From Taibaiella sp. (GTDB taxonomy: Bacteria > Bacteroidota > Bacteroidia > Chitinophagales > Chitinophagaceae): 64,000 bases of DNA. Below the pieces are notes generated by a model. The model saw nothing but the letters and a program-made list of their open reading frames with translations. It did not search any database and was not told where the DNA came from. Position numbers and translations under genes: made by a program. The DNA is taken from positions 18,019 through 82,018 of the forward strand of contig JACDGL010000012.1 of the NCBI GenBank assembly GCA_013815385.1. The letters are read 5' to 3'. Numbering within the stretch: the first letter of the stretch is position 1; each line of letters begins with the position of its first letter. Shown in pieces: positions 1 to 64,000 of this stretch.

Positions 1-1629
1 TAAGTCTATCAGATTCATAGGGTTACTGCGGAAGCCGTAAATATTATTACCGGTAAGATGTACCAATTGGTCATAAAAAAGAGGAATAACAGGGGCATCC
101 TGTATAGCGAGGCTATCCATGTTCCTATAGAGGATATGGCGCTGAACATCGGGGGCGTGCAGGCTTTCCTCATACCATTCATCATAGAAATCATTATGAT
201 ACCGTGTATAATTGGGCGGAGCAGGATAATGGCTGTAAAAAAAGGCGAGGAATGTTTCTGCATCAGGATAATCTGCGAGCCACTGGGCCCTGAAAGCTAC
301 CGACCTGGAGCGGCTCATTTGCTGTTTTAATATAGAAGGCTGCATCACCTCCACATTCATATTTACCCCTATGTCTTTTAATTCTGTAGCTACAAAACTA
401 ACTATATCTGAAAAATTATCGGGCGTCTGTACCGTGATGTCAGGTAAGCCTTTACCACCCGGATAGCCTGCAATTTTTAACAATTCAGAAGCCCTCGCCG
501 GATCATAATTATATCCATAGGCAGCTATGGTATCAAAACCCGGTGTGCCAGGAGGGATAAAGCCGCCGGTAGCAGGCATGCCTATGCCATTCCGGAAATA
601 GGTAATGATCTTTTTACGGTCTATGGCGTAGTTAATAGCGCGGCGTACCAATACATTCTTCAAAGGCGATTGCTTTGCTACAGCTATGCTGCTATCTGTA
701 AGCAAGCCTATATATTCCGTGTTAAGATAAACCCCTTTAGTGATATGGAATTTCGATGCATACTCCCGCTTGAGCACACCATTTTTTTGCAGGAGCAGAT
801 CTTTGAAAGTACGGTCTATACTATTAATGAAGTCTATCTTATGCTGCATGAATAACAGGAACTCAACAGCCTTGGTATCTACAAAAGTTGCCTGTACTGC
901 ATCTACATATGGTAGCTGCCTGTTGTTGCTATCCTTTTCCCAGTAATGGGGGTTTTTGTGAAGCACCAGTACATTTCCTTCATCCCAGTAATAGTATTGA
1001 AAAGGGCCGGTGCCGCATGGATGCCTGCGGTAATCCTTTCCCCAGCGTTCTACTGCTTCGTGCGGCACTATGCTGCAATAGGGCATGCTTAAAATTTCGG
1101 GTAACGGCCTGAAGGGCTTGCTGAGATGTATGGTGAATGTAGTATCATCAATAGCAGTAAATGCATCGCTGGCAGACACCCGTCCATTAAAAATCCACGC
1201 GCCGGGAGACGCTGTAGCAGGAAGGCTAAGGCGCCGGAAACTATAGGCCACATCAGCGGCAGTCATCCGTCTTCCACGGCCATCGGGGAATACTTCATTG
1301 TCCTGGAAATAAATATCATTGCGCAGGTAGAAGGTATAAGAGAGGCCATCATCACTAACTACCCAACGTTTAGCGAGCGATGGCTGCAATGTGCAATGTT
1401 CATCGGTCTCTACTAAAGTATTGTAGACCATGTGCACCGCCCACATAATATAAAGATCTTTAGCATAGGCGGGGTCGAGCGACTCCAGCCCTGTAGACAT
1501 ATTAAGCCTGAATACTGTATGTGGGTTAAGTGTAGTATGCTTATCAACACAACTCGTATGGACAATGGAGATAAGGCAGACCAATAAGAAGGCTGCGAAT
1601 GTGCTGCGATATTTTACCCGGCGAAGCAT
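1..1629 (-). CDS. ABC transporter substrate-binding protein, peptide/nickel (family 5) type; the C-terminus runs off the left window edge
   Basis: Absent from the ORF track because it is open at the edge. Hand translation of the minus strand from ATG 1629..1627 stays open through base 1. It reads MLRRVKYRSTFAAFLLVCLISIVHTSC..NMSTGLESLDPAYAKDLYIMWAVHMVYNTLVE..SLAKRWVVSDDGLSYTFYLRNDIYFQD..HYWEKDSNNRQLPYVD, which is the typical SBP_bac_5 pattern. Confidence 0.8.
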   Translation of the reverse strand, partial: MLRRVKYRSTFAAFLLVCLISIVHTSCVDKHTTLNPHTVFRLNMSTGLESLDPAYAKDLYIMWAVHMVYNTLVETDEHCTLQPSLAKRWVVSDDGLSYTFYLRNDIYFQDNEVFPDGRGRRMTAADVAYSFRRLSLPATASPGAWIFNGRVSASDAFTAIDDTTFTIHLSKPFRPLPEILSMPYCSIVPHEAVERWGKDYRRHPCGTGPFQYYYWDEGNVLVLHKNPHYWEKDSNNRQLPYVDAVQATFVDTKAVEFLLFMQHKIDFINSIDRTFKDLLLQKNGVLKREYASKFHITKGVYLNTEYIGLLTDSSIAVAKQSPLKNVLVRRAINYAIDRKKIITYFRNGIGMPATGGFIPPGTPGFDTIAAYGYNYDPARASELLKIAGYPGGKGLPDITVQTPDNFSDIVSFVATELKDIGVNMNVEVMQPSILKQQMSRSRSVAFRAQWLADYPDAETFLAFFYSHYPAPPNYTRYHNDFYDEWYEESLHAPDVQRHILYRNMDSLAIQDAPVIPLFYDQLVHLTGNNIYGFRSNPMNLIDL

Positions 1630-1698
1630 GATGAGGTAATGCAAAGTAAGATATCCTAAGCAACCTATGTTTTCTACCTTTGCTGATATTTTACTAAA

Positions 1699-2424
1699 AT
1701 GCACGTAAAACTTTCCGTAAATATTAATAAGATAGCAACTCTACGAAACAGCAGGGGAGGTAATAACCCCGATGTGGTTAAGGCCGCTATTGATTGCCAG
1801 CATTTCGGCGCTGATGGCATAACCGTGCATCCAAGGCCTGATGAACGCCATATACGCTATAGCGATGTACGAGAAATCAAGAAGATAATAACAACAGAGT
1901 TCAATATAGAAGGCAACCCGGCTGAAGATAAATTTGTAGACCTGGTAATGGAAGTGCTACCCACGCAAGTGACGTTGGTGCCTGATGTGCCCGGACAGCT
2001 GACATCCAGCGTTGGATGGGATACTATAAGCCAATCAAAATACCTGCGTGGGATAATAGAGGTGTTTAAGAATGCTGGTATCCGGGTATCGATATTTGTG
2101 GACCCCTTAGAAGACATGGTAAATGGCGCAGCAGATACCGGAACTGACAGGATAGAATTATATACAGAAGCATATGCAAAGGAATATGCTACAGGAAATA
2201 AAAAAGCAATAAATGCTTATGTGGCTGCTGCTGCAATAGCTGAAAAAAAAGGTTTAGGCGTGAATGCAGGGCATGACCTGGACCGGTATAACCTGAAATA
2301 CTTTGCACAGCATTTGCCCAACCTGTTGGAAGTATCTATAGGGCATGCGTTGATCACCGATGCGCTTTATTACGGACTGGAGAATACAGTGCAATTATAT
2401 AAGCGGGAGCTAGCAGGAAAGTAG
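1699..2424 (+). CDS. pdxJ: pyridoxine 5'-phosphate synthase
   Basis: 241-aa ORF. LSVNINKIATLRNSRGGNNPD and GITVHPRPDERHI are hallmark PdxJ motifs. Confidence 0.93.
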   Translation: MHVKLSVNINKIATLRNSRGGNNPDVVKAAIDCQHFGADGITVHPRPDERHIRYSDVREIKKIITTEFNIEGNPAEDKFVDLVMEVLPTQVTLVPDVPGQLTSSVGWDTISQSKYLRGIIEVFKNAGIRVSIFVDPLEDMVNGAADTGTDRIELYTEAYAKEYATGNKKAINAYVAAAAIAEKKGLGVNAGHDLDRYNLKYFAQHLPNLLEVSIGHALITDALYYGLENTVQLYKRELAGK

Positions 2425-2596
2425 ATGAGCTAGCAGCATTATCAATATATTAAGCATCGATCTTATGACATTAAGGTTGCATTGATGTGTTAATTATCGT
2501 TACTTTTGTGGAACGATCATCATCATTTAAATAGTATTCTATATCCCTGTGAAATCTTTTAGGTTTCATCACCGTGTATCTTAAAATATCTGATCT

Positions 2597-5500
2597 ATGA
2601 GGGGATATCTATACTCATTGCTTTGTATAGGTTTGGTAATTGCATTGCCGTACAATACCAAAGCACAAATAACAGCTAATTTCAGCGCCAGCACTACTTC
2701 CGGCTGCTCGCCCATTGTTGTCAATTTTACGGATCTAAGTACCGGTACACCTACCGCCTGGTCGTGGGACCTGGGTAATGGCGCAACCTCTACATTGCAA
2801 AATCCATCCACCACCTACACTACTGCAGGCACCTATACCGTAAAGCTTACTGCAAGCAATGCCTCCTATACTAACACTAAAACAGCTACTGCATACATAA
2901 CAGTACTGGCAGCTCCTGCAATTGCGTTTGTAGCCAGCGACACCGCATCTATTTGCGCACCCAAGGCTATAACGTTTACCAACAATACTGTATTAGGCTC
3001 CTCTGGATCCGGCACCTATACATGGGATTTCGGTGACGGTACAAGCTCTTCTTCCACATCGCCCACCCATACCTATACAACAAGCGGTGTATACAATGTA
3101 ACCCTTGTAGCTACCAATAGCAGTGGCTGTAGCAGCACCCTGGTAAAGTCTTCGTACATCCACCTGAACGCAAAGCCCCACGCGGCCTTTGGCGCATCGG
3201 GTGTGAGCGCCTGTAACGCACCATTTACACCCACCTTTTCTAATTCATCCACCGGAGCGGTATCTTATAGCTGGTCTTTTGGAGATGGGGGCTCATCTAC
3301 ATCTACATCGCCTTCGCATACTTATAGCAGTTCCGGTAACTATACGGTCACATTAATAGCCACCAATAGTTCAGGCTGTAACGATACAGCGGTAAGCGTT
3401 AACTATATCAATGTAAATAATTTTCACGCCGCATTTAGCAAAAGCAGTTCTACGGCATGTATAGGCTCTGTTTATACTTTTACCAATACAACTACTGGCG
3501 GTTATAGTGCATCCGCATGGTATTTTGGAGACGGTACCACTTCCACTTCCGCCTCTCCTACTCATTCTTATGCAGCATCAGGTACCTATACCGTAAAGTT
3601 AGTTGTGCAAAACTCTTCGTGTATTGATTCAACTACACAGACTGTAACTATTAATTCAAACCCCACAGTCGCCTTCACTGCGGACACAACCTTTTTTTGT
3701 CACACGCCAGCGACAGTTCATTTTACTAACACCTCTACCGGCGCCACTTCGTATATATGGTCATTTGGTGATACCGCCACTAATCCTTCCTATACGTTCA
3801 GTAGTACCGCTATATATAATATACGCCTCACTGCCATAAGCAGTGCGGGCTGTAGAGATAGTCTATTCAAAGGCGGGTACATACAATTGCAAGCTCTTAC
3901 TTCCTCCATCACAGCATCGCCTGCCGGCGCGTGTTTATCATCGCCAGTATCGTTTACCACCAGTGTATTGTCATCAACCTTATCCTCTTATCAATGGTCA
4001 TTTGGTGATGGAAGCACTAATAATACCTCGCTTACCCCTTCGCATAGTTATACTACAACAGGCACTTACACTGTAACGTTCACTTACCTTACTACAAGTA
4101 ACTGCAGGGATACAGCCACTACTACTGTAATAGTGAGTACAAAGCCAACTGCAGGTTTTTCCGCGCCCACAGGCCCATTTTGCACCGGCACAACTATAAC
4201 CTTTACTAACAGCTCCACAGGCGCGACCTCCTATAAATGGCTATTTGGTGATGGCGCTACCAGCACCGCTACAAGTCCCAACAAATCTTATACCTATTCT
4301 GACAGTTTTTCTATTACCCTGATCGCATCAAATAACGGGTGTAAAGATACCCTTGTAAAGAGCAAGTATATACCCGTAAAAGGGCCAACGAACGCTTTTG
4401 GTGCTACCATAAATTGCGGTAACCGGCTAAACGTAACTTTCCCTGACTCCTCAACAACAGGTATAACATACAACTGGACATTTGGCGACGGAGGAACATC
4501 CACTTCTTATAGTCCATCACATACATATTCTTCTTATGGCGTGGATACCGTGAGGCTCACTGTATCAGACGGTACCTGTAGTGTAACCCGTAGTTTATTG
4601 CTTGACCTTTTCACGATCAGCTCCGGATTTGCGGCTTATGATAGTAACGCCTGCAAAAATTCAAATATCATATTTGCCTCCCCCTTTACCAAGGGCACAA
4701 GTTACTACTGGGATTTTGGAACAGGGAGCAGCTATGCCGCTACTACATCTAAGGATACTGCCCGATACAGTTATACATCAGCAGGTATATATACAACTAA
4801 GCTGATAGTAACTGATATATACGGCTGTAAAGATTCTACCACTAAATCCAATTATGTGCATGTGGGTGGCCCTAACGTAAATCCAACGGTTTCTAACGCC
4901 TGTATTAACAGCCCCGCACAATTTACAGATTCCACCAATGATGGAGGTAATAGCATTACATCAAGGCTTTGGAGCTTTGGTGATGGTACCACCCTGGGAG
5001 GAAATAATAGCTCACCTACACATAGCTACGCAGTGGGAACCTATGATGTAAAACTGATAGTTACAGATACGCTCGGCTGCAAAGACTCCGCAACAAAACC
5101 TGCTTTGATTAATATAACTACACCTTACAGTGATTTTTATACTGCCGATACTTTAGTATGCCCCGGCCATACGGTATCATTTGATAACTATACAAGTGGA
5201 ACTAGTACGTATTTATGGTCGTTTGGCGATGGCGGTACTTCTACCGGCCGTTTCCCATCACATACGTATACCACCTCCGGTATCTATACGGTAAGACTGG
5301 TCTCAACTTCTAGTGGTGGCTGTATTGATACGGTAACGAAAAGCTCTTATATACGAGTGGGTAATCTGAACCTATCATTTACTATGAGCGATTCCTTTGC
5401 AAGCTGCCCCCCCCTAACTGTTAACTTTACCAATCATTCATCAGGAATTACTTCTTATGCATGGACTTTTGGGAATGGTAGTGTTTCCACATTAACCAAC

Positions 5501-8500
5501 CCTTCCACAATATTTACTTATCCTGGTGTATATACTGTAAAGCTGAAAGGCACTATAGCGGCAGGATGCTCTGACTCTATTACTAAAACCGTTACTATAA
5601 ACGGGCCGCGCGGTTCACTGAGCTATTCACCTACAGCGGGCTGTACACCCGTTACAATAAGCTTTTCATCCACAGACACCGGAGCATCGTCTATTACCTG
5701 GGATATGAATAACGGGGTAACATCTACCTCCACAATATCCTCCTCCGGCAGCACTACCTCTACCTATTCGTACACGTTTACCACATCAGGTAAATATGTG
5801 CCATTAATAGTACTGAGTAATGGAGCGGGTTGTAATGTGTACCTACGTGGTGTGGATACCGTGAAGGTGGATAAGATCGTTTCCTCTTTTACCTTTACCC
5901 CCGATAGCATTTGCGGGTCGGGGACGGTACATTTTACAGATACCGCGACCGCACTTTCGGGTATCACTTCACGATCATGGATATTTGGCGATGGCGGCAC
6001 CAGCACCGCGCATAACCCTAACCATATATATACCGCTGCCGGTACTTATACAGTGAAATTTATTGCGGGCTCTGCTAATGGATGCCTTGATACACAAAGC
6101 AAGACTGTAACCATATTTTCATTGCCTCCCGTTAATGCAGGAGCAGATAAATATTCGTGCGCCGGGTCAGGCAGTGTTACGCTTACGGCTACAGGTGCTG
6201 TAAGTTATAGCTGGACACCATCTACAGGCTTATCCTGTACAAATTGTGCGAGCCCGGTAGCAACACCGTCTTCTACAACGTCTTATATTGTTACGGGCAC
6301 AGACAGTCACGGCTGCACGGCAAAGGATACGGTGGTGGTAAATATTTATGGTGTGCCGACAGTATCGGCAGGTGCCGACCGAACTATATGTGCAGGCGGC
6401 AGTACAACATTAGCTGTAACCGGTGCGAGCACTTATGTATGGACACCATCTACAGGATTGTCCTGTACTGCATGCGCAGGACCGGTAGCTAACCCGGCTG
6501 TCACTACTACTTATATAGTTACCGGCACCGATACAAATGGGTGTACTGCCAGAGATACGATAGTTGTAAATGTAAATGCATTGCCTGCCATAAATGCAGG
6601 TGCGGATAAAACTATATGTTCAGGCAGCAGCAGCACATTATCTGCTACTGGCGGCACATCCTACTCCTGGTCACCTGCTACAGGCTTATCTTGTACTACT
6701 TGTGCAAGCCCTACGGCATCTCCTACTGCTACTACTACCTATATAGTTACCGGGGTGGATGCCAATGGATGTACCAATAAGGATACTGTGATCGTGAATG
6801 TAAACGCGTTACCTACTGTAAGTGCAGGGCCTGATAAATCAACCTGCGGCGGAAGCTCTGTATCCCTGACTGCCACCGGAGCAACGAGCTATGTATGGTC
6901 GCCCTCTACCGGCTTATCCTGTACGGCCTGTACAAGCCCTACCGCAACACCCACTGCAACCACCACTTATTATGTAACCGGTACAGATGCTAACGGGTGT
7001 GTGAACAGGGATACGATAATCGTAAACGTGAACCCATTACCGACCGTAAGCGCAGGGCCTGACAAAACTATATGTACAGGCAGCAGCACTACATTAAGCG
7101 TTACAGGGGCTTCTACTTATTCATGGTCGCCGGCAACAGGGCTTTCCTGTACATCATGCGCTAGTCCGGTTGCGTCACCTACAGCCACTACCACTTATTA
7201 TGTTACCGGAACTGATACACACGGATGCACCAACACAGACACAATTATAGTTAAGGTTAATGCCTTACCCTCAGTAAATGCAGGTGCAGATAAGACCATT
7301 TGCAAAGGCAGCAGTACAGGGCTAAGTGCATCCGGCGCTGCTACTTATTCATGGTCGCCTACTACGGGGTTGTCGTGTTCATCCTGCGCAGCACCAACTG
7401 CTTCGCCAACCACTACCACTACTTATATAGTTACTGGTACAGATACAAATAGTTGTGTAAACAGAGATACGGTAGTAGTAAATGTAAATGCACTGCCTAC
7501 CGTAAATGCAGGGCCAGATAAATCTACCTGCGGCGGTACCTCTGTTTCTTTAAGTGTTACCGGTGCTACCTCTTATGTGTGGTCGCCCTCTACCGGACTC
7601 TCCTGCACTGCGTGCTCGAGCCCCACTGCCACACCAACTGTTACCACTACGTATGTAGTAACAGGTACAGATGCGAATGGGTGTGTAAATACAGACACAA
7701 TAATTGTAAGCATCAATTCATTGCCTAGTGTGAATGCCGGACCTGATAAAGTGATCTGTAAAGGTGGCAGCACTACCATAACAGCATCGGGCGCTACTAC
7801 TTATTCATGGTCGCCCGGTACGGGATTGTCCTGCACTGCGTGTACCAGCCCTACTGCATCACCTGCTATAACCACGACCTATGTGCTTACCGGTACTAAT
7901 GCATCTGGTTGCAGTGGTACCGATACGGTAATAGTAAAGGTGAACCCATTGCCCTCAGTAAATGCAGGAGCGGATAAAACTATCTGCACCGGTAGCAGTG
8001 TTACACTTGCTGTTACAGGCGCATCTGCTTACTCCTGGTCGCCAACTACAGGATTGTCGTGTAGTGCATGTGCCGGTCCGGTAGCATCGCCTACGGCTAC
8101 CACATCTTATATAGTTACTGGTACAGATACAAATGGTTGTGTAAATAAGGACACCGTAGTTGTAAATGTAAACGCGAAACCAACTGTAAGCGCAGGCCCT
8201 GATAAGGCTATCTGTGCAGGCAGCTCTACTACCATAACAGCAAGCGGTGCCGCTACCTACAGCTGGAGCCCCGCAACGGGATTATCCTGCACCACCTGCA
8301 CTACACCTACGGTATCTTCTTCTGCTACTACAACTTACATCCTCACCGGTACTGATAGCAATGGTTGTGTAAATACAGCTTCTGTCATTATAACGGTTAA
8401 TCCGCTGCCTGCAGTAAGTGCAGGAGCGCCGCAATCAATCTGTAAAGGAAGCAGTGCCACCCTTGGAGCAACAGGAGCATCCACCTATGTCTGGTCGCCG

Positions 8501-9847
8501 GTAACAGGGCTTTCCTGCACCGCATGCGCAGGGCCGATAGCCAATCCGACTGCTACTACTACTTATTATGTTACAGGTACAGATACACATGGGTGTGTTA
8601 ATAAAGACTCTGTAATTATTACTATAAAACCTTTACCTGTAGTAAGTGCGGGCCCTGACAAAATAATATGCAAAGGATTTAGCGCTACGCTAAAAGCTAC
8701 CGGCGCCAATACCTATGTCTGGTCGCCGGCAACAGGACTTTCCTGCACCGCATGTGACAGTACTATAACCACCCCTGCTGCTGCAACTACATACACGGTA
8801 ACAGGAACCGGCGCGAACGGATGTACTAATACTTCTACTGTAATTGTTACTGTTAATCAATCACCGATTATTGTAGTTACACACGATACTACTATTTGTA
8901 ACGGTGCGCATCTGCAGTTAAATGCCAGTGGCGCGTTGACCTATGTATGGTCGCCTGGTACCAGCTTATCCTGCACGCTATGTCCCGATCCTGTGGCCTC
9001 GCCCACATCAGGGATCACCTATTCTGTTACCGGTACTGATATAAATGGTTGTGTTGGCACCGGCAGTGTAGCGCTTACAGTAATAAACAAAACTGCTACT
9101 ACTGTTGGACCGGGTGATACTGTATGCCAGGGAACACCTAGCCAACTATCTGCCAGCGGCGGTACCACTTATTTGTGGATACCGGCAACCGGGCTCAGCA
9201 ATGCGAATATTGCCAACCCAACGGCTACTCCTGATTCTACCACCACATACGAAGTAGTAATAAAACAGGGAAATTGTTTCGCAGATACAAACAGGGTAAC
9301 TATTGTTGTAAATCCTGTACCTGTACTACAGGCTACAGGCACGCAAACCATTATAGCAGGTAACAGCGCACAGTTGTCTGCATCGGGGAAAAATATTGCT
9401 ACTTATTTATGGTCACCATCTGAAACGCTAAGCTGCGCAGATTGCAGCAGCCCCACTGCCACACCGGGAAAAACAACTAAGTATAACATTATAGTGACAG
9501 CGCCAGGCGGATGTACTGCACAAAGCGATGTAACGGTGACCGTGAAGTGTGATAACAGCCAGTTATTTATTCCCAATACCTTTACGCCAAATGGGGATGG
9601 TATCAATGACCGTTTTTACCCGAGTGGAAAGGGGATAGGAACGATAAAACGTTTCAGTGTATACAACCGCTGGGGAGAATTACTATACCAGGTGGACAAT
9701 ATGCAGATCAATAATCCTGCGCAGGGATGGGATGGACGATTTAATGGCTTACAGCTGAAACCAGATGTGTTTGTTTATATTGTTGATGCAACCTGTGAAT
9801 CGGGAGAACCGCTACAGGTGAAAGGGGATGTATCGATAGTGCGTTAA
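2597..9847 (+). CDS. giant T9SS-secreted cell-surface adhesin: signal peptide, 14 PKD-like repeats, 15 four-Cys repeats, type B (gliding-motility-associated) C-terminal sorting domain
   Basis: 2416-aa ORF with N-terminal signal MRGYLYSLLCIGLVIALPYNTKAQ. W-x-FGDG PKD signatures recur 14 times and Y-x-WSP-x-TGLSC modules recur 15 times. The C-terminus reads FIPNTFTPNGDGINDRFYP...YNRWGELLY...WDG. Confidence 0.9.
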   Translation: MRGYLYSLLCIGLVIALPYNTKAQITANFSASTTSGCSPIVVNFTDLSTGTPTAWSWDLGNGATSTLQNPSTTYTTAGTYTVKLTASNASYTNTKTATAYITVLAAPAIAFVASDTASICAPKAITFTNNTVLGSSGSGTYTWDFGDGTSSSSTSPTHTYTTSGVYNVTLVATNSSGCSSTLVKSSYIHLNAKPHAAFGASGVSACNAPFTPTFSNSSTGAVSYSWSFGDGGSSTSTSPSHTYSSSGNYTVTLIATNSSGCNDTAVSVNYINVNNFHAAFSKSSSTACIGSVYTFTNTTTGGYSASAWYFGDGTTSTSASPTHSYAASGTYTVKLVVQNSSCIDSTTQTVTINSNPTVAFTADTTFFCHTPATVHFTNTSTGATSYIWSFGDTATNPSYTFSSTAIYNIRLTAISSAGCRDSLFKGGYIQLQALTSSITASPAGACLSSPVSFTTSVLSSTLSSYQWSFGDGSTNNTSLTPSHSYTTTGTYTVTFTYLTTSNCRDTATTTVIVSTKPTAGFSAPTGPFCTGTTITFTNSSTGATSYKWLFGDGATSTATSPNKSYTYSDSFSITLIASNNGCKDTLVKSKYIPVKGPTNAFGATINCGNRLNVTFPDSSTTGITYNWTFGDGGTSTSYSPSHTYSSYGVDTVRLTVSDGTCSVTRSLLLDLFTISSGFAAYDSNACKNSNIIFASPFTKGTSYYWDFGTGSSYAATTSKDTARYSYTSAGIYTTKLIVTDIYGCKDSTTKSNYVHVGGPNVNPTVSNACINSPAQFTDSTNDGGNSITSRLWSFGDGTTLGGNNSSPTHSYAVGTYDVKLIVTDTLGCKDSATKPALINITTPYSDFYTADTLVCPGHTVSFDNYTSGTSTYLWSFGDGGTSTGRFPSHTYTTSGIYTVRLVSTSSGGCIDTVTKSSYIRVGNLNLSFTMSDSFASCPPLTVNFTNHSSGITSYAWTFGNGSVSTLTNPSTIFTYPGVYTVKLKGTIAAGCSDSITKTVTINGPRGSLSYSPTAGCTPVTISFSSTDTGASSITWDMNNGVTSTSTISSSGSTTSTYSYTFTTSGKYVPLIVLSNGAGCNVYLRGVDTVKVDKIVSSFTFTPDSICGSGTVHFTDTATALSGITSRSWIFGDGGTSTAHNPNHIYTAAGTYTVKFIAGSANGCLDTQSKTVTIFSLPPVNAGADKYSCAGSGSVTLTATGAVSYSWTPSTGLSCTNCASPVATPSSTTSYIVTGTDSHGCTAKDTVVVNIYGVPTVSAGADRTICAGGSTTLAVTGASTYVWTPSTGLSCTACAGPVANPAVTTTYIVTGTDTNGCTARDTIVVNVNALPAINAGADKTICSGSSSTLSATGGTSYSWSPATGLSCTTCASPTASPTATTTYIVTGVDANGCTNKDTVIVNVNALPTVSAGPDKSTCGGSSVSLTATGATSYVWSPSTGLSCTACTSPTATPTATTTYYVTGTDANGCVNRDTIIVNVNPLPTVSAGPDKTICTGSSTTLSVTGASTYSWSPATGLSCTSCASPVASPTATTTYYVTGTDTHGCTNTDTIIVKVNALPSVNAGADKTICKGSSTGLSASGAATYSWSPTTGLSCSSCAAPTASPTTTTTYIVTGTDTNSCVNRDTVVVNVNALPTVNAGPDKSTCGGTSVSLSVTGATSYVWSPSTGLSCTACSSPTATPTVTTTYVVTGTDANGCVNTDTIIVSINSLPSVNAGPDKVICKGGSTTITASGATTYSWSPGTGLSCTACTSPTASPAITTTYVLTGTNASGCSGTDTVIVKVNPLPSVNAGADKTICTGSSVTLAVTGASAYSWSPTTGLSCSACAGPVASPTATTSYIVTGTDTNGCVNKDTVVVNVNAKPTVSAGPDKAICAGSSTTITASGAATYSWSPATGLSCTTCTTPTVSSSATTTYILTGTDSNGCVNTASVIITVNPLPAVSAGAPQSICKGSSATLGATGASTYVWSPVTGLSCTACAGPIANPTATTTYYVTGTDTHGCVNKDSVIITIKPLPVVSAGPDKIICKGFSATLKATGANTYVWSPATGLSCTACDSTITTPAAATTYTVTGTGANGCTNTSTVIVTVNQSPIIVVTHDTTICNGAHLQLNASGALTYVWSPGTSLSCTLCPDPVASPTSGITYSVTGTDINGCVGTGSVALTVINKTATTVGPGDTVCQGTPSQLSASGGTTYLWIPATGLSNANIANPTATPDSTTTYEVVIKQGNCFADTNRVTIVVNPVPVLQATGTQTIIAGNSAQLSASGKNIATYLWSPSETLSCADCSSPTATPGKTTKYNIIVTAPGGCTAQSDVTVTVKCDNSQLFIPNTFTPNGDGINDRFYPSGKGIGTIKRFSVYNRWGELLYQVDNMQINNPAQGWDGRFNGLQLKPDVFVYIVDATCESGEPLQVKGDVSIVR
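2669..6121 (+). repeat. coding tandem array of 14 PKD-like domains (~82 aa each)
   Basis: The signatures recur, for example YTWDFGDGTSSSSTSPTHTYTTSGVYNVTLVATNSSGC and YSWSFGDGGSSTSTSPSHTYSSSGNYTVTLIATNSSGC. I counted 14 W/Y-x-FG(D/N/T)G cores. Confidence 0.8.
6122..9550 (+). repeat. coding tandem array of 15 copies of a ~228-nt (76-aa) four-cysteine repeat
   Basis: The consensus is LP.V.AG.DK.IC.GSS..L.A.GA..Y.WSP.TGLSC..C..P.A.P...TTY.VTGTD.NGC.N.DT..V.VN. The 3429-nt span divided by 228 gives 15, and some copies are nearly identical at the protein level. Confidence 0.85.
9551..9844 (+). other. T9SS type B C-terminal sorting domain (CHU_C / gliding-motility-associated CTD) of the adhesin
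   Basis: DNSQLFIPNTFTPNGDGINDRFYPSGKGIGTIKRFSVYNRWGELLYQV...GWDGRFNG..VFVYIV matches the remembered TIGR04131-type consensus. Confidence 0.8.
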
Positions 9848-9879
9848 TGAATTCTGTTTTTTTATTTTAAAGGATTTTT

Positions 9880-10941
9880 ATGAATAAATATTTACTGCCT
9901 GTTTTGATGATAATTGTGGGATGTGCAGGCAAAACAACAGCCCAGGATATACACTTCTCCCAGTTTTATGAGAACGCTATCTTGCGCAATCCTGCGCTGA
10001 CGGGAATATTTAGTGGCGACTATAAAGTCGGCGTTAACTACCGTACCCAGTGGAGCAATATATCTGTTCCCTTTACTACTGGCATAGCAACCGCGGAAAC
10101 GCGGATAGCTACCAATAAAGATGCAGGCGACTATGTAAGCTTTGGCGTTAGTGCATCATACGATCATGCAGGCAGCATCAATTTCAACAGTTTGGAGATA
10201 TATCCCGCCATTAATTACAACAAGTGCCTGGAAGATGTACATAACTCTTACCTGTCTGTAGGCTTTGCCGGTGGCTACATACAGCGTTCCATTGATATTA
10301 CCAAGATGACATTCAGTAGCCAGTACGGTGCCGGTGGATTTAACCCTAATAACCCATCCGGGGAAAGCGCTGCATTTAAGAACATTCAGAATTATGACCT
10401 GGCAGCAGGGGTGAGCCTGAACAGCTCTTTTGGTGAAAACAACAAAGTGAATTATTATATAGGGGCGGCAGCCTATCATATAACGCAGCCTAACCAAAGC
10501 TTTACAGGAGATAATGAGATCATAAGGCTTACTACGAGATGGTCAGGCAACCTGGGATTTAAATACACGATCAATCCACAATATGCCGTAACCATGCATA
10601 TGAACTATACCAACCAGTATCCCTACCAGGAAACAATAGCTGGCGGTCTGGTAAGTTGGAAAAATATAACGAGTGTGGAAAACTATAATTTTACCTTATA
10701 CCTGGGTTTGTTTTACCGCCTGCACGATGCGGTGATACCTACAGTAAAGGTAGACTACATGAGTTATTCCCTCACCTTCTCTTACGATGTTAATAATTCC
10801 GGATTAAAGCCGGCAACTAACGGAGTAGGTGGTTACGAAGTGTCCTTATGCCTGAGAGGCAACTACAAACACATAGCACGCGCAACAGATGCTACACGCT
10901 GCCCGAGATTCGAAGATCTAAATGAAGGTTTCCAGCAATAA
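9880..10941 (+). CDS. PorP/SprF family type IX secretion system membrane protein
   Basis: 353 aa with a signal peptide, then QDIHFSQFYENAILRNPALTG...YRTQWSNI, which is the PorP/SprF N-terminal signature. It lies 33 nt downstream of a type B CTD cargo gene, the usual pairing. Confidence 0.87.
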   Translation: MNKYLLPVLMIIVGCAGKTTAQDIHFSQFYENAILRNPALTGIFSGDYKVGVNYRTQWSNISVPFTTGIATAETRIATNKDAGDYVSFGVSASYDHAGSINFNSLEIYPAINYNKCLEDVHNSYLSVGFAGGYIQRSIDITKMTFSSQYGAGGFNPNNPSGESAAFKNIQNYDLAAGVSLNSSFGENNKVNYYIGAAAYHITQPNQSFTGDNEIIRLTTRWSGNLGFKYTINPQYAVTMHMNYTNQYPYQETIAGGLVSWKNITSVENYNFTLYLGLFYRLHDAVIPTVKVDYMSYSLTFSYDVNNSGLKPATNGVGGYEVSLCLRGNYKHIARATDATRCPRFEDLNEGFQQ

Positions 10942-10982
10942 GGAGCGCTGAAGCTGGTAGTTTTTCTTTATTTTAGCAATGT

Positions 10983-11720
10983 ATGAGAAAGGCCTTATTC
11001 CCCTTATTGACCGTATTGTTATTTGCTGCCTGTAAAAAAAGCACCAACAATACCCCGGCCACACATAGCTGTGTTATATCTTCTATACAGGATTCCTCTA
11101 AGGACCTTGATGTAAACGTGAAAACAGTGCTGACTTATGATGTGAATGGTAAACTGATACGAACAGCGGCTACAGGCACACAGAATACAACCCGTATTTT
11201 CCAATATTTCGGCACCAGCATGATCACCATCAGCGTATCGCAGAGCGGAATGATAAGTGAGATAGATACTGTGACGCTGAATGCCAATGGCTACATAGCC
11301 ACACTGCAACGATTTAGTGCAGGCAGCCCGCCACTGTATATCACATCATCGTTTTACTATGGTGCTAATAACGAAGTAAGCAGTGAGGTTGACTATGACT
11401 CGCATGGTAACGTTGATTCTTTAGCGTATAGCTGGGCAAATGGCGACCTTCTTAATTCAGGTGATCCCTTTGTGCCAGTAAGATATACCTACGATACGAC
11501 TACTGCAGCACGCGATGGCGACTGGTTCCTGACACAACAAAAGCTTACCTATGGGGCACTTTACGCACCCACAAAACACATGATACGATCAGTAGGGGTG
11601 GGGCACAATGCACCGTTGTATTTTTTCTATACGATCAATGATTCTGCAAGGGTAGTTTCTTACAATACCTACATAGGCAGCAGTGTGCAGGTAACCACCT
11701 ACCATTATACCTGCAAATAA
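10983..11720 (+). CDS. hypothetical lipoprotein
   Basis: 245-aa ORF with a lipobox-type signal MRKALFPLLTVLLFAACKK. I recognise no catalytic motif. Confidence 0.6.
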   Translation: MRKALFPLLTVLLFAACKKSTNNTPATHSCVISSIQDSSKDLDVNVKTVLTYDVNGKLIRTAATGTQNTTRIFQYFGTSMITISVSQSGMISEIDTVTLNANGYIATLQRFSAGSPPLYITSSFYYGANNEVSSEVDYDSHGNVDSLAYSWANGDLLNSGDPFVPVRYTYDTTTAARDGDWFLTQQKLTYGALYAPTKHMIRSVGVGHNAPLYFFYTINDSARVVSYNTYIGSSVQVTTYHYTCK

Positions 11721-11723
11721 GGA

Positions 11724-12728
11724 CTATTTCTTTTTCATTTTCAGGAGGCTCCAGTCAGTTGCTTCTGCTTCTATGGTATTGGTAAGTGTGCCAAGGCCAT
11801 CTATTTCCATTGCTACTACATCGCCTGCCTGTAGCCATTGCTCTTTGTAATTGGGGTCATTCAGCTTTCCGGTGCCATTCAGCTCCAGGAAGCAACCCGT
11901 GCCTACAGTGCCACTGCCTATTACATCGCCCGGCAGTATATCGGCCCCGTAAGCACAACGTTCTATTATCTCCGCAAAGGTCCAGTCCATGTCACCCATA
12001 TTACCCTCACTTACCTGTATGCCATTTACAGAACAGGTCATCTTCAGGTTGTAGGTATTGCCAGTGTGGTTAGGCTTTGCGGGTATTTTATTAGCTTCCA
12101 GTTCATCAGGTGTTACCAGCATAGGGCCTATTACCGTACTGAAATCCTTTCCCTTTGCAGGCCCCAGGTTCAGCAGCATTTCTTCCATCTGCAAAGTGCG
12201 GGCGCTCATATCGTTCATGATCATGTAGCCGCCTATATATTGGTCAGCCTCTGCTGCTTTTATGTTGCGGCCTTTTTTGCAGATGACTATGGCTGCTTCT
12301 AGTTCAAAATCCAGCTTCTGAAAATGATCGGGCATGCAGGGTATAGGGCCGGGGCCTTGTACCGCATTATGATTGGTAAAGTAGAATATCGGGTACTGGT
12401 CAAACTCTGCTATCATATCCACTTTGCGATTGCGGCGTGCAGCAGCTACATGCTGGCGAAAAGCATAGCCATCGCGGCAGGAAGTTGGGTGGGTAACAGG
12501 CGCAAGTATGGCAACTGCCTTATAGGGCTGGCCACTGTTATTGGTACTTCCGCTTTTTATAACTGCATTTGCAGCGTGCATAGCATCTATGTGCTTATCC
12601 CAATTTTGCAACAAATCATTCATTGTACCCGGTAGGGTTGTGTCTGCCGCATTGGTATCATACAGCGTATCATTTACCAGGAATGCAAGTTGTTCGTTGC
12701 CTTGTTTGGAATAAGTAACCAGTTTCAT
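11724..12728 (-). CDS. fumarylacetoacetate hydrolase (FAH) family protein
   Basis: 334 aa. The N-terminus MKLVTYSKQGNEQLAFLV and a C-terminal region GDVIGSGTVGTGCFLELNG...LQAGDVV..EIDGLGTL are typical of the FAH fold. Confidence 0.85.
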   Translation of the reverse strand: MKLVTYSKQGNEQLAFLVNDTLYDTNAADTTLPGTMNDLLQNWDKHIDAMHAANAVIKSGSTNNSGQPYKAVAILAPVTHPTSCRDGYAFRQHVAAARRNRKVDMIAEFDQYPIFYFTNHNAVQGPGPIPCMPDHFQKLDFELEAAIVICKKGRNIKAAEADQYIGGYMIMNDMSARTLQMEEMLLNLGPAKGKDFSTVIGPMLVTPDELEANKIPAKPNHTGNTYNLKMTCSVNGIQVSEGNMGDMDWTFAEIIERCAYGADILPGDVIGSGTVGTGCFLELNGTGKLNDPNYKEQWLQAGDVVAMEIDGLGTLTNTIEAEATDWSLLKMKKK

Positions 12729-12780
12729 TTATCAGATGGATTGAGGGTGCAAAAGTAATCATTGCACATGGTTACTCCAT

Positions 12781-12987
12781 CTACAAGTTGTTTTTATCAC
12801 GTGCAGCCATGAAAATGGAATAGATGAGCAGGATGGCACCGGCAATGATCCTGAACCCAGCAGGCATATGATATTTATCATAAAACTGCGGTCTTATAAC
12901 TGAAGGATGCATAAGGGAATAGGAGCCTGAGGCTATAAGTATGATACCTAAAGTGCCTATTATGTATTTTTTGCTTTGTGCCCACAT
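12781..12987 (-). CDS. small membrane protein (two predicted TM helices)
   Basis: 68-aa ORF with two hydrophobic stretches, IIGTLGIILIASGSY and FRIIAGAILLIYSIFMA. It is isolated in an intergenic gap and I recognise no family. Confidence 0.4.
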   Translation of the reverse strand: MWAQSKKYIIGTLGIILIASGSYSLMHPSVIRPQFYDKYHMPAGFRIIAGAILLIYSIFMAARDKNNL

Positions 12988-13144
12988 CTTATAAAAGTAA
13001 ATTTTAGGTTTTGCTAAACCTAATGAAACGCTTTGCGGGCAGGCATTTCAGTGTATATTATTAATAGCGGAAAATTATTTTAAAAATATTTTTGGAAAAT
13101 TGAAAATCCTGCCATTATCTTTGTACCAGTTCTTTAAAGTAATG

Positions 13145-13258
13145 CTTATCAAGAAAGGCAGAGGGTTATGGCCCTGTGAAGCCTTAGCAACCTCCCCGGC
13201 GAAAGCCGAGAGCTGGTGCTAATTCCATCCTGAAGGAAACAATTTCGGGACAGATAAG
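13145..13258 (+). promoter_or_regulatory. SAM-I (S-box) riboswitch
   Basis: CTTATCAAGAAAGGCAGAGGG..GGCCC..GAAGCC..GCAACC....GGTGCTAATTCC....GATAAG carries the conserved S-box cores. P1 pairs CTTATC with GATAAG. It lies upstream of Met-pathway genes. Confidence 0.9.
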
Positions 13259-13306
13259 TCAGATGCAAAAGTTTGAAAAAGCACGCTCATGCGTTCTACA
13301 TAACTG

Positions 13307-13340
13307 AAAGCTCCTCTGATTTTATCGGTGGAGCTTTTTT
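13307..13340 (+). terminator. intrinsic terminator / expression platform of the SAM riboswitch
   Basis: The stem pairs AAAGCTCC (13307-13314) with GGAGCTTT (13330-13337). The right arm runs into a 6-nt T tract (13335-13340). It lies between the aptamer and the first ORF. Confidence 0.7.
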
Positions 13341-13432
13341 CATTTTGAAGAAGCCCGCCGATAGACCTCTTTTGATAAGTGTTGCCATGCGAACCACTAA
13401 ACAAATTCGTAACCACAAAAAAATCAAAAGAT

Positions 13433-14614
13433 ATGAGCAACGCTACCAAACTGATCCACAGCATTCCGGTCGATCCCCTTACAGGTTCTATTTCAGTACC
13501 AATTTACCAGACCTCTACATTTGTTCAGGAAGCTCCTGGAGAGAACAAAGGATATGACTATGCGCGAAGTAACAATCCTACACGTGCTGTATTGGAAAAA
13601 ATAATAGCTGACCTGGAAGGTGGCGCTACCGGTGCTGCATTTGCGAGTGGCCTTGCTGCTATTGATGCTGTGGTAAAGCTATTGCAGAGTGGCGATGAGA
13701 TACTGGCAGTAGATGATATATACGGCGGTGCGTTCCGCCTGTTTACCCATATCTATGCAAAATTCGGCATCAAAATAAATTACGTGGATACAACTGATGT
13801 AGCCAATGTAATAGATGCACTGACACCACAAACAAAATTGATATGGCTGGAAACACCAACGAATCCTACTCTTAAAATAAGTGACATAGAATCGATAGCT
13901 AAAATAGCGCAACAGAATAAAATACTGCTTTGTGTGGACAGCACCTTTGCTTCGCCCGCATTGCAGCAGCCTATAGCGCTGGGTGCTGATATAGTAGTGC
14001 ATAGCGCTACGAAGTACCTGGGTGGACATAGCGACCTGATAGCGGGCCTGGTAGTGTGTAAAACACAGGAATTGGGTGACCAGATAAAATTTATACAGAA
14101 TGCCAGCGGCGCTATACTATCGCCTAATGATAGCTGGCTGGTGATACGTGGTATAGAAACCCTGCACCTGCGTGTGCAGCAGCATTGCCGCAATGCACAA
14201 GCAGTAGCTGAATTCCTTGTTGACCACCCGGCTATAGACAAGGTTTATTATCCCGGCCTGAAGGAACACCACAATCATCATATAGCGGCAAAGCAACAAA
14301 GCGGTTTTGGCGGTATCATTTCGTTTACACTTAAAGAAGATACGGAGCTGGCTGCTAAGAATGTAGTATGCGGTACCCAATACTTTAAACTGGCGGAGAG
14401 CCTGGGTGGAGTAAAAAGCCTACTGTGCCATCCTGCTACTATGACCCACAAATCAATACCTGCGCAAACGCGCCAGGCAGCCGGTGTAGCCGATAGCCTG
14501 ATAAGACTGAGTGTAGGACTTGAAGATGTGCAAGACCTTATACAGGATATTGATATAGCACTAACAAAAACGTTACAGAAAAATAGAGTGGTAGCAGAAG
14601 CAAATGCTGCATAA
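13433..14614 (+). CDS. PLP-dependent trans-sulfuration enzyme (cystathionine gamma-synthase / beta-lyase family)
   Basis: The ORF track starts at GTG 13379, but the ATG at 13433 gives MSNATKLIHSIPVDPLTGSISVPIYQTSTF, a typical Cys/Met-metabolism PLP enzyme N-terminus. HSATKYLGGHSD contains the PLP lysine motif. Confidence 0.88.
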   Translation: MSNATKLIHSIPVDPLTGSISVPIYQTSTFVQEAPGENKGYDYARSNNPTRAVLEKIIADLEGGATGAAFASGLAAIDAVVKLLQSGDEILAVDDIYGGAFRLFTHIYAKFGIKINYVDTTDVANVIDALTPQTKLIWLETPTNPTLKISDIESIAKIAQQNKILLCVDSTFASPALQQPIALGADIVVHSATKYLGGHSDLIAGLVVCKTQELGDQIKFIQNASGAILSPNDSWLVIRGIETLHLRVQQHCRNAQAVAEFLVDHPAIDKVYYPGLKEHHNHHIAAKQQSGFGGIISFTLKEDTELAAKNVVCGTQYFKLAESLGGVKSLLCHPATMTHKSIPAQTRQAAGVADSLIRLSVGLEDVQDLIQDIDIALTKTLQKNRVVAEANAA

Positions 14615-14662
14615 CTATCAACAAATAATTTAATACTGTTCAGCAAATAAAACTTTTAAGAA

Positions 14663-15922
14663 ATGTCTATCAGAAATCAGCAAACCAAATTGAATATCGG
14701 CCTTTTCGGCTTTGGAGTGGTAGGCGAAAGCCTGTATAAAGTATTGCTTAATAATGCTTCGCTCAATGCACAGATCAAGAAAGTATGTATCAAGCACCCC
14801 GGCAAAAAACGCAATGCACCGCAGGAATTATTTACTACCGATGCGGATGCATTGCTACAGGATGAAAGCATAAATGTAATAGTGGAGCTAATAGATGATG
14901 CAGATGCAGCATACACTATTGTTACCACAGCGCTGAAAAGTAAGAAGGCAGTAGTAAGCGCTAATAAGCGAATGATAGCAGAGCACCTGGCAGAACTGCT
15001 GGACCTGCAGCAGCAATACAACTCACAATTCCTTTACGAGTCGGCATGTTGTGCCAGCATACCCGTGATCCGCAACCTGGAAGAGTACTATGATAACGAC
15101 CTGCTGCAGGGTATAAGCGGCATTGTAAATGGCTCTACCAATTATATCCTTACCCGAATATCAGAAGATAACCTAACTTTTAATGATGCACTGGCGCTTG
15201 CGCAACAGGAAGGCTTTGCGGAGAGCGATCCGGCTTTGGATATAGAAGGTATAGATGCGGTAAATAAACTAACCATACTATTAACGCATGCATACGGAGT
15301 AGTTACCGATCCCCAGCTAATAGTACATGCAGGCATAACACGCATAGATGAGCAGGATGCAACCTACGCTAAAGAGAAAGGCTACGGAATAAAACTGGTA
15401 GCGCATGCCAAAAAGCTGGATGATGGAAATATAGCGGCCTTTGTACTGCCACAATTCCTGAATAAGAACAGCCAGCTATACAATGTAAAGAATGAATATA
15501 ACGGGGTGATAATAGAAAGCGGACTGGCCGACAATCAATTCTTTTACGGCAAGGGTGCGGGTGGGTTTCCAACTGCATCGGCTGTGCTGAGCGACCTATC
15601 TGCCTTACGCTATGATTACCGGTATGAGTATAAGAAGCTACGCTACCAGCAGCCATCTGAGCTAACCAATGATTTTTACCTGCGGGTATATGTAAGCTTT
15701 GATGCATTGCTGCAGGTGCCGCACTCCATCTTTGAACGGATCGATGAGTGGAGCAGCAATAACAAGCGTTGTTCAGTAACGGGCGTCATCCATTTCTCGC
15801 GGCTGCTGAATAGTGACTGGTGGAAGAAGAAAGGAACGTCTCTGATATTGCTGCCTGATGCGTTTACTACTTATGAACCGCAAAGAGAAAAAATAGCCGA
15901 CCTTGAGTTAGCACTGGCCTAA
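14663..15922 (+). CDS. hom: homoserine dehydrogenase
   Basis: 419 aa. It has an NAD-binding N-terminus IGLFGFGVVGESLYKVL, the motifs NGSTNYILT and AESDPALDIEGIDAVNKL, and sits in Met-pathway context behind the S-box. Confidence 0.9.
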   Translation: MSIRNQQTKLNIGLFGFGVVGESLYKVLLNNASLNAQIKKVCIKHPGKKRNAPQELFTTDADALLQDESINVIVELIDDADAAYTIVTTALKSKKAVVSANKRMIAEHLAELLDLQQQYNSQFLYESACCASIPVIRNLEEYYDNDLLQGISGIVNGSTNYILTRISEDNLTFNDALALAQQEGFAESDPALDIEGIDAVNKLTILLTHAYGVVTDPQLIVHAGITRIDEQDATYAKEKGYGIKLVAHAKKLDDGNIAAFVLPQFLNKNSQLYNVKNEYNGVIIESGLADNQFFYGKGAGGFPTASAVLSDLSALRYDYRYEYKKLRYQQPSELTNDFYLRVYVSFDALLQVPHSIFERIDEWSSNNKRCSVTGVIHFSRLLNSDWWKKKGTSLILLPDAFTTYEPQREKIADLELALA

Positions 15923-16689
15923 TAGCGCTCGGCCATACCCAGGCCGAAAAGTGCATAATCATATATTGCCGGATCGTTGGGGTTTAAAATGCGCAGCTGC
16001 TCTGTAAGCAACTGCGCATTTTTCCAATCAGACTTTTCATTCTCTAATAGGCCCAGGCGATAAGCAACACGGGCTACATGCACATCGAGCGGGCAAATAA
16101 GTTGGCTGGGCCGTATCTTTTTCCAGATACCGAAGTCAACCCCGCTTTTATCTTTTCGTACCATCCAGCGCAGGTACATATTGATACGCTTGCAGGCCGA
16201 TTTCCTTTCAGGCGTAGATATATGTTTTTTAGTACGTTCAGGATGCTCGATAGAAAAGAAGTAATTGTGAAAATGTACTAAAGCTGCTTCCACATCTTCC
16301 CCTATATACTTCCTGCCGGGCACAAACGCATCTTCTAGCGAGGCGTGCGTACTATAATGATATTGCAGAAAGGAGATAAAATATAGTAGATCTGTCGCAT
16401 TGAAAGTCCTATGAGCAAAATGAACGAAGGGTTTCAGATCGGTATCCCGGTGGTGCAGAATGAAATCATAAGGCTTATTGTCCATCCACCCCATCAGCTT
16501 CCGGCAATTGTTGATGATGGTAGTGCGATTGCCCCATGCAAGCACCGCTGCAAAGAGACCCGATATTTCAATATCCTGCGTTGCTGAAAAAGCATGTGGT
16601 ATCTGTACCGGATCTTTTTCTATAAAGGCAGGCTTATTATAAAATTCAACCTTCTCATCCAGTAGCTGTTTCAGTTTTCGTATTTCCAT
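15919..16689 (-). CDS. TIGR02757 (DUF2400) family protein
   Basis: The track ORF extends to 16836 and overlaps the upstream OMP gene. The internal ATG at 16689 (MEIRKLKQLLDEKVEFYNKPAFIEKDPVQIPH...AAVLAWGNRTTII) removes the overlap and matches the family N-terminus as I remember it. Confidence 0.75.
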   Translation of the reverse strand: MEIRKLKQLLDEKVEFYNKPAFIEKDPVQIPHAFSATQDIEISGLFAAVLAWGNRTTIINNCRKLMGWMDNKPYDFILHHRDTDLKPFVHFAHRTFNATDLLYFISFLQYHYSTHASLEDAFVPGRKYIGEDVEAALVHFHNYFFSIEHPERTKKHISTPERKSACKRINMYLRWMVRKDKSGVDFGIWKKIRPSQLICPLDVHVARVAYRLGLLENEKSDWKNAQLLTEQLRILNPNDPAIYDYALFGLGMAERY

Positions 16690-16715
16690 ACCTATGTAAA
16701 ATAGCAATAAAAAAA

Positions 16716-16742
16716 GAGCGCCGACCTGTAGGTCAGCGCTCT
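16716..16742 (-). terminator. hairpin terminator after the OMP gene (potentially bidirectional)
   Basis: AGAGCGCCGACC-TGTA-GGTCAGCGCTCT is a near-perfect 12-bp stem flanked by an A-run on one side and a T-rich run on the other. Confidence 0.6.
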
Positions 16743-16765
16743 TTATATTTTTCAGCGGTAAATGA

Positions 16766-17452
16766 CTATTCGTCGTCGCCTTCTTTTTCTTTTGATTTCT
16801 TATGCTTACCCCTTGATGCATCATCATCATCACCATCTTTATCCATATGGTGGTGCATACCGTGCATGTGATGACAGCTAAAGTTTGTCTGAATACCGAA
16901 GTTTACTGTTTTACCGAAGGTAAATGCAAATGTATTATTTGCATTTGCTGCACCGTCATATTTATCAGTAACGTAAGACAGACCACCTACACTAAAAGTA
17001 AGAGCTGCGCCGCAACCAATATTCATACCTACAGCAGGAGTAACGCCTATAAGGAAGCCTGTATGCTTGGTATCAGCAGGGTTATCGCCGGCTGTGTGGT
17101 ACCCGCCCCTATAATTCGCGTCGCCTTGTGCAAACACGAAGAACAGGTCGTTAACAGGATGAGAATATCTTACAAAGATACCTGCTTCGTACATGTTAGT
17201 AGTGCTGCGGTCATTGCTGCCGTTTAATTTGGTATTAGGGTTTTGTGCCCATCCAAGATTTAGGCCTGCAGTCCAGTTAGTGTTGAACTGGTAACCGATG
17301 CCCAGGTTTACATTCCAGTCAAAATTATTATTCTTATCTGCGTCCGTATTATTTGTAATGCCTACGTTACCAAACCGTAACCAGGTACCTTGTTGCGCGT
17401 TAGCTGTAGCTATAGTACCTACCGCTAATATTGCTAATAAAATTTTTTTCAT
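16766..17452 (-). CDS. outer-membrane beta-barrel (OMP_b-brl / porin family) protein with a His/Met-rich, acidic C-terminal tail
   Basis: 228 aa with signal MKKILLAILAVGTIATANAQ and alternating beta-strand pattern. The last strand FAFTFGKTVNFGIQTNF is followed by CHHMHGMHHHMDKDGDDDDASRGKHKKSKEKEGDDE. Confidence 0.8.
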   Translation of the reverse strand: MKKILLAILAVGTIATANAQQGTWLRFGNVGITNNTDADKNNNFDWNVNLGIGYQFNTNWTAGLNLGWAQNPNTKLNGSNDRSTTNMYEAGIFVRYSHPVNDLFFVFAQGDANYRGGYHTAGDNPADTKHTGFLIGVTPAVGMNIGCGAALTFSVGGLSYVTDKYDGAANANNTFAFTFGKTVNFGIQTNFSCHHMHGMHHHMDKDGDDDDASRGKHKKSKEKEGDDE

Positions 17453-17501
17453 AAGAGTTATCTATATCAAAAAGTTAGAAAAAGTGGTTTAACCTGTAAG
17501 A

Positions 17502-18227
17502 CTATTCGTCTCCGTCTTTTTCTTTAGTTTTTGTTTTGGTCTTTGTTTTTTTAGCTTTTGGTGCATCATCGTCATCATCGCTAGTATCCATGTGGCGTGT
17601 GTCGTCACCTGGCTGTGCGTGACCATGCATTTTGTGGCCCATTCCGCAACCGAAATTGCGTGAAATACCGATATTCATTGTCTTGCCGAAAGTAAATGCA
17701 AATGTACCATTGCTGTTAGGAGCCTGATCTACCTTGTATGAGGTATAACCTAAGCCGCCAAAAGAGAAATTCAGGGCGAACCATTTCGGTATGAAAATAG
17801 CTACTGCAGGAGTAACCATAGCATACAGGCCATTGTATTTGCTACCGGGAATCTCTGTGCTACCTAGTTCCTGATGACCGGCCTGGTAACCAAGGTCGAG
17901 CTGACCGTATACTGCAAATATGTTGTTCAGCATTTTAGTATAGCGAAGGAAGGCGCCTATATTATAATGGCTCGCCTTTAATCTATCAGCAGCACCATCT
18001 GCTTTTATCGATGAGTCAAGGCTATAATTTAATGACAAACCTGCTGTCCAATGATTATCGAACTGGTAGCCTACGCCCGGAGTAATATTCCAGCTTAAAT
18101 AGTTTACTTTATTGGCATCAGTGTTTGATGTTACACCAACATTGCCATAAACAAGTATGGTGCCTTCTTGCGCGTTAGCAGCGGCTATACTGCCTACAGC
18201 CAGAATAGTAAGGAGCAGTTTTTTCAT
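17502..18227 (-). CDS. outer-membrane beta-barrel protein, tandem paralogue of 16766..17452, with a His-rich/acidic/KT-repeat tail
   Basis: 241 aa with signal MKKLLLTILAVGSIAAANAQ and the same strand layout. The tail reads GCGMGHKMHGHAQPGDDTRHMDTSDDDDDAPKAKKTKTKTKTKEKDGDE. Confidence 0.8.
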   Translation of the reverse strand: MKKLLLTILAVGSIAAANAQEGTILVYGNVGVTSNTDANKVNYLSWNITPGVGYQFDNHWTAGLSLNYSLDSSIKADGAADRLKASHYNIGAFLRYTKMLNNIFAVYGQLDLGYQAGHQELGSTEIPGSKYNGLYAMVTPAVAIFIPKWFALNFSFGGLGYTSYKVDQAPNSNGTFAFTFGKTMNIGISRNFGCGMGHKMHGHAQPGDDTRHMDTSDDDDDAPKAKKTKTKTKTKEKDGDE

Positions 18228-18432
18228 ATAATCGTTTGAGTTTTATTTATTTGTTTACGTAAATATATAATCAATAATTAAAAAAGTCAATAACAAAAGT
18301 TGTATTAACCTATGCAGATTTAGCCTGGTTAAATTATTATTGCCAATTCGGGGACAAATAAAATAAACAAAAACTACTAATCAAAGCCTTTTGGAGAAAA
18401 TCTTAGAAATTATTAATAAAAATATTTATGTG

Positions 18433-18945
18433 TTATTTGAACCAGGAGCTATACATCAGGTAGTTATTAGCTATCCTTTCTACCTCGCCGCTCATTAATT
18501 CAGGGCTTACGTCCTTTACCTTTTTCGCGGGCACACCTGCATATATGCTGCCCGCAGGTATTTGTGTGCCTTCCAAAACTACTGCGCCGGCCGCTATAAT
18601 GCTGCCGGTACCTATGTAAGCGTTGTCCATTATTATGGCCCCCATACCTACCAGCACACTGTCTTCTATAGTGCACCCGTGTACTATAGCATTATGCCCT
18701 ATAGATACATTGTTGCCTATTACTGTTTTTGTTTTCTGGTAGGTGCAGTGGATGCACGCGCCATCCTGCACGTTTACCCGGTTGCCCATGCGTATGCTGT
18801 TCACATCGCCCCGCACTACGGCATTGAACCATATACTGCACTCGCTGCCCATTTCCACATCGCCCACTACAGTGGCGTTAGGTGCTATGAAGCAATCCTG
18901 GGGTATAGCGGGTGAGACACCCTTTACAGGCAGTATTACTGGCAT
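18433..18945 (-). CDS. gamma-carbonic-anhydrase-like / hexapeptide-repeat (LbH) family protein
   Basis: 170 aa. FIAPNATVVGDVEMGSECSIWFNAVVRGDVNSIRMGNRVNVQDG and repeated hexapeptide units fit the gamma-CA (YrdA/PaaY-like) family. Confidence 0.85.
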   Translation of the reverse strand: MPVILPVKGVSPAIPQDCFIAPNATVVGDVEMGSECSIWFNAVVRGDVNSIRMGNRVNVQDGACIHCTYQKTKTVIGNNVSIGHNAIVHGCTIEDSVLVGMGAIIMDNAYIGTGSIIAAGAVVLEGTQIPAGSIYAGVPAKKVKDVSPELMSGEVERIANNYLMYSSWFK

Positions 18946-18976
18946 AAATAATGAGCAAGCATGGGGTTTGTAAAAA

Positions 18977-19693
18977 TTACTTTTTAAACAGATTATACTT
19001 CAGTATGCATACTATGGCCCTGAGACCATCTTTCCAGCCTATCTTTTTACCTTCTTCATAGGTGCGGCCATAATAGGATATGCCTACTTCATATACCCTT
19101 ACATTGGGGATACGGGACATCTTAGCCGTTATTTCGGGCTCAAAGCCAAAGCGCTTTTCCTCCAGCTTTATTGATTGTATCGTTTCCCGGCGAAAGACTT
19201 TGTAGCAGGTTTCCATATCGGTCAGGTTCAGGTTAGTGAACATGTTAGATAGCGTAGTAAGCCATTTATTGCCTATGCTGTGCCAGAAGAATAATATGCG
19301 GTGCGGCTTGCCGCCTATGAAGCGGGAACCATAAACAATATCTGCAAACCCATCAAGTATGGGTTTTAATAATATATTATACTCCTGGGGGTCGTACTCC
19401 AGGTCTGCATCCTGTATTATTACATAGTCGCCGGTGGCCTTTTGTATACCTGTATGCAATGCAGCGCCCTTGCCCTGGTTTACCTGATGCTTATAATAAG
19501 TAATGGGCAGATCAGGATTGGCTGCCTGGTAACCAAATACGGCAGCTTCGGTATCATCTTTAGAGCAGTCATTCACTATTATTACTTCTTTACCCATATC
19601 GTTGGCCAGCTTCACGGCTTTCACCTTATCCAGTATCAGGTGGATGGTGCGCGCTTCATTATACGCGGGTATCACGATAGATAATTTGCTCAT
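18977..19693 (-). CDS. family 2 glycosyltransferase (polyprenol-phosphate sugar transferase-like)
   Basis: The internal ATG at 19693 gives [17 protein letters not shown], the canonical GT2 start. It also has [11 protein letters not shown] and the DXD-like motif [11 protein letters not shown]. Confidence 0.85.
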
Positions 19694-19807
19694 TGGGTTG
19701 CAAAATACAGTATCGGGTTTAAGTATTAACCATCTATCCACAAATAAATACTACCCCTGTACAAAACCAGCAGGTTAGCTTAATTTTGCACGAAGCAATA
19801 AATAACT

Positions 19808-20602
19808 ATGCAGGCTTACCTGGACCTTTTGCAGCATATACTGGATAATGGAACCGTAAAAAGTGACCGGACAGGTACCGGCACTCTGAGTTGTTTTGGC
19901 TACCAGATGCGTTTTGACCTGCAAAAGGGATTTCCGCTCGTAACTACTAAAAAGCTGCATGTAAAGTCGATCATTTATGAACTGTTATGGTTCCTGAAAG
20001 GGGAAACCAACATTGCCTATCTGAAAGAGCATGGGGTAAGCATATGGGATGAGTGGGCCGATGAAAAAGGTGACCTGGGACCCGTATATGGCCACCAATG
20101 GCGAAGCTGGACGGGTGCAGACGGGAAAATATACGACCAGATAAAAGAAGTACTGCACCAGATAAAAACAAACCCCGACAGCAGGCGGATGATAGTGAAT
20201 GCGTGGAATGTAGCAGACCTACCCAAGATGGCCTTAAGCCCCTGCCATGCTCTGTTCCAGTTTTATGTGGCCGATGGCCGGCTTAGCTGCCAGCTTTACC
20301 AGCGCAGTGCAGATGTGTTCCTGGGTGTGCCGTTCAATATAGCTTCTTACGCACTACTCACCATGATGATGGCGCAGGTGTGTGGCTTGCAGCCGGGTGA
20401 TTTCATACATACATTTGGCGATGTGCATTTATACAGCAATCATATAGAGCAGGCAAAGCTACAGCTTACCCGTACCCCGTACCCATTATCCACACTGGTT
20501 ATAAACCCGGATGTGAAAGACCTGTTCGATTTTAAGTACGAGGATTTCAAACTCGAAAATTACCAGCACCACCCTGCAATAAAAGCGCCGGTAGCAGTAT
20601 AG
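19808..20602 (+). CDS. thyA: thymidylate synthase
   Basis: 264 aa. [22 protein letters not shown] and [13 protein letters not shown] (catalytic Cys) are near-textbook ThyA sequence. Confidence 0.97.
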
Positions 20603-20626
20603 CCTAATTAGCTACTTTTGCAATGG

Positions 20627-21130
20627 ATGATAGTATCTCTTATAGTTGCGGTTGCTGAGGATAATGCCATAGGCAGGAATAACCAATTGCCGTGGCACCT
20701 GCCCGAAGATCTTAAATTTTTTAAGCGCACCACGCTGGGCAAGCCGGTGATAATGGGCAGAAAAACTTACGAGTCGTTAGGCAAACCACTGCCCGGCAGG
20801 GTGAATATAGTACTGACACGGAATAATAATTATCAGTTACCAGATGGTGTAGTGCGCTGTAATGAACTCGAAGCATCCCTAACCAAACTGGAAGAAGAAA
20901 ACACGGAAGAAACATTTATCATAGGCGGTGGTAAAATATTTGAAGAAGCCATAGGGTTGGCCGACAGGCTGTTTATAACAAGGGTTGCTACCACTGTGCC
21001 GGGTGCCGACGCTTTCTTTCCGCATATAGACCATACACAATGGAAGTTGCATCATGAAGAACCACATACTGCAGATGAAAAGCACCGGTATGCTTATACT
21101 TTCCAGGTGTACGAAAGAATAGCATTGTGA
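20627..21130 (+). CDS. folA: dihydrofolate reductase
   Basis: The ATG at 20627 gives MIVSLIVAVAEDNAIGRNNQLPWHLPEDLKFFKRTTLGKPVIMGRKTYES. It lies directly after thyA. The track ORF begins 9 nt earlier at a TTG. Confidence 0.92.
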   Translation: MIVSLIVAVAEDNAIGRNNQLPWHLPEDLKFFKRTTLGKPVIMGRKTYESLGKPLPGRVNIVLTRNNNYQLPDGVVRCNELEASLTKLEEENTEETFIIGGGKIFEEAIGLADRLFITRVATTVPGADAFFPHIDHTQWKLHHEEPHTADEKHRYAYTFQVYERIAL

Positions 21131-21621
21131 TATTCTACTCTTTTTCTCAATACCTGAAATATAGGATAAAGGCTAAAACGCGCCATGGGGTACATTCTCC
21201 GTTTGTGTATGCTTTTATAGAGCAGGTTATTAAAAACAAAGGGCCATTAGCTTCGATTGCTCCTATTGATGATATTGGGCTAACGACACGGCAGCAAAAA
21301 ATGATAGCCCGTATATGCGAATACGTGCAATGCAAGGAGGTGCTGTCTGTTGTTGATACTGGGCAACTTAATACGTGCAGCGGCCTTTTGATACCGGGGA
21401 ACAAACCGGATGAGTGGGAGGAGATGTATAACAGTGCCGGTAACATAAATGAGCAGGCAGTGATTATAGTTACTGACATTCATAAAAGTGAACAACATAG
21501 CATCGCCTGGCGCAAATTATATAGCCGCACCAGTGTGCGGCTAAGTATAGATCTGTTTGATGTAGGTGTATTGCTCTATCGAAAAGAATTTAAAGAAAAG
21601 CAACACTTTATTTTGAAGTAG
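21127..21621 (+). CDS. hypothetical protein, possibly a shortened methyltransferase-like protein
   Basis: 164 aa. Its GTG start overlaps the folA stop by 4 nt. The N-terminus (YLKYRIKAKTRHGVHSPFVY) and C-terminus (TDIHKSEQHSIAWRKL..SIDLFDVGVLLYRKE) resemble, from memory, a Bacteroidota class I SAM-methyltransferase family. I cannot see the glycine-rich SAM loop. Confidence 0.5.
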   Translation: MIFYSFSQYLKYRIKAKTRHGVHSPFVYAFIEQVIKNKGPLASIAPIDDIGLTTRQQKMIARICEYVQCKEVLSVVDTGQLNTCSGLLIPGNKPDEWEEMYNSAGNINEQAVIIVTDIHKSEQHSIAWRKLYSRTSVRLSIDLFDVGVLLYRKEFKEKQHFILK

Positions 21622-22027
21622 GCTGCTTCAGGTTTTCTTGCTCGTCTATCATGCCCTTCAGCTTGTCTATGGCATCTTTAGCGGCTTCATCTGCCTTCAG
21701 GGCCCATTCATTTATTTTTTCGCTCGCTTCCTTGGCAAACTCTTCCACATCTTCTTTGGCATCTGCTCTCAGGTCTTCTATCTTCTCTTTCGCCTCTGCT
21801 GTTACTTTTTTAGCTTTTTCCAGAAGCGAGGCTTCTTTATTGCCAGTGCCTGTATCCATAAAATCATCTTCATGGGTTGCAGTACTCCCCATAAAACTAT
21901 CTACCATGCCGCTCATCATCGGCGGCAATTTAGATTTTATAAAGTCTTTTATAGTTGCTAGCGCCTGTACAGATTGTTCCTGTGTAAGGCCTGCCTTTGT
22001 CTTCAGTTCGTCTATAAGTTCTTGCAT
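21608..22027 (-). CDS. hypothetical acidic helical protein
   Basis: 139 aa, E/K/D/A-rich, with no motif I recognise. It overlaps the end of the previous gene convergently by 14 nt. Confidence 0.5.
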   Translation of the reverse strand: MQELIDELKTKAGLTQEQSVQALATIKDFIKSKLPPMMSGMVDSFMGSTATHEDDFMDTGTGNKEASLLEKAKKVTAEAKEKIEDLRADAKEDVEEFAKEASEKINEWALKADEAAKDAIDKLKGMIDEQENLKQPTSK

Positions 22028-22049
22028 ATTATCAGAGTGTATTGTAAAA

Positions 22050-23297
22050 TCATGCCGCTTTTACATATTCCAGCTTGGAGTGCTCCAGCTGCTGGCGGGC
22101 GTAATCGAGGGTAAGGTGAAAGTGGCCATTATGGCTGGGGTCAGAGGGCAGGTCGAACATAGCATCGGTAAGTATCATTTCGCAGATGGCACGGAGACCG
22201 CGGCCCCCCAGCTTGTATTCTACCGCTTTAGAAACCATATACTCCAATGCCTCATCATCAACCTCCAGCTTTATGCCTTCGTATTCAAATAGCCTGTTGT
22301 ATTGTTTTATCAATGCATTCTTTGGCTCGGTAAGTATGCGTTTCAGCGCAGGTGGGTCAAGGGGATTCAGGTAGGTTACGATAGGCAATCGCCCCAGCAA
22401 TTCAGGTATCAAACCAAAAGTGCGCAGATCCTGGGCATTTACATATTGCAGCAGGTTGGCCCTGTCCAGGTCTTTTGCCGACTTGATAGCATTGTAGCCA
22501 ATTGCAGATGTCTGCACCCTACGGGCTATCATCTTGTCCACCCCTTCAAAAGCGCCACCGCATATGAACAGGATATTCTGCGTGTTCACTTTCACCATCT
22601 TCTGCTCCGGGTGCTTGCGGCCACCCTGCGGGGGTACCAGCACTTCGGCGCCTTCCAGCAGTTTCAGCAATGCTTGCTGTACCCCTTCACCGCTCACATC
22701 GCGGGTTATGGAAGGATTATCGCTTTTGCGGCCTATTTTATCTATCTCATCTATATATACTATTCCCTTTTCGGCAGCTGCAATGTCAAAATTGCAACTT
22801 TGAAGCAGCCTTGATAAGATACTTTCTACATCTTCACCTACATAGCCGGCCTCGGTAAATACGGTAGCATCTACTATTGCAAACGGTACCTGCAACAGGC
22901 GGGCTATGGTCTTGGCCAGCAATGTTTTGCCTGTGCCGGTTTCGCCTACCATGATGATGTTCGATTTTTCGATCTCTACATCATCTACCCTGGGCATTGT
23001 AAGGCGCTTATAATGATTATATATGGCTACCGATAATATCTTTTTTGCATCGTCCTGGCCTATTACATATTGGTCCAGGAATTCCTTTACCTCACGGGGC
23101 TTGTATATCTTATGTTCTGTAAAGTTATCGGCAACGGGTTTCTTTTTTTCTTTGTCACCGGCAGTTTCCTGTAGCAGGTTGTGGGCATTTTCTATGCATT
23201 GGTCGCAAATATTACCACGTACACCTGTAAAAAGTATAGTTACGTCGCTTTCTGTCCTGTCGCAAAAGGAGCATTTTCTTTCTGTTTGTTTCGGCAT
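22050..23297 (-). CDS. clpX: ATP-dependent Clp protease ATP-binding subunit ClpX
   Basis: 415 aa. It has the N-terminal zinc finger CSFCDR...CDQC, Walker [12 protein letters not shown], and DEIDKI. Confidence 0.97.
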
Positions 23298-23449
23298 TCC
23301 TGAATTTTAGCGTGTCTGCAAAGGTACGAAATCATTTTACCTAAAAGATTCCCGTGTGGGGAAAGGTTATCATCCCATTATACCCCTATCATTGTTATCA
23401 ATCAGTATATAGCGTGATTTTTAAGTATTTTTGTTGAAAATAATACAGG

Positions 23450-24040
23450 ATGTTGAAGACCGGCAATGCTATAGTGAGTATATATACGGAAATGACCCCT
23501 AACCCCGAAACCATGAAGTTTGTGGCAAACAAACTCCTGTATCCGGGCAAGAGCATTGATTTTCCTGAAGAGTCGAGTGCTGCTCCTTCGCCACTGGCAA
23601 AAGAATTATTTGCTTTCCCTTTTATAAGAAGTGTGTTTATAGCAAGCAATTTTGTTACACTGAGCAAAACACCGGACACTAACTGGGATGATGTGATACC
23701 CCCCGTGCGGGAATTTCTGAAGCAATACCTGGAAGAAGGAAAGGTGATCATTAATGAAGACCAGATTGTAGCTAAAAAAACCGACAATACAGTAAGCGCT
23801 GACGATACAGATGTAGTGAAAAGGATCAAAGAGCTACTGGAAAACTATGTAAAACCCGCTGTGGAAATGGATGGAGGCGCTATCAGCTTTAAAGGGTATG
23901 ATGACGGAGTGGTAAAGTTAATGCTGCAAGGTTCATGCTCTGGTTGCCCATCTTCTATGATAACCCTTAAATCGGGCATAGAAGGGATGATGAAGCGCAT
24001 GATACCGGAAGTAAAAGAAGTGGTAGCAGAAGCGGAATAA
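23450..24040 (+). CDS. NifU/Nfu family Fe-S cluster assembly protein
   Basis: 196 aa. It has an Nfu N-terminal domain (IYTEMTPNPETMKF) and a C-terminal NifU domain with CSGCPSS. Confidence 0.85.
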   Translation: MLKTGNAIVSIYTEMTPNPETMKFVANKLLYPGKSIDFPEESSAAPSPLAKELFAFPFIRSVFIASNFVTLSKTPDTNWDDVIPPVREFLKQYLEEGKVIINEDQIVAKKTDNTVSADDTDVVKRIKELLENYVKPAVEMDGGAISFKGYDDGVVKLMLQGSCSGCPSSMITLKSGIEGMMKRMIPEVKEVVAEAE

Positions 24041-24068
24041 GTAAGTATAACAAAGCTGATTTTATAGC

Positions 24069-24097
24069 AACGGCAGCCCCTATGGCTGCCGTTTTTT
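24069..24097 (+). terminator. intrinsic terminator after the NifU-family gene
   Basis: AACGGCAGCC-CCTAT-GGCTGCCGTT pairs as a hairpin. Its right arm runs into a 6-nt T tract, followed by ATA. Confidence 0.7.
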
Positions 24098-24144
24098 ATA
24101 TAGTGTAGTGAATTAACTATATTTAGCCTCTTTGCACATAGAAA

Positions 24145-25230
24145 ATGGAAAATAAAAATAATTATGTAGCCATAATGGCAGGTGGGATAGGCAGCCGCTT
24201 CTGGCCCGAAAGCCGTACCCAGTACCCTAAGCAATTTCTGGATCTTTTAGGCACAGGCAAGTCACTGATACAGTGGACCTATAACCGCTTCCTGAAGATA
24301 TGCCCAAAGGAAAATATTTATTTTATTACGAATGAACAATATATAGGCGCGCTGAAGGCACAGATACCAGAGGTGAATGATGCCAATATTATTAGTGAGC
24401 CTTCGCGGAAAAACACTGCTCCATGCGCTGTGTACTTTGCGCACAAGCTAATGGCCATGAACCCTGATGCCAACATCATCATGTCGCCGGCAGATCACCT
24501 GATAATGGACGAGCATGCATTTGAGAATACAATGGCCGATGCATTGAATTTTGTATCAAAACATGATTCACTGCTGACAATGGGTATAAAGCCTACGCGG
24601 CCCGATACCGGTTACGGCTATATACAGTACGATACAGAAGAAGAGATAGATAAGGGCTTCAGGGTAAAGACATTTACGGAAAAGCCCTCTCTGGAGCTGG
24701 CCCGCACATTTCTGAAGAGTGGGGATTTCCTTTGGAACTCAGGTATATTCATCTGGAATGTACGCGCTATAATGGAGGCATCAGAAAAATTCCTGCCGGA
24801 AATGCACGAGGTATTCTTATCTGCTACAGAGGTGTACAATACAGCCGATGAGCATGATGTAATGAGCGAACTCTATGCCCAATGCACCAATATATCTATA
24901 GACTATGGTATCATGGAGAAGGCAAAGAATGTATTTGTAATACCTTCTTACTTTGGATGGTGCGACCTGGGTACATGGGAATCTGCCTATGAGAACTCTA
25001 ATAAAGATTATCTGGGCAATTCTGTTTTTGGTGACAATGTAATGATCATAGATGCTACTGAGTGCATGGTAAAGGCCCCCGCTGAAAAGCTGGTAGTGCT
25101 GCAAGGGCTGGAAAAATTCATTGTCATAGATACGCCTGATGTGCTGCTTATTTGCGAGCGCAACAGGGAACAGCAGATAAAGGAGTATGTAGCAGAGGTG
25201 AAGCGTAACAAAGGCGATAAATTCCTATAG
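24145..25230 (+). CDS. mannose-1-phosphate guanylyltransferase
   Basis: 361 aa. The N-terminus VAIMAGGIGSRFWPESR..PKQF is a nucleotidyltransferase motif, and the overall length fits ManC-like proteins lacking an isomerase domain. Confidence 0.85.
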   Translation: MENKNNYVAIMAGGIGSRFWPESRTQYPKQFLDLLGTGKSLIQWTYNRFLKICPKENIYFITNEQYIGALKAQIPEVNDANIISEPSRKNTAPCAVYFAHKLMAMNPDANIIMSPADHLIMDEHAFENTMADALNFVSKHDSLLTMGIKPTRPDTGYGYIQYDTEEEIDKGFRVKTFTEKPSLELARTFLKSGDFLWNSGIFIWNVRAIMEASEKFLPEMHEVFLSATEVYNTADEHDVMSELYAQCTNISIDYGIMEKAKNVFVIPSYFGWCDLGTWESAYENSNKDYLGNSVFGDNVMIIDATECMVKAPAEKLVVLQGLEKFIVIDTPDVLLICERNREQQIKEYVAEVKRNKGDKFL

Positions 25231-25231
25231 C

Positions 25232-26386
25232 ATGCATTTACCTTCAAAGCATTCCGCTACGGGCACTACTATCTTTACCGTAATGAGTGCGCTGGCGCAG
25301 CAGTATAATGCCATCAACCTATCGCAGGGGTTCCCGGACTACCCGCTTGATGAAAAGCTGGCCGATCTGCTGCACGAAGCGGCATTGAAAGGGTTCAACC
25401 AGTACGCGCCTATGGCCGGATTACCTTTGCTCAGGCAGAGCGTGGCCGATGATCTCACGAAGCGATATGGGATCGCAATTAATGCAGATGAGGAGATCAC
25501 TATAACCCCCGGCGCTACCTATGCTATCTATACTGCCTTCACCACAATATTGCAGCCGGGGGATGAGGTGATCATCCTGGAGCCTGCATATGACAGCTAT
25601 ATCCCCAATATAGAAATGAATGGCGCTATTGTAATACCGGTAGCACTCTCTTCGCCTGATTTTTCTGTAGACTGGAATAAGGTGAGGGATGCGGTAACGG
25701 CAAAGACCAAAGCCATCATTATAAATACGCCACACAACCCTACTGGCGCTATATGGCAACAGGAAGACTGGGATGCCCTTGCCGATATAGTGCGGGATAA
25801 GGATATCTATATCCTATCTGACGAGGTGTATGAACAACTGGTGTATGACGGGCAAAAGCATTGTTCAGTCCTCAACCATCCGGAACTCCGCAGCCGCAGT
25901 TTTGCGCTGTTTTCTTTTGGTAAAGTATTTCACAATACAGGATGGAAGATAGGTTACTGCGTAGCTCCCCCGGCACTTACAGCTGCCTTCCGTTGCATCC
26001 ACCAGTTTATTTCCTTTACCGTTAATACTCCCGGCCAGTATGCACTGGCACACTATATAGCAAATAATGATGCGCCGCCCCTGCACCAGATGATGCAGCA
26101 TAAACGGGATATGTTCCTGAACCTGCTGCGCGATACACCATTCACTATCTTCAAACCAGCCAGTGGCAGTTATTTCCAGACAGTTAGCTATGGCAACATC
26201 AGCGATATGCCTGATATGGAGTTTGCGCAATGGCTAACAAAGGAATATGGGGTTGCGACCATTCCCATAAGTGCATTTTACAGTAATAAAAAGGACGACA
26301 GGCTGATACGTTTCTGCTTTGCCAAAAAAGAAGATACGCTTACGGAAGCTGTAAAAAGGCTTTCACGCCTTTCAGTAACCAGGTAG
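25232..26386 (+). CDS. class I/II pyridoxal-phosphate aminotransferase (methionine aminotransferase-like)
   Basis: 384 aa. INLSQGFPDYP, NTPHNPTG and SFGKVFHNTGWKIGY (PLP Lys) fit the YbdL-like family. Confidence 0.87.
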   Translation: MHLPSKHSATGTTIFTVMSALAQQYNAINLSQGFPDYPLDEKLADLLHEAALKGFNQYAPMAGLPLLRQSVADDLTKRYGIAINADEEITITPGATYAIYTAFTTILQPGDEVIILEPAYDSYIPNIEMNGAIVIPVALSSPDFSVDWNKVRDAVTAKTKAIIINTPHNPTGAIWQQEDWDALADIVRDKDIYILSDEVYEQLVYDGQKHCSVLNHPELRSRSFALFSFGKVFHNTGWKIGYCVAPPALTAAFRCIHQFISFTVNTPGQYALAHYIANNDAPPLHQMMQHKRDMFLNLLRDTPFTIFKPASGSYFQTVSYGNISDMPDMEFAQWLTKEYGVATIPISAFYSNKKDDRLIRFCFAKKEDTLTEAVKRLSRLSVTR

Positions 26387-26440
26387 GCGTGCTAATAGCA
26401 TGTGCTGATTTTTCTGTAACTTAGGATAGGATCTTATGTT

Positions 26441-26884
26441 ATGAGAAAGGCATTATTTTTGGCTTGCTTATTTGTAGGTGTGCTATTCTCCTCCTGCACC
26501 AAGCCTAAACAAACCGCTGATAAAAGGCATATCCTCACTTCGCATAAATGGCATTATTTTTCTTTTGGCGACGACGGGGCGTTCATACAATTAAATCATT
26601 GCGACAGTAACAGTTATCTTATTTTCGATGAAGGTGGCAATGGTGGCGGCGCAAATGATGATACATTCTGCAATCCTACAAAAGGGGTATTCAGTAGCTT
26701 TACCTACACCTACGCCCCGGATAGTAATGTGATACACGTTTACAATTTCGCCGGTCACGATTTTACATGGCTTGTCTTGCAACTGGACGAAACCACGCTG
26801 GAGGTACAATTCTTATTGCCTGCTCCTCCCCCACAGGCTGCACATATACTTGATTACATTTACAAGTCAGGCGCGCTTAAATAA
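26441..26884 (+). CDS. hypothetical lipoprotein
   Basis: 147 aa with lipobox signal MRKALFLACLFVGVLFSSCTK. I recognise no motif. Confidence 0.55.
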   Translation: MRKALFLACLFVGVLFSSCTKPKQTADKRHILTSHKWHYFSFGDDGAFIQLNHCDSNSYLIFDEGGNGGGANDDTFCNPTKGVFSSFTYTYAPDSNVIHVYNFAGHDFTWLVLQLDETTLEVQFLLPAPPPQAAHILDYIYKSGALK

Positions 26885-26974
26885 TTAATTTTACCCCTTC
26901 TAGGTTTTAGTATACTATATTACGCATTATAAAAAATCATTAAGGTATAGTTTTTTTGATGAGCTTATCTGTAC

Positions 26975-29900
26975 ATGCGTAAAGTCCTTAAAATACTCCT
27001 CTTCATTATAGGTGGCGTCCTTCTATTGGTTGCTGGGGTAGTAGTGTGGCTTAACACCAATTCAGGTAAAGGCTTCGTACGCGATCAGGCCCTTTCGTAC
27101 CTCCGGAAAAAGCTTAAAACTGAGGTTTACATAGGGGAATTGGGTTATGGCCTCCCCAAATACATAGTGCTAAAAAACGTACTGTTCAAGGACCAGGCAA
27201 AAGATACCCTGCTGAATGTGCGCCTGCTGGAGGTGGATATAGACATGCTGAAGCTATTGCATAAGCAGGTAGATATAAAGCAAATAAAGCTGGAAGGGGT
27301 AAATGCCCACATATATCGCAATGCCCCGGATACTGCTTTTAATTTCTCTTACATCATTAATGCCTTTACAGGGCCTACGAAATCGCCCCAGCCTAAGAAA
27401 GCAAAAGATACCAGCACCCTTGTCATAGACCTTAACAGGCTGGTGCTGAATGATATACATGCAAAATTTGACGACCATACAGGCGGCACCCGGATGGCGC
27501 TTGACCTGCATCATTTGGATCTTAGCATGAAGAAAATGGATATGCGGCATATGCAGTTCCATATTAAGTCACTGGCGGTAGCCGGATTGAATACAGTAGT
27601 ATTACAGGATACCTCTTATCTGCCGGTAAATACTAAAAACACAAAAGCATCTATTTTACAGTTGGTGGCGGATGATATAGATCTGCAGCAGGTAATATTC
27701 CATTATAACAGCAGCATCAGCAAATTCCTGATGGATGTATCCCTGGGTAAGCTTAAAACAAAAGCCAGAATTTTTGATCTGGCACATGAAAAAATAGATC
27801 TGGAGCAGCTGGCGCTATCGCAAAGTACCGTAAAGATTGTAATAGGCAAGCATTCTCCTGTGCCAGAAAAGGTAAAGTACATACTGGACACATTACCGCA
27901 GGCAAGCTGGAGGGTATTGGGCGCTGATGTACAATTTACAGGGGTTAATTTTGCCCTGGATAATGAAAACAAACCTCACCAGCCGATAGGGATGGACTAT
28001 TCCCATCTTGATCTCAGGAATCTGAACCTGAATACACAGGATCTGTATTATACGGCAGACACTATATCAGGCAATGTAAAAAGCCTTACGGGTACAGACC
28101 AAAGCGGGCTCGACATTAAAGAATTACGTACCCGGTTTCTTTATTGCGGGCAGGGAGCTATACTCCGCGACTTGTATCTACGCACGCCTAATACCGTGCT
28201 GCAAAAATATATAGAAGTACGCTATCCGTCGCTTGATGCGCTAAAAAAACGTGTACAGACATTGCAGCTCAATCTGGATATCAGCAACAGCATAGTAGGG
28301 GTGAAGGATATAATTGAGTTTGCGCCTATGCTGTATAAGCAGGAATTATTCCGGCGTAACAGAAATGCACATTTCCAGCTAGCGGCAACTATCAAGGGGA
28401 ACCTGGATGCCCTTAATATAAAAAATCTATACATTTCTGGTTTTGGCAGTACGGAGATACAACTGAATGGACGGCTCAGTGGTTTGCCCGATGCTAAGGC
28501 CATCAGTTATAATTTGAACATAGCCCGGTTCCGTTCTTCTTCTAATGATATTGCGCCCATACTGCCTGCATCTGTTACAAAGCAGATCCGTATCCCAGCA
28601 AGGTTTTCCGTAGCAGGCCAGATAGCAGGCAACTTAAAAGATTATAAAACCAACCTGGCCATTACTTCAACTGATGGCAATGCGTTCCTGATGGGATCCA
28701 TCCTTACCTCGCCGGGCAAGGGCAGGGAGCGGTATGATATGGCTGTGCGAACAGACCGCCTTAACCTCGGTAGGATATTGAGGAAAGATTCCCTGATGGG
28801 TGCGGTAACCGCAAGGGTAAACGTAAAGGGCCAGAGCTTTGATGTGAAAAAAATGAATGCAGTGCTGAATGGCACTATAGCTGCAGCCAGCATAAAAGGC
28901 TATACTTACAAGCAGGTAAAGTTTAATGGTAAAGTGGTTGCCGGTATAGGCGACCTTACACTCAACTCGGCCGATAACAATGCCAGGTTGGACCTGGATG
29001 CGCATGCAGATATGACGGGCAGGTATATAGCACTGAAGGCATTGCTGAAAGTAGATAGCATGAACTTCCAGGCCTTAAAGCTGTATAAATCAGACCTGCG
29101 GATACATGGTATCATGAATATAGATTTTCCGGTACTTAATCCTGATTACCCACAGGGTACTTTTATATGGAATGACCCGGTGATAGTGATGGATGGTAAA
29201 AGATACCTGCCTGATAGCATGTACATATCCTCTAAGCCGAGTGTGGATAATTCTCAGAATATACTGGTGCACATGGATGTACTGCAGGCTACCGTTACTG
29301 GCCATACACCCTTAACTAAAATTGGCGATATTATTACAGAGCATATCAACCGGCATTATTCATTTGCACCGCGCGATAGTACAAGCAATGGAGTGCTAAA
29401 GGCTAAGAGCAAGGTAGCCCGTATGTTATTGACAAAAGACACCACAAAGATCACCGGCTTGCCTGCTAACTACGATCTTAAGGTATCAGCACATATTGAA
29501 GACAGGCCTTTGCTGCATGTAATCCTGCCCGGAATTGTATCAATGGATACAGTGCATGTGGAAGGATTGCTTGATCCAAATACATTATACCTGAATGTGG
29601 ATGTGCCGCAAATGATTTATGGCAGTAACACGATCGATAATGCTAAAGTGCGGGTCAATGGGGCAGACTCTGCATTTACATACGCGGTAACAGTAGATCA
29701 TTATTCGGCAAGCAAGATGCAATTCTGGTATGGCAAGATAAATGGCAACCTGGATAAGAACAAAATAACAGCTAATGTAAGCCTCTCCGACTCTGCAAAG
29801 AAAGAACGGTTTGCCCTGGCTGCGTCGCTGCTGCAGGATAGGGATACACAGATAATACAATTACAACCCGGTTTAAAACTGAACTATCAGACCTGGCAGG

Positions 29901-32053
29901 TGGCGGAGCCAAACAGAATAGTGCTGGCCACGCAGGGAATGTATGTGGAGAATTTCCGTATCAGCAGCGGTAACCAGTTTATTAGTGCCAATAGCGCGCA
30001 ACCACGCCCTAATACACCCCTAAGGGTAGATATCAGTAACCTGGTGATCGCTAACATTGCAGATATAATTAGTAAAGACACCACATTGGTGAATGGTATA
30101 CTGGGTGGTAATATAATACTGGAAAAAACAGTGCCTACTGCTGCACTCACCAGCTCATTGACCATACAGAACCTCTCGGTTATGGGAGATACCGTTGGCG
30201 ACCTGAAACTGGAAATAAATCACGAGAAGGAAAACGATCTCACCGCAAAAATGAATATCACCGGCAGGGGCAATGACGTATCACTGGCGGGTAATTATTA
30301 TCTGCAACCGGTGAATGGGAATGATTTCAATTTCGATCTGAATATGAATCCCCTGGCGCTGAAAGCATTTGAAGGCTTTGCCATGGGCCAGATCAGGAAT
30401 AGCAGCGGCTACCTGAGAGGCGATCTTAAAATTACCGGTACTACTTCCGCTCCGCAGATAAATGGTATGCTGACAACAGACCAGTTGGCTACTACTATAA
30501 GTTCGCTGAATGCCTATTTTAAAATGCCTTCAGAAAAATTGCAGTTTAGTTCTAAAGGGATACAATTTGATAATTTCCATTTGTATGACAGCGCAGGGAA
30601 TGATGCCGTGCTGACAGGCTATGTAAATACATCAAATCTGAAAAACATATCGCTGGATATGCAGGTGAACGCAAATAACTGGCGTGCTTTACACTCCACA
30701 GCCGGCGATAATAAGGTTTTCTACGGCGATGTCCTGCTCACAACTGATATGCATATAAAAGGCACACCTTCATCCCCTGTGGTAGACGGAAGCCTTAATA
30801 TATTAAAGGGTACTAAACTAACTGTGGTGATGCCTGAAACTGTACCTGAACTGGAAAGCAGTAAGGGCATTGTAGAGTTTTTCAGCATGCGCGATACAGG
30901 CAGGTACAATGTGTTTAAGACAGTAAAGCATAAGGATGCTCCTAAGTTGAAGCTTGGTTTAGGGTCGGAGATCAACGTAAATATGAGTGTGGATAAAAGC
31001 GCCGAGTTAACCATTGTGCTAGACAAGTCAACTGGCGACTTTGTAAATGTGCGCGGTGATGCTGCGCTCAATGCAGCTGTAACGCCCGATGGTACATTGG
31101 GCCTTACCGGCACCTATCAGCTGCACGAAGGCACTTACCAGCTAAACTATAATTTTATAAAACGTAAGTTTGTAATACAGGATGGAAGCAGCATCACTTT
31201 TTCGGGTGATCCTAAAGATTCGCGTGCGGATATAACTGCTGTTTACCTCGCAAATGTTGCACCCTATGACCTGGTGCAAAAACAAGTAACCGATCCGGCG
31301 CAGCTGAATTTTTACAAAGAACGATTGCCATTCAATGTAGAACTGCACATCCGCGGGCCTATACTTACACCTAGCCTTACGTTTAATATCTCCCTGCCCG
31401 ACAACCAGGTTTATCCGATCTCTTATGATGCGCTGGAACTGGTGCGGGGTAAACTAAACCAGGTGCGCCAGGATACCACAGAATTAAATAAGCAAGTCTT
31501 TGCCCTGCTTATCCTCAACCACTTTGTATCCGATGATCCGTTCTCGTCAGGTGCAGCAAGCAGTGCAACTTTTATTGCCAAGCAAAGTGTGAGCAGATTT
31601 ATTGGCGAGCAGCTTAACCAGTTTGCAAGCAACCTTGTAAAGGGTGTAGACCTGGCCGTAGATCTTGCTTCATCCGAAGATTATACGACCGGTTCCTACA
31701 GAGAGCGTACCGATCTTAATCTTGCCGCCTCCAAGCGCCTGCTGAATGACCGGTTAAAGGTGACCATTGGTAATGATTTTGAGTTATCGGGGCCGCAAAC
31801 AACACATGGCAGCCAGAATAGCCTTATACCCAGTAACCTTGCTGCCGATTACCTGCTTACCGCAGATGGCCGCTATACAATGAGGGCCTACCGGAAGAAT
31901 TATGATGAGGGCGTGCTGGAAGGATATGTAACGGAAACCGGGCTCAATTTTATTGTTAGTCTCGACTACAATAAATTCAGCAACATATTTAAGAAAACAA
32001 AAAAAACGAATAGTCAGGCGGCTGTAAACACAAGCCAGAAAAACGCTAAATGA
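26975..32053 (+). CDS. tamB: translocation and assembly module protein TamB (DUF490 C-terminus)
   Basis: 1692 aa with an N-terminal membrane anchor ILLFIIGGVLLLVAGVVVWL and a long beta-rich body. The C-terminus reads RLKVTIGNDFELSG...AADYLLTADGRYTMRAYRKN. A BamA/TamA-type gene follows with a 4-nt overlap. Confidence 0.85.
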   Translation: MRKVLKILLFIIGGVLLLVAGVVVWLNTNSGKGFVRDQALSYLRKKLKTEVYIGELGYGLPKYIVLKNVLFKDQAKDTLLNVRLLEVDIDMLKLLHKQVDIKQIKLEGVNAHIYRNAPDTAFNFSYIINAFTGPTKSPQPKKAKDTSTLVIDLNRLVLNDIHAKFDDHTGGTRMALDLHHLDLSMKKMDMRHMQFHIKSLAVAGLNTVVLQDTSYLPVNTKNTKASILQLVADDIDLQQVIFHYNSSISKFLMDVSLGKLKTKARIFDLAHEKIDLEQLALSQSTVKIVIGKHSPVPEKVKYILDTLPQASWRVLGADVQFTGVNFALDNENKPHQPIGMDYSHLDLRNLNLNTQDLYYTADTISGNVKSLTGTDQSGLDIKELRTRFLYCGQGAILRDLYLRTPNTVLQKYIEVRYPSLDALKKRVQTLQLNLDISNSIVGVKDIIEFAPMLYKQELFRRNRNAHFQLAATIKGNLDALNIKNLYISGFGSTEIQLNGRLSGLPDAKAISYNLNIARFRSSSNDIAPILPASVTKQIRIPARFSVAGQIAGNLKDYKTNLAITSTDGNAFLMGSILTSPGKGRERYDMAVRTDRLNLGRILRKDSLMGAVTARVNVKGQSFDVKKMNAVLNGTIAAASIKGYTYKQVKFNGKVVAGIGDLTLNSADNNARLDLDAHADMTGRYIALKALLKVDSMNFQALKLYKSDLRIHGIMNIDFPVLNPDYPQGTFIWNDPVIVMDGKRYLPDSMYISSKPSVDNSQNILVHMDVLQATVTGHTPLTKIGDIITEHINRHYSFAPRDSTSNGVLKAKSKVARMLLTKDTTKITGLPANYDLKVSAHIEDRPLLHVILPGIVSMDTVHVEGLLDPNTLYLNVDVPQMIYGSNTIDNAKVRVNGADSAFTYAVTVDHYSASKMQFWYGKINGNLDKNKITANVSLSDSAKKERFALAASLLQDRDTQIIQLQPGLKLNYQTWQVAEPNRIVLATQGMYVENFRISSGNQFISANSAQPRPNTPLRVDISNLVIANIADIISKDTTLVNGILGGNIILEKTVPTAALTSSLTIQNLSVMGDTVGDLKLEINHEKENDLTAKMNITGRGNDVSLAGNYYLQPVNGNDFNFDLNMNPLALKAFEGFAMGQIRNSSGYLRGDLKITGTTSAPQINGMLTTDQLATTISSLNAYFKMPSEKLQFSSKGIQFDNFHLYDSAGNDAVLTGYVNTSNLKNISLDMQVNANNWRALHSTAGDNKVFYGDVLLTTDMHIKGTPSSPVVDGSLNILKGTKLTVVMPETVPELESSKGIVEFFSMRDTGRYNVFKTVKHKDAPKLKLGLGSEINVNMSVDKSAELTIVLDKSTGDFVNVRGDAALNAAVTPDGTLGLTGTYQLHEGTYQLNYNFIKRKFVIQDGSSITFSGDPKDSRADITAVYLANVAPYDLVQKQVTDPAQLNFYKERLPFNVELHIRGPILTPSLTFNISLPDNQVYPISYDALELVRGKLNQVRQDTTELNKQVFALLILNHFVSDDPFSSGAASSATFIAKQSVSRFIGEQLNQFASNLVKGVDLAVDLASSEDYTTGSYRERTDLNLAASKRLLNDRLKVTIGNDFELSGPQTTHGSQNSLIPSNLAADYLLTADGRYTMRAYRKNYDEGVLEGYVTETGLNFIVSLDYNKFSNIFKKTKKTNSQAAVNTSQKNAK

Positions 32054-34335
32054 TAAGGAAAGCCGTTACATATATCTTGTTAGTGGGTGCAGTGCTAATG
32101 GCATCGTGCAGTAATACAAAGCATTTACCTGCAGGTGATAGTTTATTTACCGGGGGCAAAATAAATTTAAAAGATAAAACGGTTGGTAAGCGTACACGAA
32201 AAGTACTGGTAGAAGATATGGAAAACGCCGTGAGGCCGAGGCCAAACTCATCATTCCTTGGCATTCCTTTTAAATTGACGCTGTATAATCTGGGGGGCAG
32301 TACTACAAAAAAGAAAGGGGTAAAGGCTTGGTTCCACAAAATAGGTGAGCCACCGGTGCTGGGCAGTAAAGTAGATATGGCCTTTAACAAGGCTGTTCTC
32401 GAGAATATGCTGCAGAACCGCGGATTTTTTTATCCTTCTGTAAAACCCACATTAGTAGTAAAGCACAAAAGAAGCAAGGCAGTATTTGATGTAACAACCG
32501 GCCCGCAATACACAATCAGGAAAGTCTTTTTTGAGCGGGATTCCAGCAATGTATCGAAAGAAATTTTTAATAGCAAAGATCATACATTGCTCGATTCAGG
32601 GCAATCGTATAACCTGACATTGGTTAAAGCAGAGCGCGACCGTATTGATAAGTTTCTGAAAGAAGAGGGGTACTATTCTTTTAAAAGTGATTATATACTT
32701 GTGCGCGCAGACACAGGCGTTGGTAACCATCAGGTAGATCTGTATGTAAACCTGAAATTTGATGAGATGCCCCAGGAAGGGTATACTGCCTATACGATCG
32801 ATAATGTGTATGTATATCCAAATTACAGGCTGGATGGTGCTGCCGAAGATACCAGTAAGGAAGTAGCTGTAGAGTATAAAACGTATAAGATCGTAGACCC
32901 GGAACATAAATTCAATCCTAGAATATTCCCTGAGAATCTGGAATTTGCCAAAGGCGATATTTATAATCGGACTGATCAGAACGTCTCTTTAAGCAGGCTT
33001 ATAAATCTGGGTGTGTTCAAATATGTAAAGAATAGTTTTCGCGAATCTCCGGTCTCAGATACAATGCTTGATGTGTATTATTTTCTTACGCCTTTCCCGA
33101 AATATTCAATACGCTTTGTAGTGGGCGGGCTTACACAAAATGATAATCGTGCGGGTTCGCAGGTAAGTGTTAGCTGGTTAGATAAAAATACTTTCAAAGG
33201 TGCAGAGCTTTTACAATTTAAGGTCAATGGTGGTTTCGAAGCGCAGTATAGCGGGGCAGTAAGCCGCCCTAATATTTACAACTTTGGCGCAGAAGCTGAT
33301 CTATCGTTCCCACGTTTCGAAGTGCCGTTTTTTAACATTGGGTCTTATAGCTCCTATACACCTAAGACGATTCTTAAAGCGCTATATAATTATGAATTCC
33401 AATCAAACCTCCTACGGATCACCTCCTATACTGCTGCTTATGGGTATGACTGGAAAGAAAGCAGCCGGAAAGAACACCAGCTATATCCTTTCAATCTTAC
33501 CTATGTAAAAACAGATACCCTCGGCGATCCTTCAAGACTCAGTTTGCTGTATGGTAATCTTGTGTTTAATGGTATTATCCTCGGCCCTACATACGAATTC
33601 ACCTATAACTCACAGTCAGGCCCGTTAAAGACCAATAATTTTTATTTCGATGGGTTAATAGACTTTTCAGGAAATATACTGGGTATAGCGCAGAAAGCTG
33701 ATTACAGATCCAACCCGCAATCGCTCTTCGGCGCGCAATATGCGCAGTATATGAAGATACAATCCGATTTCAGGTATTATCTTAAGCTGACATCCGCTAC
33801 TACACTGGCTTCCCGTTTGTTTACGGGGGTTGGCCATCCATATGGTAATTCTTTCCAGTTACCCAACATCAAGCAATATTTCAGCGGGGGCAATAGTAGT
33901 TTGCGTGGGTTCCCTTCCCGATTGGTAGGGCCGGGCACATTCAATGAGTCTAATACCTCAGGCACCAATCATTATATTGAAACATTGGGCGATATGAAGC
34001 TTGAATTCAGTACGGAGGTGCGTACCAATATTTATAAATTCATAAACGGGGCTATATTTTATGATGCCGGTAATATCTGGCTATATAATGATAACCCATT
34101 GTTCCCCGGAGGTAAGTTTACAAGCAATTTTTATAAGGAGCTGGCGGTAGATATAGGCGCCGGTTTGCGTTTCGATTTTAAAATACTGATCCTCCGCCTG
34201 GATCTTGGTATTCCTATCCGTGAGCCTTGGCTACCTGAAAATAATCGCTGGGTCATCAATCAGATCAATTTTGGCAGCTCTTCATGGCGTAAGCAGAATA
34301 TGATACTTAATATAGCCATAGGCTACCCATTCTAA
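32050..34335 (+). CDS. BamA/TamA (Omp85) family outer-membrane protein, lipoprotein type (TamL-like)
   Basis: 761 aa with lipobox VLMASCSN and a C-terminal Omp85 barrel (GGNSSLRGF, ...AGLRFD..ILILRLDLGIPI, terminal GYPF). It is translationally coupled to tamB through ATGA. Confidence 0.83.
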   Translation: MIRKAVTYILLVGAVLMASCSNTKHLPAGDSLFTGGKINLKDKTVGKRTRKVLVEDMENAVRPRPNSSFLGIPFKLTLYNLGGSTTKKKGVKAWFHKIGEPPVLGSKVDMAFNKAVLENMLQNRGFFYPSVKPTLVVKHKRSKAVFDVTTGPQYTIRKVFFERDSSNVSKEIFNSKDHTLLDSGQSYNLTLVKAERDRIDKFLKEEGYYSFKSDYILVRADTGVGNHQVDLYVNLKFDEMPQEGYTAYTIDNVYVYPNYRLDGAAEDTSKEVAVEYKTYKIVDPEHKFNPRIFPENLEFAKGDIYNRTDQNVSLSRLINLGVFKYVKNSFRESPVSDTMLDVYYFLTPFPKYSIRFVVGGLTQNDNRAGSQVSVSWLDKNTFKGAELLQFKVNGGFEAQYSGAVSRPNIYNFGAEADLSFPRFEVPFFNIGSYSSYTPKTILKALYNYEFQSNLLRITSYTAAYGYDWKESSRKEHQLYPFNLTYVKTDTLGDPSRLSLLYGNLVFNGIILGPTYEFTYNSQSGPLKTNNFYFDGLIDFSGNILGIAQKADYRSNPQSLFGAQYAQYMKIQSDFRYYLKLTSATTLASRLFTGVGHPYGNSFQLPNIKQYFSGGNSSLRGFPSRLVGPGTFNESNTSGTNHYIETLGDMKLEFSTEVRTNIYKFINGAIFYDAGNIWLYNDNPLFPGGKFTSNFYKELAVDIGAGLRFDFKILILRLDLGIPIREPWLPENNRWVINQINFGSSSWRKQNMILNIAIGYPF

Positions 34336-34401
34336 TACAGCCCAGCCTGCCCACAAACAAGTACTGTATTAATATTTCACCAATCAGCATAACTTAGCGC
34401 C

Positions 34402-35838
34402 ATGGATTTTAAGATACTTCAGAAACAACAGGCAAAACACCAGGTATATATCATTGACAATGCAAAGGCGCTGGAACAGTTAAAGATACTTACCCAGCAG
34501 GAAAGCGCTTTTATCAGCGATGCTATCAAAAAGGAACAGTCTTTCACTACCATAAATAAGTACGACCGCTTTTTGTTTTTTTATACCGTAAAAGCGAAAA
34601 AGACCACGTGGCAAACAAGTGAAATGCTGCGTAAGGCAGGTGCCGAAATGCAGCTGTTACTTAACAAGCAGAAGATACAGGAGGTTACCATAACAAATAC
34701 ATCAGGGGTGGAGGGTGCTGCATATAACCTGGCAGAGGGTATAGCACTGGCTAACTACCAGTTCTTGAAATACCGTACTGAAAATAAAAAGCTGGAGAAT
34801 ACATTACGCACTATTTCCTTCACAAAGGACTCCGTTACACTAAAGGAGGTAACGCAGCTAAGGGTTGTTACGGAGGCTATATATACTGCCCGTACTATGG
34901 TCAATGAACCATTGAGCCATCTTTCTGCCACACAGCTTGCTAAAGAAATAGCAGATATAGGAAAGCTGGCAGGTTTTAAAGTTACCACACTTGGTAAGGC
35001 ACAGTTAGAAAAGGAAAAGATGGGTGGGCTGCTTGCAGTAAACAGGGGCAGTATAGACCCGCCAACGTTTTCTGTGATGGAGTACAAGCCACGTAAATCA
35101 TTAAATAAAACGCCTATTGTGCTGGTAGGCAAGGGGGTGGTGTACGATACCGGGGGCCTCTCTTTAAAACCTACGCCAAACTCTATGGACCGCATGAAAA
35201 GCGACATGGGTGGCGCAGCGTTGGTTACAGGAACTATGTATGCAGTAGCGCAACTACAGTTACCCTTACACATTATAGCCCTTGTGCCGGCTACAGATAA
35301 CCGCCCCGGAGAAAATGCCTATGTGCCCGGCGATGTAATAAGAATGTACAGCGGGGCAACGGTTGAAGTATTGAATACCGATGCTGAAGGCAGGTTGCTG
35401 CTTGGCGACGCGCTGCATTGGGCTAAACGATACAAGCCCGAACTGGTGCTGGACTTCGCTACACTAACAGGTGCTGCTTCGGTAGCCATAGGCGAGAATG
35501 GCATAGTATGCATGGGTACAGCAGGCGATGATACAAAGGCATCCTTCCGCGATAGCGGTTTCCGCCAGTACGAGCGTTTAGTGGAGTACCCGTTGTGGGA
35601 TGAGTACGGCGAAATGATAAAATCAGAAATAGCTGATCTGAAAAATGTGGGTGGCCCTTCGGGCGGTGCTATTACAGCCGGCAAGTTCCTGGAGCATTTT
35701 ACTGACTATCCCTGGATGCACTTTGATATAGCAGGCGTATCCTTTGCCACAGGCCGTAAAGGGTATATACCTTTTGGCGGTACAGCATACGGATTACGAA
35801 TGCTGCTCGATTTCCTGATGCATTATGGCAAAGCCTGA
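34402..35838 (+). CDS. pepA: leucyl aminopeptidase (M17)
   Basis: 478 aa. VGKGVVYDTGGLSLKP, MKSDMGGAA and NTDAEGRLLLGDAL are canonical M17 motifs. Confidence 0.92.
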   Translation: MDFKILQKQQAKHQVYIIDNAKALEQLKILTQQESAFISDAIKKEQSFTTINKYDRFLFFYTVKAKKTTWQTSEMLRKAGAEMQLLLNKQKIQEVTITNTSGVEGAAYNLAEGIALANYQFLKYRTENKKLENTLRTISFTKDSVTLKEVTQLRVVTEAIYTARTMVNEPLSHLSATQLAKEIADIGKLAGFKVTTLGKAQLEKEKMGGLLAVNRGSIDPPTFSVMEYKPRKSLNKTPIVLVGKGVVYDTGGLSLKPTPNSMDRMKSDMGGAALVTGTMYAVAQLQLPLHIIALVPATDNRPGENAYVPGDVIRMYSGATVEVLNTDAEGRLLLGDALHWAKRYKPELVLDFATLTGAASVAIGENGIVCMGTAGDDTKASFRDSGFRQYERLVEYPLWDEYGEMIKSEIADLKNVGGPSGGAITAGKFLEHFTDYPWMHFDIAGVSFATGRKGYIPFGGTAYGLRMLLDFLMHYGKA

Positions 35839-35867
35839 TTACTTTTGATCCTAATTTAGAAACGAAC

Positions 35868-36956
35868 ATGCTAGTGAATAAAGAACGCCCCGTTATAGGT
35901 ATTACTACCGGAGACCTGAACGGCATAGGGCTGGAGCTGATAATAAAAACATTTTCTGATAGCAGGATGCTAGATCTATGTACACCGGTTGTTTTCGCTT
36001 CCAACAAGGTGATCAACTATTACCGGCGTTTAACCCCCGACCATCCGCTCAATTTTTCCAGCACTAAAGATCTCAAACAGCTCAATCCAAAGCAGGTAAA
36101 TATTTTTAATTGCTGGGATGAGGAAGTGCCATTAGCGCCCGGCACGCTAACGGATGCTGCTGGCAAGTATGCTATACGCTCCCTGATGGTGGCAGCCCAG
36201 TGCCTAAAGGATGGTGAGCTGGATGCATTGGTTACGGCGCCTTTCCATAAAGGGAATACCCAGCTAAATGATTTCCCCTATACAGGCCATACACCATTTC
36301 TAAAAGAAAAATTCGGCGCTAAGGATGTATTGATGCTGCTCTATAGCCACAACCTGCGCGTTGCATTGGTAACCGAGCATATACCGGTTTCTAAAGTTGC
36401 TGCTGCCATTACAAAAGAATTGGTGCAGTCTAAGCTTAATATTCTTCGGGAAACATTAATTAAAGATTTTGGAATTGATAAGCCTAAGATCGCAGTACTG
36501 GGCCTTAATCCGCATGCCGGGGATGAGGGGCAGATAGGTAATGAGGAGCAGACCATATTGAAACCATTGATAGAAAATAGCCAGCGCCTCGGCCAGTTGG
36601 TGTTCGGGCCCTATAGTGCAGATGCGTTTTTTGCGCGTGGCAGCTATACGCAGTTCGATGCGGTATTGGCTATGTATCACGATCAGGGCCTTGTAGCATT
36701 TAAAACCCTGGCGCAGGGCGAAGGGGTTAACTATACCGCAGGCCTGCCGGTGATACGTACTTCTCCGGATCATGGTACTGCTTTCGATATAGCCGGAAAG
36801 AATATAGCTGACCCATCTTCGTTCCGCGAGGCAGTCTACCAGGCGCTCGATCTGTTGAACCAGCGCAATATATATGCAGAGAATACGGCCAATCCATTAC
36901 GCCGTGGTAAGATAGAAAAGGAAAAGGAAGACAGTACCGAAAAAACAGAGAGTTAG
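35868..36956 (+). CDS. pdxA: 4-hydroxythreonine-4-phosphate dehydrogenase
   Basis: 362 aa. PVIGITTGDLNGIGLE, GLNPHAGD.G, MYHDQG and IRTSPDHGTAFDIAG are PdxA signatures. Confidence 0.92.
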   Translation: MLVNKERPVIGITTGDLNGIGLELIIKTFSDSRMLDLCTPVVFASNKVINYYRRLTPDHPLNFSSTKDLKQLNPKQVNIFNCWDEEVPLAPGTLTDAAGKYAIRSLMVAAQCLKDGELDALVTAPFHKGNTQLNDFPYTGHTPFLKEKFGAKDVLMLLYSHNLRVALVTEHIPVSKVAAAITKELVQSKLNILRETLIKDFGIDKPKIAVLGLNPHAGDEGQIGNEEQTILKPLIENSQRLGQLVFGPYSADAFFARGSYTQFDAVLAMYHDQGLVAFKTLAQGEGVNYTAGLPVIRTSPDHGTAFDIAGKNIADPSSFREAVYQALDLLNQRNIYAENTANPLRRGKIEKEKEDSTEKTES

Positions 36957-36986
36957 CTATAATAAATTTACCTTAAATAATAGTAG

Positions 36987-37020
36987 TAAAACTGCGCGAC
37001 TATGTGCAGTTTTATTATTT
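36987..37020 (+). terminator. intrinsic terminator after pdxA
   Basis: The stem pairs AAAACTGC (36987-36994) with GCAGTTTT (37005-37012) and is followed by ATTATTTTT. Confidence 0.6.
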
Positions 37021-37068
37021 TTGCGCGACAGCCAGGCGTAATTTCTAATTTTCTTAATATATGGATCT

Positions 37069-38586
37069 ATGAAACGCGACGGCGAAAAGCAAAGTTTGTG
37101 GCAGCATGGTATAGTCGACTATACTCCTGTTAATAAGGCTACTGATGAAGTATATGACGTACTTATAGTAGGCGGGGGTATCACAGGTATCACTACAGCA
37201 TTATTACTCCAGTCCGAAGGCAAAAGATGTATTCTTGCAGAAGCGCAGAATCTTGGTTTCGGCACTACCGGAGGTACTACCGCGCATATCAATACAATGC
37301 TCGATACCACTTATGCGGAGATAGAAAAGAATTTTGGTGAAGATGGTGCAAAGCTGGTTTATCGGGGCGCCCGGGAGGCAATGGACCTTATAGAGGGATT
37401 GAATGACCGGTACCGGATAGATTGCGATTTTGTTTATCGTACCGCATATTTATACGCAGATACCCACAAAGAAAACGAAGAGCTCGAGAAAATATTGAAT
37501 GCATCCGAAAAAGCAGGCTGCGTCAGCTCATGGGCCTCAGGCATCCCGGTACCCATCCCTTTCACTAAGGCGGTGCGTTTTGAATTTCAGGCGCAGTTCC
37601 ACCCAATAAAGTATATACATGGCCTTGCTAAAGCGTATGAAGCCCAGGGGGGCATCATCAGGCAGCAATGCGCCGTTACCGGTATTAAGAGCAACGATGA
37701 TGGGGTAGTTGCCGATACCTCAGCAGGCGCCATTCGTGCAAAGCAGGCGGTCTATGCCACACACATACCTCCGGGTATCAATATTCTTCACTTTCGCAAT
37801 GCTCCTTACCGCAGCTACGCAGCAGCCTTTACTTTAAAAAATGGGGTGTATCCTGATGGGCTGGCGTACGATATGAAAGACCCTTATCATTACTTCCGCA
37901 CCCATGTTATAGATGGGCAGCAATATGTAATTGGTGGTGGCTTCGATCATAAAACCGGTCACAACGAAAACACAGAGTATGTATTTACAGAACTGGAAGC
38001 TTATCTGCGTAAATACTTTGATATAGATACCGTTGCTTATAAATGGTCATCACAATACTATATTCCGGCAGATGGGCTTCCTTACATAGGCCTTATGCCG
38101 GGCGAGGATAAAATATATGTCGCTACCGGTTTTGGGGGCAATGGAATGACGCTTGGCAGCCTTGCCGCCAAGGTGCTTTGCGGTCTGCTGGTAAATAGGG
38201 AAACACCGTATGCTGATATTTTCAGCCCTACGCGCATCAAGCCAGTTGCCGGCTTTGCCAATTTTGTAAAAGAAAATGCAGATGTAGTGAGTGCCTTCAT
38301 CAGCCGGCGTTTTAGCTACGAAAAGATCGCTGCGCTTGTAGAGCTGGCTCCCGGCGATGCTACCATTGCTGAATGGGAAGGTAAAAAGGTGGCGCTTTAT
38401 AAGGACGACAATGGCCGCGTACATGCACTAGACCCAGTTTGCCCGCACGCAGGATGTGTAGTAGCCTGGAACAATGCAGAAAAAAGCTGGGATTGCCCCT
38501 GCCACGGTGGACGGTACAGCGCTGATGGCGCTTTGCTCACAGGGCCTGCCCGCAAAGGGCTTGAAAGGATAGTGCTGGAAGATTAG
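37069..38586 (+). CDS. FAD-dependent oxidoreductase with a C-terminal Rieske [2Fe-2S] domain
   Basis: 505 aa. It has the dinucleotide motif DVLIVGGGITGITTA and a Rieske pair CPHAGC ... CPCHGG at the C-terminus. Confidence 0.85.
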   Translation: MKRDGEKQSLWQHGIVDYTPVNKATDEVYDVLIVGGGITGITTALLLQSEGKRCILAEAQNLGFGTTGGTTAHINTMLDTTYAEIEKNFGEDGAKLVYRGAREAMDLIEGLNDRYRIDCDFVYRTAYLYADTHKENEELEKILNASEKAGCVSSWASGIPVPIPFTKAVRFEFQAQFHPIKYIHGLAKAYEAQGGIIRQQCAVTGIKSNDDGVVADTSAGAIRAKQAVYATHIPPGINILHFRNAPYRSYAAAFTLKNGVYPDGLAYDMKDPYHYFRTHVIDGQQYVIGGGFDHKTGHNENTEYVFTELEAYLRKYFDIDTVAYKWSSQYYIPADGLPYIGLMPGEDKIYVATGFGGNGMTLGSLAAKVLCGLLVNRETPYADIFSPTRIKPVAGFANFVKENADVVSAFISRRFSYEKIAALVELAPGDATIAEWEGKKVALYKDDNGRVHALDPVCPHAGCVVAWNNAEKSWDCPCHGGRYSADGALLTGPARKGLERIVLED

Positions 38587-38687
38587 CAGCAGGGTACTAT
38601 TCATATAGATTATCTCCCTATAAACAAATTGTGAACGCCTCTCTCAGGGGGCGTTTTAGCGTTCACCCAATTTCCTATCTTTGGCAG

Positions 38688-39926
38688 ATGTTGACTTTTG
38701 AAAGGTTTACGCTGGAGAATGGACTAAGGGTGCTGGTACACCAGGATACTGCTACCCCTATGGTGGCAATGAATATACTGTACGATGTAGGGGCACGTGA
38801 TGAGGATCCCGGTCGTACCGGATTTGCTCACTTATTTGAGCACCTGATGTTTGGCGGGTCTGTGAATATCCCTACTTATGATGAGCCCCTGCAGATGGCA
38901 GGAGGGGAAAATAACGCCTATACTACCAACGATATTACCAACTACTACATACAGTTGCCCCTGCAGAATATGGAAACAGCCTTCTGGCTGGAGAGTGACC
39001 GTATGTTGTCGCTGGCTTTTAGCGACAAGAGCCTGGATGTGCAGCGAAAAGTAGTGAGCGAGGAATTTAAGGAACATTATCTTAATAAGCCTTATGGCGA
39101 TGTGTGGCATCACCTGCGCCTGCTTGCTTACAAACAGCATCCTTATCAATGGATGACCATTGGCATGAACCTGAAGCATATTGAAGATGCAAATCTGGAG
39201 GATGTAAAGGCATTCTTCTTTAAGCATTACCGCCCGGTAAATGCAGTAATGTGCGTGGCTGGTAATGTAACAGTGGCGCAAGTGAAAGAACTTGCCGAAA
39301 AATGGTTTGCGCCTATTCCGGAAGGAGAGAAATATGTGCGCAGCCTTCCCATAGAACCGGCGCAGCAGGATGCACGCATGGAAACAGTGTATGCAGATGT
39401 GCCGCTGGATGCATTGTATAAAGTATGGCATATGGTGGGCAGGTTATCACCGACCTATTATGCTTCTGATCTTATAACTGAAGTATTGGGAAATGGGTAC
39501 GCTTCGCGGTTATACCAGCGCCTTGTAAAGGAAAGGGAAATTTTCAGTAATATCAGCTGCTACCACATGGGTAGCTTAGACCCTGGCCTGCTGGTGGTAG
39601 AGGGCAAGGTACGCGAAGGCAAAACACTGGAAGAAGCAAATGAGGCAGTAGAGAACGAGATAAGCTTATTTGTTGCAGAAGGGATAACGGATATAGAATT
39701 GCAGAAGGCAGTGAATAAGATAGAGGCCATGATCGCATTCGAGGATATGAGTCTTTTATCAAGGGCTAACAACCTGGCATTTTATGAACTGCTGGGCGAT
39801 GCAGAATGGATAAATAAAGAGTGGGAAAAGTATAAGGAAGTTACCACTGCTTCGATCAAAGAAACTGCGGCAGCTATTTTTAAACCGCAGAATTGCAGCA
39901 CTCTTTTTTACAGAAAAAAAATATAA
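38688..39926 (+). CDS. M16 family (pitrilysin/insulinase-like) zinc peptidase
   Basis: The ATG at 38688 gives MLTFERFTLENGLRVLV, and the inverted zinc motif HLFEHLMF (HxxEH) is present. The track ORF starts at an upstream GTG. Confidence 0.87.
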   Translation: MLTFERFTLENGLRVLVHQDTATPMVAMNILYDVGARDEDPGRTGFAHLFEHLMFGGSVNIPTYDEPLQMAGGENNAYTTNDITNYYIQLPLQNMETAFWLESDRMLSLAFSDKSLDVQRKVVSEEFKEHYLNKPYGDVWHHLRLLAYKQHPYQWMTIGMNLKHIEDANLEDVKAFFFKHYRPVNAVMCVAGNVTVAQVKELAEKWFAPIPEGEKYVRSLPIEPAQQDARMETVYADVPLDALYKVWHMVGRLSPTYYASDLITEVLGNGYASRLYQRLVKEREIFSNISCYHMGSLDPGLLVVEGKVREGKTLEEANEAVENEISLFVAEGITDIELQKAVNKIEAMIAFEDMSLLSRANNLAFYELLGDAEWINKEWEKYKEVTTASIKETAAAIFKPQNCSTLFYRKKI

Positions 39927-39933
39927 CTGATAC

Positions 39934-40956
39934 ATGCTTTTCGAAGGCCGATTTACTGAAGGCAAAAATGCTTTTGATAACCGCATTACACAACTGTTTG
40001 GTATCAGTTATCCCGTTATACAGGCGGGTATGATATGGGCGTCGGGTTGGCGGTTAGCATCGGCAGTAAGCAATGCAGGCGGGCTGGGCCTTATTGGCGC
40101 AGGCAGCATGTACCCCCAGGTATTGCGGGAGCATATACAGAAATGTAAAAAAGCCACCGATAGGCCATTTGGCGTTAATCTGCCCTTGTTATACCCCGAT
40201 ATAGGCCAGCATGTAGCGGTGATACTGGAAGAAAAAGTACCGGTTGTATTTACCTCTGCCGGCAATCCAAAAAGCTGGACATCAAAATTCAAAGAACACG
40301 GTATCAAAGTAGTGCATGTAGTATCTAGCGCGCGGTTTGCAAAGAAGAGCCAGGATGCGGGGGTAGATGCCGTGGTAGCAGAAGGCTTTGAGGCCGGTGG
40401 GCACAATGGCCGTGAAGAAACAACCACACTTTGTTTAATACCCGCTGTGCGCGATGCGGTCACCATTCCGCTTATAGCGGCTGGCGGTATAGCAACCGGG
40501 CGTGCTATGATGGCCATGATGGCACTTGGTGCAGAGGGCGTGCAGATAGGCAGCCGGTTTGTATGCAGCCATGAAGCATCAAGCCACATTGCATTTAAGG
40601 AAGCGGTGATCAATGCAACGGAGGGCGATACTATAGTTACTATGAAACAGCTTACCCCTGTACGTCTTATTAAAAACGAATTTTACAAGCAGGTGCAGGA
40701 AGCAGAAAGCAAATGTGTCTCAACAGAGGAACTGCAAAATCTGCTGGGCCGCGCCCGCGCAAAGCAAGGCATGTTTGAAGGTGATCTGAATGAAGGCGAG
40801 CTGGAAATAGGTCAGGTAAGCGGAATGATAAAAGAAATAAAACCCGCAGGAGAAATTGTAAAGGAAATATGGATGAGTTTACTGTCGTTGCGCAAATGCC
40901 ATTTGCGTACTAAGTACCAGCCGTATCGTTTTGTTCCATTCACGTTGTTTTCCTGA
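39934..40956 (+). CDS. nitronate monooxygenase / FabK-like NAD(P)H-dependent flavin oxidoreductase
   Basis: 340 aa. YPVIQAGM, AGGLGLIGAG, VAEGFEAGGH and IAAGGIATGR fit. The last ~26 codons overlap the convergent gene 40879..41460. Confidence 0.83.
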   Translation: MLFEGRFTEGKNAFDNRITQLFGISYPVIQAGMIWASGWRLASAVSNAGGLGLIGAGSMYPQVLREHIQKCKKATDRPFGVNLPLLYPDIGQHVAVILEEKVPVVFTSAGNPKSWTSKFKEHGIKVVHVVSSARFAKKSQDAGVDAVVAEGFEAGGHNGREETTTLCLIPAVRDAVTIPLIAAGGIATGRAMMAMMALGAEGVQIGSRFVCSHEASSHIAFKEAVINATEGDTIVTMKQLTPVRLIKNEFYKQVQEAESKCVSTEELQNLLGRARAKQGMFEGDLNEGELEIGQVSGMIKEIKPAGEIVKEIWMSLLSLRKCHLRTKYQPYRFVPFTLFS

Positions 40957-41460
40957 GTTAGTAGAGTTGCCTGTTTCGCTATCATACTGCTGCTGCATCG
41001 CGTGGTGGCTAGCTATTATCGCGTCATATACATTTTGGATATCCACATCCCGGTTGGTAGTATCCTGCCTGAATTTGTACAATTCTGATTCCAGCTTTAA
41101 TGCGTAGATCTCGGTAATAATAAAATGTCCCAACTCATGCTTTAGCGTATAGGAAAGGTTTTCTATTAATTCTTTTTTCAGCCAGGACTCGTGCCGGTAA
41201 AAAACGGCCTCTGCCTTAAACCCAGCGAATTTCCCTGCATTATAAAGAAGATAATAGTTAATGCCGGTAGTGCTAATAGCCACATGCGGAGAAGCCCTGT
41301 CTGGCACCCCCTTGAAGTCGCTTGCATGGAACACATACCCCTCGCGCCACTGTATTGTATCTATAGATGGGTCAATGCCGCTGTAATGGCTTGCGGATTG
41401 GAAAGACATACTGCAAAGGCCAAAAAATAAAAGAATGGCTAAAGCGAATGTTCTTACCAT
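40879..41460 (-). CDS. secreted putative zinc metalloprotease (DUF922-like), HExxH motif
   Basis: 193 aa with signal MVRTFALAILLFFGLCSMSFQSA and motif LKHELGHFIITE. The family assignment is from memory. Confidence 0.6.
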   Translation of the reverse strand: MVRTFALAILLFFGLCSMSFQSASHYSGIDPSIDTIQWREGYVFHASDFKGVPDRASPHVAISTTGINYYLLYNAGKFAGFKAEAVFYRHESWLKKELIENLSYTLKHELGHFIITEIYALKLESELYKFRQDTTNRDVDIQNVYDAIIASHHAMQQQYDSETGNSTNSGKQREWNKTIRLVLSTQMAFAQRQ

Positions 41461-41477
41461 GATCCCAATTTACTTTT

Positions 41478-42650
41478 TTAATCCAGCAGTGGTGTATTGT
41501 TTTCCTCTACCAGGTTCAGGTCTACATGCTCCATGCCTGCTATCCCTTCTATAGAGCCTTTTATATGCGATGCGTTCAGTAGTACGCTGTCCATCTGCTT
41601 TTCACGCGCTTTCCACATTTTTTCCATCTGGTCTCGCTCCCGCTGTATCGACATTCGTATCGCCATAAACCCTTCCCGTATGGCCTTCCACTGGCCGGAA
41701 AATTCGTGGCTCGTTAAGTAGTTATAAAGCAAGGTCATTTTATCGCCTTTATTCTCCTGGTTCTTAGTTACCACATGTACCTTTAGTATCAGGTCGCGCA
41801 GTACGCTGGCCAGTGCTTTTACTTCGCTGAATGTGCAGATCCATACGCCATCTTTTTCGCCAAAGCATTCCATTTCTTTAGGCATGGCCTGTGTTACCAG
41901 TACGGCTACATCGGCGCCCTGGCTCAGCATATCTGCCTTTAGCTTATCCACCCATTCCTTACTAAAGGCATTGGTGCGCTTACTTTCATAGATGATCTTT
42001 CCACACTCCTGCCCGAAATTGTTCCGTACGGTCTGTATGGAATCTGCCCCACGCACCCCTTTACCCACTTCACTTATCAGGTCAAATGGAAAGGCGTTGC
42101 GGAGCAGTGCTTCCAGCGCCAGTTCCTGTACCTCGCCCTGTAGCTGCATAGATCCCTGCTCAGCCTTGCGCTTCATTTCTTCTGCCAGTTTGCGCTGGTC
42201 TTCCAGTTGCTTCTCCAGTTGTTTTAGCTGCATTTCATGCTGCTGGTCTTTCAGCTTGTTGCGCTCGTCTTCTTCTTTGCGTATCTGCTCGCCTAGCTTA
42301 TTGCGTTCCTCCAGCAGCATCTGCTGTAGCTTCAGGTCCAGCTCATTTTCTTTACTTATAAGGTCTTGCTGTTTTTTTATGAATTCCAGTTCCTTTTCTC
42401 GTGCCAGCTTCAGCTTGCTTTCATTCTCTAAATTGTTTTGTTGCAGCGCTTTCAGTTGCACCTCATAGTTATCCTGCACCTGCTTGCGTATATGTAGTTC
42501 ACTCTCTGCCAGCGCCTTTCTAGCTTCTTCTTCTTTTTTGCGTTGCCAGTCCACCATTTGTACACGCAGTTGCTTTTCCAGCTCATCCCGTATAGCATCC
42601 GATGGCTGGAATTCGGTAGAACAATTAGGACATATAATAGTAGTACTCAT
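41478..42650 (-). CDS. DUF2130 family protein (N-terminal zinc ribbon, long coiled coil)
   Basis: The ATG at 42650 gives MSTTIICPNCSTEF, followed by an E/K/Q/L-rich coiled coil and a conserved C-terminal globular part. The track start at 42686 adds 12 unlikely codons. Confidence 0.78.
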   Translation of the reverse strand: MSTTIICPNCSTEFQPSDAIRDELEKQLRVQMVDWQRKKEEEARKALAESELHIRKQVQDNYEVQLKALQQNNLENESKLKLAREKELEFIKKQQDLISKENELDLKLQQMLLEERNKLGEQIRKEEDERNKLKDQQHEMQLKQLEKQLEDQRKLAEEMKRKAEQGSMQLQGEVQELALEALLRNAFPFDLISEVGKGVRGADSIQTVRNNFGQECGKIIYESKRTNAFSKEWVDKLKADMLSQGADVAVLVTQAMPKEMECFGEKDGVWICTFSEVKALASVLRDLILKVHVVTKNQENKGDKMTLLYNYLTSHEFSGQWKAIREGFMAIRMSIQRERDQMEKMWKAREKQMDSVLLNASHIKGSIEGIAGMEHVDLNLVEENNTPLLD

Positions 42651-42731
42651 ACACTTCAGTATCTCGGAAAAATACAAATATCGCACTTATGAGGTTCTGT
42701 AACTCCTGATTATTTTTGTACTTTTCGGCCC

Positions 42732-44630
42732 ATGTGCATAAGGTTTTTACTTACCCTTTGCTGTTTATTCTTATGTATAGCAGCCTCGCCACAAAATATA
42801 CCGGCTTCTGCCCAGCGCCATTACAATAAGGCAATGGTGTATAAGGCCAAAAAAAATGTAGATAAGGCCTGTAAGGAAATGCAACGGGCCATAGATGACG
42901 ATCATGCATATACGGAAGCCTACAGCGCCCTGGGCCAGTGGCTGTTTGATATGCATATGTTTACCGCATCAGCTATAGTTTTCGATAAGGCTGCAAAAAG
43001 CTGTCCGCATGGCCGCACGGCATTCTCGCGCCCGCTGGCCCGCAGTCTCATCTTCAGCGGTAACACCACAGAAGGGTTAAATGCATTAAGCATTGGCAGC
43101 TCCACCGGGGCAGATAAGGAAGGCCAGCAACTGCACGACCAGGCTTATTATATCATGCGCGCTATGGGCACCCCATGGAAGGATACCGCATTTAATATGG
43201 GCTGGAGGGTCAATACAAAAAATGCAGAGCTGTTCCCATTCATCAGCGCCGATACGCAGACCTTTTACTTCACGCGCCGTATGAATAATATGGACCTGGA
43301 TTTTTATTATGCAGTGCCCGATACATGTGGTGGCTGGTACACCGCACGCAATATGGGCAGCCCTCCCAATACCCCCGATCAGGAATTAGGACAGACCATT
43401 TCAGCCGACGGCCATTACCTTTTCTTTACCCGCTGCGAAAACCGCAGTGAGAATGGATGGGACCAGGGCGGCTGCGATCTGTACATGGCCTACAGGTCTG
43501 ATAGTGTGTGGTCGGTACCGCAAAGCTTTGGGGGTACAATAAACACATCAGGATACGAGGGTATGGCCTGCCTCTCGCCCGATAACAGGCAGCTATATTT
43601 TGTAAGTGACCGACCAGGTGGCTATGGCGGGCTGGATATATGGGAATCAGATTTTGAGAACGGGCTTTGGCAACCTCCCCGCAATCTTGGCCCCTCAATA
43701 AATAGCGCCGGCAACGAAACATCGCCCTTCCTGCATATTGATAACCACACGCTTTACTACGCCAGCACCGGTAAGGGCGGCATGGGCGGCAGCGATCTTT
43801 TTATGAGCAGGCGCATCAATGATACTACCTGGGGTATGCCTGTAAACATGGGTTACCCGGTCAATACCCCTTATGATGAGATGAGCCCATGTGTAAGTAT
43901 AGATGGCAGGAAGCTTTATTTTTCTTCTGACAGGGATAGCCTTGCGGGCAATTATGATCTTTTTGAAATGCACCTGCCGGAGCAGTTGGCCCCGCAGCAG
44001 GTAGGCTACGTAAAGGGGTATGTGTATGATAGCATAGGTAAGGCCCGCCTTAACTATGCAAGCATCTACGTCAGCAATGCTATAAAAGGAGATACACTGT
44101 ATCACTTCGTTTCCAACAGGGGCGATGGCAGCTTTATGATCACACTCCCCGTTGGCAGCAAGTATTTTTTTGGTGCTGACCGCATCGGATACCTGGATGT
44201 AAAAGATACTTTTGAAATTACGGACGAATACCTGCACAAGCCATTAGAGCACAATATCGCCTTGCTGCCCAATGATTACCAGAAGCCGGTGTCTGATACT
44301 TTGGTGCTCACAATCCACTTTCCGCTCAATAGCTACACCCTTACTGATTCTGATAAGGCGGTGATACAGCAGCTAATGCAGCCCTGGCTGGTAACAAAAG
44401 ATTTTGCCCTGGCAGTAAACGGATACACAGATAATACCGGTACCCCTATGATCAATGAGCAGCTGTCCTTTCAGCGTGCAGGGCTGGTAAGCCAGGCTAT
44501 TATTGCATTGGGAGTAGACCCATCGGTAGTGCGCTCACAGGGCTGGGGCGAGGCCAATCCCGTAGCCCCCAATGACAATCTGGATAACCAGGCACGCAAT
44601 CGAAGGGTAGAGGTCATTATCACTCATTAG
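42732..44630 (+). CDS. OmpA family protein with TPR and TolB-like (WD40-like beta-propeller) repeats
   Basis: 632 aa. FFTR/YFVSDRPGG/YYAS/YFSSDR repeats recur, and the C-terminal OmpA domain reads GYTDNTGTPMINEQLSFQRAG...NRRVEV. Confidence 0.85.
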   Translation: MCIRFLLTLCCLFLCIAASPQNIPASAQRHYNKAMVYKAKKNVDKACKEMQRAIDDDHAYTEAYSALGQWLFDMHMFTASAIVFDKAAKSCPHGRTAFSRPLARSLIFSGNTTEGLNALSIGSSTGADKEGQQLHDQAYYIMRAMGTPWKDTAFNMGWRVNTKNAELFPFISADTQTFYFTRRMNNMDLDFYYAVPDTCGGWYTARNMGSPPNTPDQELGQTISADGHYLFFTRCENRSENGWDQGGCDLYMAYRSDSVWSVPQSFGGTINTSGYEGMACLSPDNRQLYFVSDRPGGYGGLDIWESDFENGLWQPPRNLGPSINSAGNETSPFLHIDNHTLYYASTGKGGMGGSDLFMSRRINDTTWGMPVNMGYPVNTPYDEMSPCVSIDGRKLYFSSDRDSLAGNYDLFEMHLPEQLAPQQVGYVKGYVYDSIGKARLNYASIYVSNAIKGDTLYHFVSNRGDGSFMITLPVGSKYFFGADRIGYLDVKDTFEITDEYLHKPLEHNIALLPNDYQKPVSDTLVLTIHFPLNSYTLTDSDKAVIQQLMQPWLVTKDFALAVNGYTDNTGTPMINEQLSFQRAGLVSQAIIALGVDPSVVRSQGWGEANPVAPNDNLDNQARNRRVEVIITH

Positions 44631-44707
44631 CAGCAGGGTTGTTTTCAACCTTCCTTAGCAGGGTTGGCGCATTTTATCTATTTTTACTTCCTCATATATT
44701 ACCATAC

Positions 44708-45541
44708 ATGAACCATCAATTGCTTAAAGGAAAGAAAGGCATCATCTTCGGCGCCCTCGACGAACGTTCACTTGGCTGGAAGGTGGCGCAACGTGCCACA
44801 CATGAAGGTGCGCAGATAGTGCTGACCAATGCCCCAATTGCCCTGCGCATGGGCAAGATAAATGAGCTGGCAAAAGAGTGCAATAATGCGCCGGTGATAC
44901 CTGCCGATGCCACTTCTATGCCTGATCTCGAAAATCTCTTCCAGAAAAGCATGGAAGCCTTTGGTGGTAAGATCGACTTTGTGCTGCACTCGGTAGGTAT
45001 GTCTCCAAATGTGCGCAAAAACATTCCTTATACTGATACCAACTACGAAAACTTTCATAAGACACTCGATATATCGGCGCTTTCACTGCACCGCGTATTG
45101 CAGGTAGCCATGAAGATGGATGCCCTCAATGAATGGTCATCGGTTGTAGCCCTTAGTTACATAGCAGCACAGCGCAGCTTTCCAGGCTATAATGATATGG
45201 CAGATGCCAAGGCGCTGCTCGAAAGCATAGCACGTAGCTTTGGCTACCATTACGGCTTTGCCAAAAAGGTGCGTGTCAATACCATATCGCAGTCGCCTAC
45301 GCCTACTACCGCGGGTTCCGGCGTAGCAGGGTTCGATGTGTTTTTCGAATATGCCGAAAAAATGTCCCCGCTTGGTAATGCCAGCGGCGAGGACTGCGCT
45401 AACTATTGTTTGTCCCTCTTCAGCGATTATACCCGAATGGTCACTATGCAGAACCTTTTCCACGATGGTGGCTTTTCTGCAACCGGTGTCAGCGAGCCTA
45501 TTGTGGACCAGATGACAAAAGCGCTTCAGGTCAACGGCTGA
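44708..45541 (+). CDS. fabI: enoyl-[acyl-carrier-protein] reductase (NADH)
   Basis: The ATG at 44708 gives MNHQLLKGKKGIIFGALDERSLGWKVA. HSVGMSP and YNDMADAKALLES (Tyr/Lys catalytic pair region) fit FabI. Confidence 0.92.
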   Translation: MNHQLLKGKKGIIFGALDERSLGWKVAQRATHEGAQIVLTNAPIALRMGKINELAKECNNAPVIPADATSMPDLENLFQKSMEAFGGKIDFVLHSVGMSPNVRKNIPYTDTNYENFHKTLDISALSLHRVLQVAMKMDALNEWSSVVALSYIAAQRSFPGYNDMADAKALLESIARSFGYHYGFAKKVRVNTISQSPTPTTAGSGVAGFDVFFEYAEKMSPLGNASGEDCANYCLSLFSDYTRMVTMQNLFHDGGFSATGVSEPIVDQMTKALQVNG

Positions 45542-45606
45542 TAACTTCTTTTTTGCCTGCACCTGGTTGGTGCAGAACCGCAATATTTAACCATCTACAG
45601 CGTTCT

Positions 45607-46716
45607 ATGTCTATGCAACTGAAAAATTGGGCTGCTGTATTATTGTTGTCGCTGGGGGGTAGCATGGCTAAGGCACAGGTAGTAGGCGGCCAGTACGCCA
45701 TGGAGTTCCTGCGCTTATCAAATGCGCCGCACATATCTGCGCTGGGCGGTATCAATGTAGCCAACCCTGATGAGGATATATCCTTTGCATTGCAGAACCC
45801 CGCGCTCATGCGGCCGGGATTGCACAACCAGTTGGAGCTTAATTATAATAGCTACTACGCGGGCATCAGCATTGCCAACCTGCAATATGGCTACCATGCG
45901 GAGAAGATAAATACTTCCTTTTTCCTGGGGGTACAATCCGTTAACTATGGCACCTTTTCACAGACCGATAATCTCGGTACTGTATCTGGCGATTTCCACG
46001 CTTCTGAATATGCCCTTACTGTAGGGGCATCGCGCAGCTATGGCGAGCGTTGGCGCTATGGTGCTGACCTGAAGTTTGCAAGCTCTACTCTGTACGATTT
46101 TTCTGCAAAGGCTTTGCTTAGCGATGTGGGCATTAACTATTACGATAGTGCTAACCTGCTGGATGTAGGCGCTACTGCCAAGAATATGGGCTTCATGTTC
46201 CGCAATTATACGCCGGGCAACCAGGAGCCTTTACCTTTCGATCTCCAGATAGGGGTATCCAAGCAGTTCAAGCATCTACCCCTTCGCCTGATAGCTACAT
46301 TGCATCATATCTACGAGTGGAATATTCGCTATGACAATCCTGCGGATGTACAGAGGAGCAGCCTGTTTGGCAATGATACTTTAAAACCTTCTACCAAGTC
46401 GTATTTCTTTGATAAGCTCCTCCGCCATTTTATTTTTGGCGCCGAGCTGTCGCTTGCTAAGCGCCTCACCCTTACTGTCGCCTATAACGATCTGCGCCGT
46501 ACCGAGCTTGCGTTGCAGGACCGTACCGGGCTTACAGGCTTTTCTTTCGGTGCCGGGCTTTACCTCAATAAGTTTCAGGTGCATTATGCACGCTCTTATT
46601 ACTACATAGGCGGTGCCTACAATGAGATAGGCATTACCATGGCGCTCAATAAGTTGATGGGCATAGGCCGCGCCGGCGAAAAAGCGGGCTGGAGCAATAC
46701 CTACAACAATTGGTAA
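45607..46716 (+). CDS. porQ: type IX secretion system protein PorQ
   Basis: The track ORF starts at 45406 inside fabI. The ATG at 45607 gives signal MSMQLKNWAAVLLLSLGGSMAKAQ, then GGQYAMEFLRLSNAPHISALGGINVANPDEDISFALQNPALM, the PorQ N-terminal signature as I remember it. Confidence 0.83.
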   Translation: MSMQLKNWAAVLLLSLGGSMAKAQVVGGQYAMEFLRLSNAPHISALGGINVANPDEDISFALQNPALMRPGLHNQLELNYNSYYAGISIANLQYGYHAEKINTSFFLGVQSVNYGTFSQTDNLGTVSGDFHASEYALTVGASRSYGERWRYGADLKFASSTLYDFSAKALLSDVGINYYDSANLLDVGATAKNMGFMFRNYTPGNQEPLPFDLQIGVSKQFKHLPLRLIATLHHIYEWNIRYDNPADVQRSSLFGNDTLKPSTKSYFFDKLLRHFIFGAELSLAKRLTLTVAYNDLRRTELALQDRTGLTGFSFGAGLYLNKFQVHYARSYYYIGGAYNEIGITMALNKLMGIGRAGEKAGWSNTYNNW

Positions 46717-46879
46717 ATTAAAGGTTTTAAAAGGCGCTTTCAGCCCTTCTGCTCTTTATTTTATTTGCCTCAACAGCAGCATTCACAAGCCAGTAAATCT
46801 TCTGGTAACCACAATACGTTCGATATCTATAGCACAGAATCTCTTATCAATTGGCAACAATAAGGTAAACAGCTCCCCT

Positions 46880-48358
46880 TTAGGGGTTGGGGGTTTCAGG
46901 TATCGTCATCCATTTTTCCGTGTTCAGGTGGGTAACGCTTGTCTCTATGCCATAATGCGCATGCAGGTACGCTGCCATTTTTTCGGCGGCATACACACTC
47001 CTGTGTTGGCCGCCAGTGCAGCCAAATGATACGCTCAGTTGCTCAAAACCGCGCGCCAGGTAGTCTTCCACATTCAGCGATACCATGCTATAGGCATGGT
47101 CCATAAATTCAGGCATGCGGGTATCCCGCTCCAGGAATTGTATCACGGGTTCGTCCTTGCCGGTAAGGTGTTTGTAGTCAGCAAAGCGCCCGGGGTTCAG
47201 CAGGCCGCGGCAGTCAAATACATAGCCACCGCCATTGCTCCCTTTATCTTTGGGTATTCCGTTTTTATAAGAGAAGCTGCATATGTTTACCACCAGCTTT
47301 GCATCGGCTGCACGCTCAGGCTGGGTGTAGCGCTGCTGCATCTCTGGGGTGCATATGCGCTCCAGCAGGCCACGCAGCTCAGGGAATGCGGGCAGGTGCG
47401 GATGCGAAGCCAGGAAGCTTTCCAGGTTCTTTAGTGCAGGTGCTATGCTGGTTATAAAATGCTGCTTGTGCTGTAGTAGCCCGCGGAAACCATAAGCGCC
47501 CAGTACTTGTAGTAGGCGTACCAGTACGAACTGTGCATACCCACGGCGAAAGTGTATCTCATCCATGCGGGGCACATGCAGGTCGCTGAGGCAAGCTATG
47601 TAGCTGTTCACCAGGTCTTCGCGCCAGGCCTGCGGCAATTGTGCGCGCGCCTGCCATAGCAGCGATGCTATATCGTACTGCGGCGGGCCCTGCATTACGC
47701 CCTGGTAATCTATAAAGTACACCTTATCCTCGTGCAGCATTATATTGCGGCTCTGGAAGTCGCGGTACATAAGCACCTGCGGCTGTACATGGCCCAGCTC
47801 GCGGCTTAGCTGTTCCAGCTCGCTTATCAGTAATATTTTATCATAGGGTATCTGCTGCAGGTCGGCAAAGTAGTATTTAAAATACAGCAGGTCGCTCATT
47901 ATCGCTTTGTCATTAAACTGGGCCGATGCGAAACACTGTTTGTAGTCAGCCTCGCGGCCGGCTATCCATTGCACCTTTGCCAGTTGCTCCAGGCTCTTCT
48001 GGTAGTTCTTATGCACCTTATCGGTAAATCCTTCCTTCAGTACCTGGTCAAATAGGGTAGTGCTGCCAAGGTCCTGTTGCAGGTACATACGCCGGTCTTT
48101 GCTGGTAGCATATAGCTTCGGTACATTGATGCCGTGTTTCGCAAACAGGTTGGTGAAGTAAAAGAAAGTATTGTTCTCCGCTACATTAGCGTTGTAGGCT
48201 CCTATGGCGCTGTGTTTCCCTCCTTTTATCCGGTAGTACCGCCTGTCCGATCCTGATACCGCCAGCGCATCCACATGCTCCGGCATTTGTCCGTAGTGTT
48301 CTTCAAAAAGCTTTTCCAGTGTGCTTATTACCTGTGCCGATGATTTATTTACTGTCAT
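46880..48358 (-). CDS. fusion protein: AmgK-like aminoglycoside-phosphotransferase-fold kinase (N) plus RapZ C-terminal-like domain (C)
   Basis: The ATG at 48358 gives MTVNKSS.... The N-terminal half has SGSDRRYYRI and YRDFQSRNIML..IDYQG (APH/AmgK catalytic loop). The C-terminal half has FDCRGLLNPGR...LTGKDEPVIQFLE and FGCTGGQHRSVYAAEKMAAYL, which match the RapZ C-terminal domain. There is no Walker A motif. Confidence 0.8.
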   Translation of the reverse strand: MTVNKSSAQVISTLEKLFEEHYGQMPEHVDALAVSGSDRRYYRIKGGKHSAIGAYNANVAENNTFFYFTNLFAKHGINVPKLYATSKDRRMYLQQDLGSTTLFDQVLKEGFTDKVHKNYQKSLEQLAKVQWIAGREADYKQCFASAQFNDKAIMSDLLYFKYYFADLQQIPYDKILLISELEQLSRELGHVQPQVLMYRDFQSRNIMLHEDKVYFIDYQGVMQGPPQYDIASLLWQARAQLPQAWREDLVNSYIACLSDLHVPRMDEIHFRRGYAQFVLVRLLQVLGAYGFRGLLQHKQHFITSIAPALKNLESFLASHPHLPAFPELRGLLERICTPEMQQRYTQPERAADAKLVVNICSFSYKNGIPKDKGSNGGGYVFDCRGLLNPGRFADYKHLTGKDEPVIQFLERDTRMPEFMDHAYSMVSLNVEDYLARGFEQLSVSFGCTGGQHRSVYAAEKMAAYLHAHYGIETSVTHLNTEKWMTIPETPNP

Positions 48359-48857
48359 GTTGTTTCTTAGGGTACTCAAATAAAAATACCTGCTTCTCTG
48401 TGCGGCTAAAATCGCTCCAGTGCAGTCCATCAAATTTTGCGGCTACTGCACCGCAGGTAGGCATATTGTCTATCGTAAATTTGTGCGGCGCCAGGGAGTT
48501 TACAAAGGCCGTTATCCCCGGGTTGTGCGCCACCACATATACTGTTCCTACATTATCAGGCACGCCTGCTATCAGCTCTTCAAATACCGATGGTATGCAA
48601 TGGTACAGGGTCTCTTCCCATTGTATCTTCGCCTCATCATAGCCTGTGGCCTTTGCTATCTTTTTGGCTGTCTGCTTGGCTCTCCGTGCCGTGCTGGCTA
48701 TTACCAGGTCGGGCGGCACCTGCTGTTTTTTCAGCCGTTCACCTATTACCGGGGCATCCTGCTCGCCCCTTTCGTTAAGTGGCCTGTCAAAATCGCTTTG
48801 CAGCGGGTTGGCCCAGCTACTTTTTGCATGTCTTATTATTACTACAGTGCGTTGCAT
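48345..48857 (-). CDS. sixA: phosphohistidine phosphatase SixA (histidine phosphatase superfamily)
   Basis: 170 aa. VVIIRHAKSSW...RPLNERGEQDA (RHG motif) and VAHNPG are present. Its last 14 nt overlap the downstream kinase-fusion gene. Confidence 0.83.
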   Translation of the reverse strand: MQRTVVIIRHAKSSWANPLQSDFDRPLNERGEQDAPVIGERLKKQQVPPDLVIASTARRAKQTAKKIAKATGYDEAKIQWEETLYHCIPSVFEELIAGVPDNVGTVYVVAHNPGITAFVNSLAPHKFTIDNMPTCGAVAAKFDGLHWSDFSRTEKQVFLFEYPKKQHDSK

Positions 48858-48860
48858 CTC

Positions 48861-49619
48861 CTACTTCGCTTTATAATATTTCAGTTGCAATTCCTTTCCG
48901 TCATATACCGCGTAGCTGTCGTATTTCAGCCAGTCGCCCAGGTTCACATACAGGCTGTTTTGCGGCAGGGGGTATTCTATGGCCAGGTGCCGGTGCCCAA
49001 AGAGGAAATAGTCCACATGCTCCCGCTTCAGTACATCCAGGCTATACTGTATCAGCCATTCTTTCTCGGGCCCCAGAAATAATGCCTCCCCGGTATCGTG
49101 CTTTGGCCCCATCCTGCTAAACCATCCCGCCACGCCTAGCCCTGTTACCGGGTGTATGCGGCGGTACAGCCATTGCGATAGTGGGCTGCGCAGCACCTTC
49201 TTCAGCAGCTTGTAGCCGTGGTCGCCTGGCCCCAGGCCATCGCCGTGCGCTATTAAAAATTTTTTGCCGTTATACTCGCGGCGCAGGGGTGCGTGGTGTA
49301 CAGGTATATTCATCTCGTCCTCAAAGTAGCCGCGCATCCACAGGTCGTGGTTGCCGGTAAATACTTCTATTTGCAGGCCACCATCGCTTAGTTCTGCCAG
49401 CTTGCCCAGAAAGCGGGTATAGCCCTTGGGCACCACGTTCCGGTATTCAAACCACACATCAAACAGGTCGCCCACCAGGTATAGCGCGGCGGCATCGGCC
49501 TTTATCTCATCCAGCCACTGGCATATGCGTTTTTCCCGCGCCAGGCTACCCTCCTTATCAGGTAAGCCCAGGTGAAAATCGGACGCGAAATATACTTTTT
49601 TGCCTATGGGTAACTGCAT
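48861..49619 (-). CDS. lpxH: UDP-2,3-diacylglucosamine diphosphatase
   Basis: The ATG at 49619 gives MQLPIGKKVYFASDFHLG. LVGDLFDVWFEY, GNHD and FGHRH are calcineurin-like LpxH motifs. Confidence 0.9.
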   Translation of the reverse strand: MQLPIGKKVYFASDFHLGLPDKEGSLAREKRICQWLDEIKADAAALYLVGDLFDVWFEYRNVVPKGYTRFLGKLAELSDGGLQIEVFTGNHDLWMRGYFEDEMNIPVHHAPLRREYNGKKFLIAHGDGLGPGDHGYKLLKKVLRSPLSQWLYRRIHPVTGLGVAGWFSRMGPKHDTGEALFLGPEKEWLIQYSLDVLKREHVDYFLFGHRHLAIEYPLPQNSLYVNLGDWLKYDSYAVYDGKELQLKYYKAK

Positions 49620-49762
49620 GGAATCCGCTAATGGGGAGCAAAGGTAAGCCAAAACTCCAATGTCAGGAATAGAAATGCTTTGCACTTAGCTTACATCTTA
49701 CTATTCGGCATCAGTTGCCACGCTCGCTTGTACGCTCAGTTCGCTGTGCAGCATACAAACAG

Positions 49763-49792
49763 TAAAAAACTCCCCTCTTTTCAAAGAGGGGA
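49763..49792 (-). terminator. hairpin with T-run on the minus strand (terminator at the left edge of the AT-rich island)
   Basis: TCCCCTCT-TTTCAA-AGAGGGGA, preceded on the plus strand by AAAAAA, which is the T-run on the minus strand. Confidence 0.55.
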
Positions 49793-49877
49793 TGCCGGTA
49801 AATAATGCGAAAGCTTATTTATCGGCTGGGGTGATTATCGCTAACATAGGCTTTACCGAACATATTACCTTTGTACT

Positions 49878-49955
49878 ATGGCGGATGTGCACGATAAAGC
49901 GACGAGGAGCTACAATAGGAGCCGGATAAAAGGCAAGAATATAAATGAAAAATAA
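49878..49955 (+). pseudogene. vsr: N-terminal remnant of a very-short-patch repair endonuclease gene (vsr)
   Basis: Hand translation gives MADVHDKATRSYNRSRIKGKNINEK then a stop. The first 11 residues equal the E. coli Vsr N-terminus as I remember it (MADVHDKATRSKNM...). The ORF stops after 25 codons and no dcm or rest of vsr is present. Confidence 0.72.
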
Positions 49956-49996
49956 ATTTCGGCAATGTAATCAATGATAAAGTCGGCTAAAAATTA

Positions 49997-50320
49997 TCAA
50001 ACTTGCGTATTTTTAAATAGTGCTGTGATATCTATATAGCTAGTTTGCTGGTTGCTTTTTGACACGCTCATATATTCATGCCATTCATGGTCTATAGCCT
50101 CATCCCAATATTTCAAATGCAGATCAGGTAAGTTCCATTCCTTAGCATTAAAGTAACAGCCATCTACAAAACATTGTTGTATTCTCCTTTCAATTTCTTC
50201 AAGAGACAATTTTAAGTTATTACTAAATATCACTTCGCCGTAATTCTTATTATTACCTGCATCTCGATACAGGTATTCAAAGCGAATAGATTCAGTTCTA
50301 TTTTCTAAAGATGTGCTCAT
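49997..50320 (-). CDS. hypothetical 107-aa acidic protein, third gene of the HNH cassette
   Basis: The ORF MSTSLENRTESIRFEYLYRDAGNNKNYGEVIF... overlaps the HNH gene stop by 23 nt. By my count it has about 17 D/E against 11 K/R. I recognise no family. Confidence 0.6.
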   Translation of the reverse strand: MSTSLENRTESIRFEYLYRDAGNNKNYGEVIFSNNLKLSLEEIERRIQQCFVDGCYFNAKEWNLPDLHLKYWDEAIDHEWHEYMSVSKSNQQTSYIDITALFKNTQV

Positions 50321-51065
50321 TATGATATTCTAAGAATTCTTTTCTCGGCAAGAATTTATGCGGTTTGATTATTGGCTTTTTGTCTATTGATATGAAGACG
50401 TTTTTAACCGTCAAATTGTTGTCTTTATTCTCGATCTGTTTTGAAACTCTAATCGTAAAATCTGGTAAAATAGTGATAAGCCCACAATCAAATGCCTTAT
50501 CATGAAGGGCATTGATACAAAGGCCATTTTCTGGATTGGTTCTATTCTCTTCATTCTTGCTCCACGGTATTATATGACTTGCGACTTGTAAGGCCGTTAT
50601 TTTCATCCCTGTAATACAACAGGTATTTTCATATGCTGCGAAAACAGCCTTCCTAAAAAAATCCTGATACACTCGGGTTTTTACGAAGCGTCTCCGATCT
50701 GCACCTCTAGGCAATTCCTTTTCGTCAATGTCTAGTACTTGCTCTATAGTCTCGTGTTTGTATTGTGCTATAAGTTCTGTGCTTGTTAAGGTTAACGCAT
50801 TCCAGTTTTCATGAAACTCATTCCATATTTCCTCGTCTAGCTTACTACGGTTAGGCAACCCACCTACATTTCTTCTTCTCAGTTCGGGGTCTAAGCTCCC
50901 GAAGTTGCCAAGTTTACGCGCTACAGCACTTGGAGTTCGTCCAATGATCTCAGCCACTTCTTGCACATTCTTATTACGCGAGTGTGCTTGCCCCCATGGA
51001 ATTTTGCAATACAAGTTGAAGGCAATAATTGTTTGTTCTCGTGTCCAAACATCTTTTCTTGGCAT
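50298..51065 (-). CDS. HNH endonuclease (HNH_2 / COG3183-like restriction-type nuclease) with an N-terminal HTH-like domain
   Basis: 255 aa. QDFFRKAVFAAYENTCCITGMKITALQVASHIIPWSKNEENRTNPENGLCINALHDKAFDCGLITI is the HNH_2 core. N-terminal VQEVAEIIGRTPSAVARKLGNFGSLDP looks like a helix-turn-helix. Confidence 0.85.
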   Translation of the reverse strand: MPRKDVWTREQTIIAFNLYCKIPWGQAHSRNKNVQEVAEIIGRTPSAVARKLGNFGSLDPELRRRNVGGLPNRSKLDEEIWNEFHENWNALTLTSTELIAQYKHETIEQVLDIDEKELPRGADRRRFVKTRVYQDFFRKAVFAAYENTCCITGMKITALQVASHIIPWSKNEENRTNPENGLCINALHDKAFDCGLITILPDFTIRVSKQIENKDNNLTVKNVFISIDKKPIIKPHKFLPRKEFLEYHNEHIFRK

Positions 51066-51068
51066 AAG

Positions 51069-51263
51069 CTAATCTTCTTCAGCTATAAATATATAACTAC
51101 ATGCCTTATTTAAGCAGATGTGCAATTGGAAATCTAATTTGGCGAGGGTTGTTTTTCCTTTAGGAGCTAACCTTTCAATAAAATCGGTTCTGGCTGCACA
51201 ATAAGGGCAGGTAGTTGGCTGGTCACCTATCAAGTAAGTTTTAAGGTCATTTTTCGTTATCAT
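51069..51263 (-). CDS. hypothetical 64-aa zinc-ribbon-like protein, first gene of the HNH cassette
   Basis: The ORF has CPYC (residues 19-22) and C-x4-C (HICLNKAC). It ends 3 nt before the HNH gene start. Confidence 0.55.
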   Translation of the reverse strand: MITKNDLKTYLIGDQPTTCPYCAARTDFIERLAPKGKTTLAKLDFQLHICLNKACSYIFIAEED

Positions 51264-51473
51264 TTGCCAAAGTTACAAAGGTCTCCTTGCGCTGACAATC
51301 GGTTATAAGTGAACTTTTGGCTTTTAAATGTGGATATCTTCCTCTTGGAAAACCCACCTTCTCTATCGTATCTTGCACGTAGCCCATAAAGGCCTAAACC
51401 CATAGAACCGATCCCTATCAAAAATGCAATTTCTATCAGATGTATATTTCCCAGCTTCGTTACACTCCAGGAG

Positions 51474-51741
51474 GCAAACTTCCGTTTTCACCCCAAATTT
51501 CCGCCGGAAGTTTCACCCTTAAACCCCGTACCAGTAACCATATAATAATAACCCCTAACGGAAGTTTGCGGAAGTTTGAGCAGAACCATCGTATAGTTTA
51601 CCGGGTTGCACCAAATTTCCATTCCTACCCACTAAACCCCACCGGAAGTTTGAAACCAAAAACCATCAAACAATCGCCCATGGCTACGCATAATAATCCG
51701 ATCATATTTCTGCTAACGGAAGTTTGCGGAAGTTTCACCGA
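51474..51741. repeat. array of CGGAAGTTT(G/C) motifs: 6 direct copies, 1 inverted copy and 2 inverted near-copies, including two tandem 10-bp doublets
   Basis: CGGAAGTTT occurs at 51505, 51559, 51569, 51643, 51717 and 51727, with an inverted copy at 51476-51484. The 23-nt exact direct repeat CTAACGGAAGTTTGCGGAAGTTT occurs at 51555-51577 and 51713-51735. CCAAATTTCC occurs twice at about 51493-51502 and 51611-51620; its reverse complement is GGAAATTTGG. Confidence 0.85.
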
Positions 51742-51866
51742 AAAGTAGTCAACTGCATGAATACTCTGCCCGCCCTATCCTATCTATCAAAATAAATTTA
51801 TAATTTTGTTTATATAGTTGTTTTTCAGAATGCTATTTATTATATAAAATTTTAAGCTGTTACTAT

Positions 51867-52733
51867 TTGTCCACAAAGTTGTTCTCCATTAAGGAACTGG
51901 AAGCGTTCTCTGACCTAAAGGCACACACCATAAGAGTTTGGGAAAGCAGGTATGCTGTATTGAGCCCCGAGCGAAGCGCGGGCAACCTGCGCCGCTACTC
52001 GCTGGCCGAGGTGAGGCGCCTGCTGCGCTGCGCCCTGCTGACGGCCAATGGCTACCGTATATCGGCCATAGCTAAGCTCGAGGATGACCAGTTGGAGGAA
52101 CGAATAGCATTACTCACCAGCGACAGCGCAGTACAGACTAAGGCGCTGAACCGACTGATAATAAGCATGTTCAGCAACAAGGTAGAGGACTTTGAAGCGA
52201 CACTGGATAATTGCCTGTTCACCTTTGATATAGATGTAACGATACAGCACATCATCATCCCGTTTTTGGAGAAAGTGCATCTGCTATCGTATAAGGATGG
52301 CAGTGGCGAGGTGCACCTGGCAGTAACTGCTATACGGAAGAAAATAATACTGGGCATAGAGAGCATTGGCAATGAGCATAAAGATGGGAAGACGGCAGTG
52401 CTCTTTCTCCCCAAGGATGAGCACTACGATCTGATACTGCTGTACCTGGCCTATATGCTGAAAAAAAATGGCGTGCATGTCATATATATGGGCACCAACA
52501 TACCCAGAGAAAGCCTGGGTGAGATACTGACCAGCAGGCAGCCCGACTATGTATGCACCTATGTGCTCCCAAGGCGTACCAAAAGCGTGGAGAGTTATAT
52601 AGGTTACCTGCGCGAGGGGTTCCCCGATATAAAGATATTAGTGGCCACACAGGAAGAGCACCACACCGAGCGGCGGGAGCACGGCGCTACCTATATTAAC
52701 TACAAGGATGCAGGAAAGTATATAACTGCGTAG
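51867..52733 (+). CDS. MerR family transcriptional regulator with a C-terminal B12-binding-like domain (CarH/LitR-like)
   Basis: 288 aa with an apparent TTG start. The MerR HTH reads FSIKELEAFSDLKAHTIRVWESRYAVLSPERSAGNLRRYS. The C-terminal Rossmann-like segment reads AVLFLPKDEHYDLILLYLAYMLKKNGVHVIYMGTNIP. Confidence 0.78.
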   Translation: MSTKLFSIKELEAFSDLKAHTIRVWESRYAVLSPERSAGNLRRYSLAEVRRLLRCALLTANGYRISAIAKLEDDQLEERIALLTSDSAVQTKALNRLIISMFSNKVEDFEATLDNCLFTFDIDVTIQHIIIPFLEKVHLLSYKDGSGEVHLAVTAIRKKIILGIESIGNEHKDGKTAVLFLPKDEHYDLILLYLAYMLKKNGVHVIYMGTNIPRESLGEILTSRQPDYVCTYVLPRRTKSVESYIGYLREGFPDIKILVATQEEHHTERREHGATYINYKDAGKYITA

Positions 52734-52806
52734 GGTGTACTGTTAATAGCAAATAAAAACGCCACACTATCAAATTAGCGTGGCGCATTTATAAGAGTAT
52801 CTCAGA

Positions 52807-54786
52807 CTAATCTACCTTGATCCATTTCAGCGATTGTTTTTCTGCGCCTGTGTTAATGCTGATGGTATAGATACCGCTAACAAGGTTATGAACATCTATA
52901 GGTATCACCGTGCTGCCTGCGGATACTTTGTGAGCAGCGCTAAGTACCTGCCTGCCATCGTTACCTATAATAGTGATAGAAGCCGTAGCTCCGGTATTAA
53001 TAGTAAGCCGGATATTGAGGTAGGTAGTGGCCGGATTAGGATACAGGGTAAAGAATGTAGCAGATGGGGTATTGCTGACTGCCAGGCGCTGATACCTTAC
53101 AGTGGCAGAATCGGTAACGCCAATGCCGAGGTTATAATAACTGCCGGATGGTGTCTGTTGTAATTTTATAGGGCGTACCATATAATACTTCAACCCATTG
53201 ACCGGTAATGATGCGCCGGAATCGTGGAAGGATATGCCGGTAACGGGAGCACGGGTAATAAGCAGGTAATTGCCAAACATGCTATCACTACGGTAAATAT
53301 TATAGCCGGTTACCGCAGGGTCGGGGGATGCAACCCAGGTAATATCTGCCCCCAATAATGGCGCCGTAGTGGCAGTAGCATGTACTGAGGTAACAGGCTT
53401 TATATAATCTGTACGCAGGGTAGGGTCACCCATCAACGCTACATGTACCCAGCCATTGCCGTAACCGGTAGGGATGTAGGAAGAATTATTTTGCGTAACC
53501 ATAGCGGAATAGCCGATGTGCCAGCCCAGCGCCATATGGTGCATGAACCAGTTAGGCCTGCCTGCCCAGCAGGAGGTGAGCGCAGGCACATCGGAACACA
53601 ATGGCGCACGAAGAAAATTATCGGGTGAGTTCCAGTCGCCAAAGTAACTACCGAACATAAGGGTAAAGATGGCGTTGACATGATTGGTAGCAAAATTTGA
53701 AGTGCTCCCGACGCCGCTTGCGCTATTGAACGAACCCCCACCGCATGCATATGCCCACTGATAAGTGGAATCATTGAGCGAAGCAATAAAGGGTATAGAC
53801 TGTATATTGCCAGCGCCTACCATAGGTGGGAAAATGCGCCAGCCATTAGCCGCAAATGCCTCACCGCCAAATGCACCGAAATGGTCGTCAATGAGCGCGC
53901 GATGCACCATCAGCAGAGAATCCATTTTGTACTGGTGGGCTTTTATAAGATAGCTGCGCATCATCTGCACTTCGGTCTTGCTGAAAGAGGGCATATTAGC
54001 AAAGTCAACCCGGCCTACACCCAGCTTCTGCGCCGTAGGGATAGCGGTCTGGTCCCACTTGCCATCACCCGGGCGGTTGCGGTTTGCAGCATAGCCGGCG
54101 CTGGTATCTGTGTAGAGATCAGTCCAGGTGCCATTCATATTGCCATAGTAGGCATCTGCAGGCCAGGCACCCAGGTGGTTTGGATGTCCGTCAGGATTCA
54201 GGTCGCCACTATAGGGTACCGCTATATGGCCAAGTATGTACACAGCGCTTACCACATTGAAGTAATTAAAGTAATCGGCGATAATAGCATTGCGAATAAT
54301 ACTATCGCGTGTGGTACGGGCATAGTCATGACGGATTACCTGCCAGCCATCGCCGCTCATATCCTGCATTAACTGGTGAATGAGCGCCGAACAGGAATCG
54401 CTGAAAGTAGAATCGACCAGCAAAACGAGGGAGCCTCGGGTATGTATAGGGGGCGCCTGGATGCCGGCATAAATATATCCCGCAGCACCTGGGCCACCAA
54501 GCTGCACCACCTTATACTCGTAGGCAGAATCGGTATGTACAGTTACATCAGTATAGGTGGTATCGGTAATATTGGTGCCTGTACCCCATGCGGCAGTAGA
54601 TATAAGTTTCCTATAAATGGTGTAGGTGGTAACACCGGTTATTTTCCTCCAGGTAAGGGTAACCTTTGCAGGTGAAGCCTGCACGCTGGCTGATAGCTGT
54701 ACTGCATAGTCGCTGGTGGCCTGTGCATTTGCAGATGTAGCAAATAACAGGCAAACTATTATTGAAAGGGTGTAGCGCTGCAACAT
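52807..54786 (-). CDS. T9SS type A C-terminal sorting domain protein with Fn3-like domains and a central domain, possibly C25/gingipain-like
   Basis: 659 aa with a signal peptide and Fn3-like segments (VTLTWRKITGVTTYTIYRK; ADITWVASPDPAVTGYNIYRS). The C-terminus FFTLYPNPATTYLNIRL...LVSGIYTISINTGAEKQSLKWIKVD is a Por secretion tail. The protease-like assignment is weak. Confidence 0.78.
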   Translation of the reverse strand: MLQRYTLSIIVCLLFATSANAQATSDYAVQLSASVQASPAKVTLTWRKITGVTTYTIYRKLISTAAWGTGTNITDTTYTDVTVHTDSAYEYKVVQLGGPGAAGYIYAGIQAPPIHTRGSLVLLVDSTFSDSCSALIHQLMQDMSGDGWQVIRHDYARTTRDSIIRNAIIADYFNYFNVVSAVYILGHIAVPYSGDLNPDGHPNHLGAWPADAYYGNMNGTWTDLYTDTSAGYAANRNRPGDGKWDQTAIPTAQKLGVGRVDFANMPSFSKTEVQMMRSYLIKAHQYKMDSLLMVHRALIDDHFGAFGGEAFAANGWRIFPPMVGAGNIQSIPFIASLNDSTYQWAYACGGGSFNSASGVGSTSNFATNHVNAIFTLMFGSYFGDWNSPDNFLRAPLCSDVPALTSCWAGRPNWFMHHMALGWHIGYSAMVTQNNSSYIPTGYGNGWVHVALMGDPTLRTDYIKPVTSVHATATTAPLLGADITWVASPDPAVTGYNIYRSDSMFGNYLLITRAPVTGISFHDSGASLPVNGLKYYMVRPIKLQQTPSGSYYNLGIGVTDSATVRYQRLAVSNTPSATFFTLYPNPATTYLNIRLTINTGATASITIIGNDGRQVLSAAHKVSAGSTVIPIDVHNLVSGIYTISINTGAEKQSLKWIKVD

Positions 54787-54877
54787 AATTAATGATTTAC
54801 AATAAATGTACTCATTAATTTGGTTTTTTAAAATACATGATCGGTTACAGATCGCGTGGGGGTTCCGTAACGTGTAA

Positions 54878-55708
54878 TTATGGCAATTGATGCTGTATGA
54901 TGAGAAACTTTGCAGCAGAGATCACCATGTTCTCCTCCGATTTATCTGCTATGGTCAGGTAATGCATTTCTTCGCTCTCCCCGATCGTCATCTGGCAGTT
55001 ACCGGCTAATGGATGAGAATCCCACACCCTACCTTTTACTTTACCATTAACTCCATAGATCGTTATAGCTACATTTCCTTTCCATTTATTGGTCACTATA
55101 TTTAGATCATCTTTTTTATAGCTCCCTATCAACGTATCCCTTAGCAGTATATAACCGGCCCTTAACGACACCTCCTTATCTGTTACGGGCCTGCCCGGAG
55201 TGGTATTATAGTCAGCAACCGCGCTTCGGGCCATTAGTTCTGCCGGAACAATGTCTTTTTTCAGCCATTCATTATACATCACATCAGATGATTCTTTGTC
55301 CCAATTGCCGGCATAAAACACATCATAATGTACCAGGTCCTTTGCAAAATATTCAGGGAGGTAGGCATTACGGAATACATTTATTTCCCTGCCATCAGGG
55401 AAGGTAATGTTGTAGAAGTAATACATAAATGCCTTGCCGGGCACAGCCATCTTTTTAGCCTTTAGTTTTATGAGCCTGTCACCCGACTCTGTACCAAACA
55501 GATAATCGCATATATGGGCTGTATTCCATTCCCCACCTGGCCTTTCAGTTATGTCTGCATTATTTGCATCTGGATGATAAGTTTCCTGGTAGCTGCAATA
55601 GGCGGTATCATGCACCCATACTGTACCATCATGCATAGTCACTTTCTGGCCCACAGCTACATAGGACAAAAAACAAAGCAGCATAATTGCAAGGTGCTTA
55701 AGGTGCAT
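54878..55708 (-). CDS. hypothetical secreted protein
   Basis: The ATG at 55708 gives signal MHLKHLAIMLLCFLSYVAVGQ. I recognise no motif. Confidence 0.55.
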   Translation of the reverse strand: MHLKHLAIMLLCFLSYVAVGQKVTMHDGTVWVHDTAYCSYQETYHPDANNADITERPGGEWNTAHICDYLFGTESGDRLIKLKAKKMAVPGKAFMYYFYNITFPDGREINVFRNAYLPEYFAKDLVHYDVFYAGNWDKESSDVMYNEWLKKDIVPAELMARSAVADYNTTPGRPVTDKEVSLRAGYILLRDTLIGSYKKDDLNIVTNKWKGNVAITIYGVNGKVKGRVWDSHPLAGNCQMTIGESEEMHYLTIADKSEENMVISAAKFLIIQHQLP

Positions 55709-55815
55709 ATACAAATATAACAATTTGCAAATGCGTTGGCAAGTTCCAGTACTATTATAGCTGCCGGCTTTCTGAAATGTTCGGGCATTTAATGTAGGTT
55801 TGTTGCCTCTGTATC

Positions 55816-57747
55816 ATGTATATCCGGCGACAAACCATATTCCTGTTTTTATTGTTCGCGGTATTCCGTTCCTTGGCGCAGCAGCCTGAAACGGATAAGA
55901 AACTCCCTGCCCGTATCCTTATCCTGCTTGATGAATCATCGAGCATGGTAGAAAACTGGGGCGCTAATAAGCCACGGTACAAAGCAGCAGGTGAAGTGAT
56001 ATTGCATCTGATGGACAGCATTTACACAATAGATCCTGATGTAGAGTTTGGCCTTCGCGTATTTGGCCACCAGTTTACCGTACCGGAGCATAATTGCTAT
56101 GATACCAGGCGCGAGGTAATGTTCAGCAAAGACAACCGCACACAAATGATGCTGCGCCTTGCGGATATACATCCGCTGGGGGTAACGCCTATCGCCTACG
56201 CACTAAAGGAAGCTGCGGAGAATGATATGACCGATGAAACCCGATACGCCTACAGCATAGTGTTGATAACAGACGGCGGGGAAAGCTGCGGCGGTGATAT
56301 TTGCGATGTAGTAAAAAAGCTGCTTGAGAAAAAGATATACTTTAAACCATACATTGTAAGTCTGGTAGATTATGCCCCCCTGCGTACTGAATACGCCTGT
56401 CTTGGCCATTATCTGCAGGCGACTACTGAAAAGGAAATGGTGACTACGATCGATTCTATAGTTAAAGCATTTACTCCTGCGCTGACACTTACTCCTAAGC
56501 AATACCAGAAATTTATAGAAACAGGGGTACCGCCTGCCATATCATCCATACCTGTACCACGTATCTCCTCATCGCCCAGGGTAGAGGTAACAAAGACTAT
56601 AAATGTGCCGTCTGTTATAACTGCACCTGAGCCACCGCCGCATGTTTCCATCAATACTATTGCGTTTTCATTACAGAGGCCCTTACCGGGTGCAAGCTAT
56701 GTGCCACCTTACTTTGCTCCGGTTCGTATACCGGGTGTTGTGTTGCCAGCAAGAGCGCCTGAACTGATACCTGCAATTAATACAAAGCAACCAAAGCCGG
56801 TAATAATAGCTAACACCAAACAGGATATAACCCCAAAAACAATTGAGGGAACTATAGCCCAGCCGCCTGTACCTAAGCCAGTCCCATTGCCGCCGGCACC
56901 TAAACCCAAACCAGTAGTTGTAGCTCCAAAACCTAAGCCAAAAACCGTAGCAGTAACCACACCACCTAAGAAAGAAGAAAAATTTATTCCATACGGAATA
57001 TCGAGTACTGATGCCAAAGAAACTATTGTAGAAATATTTTTAGAAGACGGTAAGGGCAATTTTTTCAGTAGCACCCCGCAAATGGCATTTATCGATCCGC
57101 ACACAGGTAATACTGTAAAAACATTTTATCGAACCCTGGATGGTAATAGATACCCAGATCCACAAAATGTGCCACCAGGTACTTATAATCTGATGTTTCT
57201 TAAAAGTAAGCGTGTTGCAAAAGGTATCGTAATTGAGGCCAATAAACATAATGATGTTATATTAACACTTCACAACGGCTCCCTTAGTTTTGCCTATCCA
57301 AATCCTGACCGTCCGGTAAGTGAATTTACCGCCATTGTGACGCATAGGGAAATGGGCGGAAAGCAAATAAAACAGAATTGCACCGCTGTGCTAGAATATG
57401 AACCCGGCAATTACCATATATCTGTAAACACGATGCCCCCTAAGGAATTTAATGTGGATCTGGACCTGGATAATGAAACCGTTATCCCTATACCGGAGCC
57501 CGGCTATATACAGTTCACGAATACTAATCCCCTGGGTAAGGTGCAGCTTTACTGTGTATTGGGCGACCAGTTTTTGAAGTTTTATACAATGGATATCAGC
57601 GGTGCGCCCGGTACACAAAAACTACAATTGCTACCGGGTTTATACAAGGTGCATTTTCCTAAGAATGCTAAAATGCCAACCCTATCTGAATCAGTATTGG
57701 ATTTCAGGGTAGACAGCAACCAAACCACTGAACTGGAAATAAAATAA
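55816..57747 (+). CDS. von Willebrand factor type A (vWA) domain protein with a Pro/Lys-rich linker
   Basis: 643 aa with a signal peptide and MIDAS-type ILILLDESSSM...TPIAYAL...LITDGGESCGG. The linker reads PVPKPVPLPPAPKPKPVVVAPKPKPK and is followed by a beta-rich C-terminal region. Confidence 0.8.
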   Translation: MYIRRQTIFLFLLFAVFRSLAQQPETDKKLPARILILLDESSSMVENWGANKPRYKAAGEVILHLMDSIYTIDPDVEFGLRVFGHQFTVPEHNCYDTRREVMFSKDNRTQMMLRLADIHPLGVTPIAYALKEAAENDMTDETRYAYSIVLITDGGESCGGDICDVVKKLLEKKIYFKPYIVSLVDYAPLRTEYACLGHYLQATTEKEMVTTIDSIVKAFTPALTLTPKQYQKFIETGVPPAISSIPVPRISSSPRVEVTKTINVPSVITAPEPPPHVSINTIAFSLQRPLPGASYVPPYFAPVRIPGVVLPARAPELIPAINTKQPKPVIIANTKQDITPKTIEGTIAQPPVPKPVPLPPAPKPKPVVVAPKPKPKTVAVTTPPKKEEKFIPYGISSTDAKETIVEIFLEDGKGNFFSSTPQMAFIDPHTGNTVKTFYRTLDGNRYPDPQNVPPGTYNLMFLKSKRVAKGIVIEANKHNDVILTLHNGSLSFAYPNPDRPVSEFTAIVTHREMGGKQIKQNCTAVLEYEPGNYHISVNTMPPKEFNVDLDLDNETVIPIPEPGYIQFTNTNPLGKVQLYCVLGDQFLKFYTMDISGAPGTQKLQLLPGLYKVHFPKNAKMPTLSESVLDFRVDSNQTTELEIK

Positions 57748-58187
57748 TGGGAGGCAACATCACCATACAGGAAGTAGTTTATCAGTCACCCGATTATTAT
57801 AAGGTATGGCAGGTGCGTGAAGATGTGTTGCGCATTCCTATCGGCTTGTCATTAAAAGACGAAGATCTTAGCGATGATGCAGAAGATATAACACTGGCAG
57901 TAAAAGATGGGGAGGAGGTAATAGGCTGTGTAATGCTGAAGCCAAAAGATAGCAGCACTATCAAACTCCGGCAAATGGCAATAGTACCTTCCTGGCAGGG
58001 TAAAGGCATAGGAAGGCAATTAATTAGCGAGGCAGAGCGAATAGCCAGCGCAAAGGGATTTGGCAAAATAATATTGCACGCACGTATTACCGCTGTAAAT
58101 TTCTATAGTAAAGAGGCCTACATGATCACCGGCAAACAGTTTACAGAAGTAGGCATACCGCATATTGCTATGTACAAAACTCTATAG
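57747..58187 (+). CDS. GNAT family N-acetyltransferase
   Basis: 146 aa. LRQMAIVPSWQGKGIGRQLISEAE is the acetyl-CoA motif A (Q/RxxGxG). The start overlaps the vWA gene stop. Confidence 0.87.
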   Translation: MGGNITIQEVVYQSPDYYKVWQVREDVLRIPIGLSLKDEDLSDDAEDITLAVKDGEEVIGCVMLKPKDSSTIKLRQMAIVPSWQGKGIGRQLISEAERIASAKGFGKIILHARITAVNFYSKEAYMITGKQFTEVGIPHIAMYKTL

Positions 58188-58614
58188 GTATTATCACCGC
58201 AGTCGAAAATTTTATAACGCAGGGGCTATAGTATATTTCCTAAATAATTATAAGTTCTAATTTTTTTGTTATTGGCTTTAAGAGACCTGAAACCTGCTGT
58301 ACAAATCACTTTGTAGAAATGAATAGTTGGTTAATTAATTGCCATATAGGTATTTTTTATGCGCAGTTGGATCTTCACTATTTTATATGATTAATTATTT
58401 TAGCTAAATATAATCCTATGCATACGCCTACAATAGCTCCTATAAAAAATATAATAAAATGTTTTAGCTTATTCATTTGTAGTATGTTTATTTTCCTGCT
58501 GCACTTCTACCATAAGACTCAGTAAATTGCAGAAGCTATTCCTCCAATAGCAGCGCTTAAAAAACGCTTGTTACACCAGCAGGCAATACATAGAGCTGCA
58601 AATACATTATTGTA

Positions 58615-58767
58615 ATTTGAAGGTGTAGTTTTGTCTGAAATGTTGCATATTGCTATTATATTAAGCCAAAAGATAGCAGTACTATTAAGCTCCGACAATA
58701 TACAACAAGCATAGAAAATTTTGACAAAGTACTATTGATACTTAAACGCACAAAGGATTATGGCTAA
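58615..58767 (+). pseudogene. decayed fragment of a GNAT paralogue (copy of part of 57747..58187)
   Basis: The 17-nt exact match AAGCCAAAAGATAGCAG occurs at about 57941 and 58663. In frame the fragment reads ..VAYCYYIKPKDSSTIKLRQ.., against VIGCVMLKPKDSSTIKLRQ in the intact gene. It then skips the QGKGIG acetyl-CoA loop and resumes with FDKVLLILKR against FGKIILHARI. There is an in-frame TGA at about 58636. Confidence 0.5.
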
Positions 58768-59683
58768 TAAAGTTGTTATTTATTTAAAATTATTAAAAAG
58801 CGCAGGCTCGGAATTTATAGATGATGACGCAACAAAACTCAGCGCATCGCTTGCATACTACACTATATTTTCAATAGCACCGCTGCTGCTGGTTCTGATA
58901 ACGCTGATCAGTGTTTTTTTTAAAGATATCAGCACCCAGTTCCAGGACCAGATACAAACCCTGATAGGCAGAAATGGTGCAGAGCAATTGTTTGCTATTC
59001 TTAATAACATACGCCACCAGGGCCATACAAAAATTGTAGGTATCATAGGGGGCATAGTGCTGGTATTTGGCGCTACCGGGGTATTTACAGAGATACAAAG
59101 TTCCATTAATTACATATGGTCTATACGCGCGAAGCCAAAAAATAGCTGGGTAAAATATCTTACAAACCGCTTTCTCTCTTTTTCGCTCATCATAGGCATG
59201 GGCTTTTTGCTTATTGTATCCCTGTTTATAAATACATTGCTTGATCTGATGACCGGCAGGCTGAAACATTTTTTCGGCGATGCTGATGTGATACTGGTGC
59301 AGATAGTAAGCCTGACTACCCTTTTTGTGGTTATCACTTTCCTGTTTGCCGTTATTTATAAAATACTACCCGATGCACGTATCCACTGGCGCGATGCACT
59401 GGTGGGCGCCAGCTTTACCGGTATATTGTTTCTGATAGGCAAGTTCCTTATCAGCTACTACCTTGCCAAGTCCAAGCTGGATAGCACCTACGGCGCTGCT
59501 GCATCTATCATTATCATACTCTCCTGGGTCTACTATTCATCCCTCATCCTCTACTTTGGGGCAGAGTTTACAAAGGTGTATGCACTACAGGTTGGTAAGG
59601 GTATCTCGCCCTATAGCACAGCCGTATTTATCATAAAAAGGGAAGCAAAGGAACTAAAAAATTCATCAGGTCCTGACCTATGA
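58760..59683 (+). CDS. YihY/virulence factor BrkB family membrane protein
   Basis: 307 aa. KLSASLAYYTIFSIAPLLLVLI and multiple TM helices fit the family N-terminal signature. Confidence 0.87.
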   Translation: MANKVVIYLKLLKSAGSEFIDDDATKLSASLAYYTIFSIAPLLLVLITLISVFFKDISTQFQDQIQTLIGRNGAEQLFAILNNIRHQGHTKIVGIIGGIVLVFGATGVFTEIQSSINYIWSIRAKPKNSWVKYLTNRFLSFSLIIGMGFLLIVSLFINTLLDLMTGRLKHFFGDADVILVQIVSLTTLFVVITFLFAVIYKILPDARIHWRDALVGASFTGILFLIGKFLISYYLAKSKLDSTYGAAASIIIILSWVYYSSLILYFGAEFTKVYALQVGKGISPYSTAVFIIKREAKELKNSSGPDL

Positions 59684-61126
59684 TCCTTTCTTTGCAAATT
59701 GCCTGATGGCCTTAATTGAAATAAACCGGAATATGAACATCAGCGTAATACATATAGCTCCAAATACTGCCATCTGCACCATCCAGTTATAGGGCTTGTA
59801 CGTAACCAGGTAAGCAACGCCTATTATCAGCAGTAAAAAACCTGCGTGTGCGCCCATCCACTTTACATTCTTAGCCAGGTGGAACACTTTTGTACAAACA
59901 ATGATGGCTGCTACTGCTACAAATGTTTCCGTAATGAAAGTGGTAATGGCTGCACCTAAAGCCTGTTGCCTGGGTATAAGGTAGAAATTGAGGATAAGGG
60001 TAATTGCTACAGCAGCGCCGGCTATCCGGTTCATCAGCTTTAGGTTACCATTAGCAGTAAGCAGGGTAGTGTAGATGTAGATCATGCACCAGGCGGGAAA
60101 GGACGCCATCAGCCAGCCAAATATAAGGCTATCCCTACCAGTTGCAGCTGGGTAAAGCAGGTGCATAATGGGACTGCCAAAAAATACAGATGCTACCGCC
60201 AGCATCAGCGATACAGGCAGCAGCAGATCTACACACAATCTTACAATCGCCTGTATATTCTGTTTTTGTATCAGCATACGCCCAAATAACGGCAGCAACA
60301 TAGTAGCAAACATCAGCCCGAACATATTGGATACATCCAGCAGGCGGTAAGAATGCGCGTACAACCCAGCCTCCGCTTTACCCTCGCTGCCGCACAGCCG
60401 TTCTATCATGGTGCTATCGGCGCGTATATATATAGACATGAGGAAAGTAAGCAGCGCATAAGGAAGGCTTTGCTTTATGATAGCCAGAATATCAGGCAGG
60501 TGGAACGACATACGCATGCGGATAGGGTGTATCCGGCGAAGCACGTACAAGGCGATGATGCAGGCTATAAAGTAGCACCCTATCTGCGCCATTATGAACC
60601 ATTCTATTTTAAAACGATGCGCAGTAGCGGGATAGTAAAGCAGAAATCCACATACAATGATCATCAGCAGCCTGTCTGAAATAGAAAGCAAACCATCCGT
60701 TTTGAACCGGTGCAGGGCAGCTACATTGCTTCTTATAAACTGAAGCAGCATATTGAGCCCCTGTATGAGTAAAATACCTGATAGAAGCACCAGCATCCAG
60801 CCACGATAGCCAATTATATATCCGCCCAGGTATACGATACCTGCATATAATACCATAAGCACCATGCGTGCGGATAGCATTGTGGGGAAAAGGTCGGTGA
60901 GCTTATCGGGGTTCTGGGCTATAGTGCGGCTATTGTAGCTGGTAAGCCCGAAATCAAGTATTATCTGGAAGATAATACACCAGTTGAGCAGCGGAGCATA
61001 GGACCCGTACGCTTCCTGTCCTACCCGGTTTTGTACTGTACGGTCTATAAAAAAGACCCATATTGGCTTTACCAATACGTTCACAGCTACAATGAATAGT
61101 ATATTCTTAACAAAAAAACGGCGCAT
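59678..61126 (-). CDS. oligosaccharide/polysaccharide flippase (MOP/Wzx-like) family protein
   Basis: 482 aa, with about 12-14 hydrophobic segments. It is adjacent and divergent to a glycosyltransferase. Confidence 0.78.
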   Translation of the reverse strand: MRRFFVKNILFIVAVNVLVKPIWVFFIDRTVQNRVGQEAYGSYAPLLNWCIIFQIILDFGLTSYNSRTIAQNPDKLTDLFPTMLSARMVLMVLYAGIVYLGGYIIGYRGWMLVLLSGILLIQGLNMLLQFIRSNVAALHRFKTDGLLSISDRLLMIIVCGFLLYYPATAHRFKIEWFIMAQIGCYFIACIIALYVLRRIHPIRMRMSFHLPDILAIIKQSLPYALLTFLMSIYIRADSTMIERLCGSEGKAEAGLYAHSYRLLDVSNMFGLMFATMLLPLFGRMLIQKQNIQAIVRLCVDLLLPVSLMLAVASVFFGSPIMHLLYPAATGRDSLIFGWLMASFPAWCMIYIYTTLLTANGNLKLMNRIAGAAVAITLILNFYLIPRQQALGAAITTFITETFVAVAAIIVCTKVFHLAKNVKWMGAHAGFLLLIIGVAYLVTYKPYNWMVQMAVFGAICITLMFIFRFISIKAIRQFAKKGS

Positions 61127-61184
61127 CCCTACTTATTTCCTCTCTGTATGAAGCTGTAAAATTATATTTTTGCGGCCAACCCGT

Positions 61185-62306
61185 ATGCGTATAGCCGTAA
61201 ATACAAGATTATTATTAAAAGGAAAGCTGGAAGGCATAGGCTGGTTTACTTACCAGACGCTGGAGCGGATGGTACGCAGCCACCCGGAACATGAGTTTAT
61301 TTTCTTTTTCGACCGGCCATATGACCCATCATTTGTGTTTGCCCCAAACGTTACCCCGGTAGTAGTGCACCCACAGGCGCGCCATCCTATACTTTTTTAT
61401 ATTTGGTTCGACTGGAGCATACCGCGTTTGTTGAAGAAGTACAAGGCAGATCTGTTCCTTTCGCAGGATGGATTTCTATCGCTACGTACCAAAGTGCCCC
61501 AATGCCTCGTGATACACGACCTCGCGTTTGAGCATTATCCAAGGCATTTCCCACTCAGCCATCTTTTATATTGGCGGCGGTATTCGCCACTATTTGCACG
61601 CAAGGCTACCCGTATAGCAACTGTATCCACCTATTCCAAAGAAGACATTATAAAACACTATGGCATACCGGCTGAAAAGATAGATGTGGTGTATAACGGT
61701 GCGCACGACGAGTATCACCCACTGGGGTGGGAAGAACGGGAAGCTGTAAAAAAGGAATATGCGGACGGCTGTGAATACTTTGTATTTGCAGGCGCATTGC
61801 ACCCACGCAAAAATATTGTCAACCTGCTCAAGGCGTTCATTGCTTTTAAAAAGCGCCAGCATACCAATATGAAGCTGGTAATAGCAGGCCGCATGGCGTG
61901 GAAGTACGATGAGGTAGTGCAGCTAAAGGAAAGCATGCCGTTTAAGGACGATGTGAAGTGGGTAGGCTATATGAACGTAGATGAATTATCGAAGGTGATA
62001 GGCGGGGCTTATGCGTTAGCTTATACTTCGCTGTTCGAAGGGTTTGGCATTCCTATACTGGAAGCATTGCAGTGTAATGTGCCGGCCATTGTCAGCAATA
62101 CCTCAGCTATGCCCGAAGTAGCGGGCGCTGCTGCGCTGCTGGTGAACCCTGCAGATGTGCAGGATATAGCGGACAAGATGCTACAGCTGTATAAGGATGA
62201 GCACCTGCGTGCCCGCCTGGTAGCTGCCGCGCCTGCACAGGTTGCTAAATATAGTTGGGACCTCTCAGCCGCCAAACTGTGGGAATGTATGATGAAATGT
62301 ATATAA
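61185..62306 (+). CDS. family 4 (GT-B) glycosyltransferase
   Basis: The sixth codon of the track ORF (61170..62306) is Met and begins MRIAVNTRLL. The C-terminal EGFGIPILEALQCNVPAIVSN is the GT4 E-x7-E region. Coordinates follow the ORF track; my hand count of the printed bases here differed by 1 nt. Confidence 0.83.
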   Translation: MRIAVNTRLLLKGKLEGIGWFTYQTLERMVRSHPEHEFIFFFDRPYDPSFVFAPNVTPVVVHPQARHPILFYIWFDWSIPRLLKKYKADLFLSQDGFLSLRTKVPQCLVIHDLAFEHYPRHFPLSHLLYWRRYSPLFARKATRIATVSTYSKEDIIKHYGIPAEKIDVVYNGAHDEYHPLGWEEREAVKKEYADGCEYFVFAGALHPRKNIVNLLKAFIAFKKRQHTNMKLVIAGRMAWKYDEVVQLKESMPFKDDVKWVGYMNVDELSKVIGGAYALAYTSLFEGFGIPILEALQCNVPAIVSNTSAMPEVAGAAALLVNPADVQDIADKMLQLYKDEHLRARLVAAAPAQVAKYSWDLSAAKLWECMMKCI

Positions 62307-62376
62307 CGCTTACCAACGCAGTACAGGTTTATCCTGTCTTAAAGGTGTGTTCACTCATTGGTTATAATATACGGAT

Positions 62377-63552
62377 ATGAAATACGTTGTAATCCTTTGT
62401 TGCGTTTTCTCTGCTACCGTCACAGCGCAGGTAAAAAATATATCTTTCAATTTTAACCAGATCAGTTGCCAGACTGTTCCTTCTTCGCTGATAGGGCAGG
62501 ATATTTACTTCTACCGGCCTAACCCCATGTTCACCGGTAAGCAACCCGATGCTGATACACTGATGCAGGGATTTATATCTGAAAGAACCACCCCTATCAA
62601 TTCTGCTATTCCGGCTGAGTATGTAGGACGCATAAAGGAGGGTGGATGGTCGCTCTTCGATAACTATACCGGCAGCATAAAGCCTTACGATTATGCAGCA
62701 GACCCCAAAACGTATGTCTATCGGCCGGCGCTTGGAGTCAGCAATATGAAACACCTACTACTGTTCTCTACTTATTCCTCATTTGCAAACAGGCTCTTTA
62801 CAATAGTTAACTGTACCGATTCCGTTACCAATGGGGGGCATGGCTGCCTCTTTGCTTTTACGCTAAAAGATGACAAAGGGGAGCTCCTTCACTGGTCGGT
62901 AGATTCACACCTGGTAGGGTATTTCAGTGTCTGTTTCAAGAGCTATATCAACTATCTTAAAGAAACCTATTCCGGCAAAAAGTTTTATCTCAAAAGAGAA
63001 TCAGGAATTCCAGTGGTCTTTTTTAACCCGCTTGATAAAATGACCTATGCTCCGGCACCCGGTGAAGAATGGAACTGTAGTGACATGACCCTGCTTAATG
63101 ACCCGGGAAAATTCTTTCCCTACATTACCCTGCTTTTCCAGGTGGGTGAAAAGACGATATCGGTGATACCCGATAATCAAAAACTTGCTACAGAACCGCT
63201 ACGTATTAATGCCTTGTGGACGCCTGAACAATATGCAGACTATAAAGCAATAGAAAAAATAAGGCACGATTCGCTTACCAAAGCACGCAATGCGCAGGAA
63301 AAGCTGGTAATGAAAAAACAGGCTGCCCACGCCGCCGAAGTACTAAACAAATATGGAAAGGTATATGGCCGGTACATATTACGTGGCGAAGTTGCTAAAG
63401 GCATGACGCGCACCATGTGCATAGCTGCATGGGGCGATCTGGCCAATGCCACAAAAGGCACTGCGCAGGGTCATGAAATAGAACTGTGGGAGTATAGCCG
63501 ATACCGCTGGCTGCGCTTCAATGACGGCAAACTGGAATACTACAACGAATAG
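62377..63552 (+). CDS. hypothetical secreted protein
   Basis: 391 aa with signal MKYVVILCCVFSATVTAQ. The C-terminal GMTRTMCIAAWG...ELWEY..WLRFNDGKL resembles a BamE/SmpA-like motif, but this is a weak match. Confidence 0.55.
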   Translation: MKYVVILCCVFSATVTAQVKNISFNFNQISCQTVPSSLIGQDIYFYRPNPMFTGKQPDADTLMQGFISERTTPINSAIPAEYVGRIKEGGWSLFDNYTGSIKPYDYAADPKTYVYRPALGVSNMKHLLLFSTYSSFANRLFTIVNCTDSVTNGGHGCLFAFTLKDDKGELLHWSVDSHLVGYFSVCFKSYINYLKETYSGKKFYLKRESGIPVVFFNPLDKMTYAPAPGEEWNCSDMTLLNDPGKFFPYITLLFQVGEKTISVIPDNQKLATEPLRINALWTPEQYADYKAIEKIRHDSLTKARNAQEKLVMKKQAAHAAEVLNKYGKVYGRYILRGEVAKGMTRTMCIAAWGDLANATKGTAQGHEIELWEYSRYRWLRFNDGKLEYYNE

Positions 63553-63555
63553 CTG

Positions 63556-64000
63556 CTATAGGTGCAGGTACTGTGCCTGCACTTCTTCGCCGTAGAAGAT
63601 GCTTGCATGCCTGTTGAAATCTGCCGCATCATCGGTGGTATAGAATTGACGGTTGCCACCGCTACTTAGCATACCCGAAAGTTCTGTATGTTTTTCAAGG
63701 TATCGTTCCAGGCTGTTGGCAACTATATCGCCCTGTGCTATTACATTTATGTTCGTTGGCAGGTGTTTTTTTATCTTATCCATCAGCAGCGGGTAGTGGG
63801 TACAGGCCAGCAGCACGGTATCTATACCAGGCGCACTGGTCAGTAGTTCGTCCAGGTATTGTTTTACAAAGTAGTCTGCCCCTTCGCTTTCATATTCTCC
63901 ATACTCCACTATAGGCACCCACATAGGGCATGCCTGTGGATGCACCATTATGTCAGGGAAGAAATTATTGATCTCTATCTCATAAGACCTTGATAGTATA
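63556..64000 (-). CDS. murI: glutamate racemase, with the N-terminus beyond the right window edge
   Basis: LLACTHYPLL is the second catalytic-Cys motif. Hand translation shows the frame stays open upstream of the track Met (..SRSYEIEINNFFPDIMVHPQACPMWVPIVE) to base 64000. Confidence 0.87.
   Translation of the reverse strand, partial: ILSRSYEIEINNFFPDIMVHPQACPMWVPIVEYGEYESEGADYFVKQYLDELLTSAPGIDTVLLACTHYPLLMDKIKKHLPTNINVIAQGDIVANSLERYLEKHTELSGMLSSGGNRQFYTTDDAADFNRHASIFYGEEVQAQYLHL

Follow-up and report, generated by a model that had tools for sequence, protein, structure and literature searches.

A putative restriction-type islet with an HNH_2 nuclease operon and a vsr remnant beside lpxH in Taibaiella sp.

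We describe here a stretch of about 1.5 kb (~49,800-51,325) in Taibaiella sp. that looks foreign to its genome. With a confidence slightly above even, we read it as a small, old, horizontally acquired restriction-type islet without mobility genes, which would encode a modification-dependent nuclease and would have displaced a vsr/C5-methylase module. The original prediction, made for a window of 64,000 nucleotides (the whole stretch of DNA that was analysed), was of a 2.2-kb AT-rich insertion between lpxH and a MerR-like regulator gene, likened to a defence island. All of the contents it listed are present, namely a vsr stub, three minus-strand genes at 49997-51263 and a short-repeat array. 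The insertion itself is smaller than was supposed: the right-hand ~540 bp consist of a native repeat element and the AT-rich promoter of the MerR gene. "Defence island" is likewise an overstatement, since the operon stands by itself and no further defence genes adjoin it. The segment falls into three parts, a zone with the lpxH promoter, a terminator and the vsr stub (49,700-49,996), the operon (49,997-51,263) and a copy of the repeat (51,326-51,760); the features are collected in Table 1.

Table 1. Features of the lpxH-MerR interval and its flanks
Feature	Coordinates	Strand	Basis
lpxH, left flank	48861..49619	-	NCBIfam lpxH and Pfam Metallophos matches
-7 box TAccTTTG, upstream of lpxH start	49639..49646	-	TAnnTTTG pattern scan; consensus match only
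Intrinsic terminator, 9-bp stem, 4-nt loop and T-run	49771..49792	-	Terminator scan
-7 box TAccTTTG, 4 nt upstream of vsr stub ATG	49866..49873	+	Pattern scan
vsr stub, 25 codons	49878..49955	+	N-terminal similarity to Vsr
g107, 107 aa, last operon gene	49997..50320	-	ORF list
HNH255, HNH_2 nuclease gene	50298..51065	-	ORF list; Pfam HNH_2, PADLOC PDLC04132
g64, 64-aa Zn-ribbon protein, first operon gene	51069..51263	-	ORF list
-7 box TAacTTTG, 5 nt upstream of g64 ATG	51268..51275	-	Pattern scan; consensus match only
Repeated promoter/leader element, ~1.5 units	51326..51760	+	Motif count, nhmmer
-7 box TAatTTTG, ~60 nt upstream of MerR/B12 gene	51801..51808	+	Pattern scan; inside 24% GC spacer
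MerR-HTH and B12-binding-domain regulator (CarH/LitR-like), right flank	51867..52733	+	Pfam MerR_1, E 1e-12

The left flank is native, lpxH being the first gene of a conserved lpxH-sixA-kinase/RapZ-C operon that is kept in five genus-level relatives and about 22 metagenome loci. Its start is likely the ATG at 49619, because the alignments of the relatives begin at residue 22-23 of the long ORF. On the right, the MerR gene gives a Pfam B12-binding match of 28.3 bits, which is under the cut-off, and 57 bits with NCBIfam CarH against a cut-off of 400. It adjoins lpxH in none of ten genus-level relatives searched. In the closest relative, L040, it is 87% identical at the nucleotide level and linked to the same three-gene cassette. 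The -7 box of Bacteroidota promoters has the consensus TAnnTTTG, and the match at 51268-51275 is likely the promoter of the HNH operon. The minus-strand terminator at 49771-49792 is predicted to part this operon from lpxH. As had been noted, the segment has no integrase or transposase ORF; the whole window has no tRNA. The absence of flanking direct repeats was also borne out in a search of both boundary zones for att-like repeats: the longest exact direct repeat is 11 nt, AT-rich and reached in 7% of shuffles, and inverted repeats do not exceed 9 nt, a length that 55% of shuffles attain. The integrase or transposase, tRNA target and flanking direct repeats of a genomic island are all missing.

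The drop in composition is real. A recount of three 60-nt lines counted by hand in the original prediction returned exactly the same G+C values (21/60 at 50341-50400, 35/60 at 49201-49260 and 37/60 at 52021-52080). The windowed plot deviates as well, from 0.50-0.59 in lpxH to 0.31-0.43 over 49,850-51,950 and then to 0.48-0.54 in the MerR gene. This contrast is two-sided, and the drop appears sharp partly because the flanking genes are unusually GC-rich for a genome of 43.2% G+C, with GC3 values of 0.61-0.64 at the 98th to 99th percentile (lpxH, GC3 0.64, 99.4th; MerR gene, 99.1st). Taken whole, the 2,177-bp segment has 38.5% G+C and departs modestly, at only the 7th percentile genome-wide, with 118 other regions equally low or nearly so. 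Nor is it uniform, the repeat element at 51326-51760 having 43.2% G+C, the genome mean. The cassette genes are the atypical part: GC3 is 0.30 in g107, 0.37 in HNH255 and 0.33 in g64 (2nd to 15th percentile of the genome), and HNH255 ranks at the 3rd percentile in codon adaptation. In composition, then, the HNH operon is foreign to this genome.

The dense short-repeat array exists as predicted, but it is a native repeated element and not inserted cargo. A promoter-like head (GTGGATATCTT..TTTGGAAA..TAGTATCTTGCA) is followed by AAACTTCCG, CGGAAGTTT and the doublet CGGAAGTTTGCGGAAGTTT. Seven exact copies of CGGAAGTTT stand at 51476-51735, against 0.31 expected by chance. Motif copies number 103 genome-wide, in about 25 clusters, and nhmmer finds 24 full-length copies of the element, 20 of which have a same-strand ORF of over 200 aa beginning 2-371 nt downstream. 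Most of the ORFs that follow look by eye like housekeeping genes (fusA, ffh, prs, dnaE, dnaX, yidC). The doublet CGGAAGTTTGCGGAAGTTT occurs 30 times in this genome and not once in 40 relatives, the element is kept in place in L040, and Rfam gives no match to it. The element is a lineage-specific native promoter/leader repeat, and the corrected map assigns about a quarter of the supposed insertion to a native repeat that precedes some two dozen housekeeping operons.

HNH255 matches Pfam HNH_2 (E 7e-10) and, over its full length (residues 2-254), the PADLOC model PDLC04132 'HNH' (E 4e-92); NCBIfam PT-DNA_restrict reaches 67.6 bits, below its cut-off of 180. A profile search of the PDB found VcaM4I (6YEX, E 2e-17, positions 113-213). 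The top Foldseek matches, obtained with a predicted model of pLDDT 90.7, were VcaM4I (1e-4, 24% identity) and TagI (0.026). HNH255 and the modification-dependent enzyme VcaM4I have homologous nuclease domains. The domain has the catalytic His/Asn/His of the beta-beta-alpha-metal fold, and H164, N180 and H188 are invariant in an alignment of 29 family sequences. The N-terminal ~110 aa are all-helical in the predicted model (six helices over residues 1-110, pLDDT above 83), and this domain has no match in Pfam or, by profile or Foldseek, in the PDB. Known modification readers (PUA/EVE, SRA, SBD, winged helix, DUF3427) were looked for as fusions to HNH255 with Pfam, PDB profiles and Foldseek, and none was found. 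The dN/dS of HNH255 against L040 is 0.07; the operon is under purifying selection, a sign of retained function.

The best match of the vsr stub among 177,635 PDB sequences is E. coli Vsr (1CW0), whose residues 1-17 align to stub residues 2-18 with the first ten identical; the E value is 0.37 because the query is so short. The first 21 codons of the stub match the Vsr N-terminal segment MADVH.K.TRS.NMS.IK.K.TKPE, and both full-length Vsr genes and further stubs adjoining HNH homologues have N-termini 67-86% identical to it. A working Vsr was considered and rejected: the ORF ends after 25 codons, and the PF03852 core, with its FVHGCFWH zinc/catalytic region, is missing at the stub both in a six-frame, stop-tolerant search and in translated pieces. 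The stub is thus a pseudogene scar. Promoter-like sequence stands at the same place before the vsr stubs of other genomes. The ORF list of the segment includes no methyltransferase. In the whole genome, profile searches gave no PF00145 and no PF02384 match, while PF01555 and PF02086 are represented by fragments only, both on other contigs. The adjacent cognate protective methyltransferase of a Type II system is thus lacking, and the locus resembles that of a modification-dependent enzyme, for which no such partner is needed or present.

Horizontal acquisition, as the original prediction had it, is favoured by the foreign GC3, the patchy family and the tree. The HNH family has members in 22 of 150 other genera (15%) from the taxonomic family of this genome, the Chitinophagaceae, and is absent from the five nearest lpxH relatives. 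Homologues occur in seven phyla, and their tree needs at least 13 phylum changes where the minimum possible is 6, so both the patchy distribution and the incongruent phylogeny of a genomic island are found. Similarity to HNH255 is 50-53% for homologues from other phyla and 41-54% for most of those within the family. The nearest homologues, in Flavipsychrobacter, stand in different genomic contexts. In Mucilaginibacter and Lacibacter, too, the three-gene cassette is a low-GC islet surrounded by housekeeping genes, away from any mobility genes. Among the carriers of near-full-length homologues, a single record is a true plasmid (Hymenobacter), and one other is small, phage-like and without annotation. 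Insertion at this very site is a weaker part of the prediction. Among the available relatives, none of which exceeds 81% LpxH identity save the single 3.9-kb contig L040, neither an empty site nor a target duplication or vehicle came to light, and each relative has a different gene upstream of lpxH. Because the 5' end of lpxH is a synteny breakpoint in all of them, no empty site is definable and an insertion between lpxH and the MerR gene is not demonstrable. In L040 the cassette adjoins the MerR gene and the DNA beyond g107 differs; dS against L040 is 0.44 for the cassette (HNH255) and 0.53 for the MerR gene. Because this closest relative already has the cassette beside the MerR gene, with similar dS, the cassette is a long-standing resident and did not arrive recently.

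The replacement of a dcm/vsr-type module by another nucleic-acid-targeting module, which had also been proposed, is supported in kind by a recurrent pattern; as an event at this very site it is no more than a possibility. In a Pfam tally around 80 homologous loci, the upstream ORFs include Vsr in 8 and DNA_methylase in 6, and the downstream ORFs RE_HpaII in 7 and DNA_methylase in 3. At five loci, L155 among them, the HNH boundary is where the methylase breaks off or is split, and at six, including L123, the cassette adjoins an N-terminal piece of vsr, 7-38 codons long. A Mucilaginibacter locus (L172) has g64-HNH-g107 together with a convergent intact vsr, an arrangement that probably represents the layout of the window before decay; vsr and the cassette may have arrived here together. 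Two Ferruginibacter genomes are syntenic around the cassette, one of them missing about 450 bp of vsr, and the pheS-pheT interval of N. gonorrhoeae holds Vsr, a truncated C5-methyltransferase, a 113-aa ORF and an HNH_2 gene. The position of the cassette 3' of vsr is not universal, since at two loci the HNH gene is followed by a vsr that runs in the same direction. An apparently complete C5-methyltransferase or RE_HpaII gene adjoins some homologues, as at L159, at L187 and in the case of a RE_HpaII match of E 6e-128. Such complete neighbours would be awkward for a 5mC-dependent nuclease unless the specificities differ.

We propose that the g64-HNH255-g107 operon is the working part of the islet, with its own promoter and closed by the intrinsic terminator, so that there would be no read-through into lpxH. 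HNH255 would join an intact HNH core of the Type IV / IIM kind to a helical N-terminal domain that reads a DNA feature, most likely cytosine methylation, and would cut incoming DNA bearing that feature. No protective methyltransferase would be required, consistent with a genome that has no C5-methyltransferase. The vsr stub would be the remainder of a vsr-plus-C5-methyltransferase module whose methylase was displaced by the cassette, either here or in a donor before transfer. With no 5-methylcytosine made, vsr would have become functionless and would have been deleted down to its 5' end. We infer modification dependence from the nuclease subfamily and the gene neighbourhood, HNH255 having no recognised sensor; which modification is targeted, what g64 and g107 do, in what order the events took place and how the cassette was transferred are proposed in the same conditional sense. 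A more general scheme is offered only tentatively, as a possibility that we would not bet on: g64-HNH_2-g107 could be a widespread C5-methylase-replacing cassette, a 5mC-dependent nuclease with a previously unrecognised all-helical reader, which establishes itself only by destroying the resident C5-methyltransferase gene. The need to destroy the methylase would account for the cross-phylum position 3' of vsr, beside methylase stumps and HpaII-type fragments, in cases as far apart as this genome and the NgoAXIII remnant of N. gonorrhoeae, and for the decay of vsr to 5' stubs.

The partner genes allow an alternative that we consider unlikely, namely a toxin-antitoxin or abortive-infection system in which HNH255 is a non-specific DNase, g107 an immunity-like inhibitor and g64 a sensor or regulator; phage would release the nuclease and the cell would die. 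Translational coupling is indeed suggested by the start of g107, which overlaps the HNH stop by 23 nt, and an acidic g107 (pI 5.0) would face a basic HNH255 (pI 9.1). The g107 product has a conserved core, with 13 invariant residues in its alignment, and no known fold: its AlphaFold model has a pLDDT of 84, a PDB search gave no match (best E 1.4), and Pfam, NCBIfam and PADLOC gave none either. The g64 protein, with cysteines at positions 19, 22, 50 and 55 (Cys19, Cys22, Cys50, Cys55) and a stop codon 3 nt from the HNH start, has only weak PADLOC matches (E 5e-4), to part of PtuB, the HNH component of Septu. In addition, the lower-ranking Foldseek matches of HNH255 include the Septu PtuAB complex and HNH effectors associated with retrons. 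However, g107 homologues lie directly downstream of the HNH gene at only 9 of 86 loci and g64 homologues directly upstream at about 19 of 86, so that most homologues persist alone, unlike a toxin with an obligate antitoxin. Moreover, g107 is the least constrained of the three operon genes (dN/dS against L040 of 0.40, with 0.26 for g64), and the strong link to vsr, C5-methyltransferase and HpaII-type genes would be unexpected for a generic pair. A colicin-type HNH DNase with its immunity protein was also considered and rejected on the same low count of g107, and HNH255 has no domains beyond the helical and HNH ones, where a colicin would carry delivery domains.

Less probable still, HNH255 could be the orphaned Type II endonuclease of a vsr-M-R system that lost its methylase, with the nuclease weakly expressed, its sites rare or protected, or the enzyme redeployed. 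Its second PADLOC match (E 1e-40) is to an HNH model whose description reads 'Type II restriction enzyme', the order V - M (truncated) - HNH in N. gonorrhoeae and at L155 would fit V-M-R, and at L159 a C5-methyltransferase lies directly upstream of the HNH homologue. Against this, a single-query tblastn placed a C5-methyltransferase at only 9 of the 80 loci, about 85% of these loci have none within 4 kb, and this genome has none at all. The gene is intact and strongly constrained, though a lone active Type II nuclease would be expected to be lethal. At L126 a separate NgoFVII-type nuclease already partners the methylase, and adjacent methylases are usually broken at the HNH boundary.

We think it very doubtful that the cassette spreads as a homing-type selfish element, its nuclease cutting cassette-free vsr/methylase operons and repair copying the cassette in. 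Homing would explain both the missing mobility genes and the recurrent position by vsr; the same kind of target is met in several phyla, in both orientations and always without integrase or transposase, and at L123 a promoter with a vsr stub is repeated three times in tandem upstream of the cassette. However, the vsr breakpoints are scattered (codons 7, 13, 21-22, 25-28 and 32-34, or after the complete gene) and do not mark one site, the 3' remainder of vsr was never found beyond the cassette, and most members of the HNH family have no vsr or methylase nearby. Selection alone explains the pattern, as insertions that spare the methylase would not be tolerated. Least probable of all is that nothing here is foreign and that three small native genes, together with intergenic and promoter DNA, account for the low G+C between two unusually GC-rich operons: the 7th-percentile rank, the 118 regions as low, the native right third and the sharing of the cassette with L040 at flank-like dS would suit it, but the family is missing from the nearest genera and as similar across phyla as within most of its own, its tree demands many phylum changes, unrelated genomes have this cassette as a low-GC islet as well, and the vsr pseudogene would mark a decayed restriction-type locus.

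Returning to the islet with a modification-dependent nuclease, its closest characterised counterparts are VcaM4I (EVE-HNH, PDB 6YEX; PMC7897488), TagI (SRA-HNH, PDB 6GHS; PMC6212794) and the SBD-HNH enzymes ScoMcrA and SprMcrA (PMC7461809). Like them, HNH255 has two domains, with a C-terminal HNH_2 nuclease, and its gene is solitary without an adjacent methyltransferase, a neighbourhood signature that has been used to argue modification dependence (PMC6765204). Unlike them, it has an all-helical N-terminus with no known reader fold, is known here from sequence and a model, and has small partner genes, g64 and g107, which the characterised enzymes lack. The full-length match to PDLC04132 means that the family is already catalogued as a candidate defence gene, but that PADLOC-DB entry comes without description, mechanism or partner genes.

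The object in the window is by itself ordinary, a small and apparently old islet with a solitary restriction-type nuclease, and the comparative pattern is more useful: one HNH_2 family, so far an unnamed defence candidate, appears to recur where cytosine-methylase systems broke, with vsr then decaying. If the nuclease is methylation-dependent, its N-terminus would be a new kind of domain that reads modified DNA, an explanation would be available for many of the "orphan vsr" genes and stubs in genome annotations, and a second, cross-phylum case of a methylase replaced by a nuclease targeting its mark would be at hand. The first is the 'dam replacing gene' (drg) of Neisseria, which encodes a restriction endonuclease and is inserted at the locus of the dam methylase (PMC516771; discussed in PMC6789123). 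There, as proposed here, an endonuclease gene occupies the locus of a displaced methyltransferase, so that making the mark is exchanged for attacking it, mobility genes are absent, and the locus is polymorphic between lineages. However, drg replaces the adenine methylase dam, recognises GATC and encodes an unrelated protein, whereas the gene displaced here would be a C5-cytosine methylase, judged from vsr, of which only the stub remains as evidence. If the C5-methylase-replacing scheme were true, the cassette would be the cytosine counterpart of drg, and the overwriting of restriction systems by their own antagonists would be a general mechanism. A close likeness is in N. gonorrhoeae, whose pheS-pheT locus matches the published NgoAXIII remnant; the paper describes Vsr and what is left of the methylase, with no mention of an HNH gene (PMC6789123). 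Between the same two genes N. meningitidis has the NmeDI system (PMC7973814, PMC2095814). At the gonococcal locus, an HNH_2 gene with 44% identity to HNH255 across 97% of its length stands beside vsr and a broken C5-methyltransferase, at a site between housekeeping genes with alternative restriction cargo by lineage. It differs in that Neisseria retains an intact, active vsr and a still visible stump of the methylase, where the window has a 25-codon scar and no trace of a methylase. The 113-aa ORF of the gonococcal locus lies in the position of g64.

The AT-rich segment between lpxH and the MerR/B12 regulator gene had been described as a 2.2-kb defence-island-like insertion. The best-supported reading is now that about 1.5 kb of restriction-type DNA was acquired horizontally, long ago, as a small islet rather than an island, and its main interest is the cross-phylum pattern of the cassette that it carries. 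The cassette consists of g64, the nuclease gene HNH255 and g107; the HNH gene starts 3 nt after the g64 stop codon and overlaps g107 by 23 nt. A Pfam HNH_2 domain occupies residues 149-199 of HNH255, the PADLOC candidate model PDLC04132 covers the protein over its full length (E 4e-92), and an NCBIfam model of phosphorothioate-dependent restriction matches it only below cut-off. Modelled from a 29-sequence alignment (pLDDT 90.7), the protein has six N-terminal helices followed by a beta-beta-alpha nuclease. The sole PDB match of its profile is VcaM4I, a modification-dependent EVE-HNH enzyme (E 2e-17, positions 113-213), and VcaM4I and TagI take the top Foldseek ranks. The nuclease belongs to the HNH subfamily that modification-dependent enzymes use. 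The protein product of g107 (pI 5.0) has a conserved core; Foldseek of its model against the PDB gave no structural relatives (best E 1.4), and a word-based search for homologues returned only 7 proteins. No methyltransferase lies next to the cassette, the whole genome is devoid of PF00145 (C5-methyltransferase) and PF02384, and two other methylase families are present as fragments only, on contigs other than that of the window.

Features of the segment and its borders in window coordinates, with further copies of the repeat element on other contigs of the genome
Feature	Position	Strand	Remarks
Predicted -7 box of lpxH, TAccTTTG	49639-49646		pattern match
Intrinsic terminator	49771-49792	minus	clean; ~205 nt downstream of g107
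vsr stub, 25-codon ORF MADVHDKATRSYNRSRIKGKNINEK	49878-49955	+	own predicted -7 box 4 nt upstream
Cassette g64 (Zn ribbon, four Cys) / HNH255 / g107	49,997-51,263	minus	from the ORF list
Predicted -7 box of the cassette, TAacTTTG	5 nt upstream of g64		pattern match
Repeat element (dense repeat array)	51,326-51,760	+	followed by a 24% GC spacer with a predicted -7 box, then the MerR/B12 gene
Other copies of the element, examples	C5:60342-60556, C7:6825-7005, C23:260670-260849, C35:209134-209317

Beside the cassette, the 25-codon ORF has E. coli Vsr as its top match among 177,635 PDB sequences; the two N-termini align with each other and share ten identical residues in a row. Its identity to the N-termini of intact Vsr genes at other loci is 67-86%, and it is a vsr scar. 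No Vsr catalytic core was found at 49,690-49,990 when the Pfam Vsr model was run on all six frames of the complete genome and on translated pieces; the model misses the stub itself because the stub is too short for it. A weak Vsr match at 55,819-55,923 of the window, itself interrupted by a stop, lies antisense to the start of the vWA gene and was taken as chance. Rfam had no match over 49,600-52,000 at E values up to 5. On the lpxH side, the longest ORF begins with a GTG at 49685, and every relative's alignment begins only at residue 22-23; translation probably begins at the ATG at 49619 (252 aa).

The neighbourhood of the nuclease in other genomes gives the scar its context. At 80 species-representative loci, Pfam identified upstream ORFs as Vsr (8), C5 DNA_methylase (6) and DUF559/MTES_1575 (3), and downstream ORFs as RE_HpaII (7) and DNA_methylase (3), while tblastn showed that some 20 loci have vsr-related sequence no more than about 1 kb from the HNH gene. 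The adjoining C5-methyltransferase is usually broken at the HNH boundary: in loci L178 and L180 its N-terminal part lies upstream of the HNH gene and its C-terminal part downstream, and in L155, L183 and L208 only N-terminal stumps are present. Stubs that keep only the N-terminal 7-38 codons of vsr adjoin the cassette in L123, L192, L194, L201, L204 and L209. L123, a metagenome scaffold from ENA, has three tandem units of about 125-260 bp (L123:4074-4725), each combining promoter-like sequence with the first 25-31 or so codons of vsr, and a g64-HNH pair and an RE_HpaII-like fragment come directly after them; the copy number of these units is uncertain, as a scaffold gap interrupts one copy. 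Locus L172, in which g64-HNH-g107 is followed by a convergent intact vsr, would represent the layout of the window before decay. Two Ferruginibacter genomes are syntenic around the cassette, and about 450 bp of vsr have been lost in one of them. In most cases, L145 and L161 being exceptions, the cassette is found 3' of vsr and may point either way. This is the place of the methylase in V-M-R operons, and the position accounts for the survival of 5' vsr stubs only.

In the best-supported account, the nuclease needs no methylase and recurs at places where a vsr-linked C5-methylase system has been broken. In the simplest logic, a nuclease attacking methylated cytosine would be tolerated only once the resident methylase had been destroyed; with the methylase gone, vsr would be functionless and would decay. 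In the window this process would have left only the stub, in a genome free of C5-methyltransferase, and the displacement may have happened in situ or in a donor. The original idea that a dcm/vsr-type module was replaced here is plausible and fits the pattern at other loci; the 25 codons are the only trace of such a module at this site. We infer the modification dependence of the nuclease, its target and the roles of g64 and g107; against these stand the N-terminal 110 residues of HNH255, which had no match in family, PDB-profile or Foldseek searches, and a few loci with apparently intact methylases. The proposed logic of the cassette parallels that of the Neisseria dam-replacing gene, drg (PMC516771).

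A comparable arrangement is found in the pheS-pheT interval of N. gonorrhoeae (NZ_CP119142.1, a 2.17-Mb chromosome filed among plasmid records; L221:3950-5741), which holds Vsr, a C5-methyltransferase stump comprising the first 67 positions, a 113-aa ORF and an HNH_2 gene. This HNH_2 gene, after the M.NgoAXIII stump and V.NgoAXIII, is intact (249 aa) and 44% identical to HNH255. The gonococcal NgoAXIII remnant has been described as Vsr plus an inactive methylase, with NmeDI after VSR instead in some meningococci (PMC6789123), and NmeDI lies between pheS and pheT (PMC7973814); an HNH gene is nowhere mentioned in that account of gonococcal restriction systems (PMC6789123). Homology of HNH255 to R.NmeDI was considered and set aside by length alone, R.NmeDI having 351 aa (PMC2095814) vs 249 aa for the gonococcal HNH_2 protein.

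HNH255 has more than 3,000 homologues. Within the same family it occurs as one copy each in 22 of 150 other genera, and the five nearest lpxH relatives have no homologue. Identities within the family (41-60%) do not exceed those to homologues in Acidobacteriota, Ignavibacteriota, Chloroflexota and Nitrospirota (49-53%), and on a tree of 81 sequences the phylum must change at least 13 times, where 6 changes would be the minimum. The nearest homologues, in Flavipsychrobacter (64-67%), lie in different genomic contexts. Of 86 loci, about 19 have a g64 homologue before the HNH gene and 9 have a g107 homologue after it. The full three-gene cassette is also present in Mucilaginibacter and Lacibacter, as a 31-38% GC islet among housekeeping genes of 42-49% GC, with no mobility genes around it. 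Full-length homologues on mobile records were limited to one true plasmid and one small unannotated phage-like record, and no transfer vehicle for the cassette was identified among plasmid and phage records. In the segment itself, the ORF list contains nothing integrase-like or transposase-like, the whole window has no tRNA, and the search for att-like or other boundary repeats yielded none above chance, in line with the original observation.

The original hand counts of G+C in single 60-nt lines were exact (21/60 in the segment, 35/60 in lpxH, 37/60 in the MerR gene), and a 300-nt sliding window passes from 0.50-0.59 in lpxH to 0.31-0.43 over about 49,850-51,950 and back to 0.48-0.54 in the MerR gene. 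The apparent drop is, however, exaggerated because the native flank genes are unusually GC-rich. Their GC3 is 0.61-0.64 (kinase-RapZ fusion, lpxH and MerR/B12 gene; window 46880-49685 and 51867-52733), with lpxH at the 99.4th, the MerR/B12 gene at the 99.1st and the kinase-RapZ fusion at the 97.9th percentile of the long ORFs of the genome (3.25 Mb in 39 contigs, 43.2% GC), in which the window is C28:18019-82018; on the same scale the three cassette genes stand at the 2.5th, 14.5th and 4.7th percentiles. The whole 2,177-bp segment, at 38.5% GC, reaches only the 7th percentile of equal-sized genome windows, and 118 regions of the genome have G+C as low or nearly so. Composition by itself is a weaker argument for foreign DNA than first appeared.

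An insertion between lpxH and the MerR gene is not demonstrable. Our comparison covered 40 relatives, a search for the MerR gene in 10 of them, 80 metagenome lpxH loci and the best LpxH homologue (81%), and in none does the MerR/B12 gene or the cassette lie upstream of lpxH. The order lpxH-sixA-kinase is kept in genus-level relatives and about 22 metagenome loci (68-79% LpxH identity), and the upstream neighbour of lpxH differs in every relative compared, so that no empty site can be defined. In L217, the best LpxH homologue (Logan contigs), a metC-like gene and a 141-aa gene directly abut the lpxH start. Orthologues of this block lie at 13,083-15,091 of the window, 34.5 kb from the lpxH block (46982-49623), so that the lpxH 5' end is a synteny breakpoint. 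The order of the two blocks is swapped between host and L217 with orientation kept: a rearrangement of the translocation type that has the lpxH 5' end as one of its breakpoints.

The sole close relative, L040 (a 3.9-kb Logan contig from ERR11523670), matches window 50,003-53,381 at 87% identity in the order T9SS gene, MerR, repeat element, g64, HNH, g107. Homology ends exactly at the g107 stop; beyond it (L040:3454-3921) lies a different gene of 26-31% GC for a predicted secreted protein, with no homologue in the host genome. Close relatives thus differ in what lies to the left of g107, and the cassette is tied to the MerR side. Against L040, dN/dS is 0.07 for HNH, 0.26 for g64 and 0.40 for g107, and dS is similar for HNH (0.44) and the MerR gene (0.53); the T9SS gene fragment, out of frame with 9 stops, was excluded from these estimates. 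The cassette is older than the split from the L040 lineage and is under selection. Horizontal acquisition is plausible, but it was not recent.

The dense repeat array, originally counted as part of the insertion, is native to this genome. CGGAAGTTT has 103 copies in the genome, in about 25 clusters that share a promoter-like head, GTGGATATCTT..TTTGGAAA..TAGTATCTTGCA, followed by a variable stretch, AAACTTCCG, CGGAAGTTT, ATAT and the doublet CGGAAGTTTGCGGAAGTTT. Iterated nhmmer found 24 full-length copies in the host genome, and in 20 of them a same-strand ORF of more than 200 aa begins 2-371 nt downstream. Judged by eye, most of these ORFs resemble housekeeping genes, namely fusA, ffh, prs, uppS, frr, der, dnaE, dnaX, yidC, aconitase (acn), hflX and one similar to heme A synthase. 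The host genome has 30 copies of the doublet, which is found in none of 40 relatives from other genera and families, the G+C of the element equals the genome mean, and L040 has the element at the same place. With its lineage-specific copies, genome-mean G+C and conserved position, the element is therefore a native, lineage-specific promoter or leader repeat of the MerR/B12 upstream region, which leaves about 1.5 kb as foreign. The largest array, with 7 motifs, stands before the MerR/B12 gene, so the 10-bp tandem motifs could be the operator of that regulator; a mobile promoter is an alternative reading. The 1.5 kb upstream is at or below 38% GC in 7 of the 24 elements, whereas the genome-wide distribution predicts fewer than 2; islets of low GC may tend to sit just upstream of these elements. 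Between two divergent copies, one before dnaE, lies an islet of 34-37% GC (G000:C23:260850-263449) that encodes two proteins, one of 499 aa and one of 200 aa, with a kinase-like glycine loop and an HELGH motif, respectively; this islet may be another small acquired module.

Follow-up and report, generated by a model that had tools for sequence, protein, structure and literature searches.

A zinc-ribbon, HNH_2 nuclease and acidic-protein gene cassette as a candidate restriction-type module from cytosine-5 methylation and Vsr loci

Passages of a previous study (bioRxiv 10.1101/2020.08.26.268516; PMC8011034) report that HNH_2 nucleases accompany Vsr and C5-methyltransferases in restriction-modification-like systems of Bacteroidetes and Proteobacteria, where no other nuclease is as common, and that HNH_2 is also the commonest nuclease of the C5-methyltransferase/paraMORC systems. 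An HNH_2-type core is also part of the modification-dependent type IV restriction endonucleases VcaM4I (EVE-HNH) and TagI (SRA-HNH), which are single-gene systems that carry a reader of the PUA superfamily (EVE or SRA) and usually have no linked methyltransferase (PMC6765204). Moreover, DUF3427 and DUF2075 have been tied to modification-dependent restriction, and the McaZI-type DUF3427 enzymes, together with DUF2075 NTPases, sometimes have a C5-methyltransferase and a type II nuclease as neighbours (PMC6765204). In the NgoAXIII locus of Neisseria gonorrhoeae, a Vsr protein (V.NgoAXIII) and a truncated methyltransferase were described (10.1101/630434); the term 'HNH' does not occur in that paper. 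In this study, we analysed a 64-kb stretch of DNA, which is referred to as the window, that carries three intact minus-strand genes, A, B and C (Table 1). We tentatively assign a probability of about 0.45 to the reading that this cassette encodes a restriction-type DNA endonuclease module of a type IV-like kind, with B as the effector and A and C as the accessory subunits, that derives from cytosine-5 methylation (5mC)/Vsr loci. In the literature that was searched, neither the A-B-C set nor an HNH nuclease linked to Vsr was found to be described.

Table 1. Features of the cassette and its flanks (positions in the window).
Feature	Position	Strand	Description	Basis
Gene A	51069-51263	-	64 aa, Cys4 zinc ribbon	ORF list
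Gene B	50298-51065	-	255 aa, HNH_2 nuclease (predicted)	ORF list
Gene C	49997-50320	-	107 aa, acidic alpha/beta protein (predicted fold)	ORF list
vsr pseudogene relic	49878-49955	+	model positions 1-22	Vsr profile, E = 1e-5
Intrinsic-terminator-like hairpin	49762-49792	-		inverted repeat I8 and terminator scan
Intergenic region	51264-51866	.	603 bp, between A and a divergent MerR/B12-binding gene	

The tight packing of the three genes that was claimed in a first-pass annotation of the window, with a 3-nt spacer between A and B and a 23-nt overlap between B and C, was exact in the ORF list, and the same genes were called by an independent gene caller in the public assembly. A comparison with the nearest relative, locus L001, gave dN/dS values of 0.26 for A, 0.07 for B and 0.36 for C, and all three genes are therefore under purifying selection. 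The G+C content is 0.38-0.40 at 50-52 kb versus approximately 0.49 in the flanks, and the synteny between the window and L001 stops exactly at the stop codon of C. Within 10 kb on either side of the cassette, the precomputed Pfam matches revealed only housekeeping genes, with no methylase, GHKL ATPase, receiver-like gene, integrase or transposase, and a repeat scan detected no terminal repeats. Profiles of C5-methyltransferase, HpaII-type and EcoRII-C-type genes had no match in the 64-kb window, either as genes or as relics. Additionally, restriction-site avoidance gave no signal in the window (CCGG O/E 1.23, CCWGG O/E 0.87). The earlier statement that no known partner lies within the island thus holds locally for methyltransferases and ATPases, but it has to be qualified by a vsr relic and by the 5mC-system genes that accompany B elsewhere.

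The relic lies beside C and had been overlooked in the first-pass annotation. A Vsr profile derived from neighbours of B whose Vsr identity was verified with Pfam has no other match in the window. The relic runs convergently to C, and its translation consists of the first 22 Vsr codons (MADVHDKATRSYNRSRIKGKNI) followed by NEK and a stop codon, which makes it a pseudogene fragment of the full Vsr domain (PF03852, about 140 aa). The same layout is seen in locus L050, where an intact Vsr gene comes after A-B-C in convergent orientation; the relic is absent from L001. About 200 nt downstream of C, a terminator-like hairpin, which had also been noticed earlier, was recovered at 49771-49792 with a 9-bp stem, a 4-nt loop and a subsequent T-run. 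The promoter of the cassette is presumably located in the intergenic region upstream of A, in which a promoter scan detected no convincing excess of sigma-70 promoters. This region is 89% identical in L001 and contains seven copies of AAACTTCCG at 51476-51735 (seven seen versus 0.23 expected), none of which occurs elsewhere in the window; five of the seven are intact in L001. These repeats were considered as a feature of the cassette and rejected because they are present only in the window and L001 and are absent from the other A-B-C loci.

B is an intact member of the HNH_2 family, which is in line with the earlier proposal that it is the likely effector nuclease. Its score against Pfam HNH_2 was 39 bits (cutoff 21; 7e-10) and, together with the beta-beta-alpha-metal residues, places it among the HNH_2/His-Me finger proteins (PF13391, COG3440-type). 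The motif ASHIIPW...NPENGLCINALHDKAFDCG is present, H164, N180, N185 and H188 are invariant (alignment A1), and all 39 invariant columns of the family are kept. In the AlphaFold2 model of B (pLDDT 91), an all-helical, HTH-like N-terminal domain (residues ~9-144) precedes the HNH_2 beta-beta-alpha-metal core (~149-207), in which strands 160-164 and 181-185 are followed by a helix at 186-193. Foldseek returned a probability of 1.00 to 6yex (VcaM4I) and 6ghs (TagI), and a PDB profile search matched residues ~113-213 to 6yex (E 2e-17); these closest entries align with the nuclease part only. For the N-terminal domain, hits of the TetR/LysR type (Foldseek probability at most 0.15) and of the trihelix GT-1 type (profile E about 0.02) were unconvincing and were rejected. 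No modification-reader fold of the EVE, SRA or SBD kind was detectable in B or C using structure and PDB profile searches.

The PADLOC model PDLC04132 'HNH' matched B over its full length (306 bits, 4e-92; residues 2-254 on profile positions 24-273 of 286), and the PADLOC model 'HNH, type II restriction enzyme' also matched (1e-40); the NCBIfam model PT-DNA_restrict scored 67.6 bits, which is below its cutoff of 180. As far as these tools show, the three-gene set is no named system, as had been proposed, but B alone falls within a PADLOC model. A total of 3,224 homologues of B were found, with a family length of ~253 aa; among the 120 matches listed, identity was 49-96% and coverage 95-100%, and identity across phyla is 50-70%. 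Homologues elsewhere are annotated as 'putative restriction endonuclease'. B is basic (pI 9.1; family median 8.5). It occurs in three of 50,697 phage records and its PHROGs matches are weak and of unknown function, which does not fit the phage or mobile homing HNH endonucleases with their phage, intron or intein contexts and their NUMOD or similar DNA-binding modules; the sole NUMOD1 match is in the S82 part of the fusion protein P0216, outside B. C is absent from the plasmid and phage collections (0 of 50,697 phage records) and is present in two loci among 2.9 million viral contigs. The rarity of B and the near-absence of C in these sets indicate that the cassette is cellular and not of phage origin.

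The zinc-ribbon motifs that had been read in A, CPYC and C-x4-C, are present and form a Cys4 set (C19, C22, C50 and C55) within DQPTTCPxCGxR ... CLNxxC; Q15, C19, C22, R25, C50 and C55 are invariant in the family (alignment A7). A had no match in Pfam, NCBIfam or PHROGs. The proposed PADLOC search, which matched B, gave only weak hits of A to the PtuB models (E 5e-4 to 2e-2), which probably reflect zinc-ribbon likeness, and no match for C. As had been claimed, C is net acidic (17 D/E versus 11 K/R, pI 4.96). It also had no match in Pfam, NCBIfam and PHROGs. It contains YLYRDAGNNK and DHEWHE, which take the form YxYRD..N.K and DHxWHE in the family (alignments A2 and A4), with invariant Y, R, D, N, K and H residues. 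An AlphaFold2 model of C, the route that had been suggested, reached a pLDDT of 80 and a pTM of 0.73, and Foldseek found no match at E<0.1 in the PDB or BFVD. A PDB profile search with C was also negative, and C did not match any immunity protein in structure or sequence. A word-index homology search had returned only seven matches for A and one for C, which made both look like orphans; this status was overturned by tblastn plus HMM searches of the loci and by an exhaustive profile search, in which the C family comprised at least 1,769 cluster representatives at E<=1e-3.

A and C are co-conserved with B elsewhere, as the first-pass annotation had required of a true cassette. Using tblastn and HMM, A was found directly upstream of B in 16 of 80 B loci, while C adjoins B in seven of the 80. 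From the side of C, 37 of 77 loci have B at a distance of at most 1.5 kb (19 of 37 where the flanks allow), and A is found in 17-20 of the 77. The gene orders include A-B-C, A-C-B, divergent C and convergent C/B, and fusion proteins join A+C (P0173), C+A (P0203), S82+C (P0216) and B+C (P0185). The view that the three genes belong to a single functional unit is supported by this comparative evidence because they are co-conserved in deep clades of the B tree, several of which contain C, and because of the shuffled order and the fusions. B has six small-partner families, A, C, S82, U82, U79 and U119, all of which are acidic (median pI 4.6-5.3), and none of them is present in 27 of 79 B loci. The neighbours of the C family also include DUF2075/SLFN helicases, another HNH nuclease and a PLD-ResIII-DUF3427 protein.

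A further link connects both families with cytosine-5 methylation. At least one C5-methyltransferase (M5), Vsr, HpaII-type or EcoRII-C-type gene is found no more than 3 kb away in 29 of 79 B loci (37%) and in 23 of 77 C loci; M5 is this close in nine of the 79 B loci, and Vsr, whole or as a fragment, in 13 each of the 79 B and the 77 C loci. The usual Vsr-linked order is Vsr-A-B-C. In the M5-B-C-EcoRII-C operons the M5 and B genes overlap, and in loci L034, L055 and L052 overlapping genes for M5, a large protein and a mid-size protein precede B; the large protein of L034 had no match in a PDB sequence search. Neither M5 nor Vsr is present in the majority of B loci. The enrichment of known defence genes around B is only modest: among 135 neighbours, we counted Vsr (3), Fic (5), Zeta (4), UvrD/GajB-like (2) and DRT (2).

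The restriction-type module that we propose would work through B, whose HNH_2 core is joined to a helical, HTH-like and putatively DNA-binding domain of its own, and through the zinc ribbon A and the novel acidic alpha/beta domain C, which would be accessory subunits that act jointly with each other and with B and may serve as specificity, sensing or restraining factors. The ancestral and still frequent home of the family would be an array of C5-methyltransferase, Vsr, (A) B (C) and an HpaII- or EcoRII-type nuclease, from which the copy in the window would be an orphan that has lost its methylation partners and kept a vsr relic. B would most likely perform a type IV-like, modification-aware cleavage of foreign DNA that either complements a type II system or outlives it. 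A classical type II enzyme fits poorly because B is so often found without a linked methyltransferase. On the other hand, the lack of a detectable EVE, SRA or SBD reader in B and C, the score of PT-DNA_restrict far below its cutoff and the modest defence-gene enrichment speak against the restriction-type module. Intact M5-B operons with translational coupling do not sit easily with a 5mC-dependent B unless the sequence contexts differ, and since many M5 and HpaII neighbours are fragmentary, decay or the insertion of cassettes, and not cooperation, may explain part of the association. It is also conceivable, although doubtful, that C and small DNA-binding partners (A, S82 and XRE) constitute an undescribed and widespread trans-acting accessory module for restriction-type effectors, which would include HNH_2 and other HNH nucleases, DUF2075/Schlafen-like helicases and PLD-DUF3427 enzymes. 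Such a module might read modified or foreign DNA or might be a methylation-independent factor of self-protection.

The acidic partners of a basic nuclease also fit an inhibitor model. In such a toxin-antitoxin or abortive-infection system, B would be a toxic nuclease that is inhibited by C, perhaps with A as a DNA-binding autoregulator, and infection or the loss of a labile inhibitor would release it. The cassette genes are tightly coupled or overlapping, the A+C and S82+C fusions recall the build of antitoxins from a DNA-binding module and a second domain, and in some loci C is divergent from an XRE-plus-nuclease operon, which is the position of the protective gene in restriction-modification systems. 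We nevertheless consider this model unlikely, since the B loci that lack all six partner families include L010, whose B is intact and 64% identical, and since C also accompanies unrelated effector folds, which is unusual for a specific inhibitor. The same observations, together with the HNH_2 type of B, which is no colicin-type DNase, disfavour the colicin-like toxin-immunity pair that had been put forward earlier. As for C as an immunity protein, its invariant polar residues look more like a binding or active site than an immunity interface, and its alpha/beta model, which has no structural match, is unlike the helical Im-type proteins. Distinctly unlikely, in our view, is a simple type II restriction-modification remnant, in which B is or once was the partner of a lost C5-methyltransferase and A and C are incidental or controller-like. 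It would explain the PADLOC match to a type II model, the overlap of M5 and B in many operons, the truncated M5 beside B in six loci (L033, L056, L058, L061, L084 and L086) and in NgoAXIII, the vsr relic of the window and the prevalence of HNH_2 in the C5-methyltransferase/paraMORC systems as reported in the passages cited above. However, the operons with M5 and B usually carry a separate HpaII- or EcoRII-C-type nuclease, and B is intact and under strong purifying selection without a nearby methyltransferase, whereas an unprotected type II enzyme would be expected to be lethal or to decay. Moreover, A and C are conserved and fused to each other, and neither CCGG nor CCWGG is avoided in the window. 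A methyltransferase that always adjoins B had been named as the sign of a decayed system of this kind; 5mC genes do accompany B in part of the loci but not always.

The vicinity of Vsr could also mean that B, with A and C, assists very-short-patch repair by helping Vsr to process the T:G mismatches produced when 5mC is deaminated. Such a role would account for the placement of B between methyltransferase and restriction genes and beside Vsr as well as for the Vsr counts given above. In E. coli, the dcm and vsr genes overlap and vsr follows dcm; in the M5-B-C-EcoRII-C operons B occupies this slot, and the gonococcal locus keeps a functional Vsr together with B although its methyltransferase is truncated. 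A role of B as a general replacement of Vsr was rejected, as an intact Vsr adjoins B in many loci. Since, in addition, most B loci contain neither gene, the vsr of the window has decayed while A, B and C were maintained, and C also occurs with helicase and nuclease effectors that are typical of defence, we regard the repair role as highly improbable. The least probable of the readings is a selfish cassette that spreads into C5-methyltransferase/restriction operons in a homing-like and disruptive manner with no benefit for the host. M5 fragments flank B on both sides in L056 and L058, the 3' end of M5 is still joined to B after internal deletions in L033, L056 and L061, HpaII fragments that vary widely in size are found downstream of B, and the gonococcal B replaces most of the methyltransferase and nuclease; the synteny break at the C stop codon and the low G+C content would also be compatible with insertion. 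However, the cassette has no terminal repeats, integrase or transposase alongside it. Free-standing homing HNH genes are common in phages, from which B is essentially absent. Intact M5-B-C-R operons with conserved overlaps and the high conservation of B across phyla further argue against this reading.

If the restriction-type module is confirmed, the common stand-alone annotation 'HNH endonuclease', which is carried by thousands of proteins including one in Neisseria gonorrhoeae, would denote part of a modular system in which the B nuclease is coupled to two protein families that have gone unnoticed so far, one of which, C, would serve further restriction-like effectors. It would offer a handle on the targeting and safekeeping of restriction nucleases without a linked methyltransferase and on why such nucleases cluster with cytosine-methylation and Vsr repair genes, and A, C, S82, U82, U79 and U119 would join the defence-associated accessory proteins. 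The accessory-module reading, if true, would amount to a new class of type IV-like defence systems with several subunits, of which an unrecognised example would lie in the NgoAXIII-type locus family of gonococci.

Compared with the described systems, the cassette shares with the colicin E-type DNases a basic HNH nuclease that is directly followed by a small acidic protein. However, the colicin-type HNH subfamily differs from HNH_2, B has no translocation or receptor domains, and Im-type immunity proteins have a four-helix fold, unlike the predicted alpha/beta fold of C. The invariant pairing of colicins and their Im proteins is also not seen, as B and C do not always occur together and C joins non-HNH effectors. 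Septu, in which a PtuA ATPase accompanies the PtuB HNH protein, differs in that the cassette has no ATPase within it or nearby. The McaZI-type DUF3427 enzymes with their DUF2075 NTPases resemble the B loci in that a putative modification-dependent nuclease adjoins a C5 restriction-modification pair, and they are further linked to the cassette through the helicase and PLD-ResIII-DUF3427 neighbours of the C family, but their effector folds differ from B; to our knowledge, descriptions of these enzymes include no small partner that resembles C. A type II system would have an adjacent methyltransferase, and none was found in the window in our own profile search of the C5 class. The 'two-component-like' C5-methyltransferase/Vsr/paraMORC systems share the HNH_2 nuclease, and the large and mid-size proteins encoded between M5 and B in L034, L055 and L052 may be counterparts of their ATPase and receiver-like proteins, whereas the window lacks the methyltransferase, the GHKL ATPase and the receiver-like gene of the paraMORC-type systems; the passages retrieved from the papers that describe them (PMC8011034; Iyer et al. 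2008, PMC2292703) contain no mention of A or C. VcaM4I and TagI have the HNH_2-type core in common with B, which in the window likewise has no linked methyltransferase. Unlike these enzymes, B lacks the fused reader domain (EVE, SRA or sulfur-binding domain) that characterises type IV systems and has instead an all-helical HTH-like N-terminal half with no structural match and separate small proteins A and C, and its family is often found inside C5-methyltransferase operons. The NgoAXIII locus, which is situated between pheS and pheT, contains a homologue of B (44% identity over 97% of B) that immediately follows the Vsr gene, a methyltransferase remnant of 133 aa and a small ORF, the latter of which is unrelated to A and C. 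Its Vsr is intact, whereas only 22 codons of Vsr are retained in the window.

The cassette in the window, which comprises gene A (a 64-aa zinc ribbon), gene B (a 255-aa HNH_2 nuclease) and gene C (a 107-aa acidic alpha/beta protein), was found to be an intact three-gene module that is under selection. The ORF list reproduced the packing described by the first-pass annotation, i.e., three minus-strand genes with a 3-nt spacer between A and B and a 23-nt overlap between B and C, and the public assembly, a Taibaiella sp. metagenome-assembled genome, carries identical gene calls. Every motif that had been quoted for the three proteins was recovered, and the downstream terminator was detected by two tools as a hairpin at 49771-49792 with a T-run. 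The dN/dS values, for which L001, the nearest relative (B 95-96% identical), was the reference, were 0.26 for A, 0.07 for B and 0.36 for C; therefore, all three evolve as proteins. The G+C content of the cassette is 0.38-0.40 vs. ~0.49 in its flanks, and the neighbours within 10 kb on either side are housekeeping genes (an LpxH-like phosphoesterase, a SixA-like phosphatase, a MerR/B12 regulator and a T9SS-sorted protein). No methylase, ATPase or helicase was present among the genes in this range, and no integrase, transposase or convincing terminal repeats were found at the local island.

Coordinates of the cassette genes, the vsr relic and partner genes in fetched loci (L-numbers)
Feature	Sequence	Positions	Strand	Remark
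Gene A	window	51069-51263	-	ORF list
Gene B	window	50298-51065	-	ORF list
Gene C	window	49997-50320	-	ORF list
vsr pseudogene	window	49878-49955	+	convergent with C; first 22 codons only (49878-49943)
C beside DUF2075/Schlafen-type, PF01844 HNH or PLD-ResIII-DUF3427 genes	L145; L163; L117; L092	2696-5297; 184-2584; 3998-5306; 1674-5209		
S82, U82, U79 or U119 ORFs	L054; L073; L048; L026; L071	6747-6995; 2359-2607; 5747-5986; 5655-6014; 3428-4000		

The window and L001 share the left side of the cassette, i.e., the MerR gene, a 603-bp intergenic region (89% identity) and A, B and C, and the similarity stops at the C stop codon. Between A and the divergent MerR/B12-binding regulator, AAACTTCCG occurs in seven exact intergenic copies (51476-51735; six minus-strand and one plus-strand, with two tandem pairs) vs. 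a chance expectation of 0.23, and there is no further copy in the 64-kb window. L001 retains five of the seven intact, and other A-B-C loci did not contain the motif; the repeats are lineage-specific and no part of those loci. They may serve the light/B12-type MerR regulator as operators, or represent an element confined to this lineage. In L001, a 1-nt deletion in an A-run (~3035-3053) ends B 11 residues early with the loss of the last conserved helix; this could be a genuine frameshift or a mistake in the assembly. Elsewhere in the window, a SAM (S-box) riboswitch is located at 13143-13260 on the plus strand (75 bits vs. a gathering score of 44); across the whole window, CTAG is strongly depleted (observed/expected 0.20), and CCGG has the highest such ratio of all 4-nt palindromes (1.23).

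Gene B belongs to a known restriction-type HNH_2 family. It has a Pfam HNH_2 match, and the PADLOC 'HNH' model covers it end to end (4e-92), while a second PADLOC model, 'HNH, type II restriction enzyme', matches it at 1e-40; being already modelled by PADLOC, B is of a known kind. Against the NCBIfam phosphorothioate-dependent restriction family, its score was well short of the cutoff. A set of 5.8 billion proteins contained 3,224 homologues, mostly 251-259 aa long and from many phyla, which some sources label 'putative restriction endonuclease'. An alignment of 26 sequences has 39 invariant columns, and the window B keeps every one of them. In the AlphaFold2 model (pLDDT 91), the N-terminal domain is entirely helical and includes an HTH-like helix pair (residues 32-56); the beta-beta-alpha-metal core comes after it.

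A and C proved to be new families that are tied to B through co-occurrence and fusion. Both had looked like orphans because the word-index search is insensitive to short proteins, an impression that was overturned by locus HMM and exhaustive profile searches. In A, a Cys4 zinc ribbon, the residues Q15, C19, C22, R25, C50 and C55 are invariant. For C, in which Y16, Y18, R19, D20, N23, K25, N34, D77, H78 and E82 are near-invariant, the exhaustive search yielded 1,769 cluster representatives (E<=1e-3), mostly stand-alone and ~105 aa long; its model is alpha/beta (pLDDT 80), with no structural match found in PDB or BFVD and no match in any family library searched. The B alignment was used to fetch 80 genome loci, whose six-frame ORFs were searched by iterated HMMs; among these loci, A lies directly upstream of B in 16, C directly downstream in seven and the full set is present in four, as it also is in L001 and the window. 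In the C-anchored metagenome loci, B was located within 1.5 kb of C in 37/77 (19/37 where both flanks were at least 1 kb) and A in 17/77. The genes were arranged as A-B-C, A-C-B, A-C or C-A, and C could also be transcribed divergently from A-B or convergently with longer HNH_2 proteins. Moreover, fusions join A to C (P0173), C to A (P0203) and an S82 domain to C (P0216), and in P0185 the B C-terminus runs straight into C; in a neighbour-joining tree of 115 B proteins, several deep clades hold C-linked copies. Whether A and C are conserved with B elsewhere, a check proposed by the first-pass annotation, is answered in the affirmative by this co-occurrence, shuffled order and fusion across loci.

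In loci that lack B, C is found beside four kinds of gene: those for UvrD-like helicases, for a PLD-ResIII-DUF3427 protein, for a PF01844 HNH protein that is accompanied by an XRE regulator, and for DUF2075/Schlafen-type helicases (~660 aa), which often have such a regulator too. Because it lies beside several restriction-like effectors, C seems to be an accessory that they have in common. In other lineages, four more small acidic families (S82, U82, U79 and U119) flank B and are tightly coupled to it; U82 consists of two sub-domains, which are fused in L071, and the S82 part of P0216 has a NUMOD1 match.

The B family is linked to cytosine-5 methylation (5mC) restriction-modification and Vsr (very-short-patch repair endonuclease) loci, and the window keeps a relic of this context. 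The first sign was operons of a C5-methyltransferase, B, C and EcoRII-C among the neighbours of C homologues; Pfam analysis of the B neighbours revealed C5-methylases upstream, HpaII-family nucleases downstream and Vsr genes just upstream of A/B. Using profiles built in this analysis and counting whole or fragmentary genes, a methylase, Vsr, HpaII-type or EcoRII-C-type gene was found within 3 kb in 29/79 B loci and 23/77 C loci, and 5mC-system genes are scattered across the entire B tree. Intact operons have the order methylase-B-S82-HpaII (L037) or methylase-B-C-EcoRII-C (L005, L150), with the methylase and B overlapping; many methylase and nuclease neighbours are fragmentary, some on both sides of B. 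In L056 (4985-7464) and L058 (5216-8376), the N-terminal part of a C5-methylase lies upstream of the B cassette and the C-terminal part downstream, which suggests insertion into, or recombination with, a resident methylase gene. In L034 (1250-6759), L055 (1541-6768) and L052 (1286-6768), overlapping genes form an operon in which a C5-methylase is followed by a large protein of 719-863 aa, a mid-size one of 297-437 aa and B. These operons probably represent the paraMORC/two-component-like restriction-modification systems of bioRxiv 10.1101/2020.08.26.268516 (PMC8011034), in which HNH_2 proteins occur with Vsr and C5-methylases according to published surveys (that source and PMC2292703).

The layout of the window relic is the same as in L050, where Vsr is intact. 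In Neisseria gonorrhoeae (L169 3950-5741; NZ_CP119142.1, a chromosome that is listed with the plasmids), pheS and pheT enclose, in this order, Vsr (V.NgoAXIII), what remains of a C5-methylase (133 aa), a small ORF and a B-family HNH gene (249 aa, 44% identity to B). This locus is named NgoAXIII in the literature and was described there as Vsr and a truncated methylase only (10.1101/630434); the HNH gene is not mentioned in that restriction-modification paper. In meningococci, the NmeDI system occupies the same pheS/pheT site.

We tentatively propose, with a probability of about 0.45, that the cassette is a restriction-type, probably modification-aware (type IV-like) defence module, which was born in cytosine-methylation loci and can outlive them. 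B would cut DNA, and A and C would be specificity, sensing or restraining subunits. That the acidic partners instead act as an inhibitor or antitoxin agrees with their charge, as all of the small partners are acidic (median pI 4.6-5.3) and B is basic, but 27/79 B loci have none of the six small-partner families, and we find this doubtful; the colicin-immunity analogy of the first-pass annotation was not borne out by its membership tests. It is unlikely that the cassette is a decayed type II system with B as its former nuclease, an auxiliary role in very-short-patch repair appears improbable, and still less probable is a selfish cassette invading methylase/nuclease operons.

The defence-module reading is favoured because B persists without a methylase, because the other partners of C are DUF3427/DUF2075 effectors, which have been connected with modification-dependent restriction (PMC6765204), and because the family is cellular rather than phage-borne, B being nearly absent from phage genomes. 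No description of family A or C, of their fusion proteins, of the A-B-C (Vsr) arrangement or of the promiscuity of C was found in the libraries and literature searched. The module is a plausible and clearly bounded candidate, whose large accessory family is uncharacterised, and it is one among many candidate defence modules. The reading is also favoured because the nuclease core of B resembles those of the type IV enzymes VcaM4I and TagI, its only solved relatives, the likeness being limited to this nuclease part.
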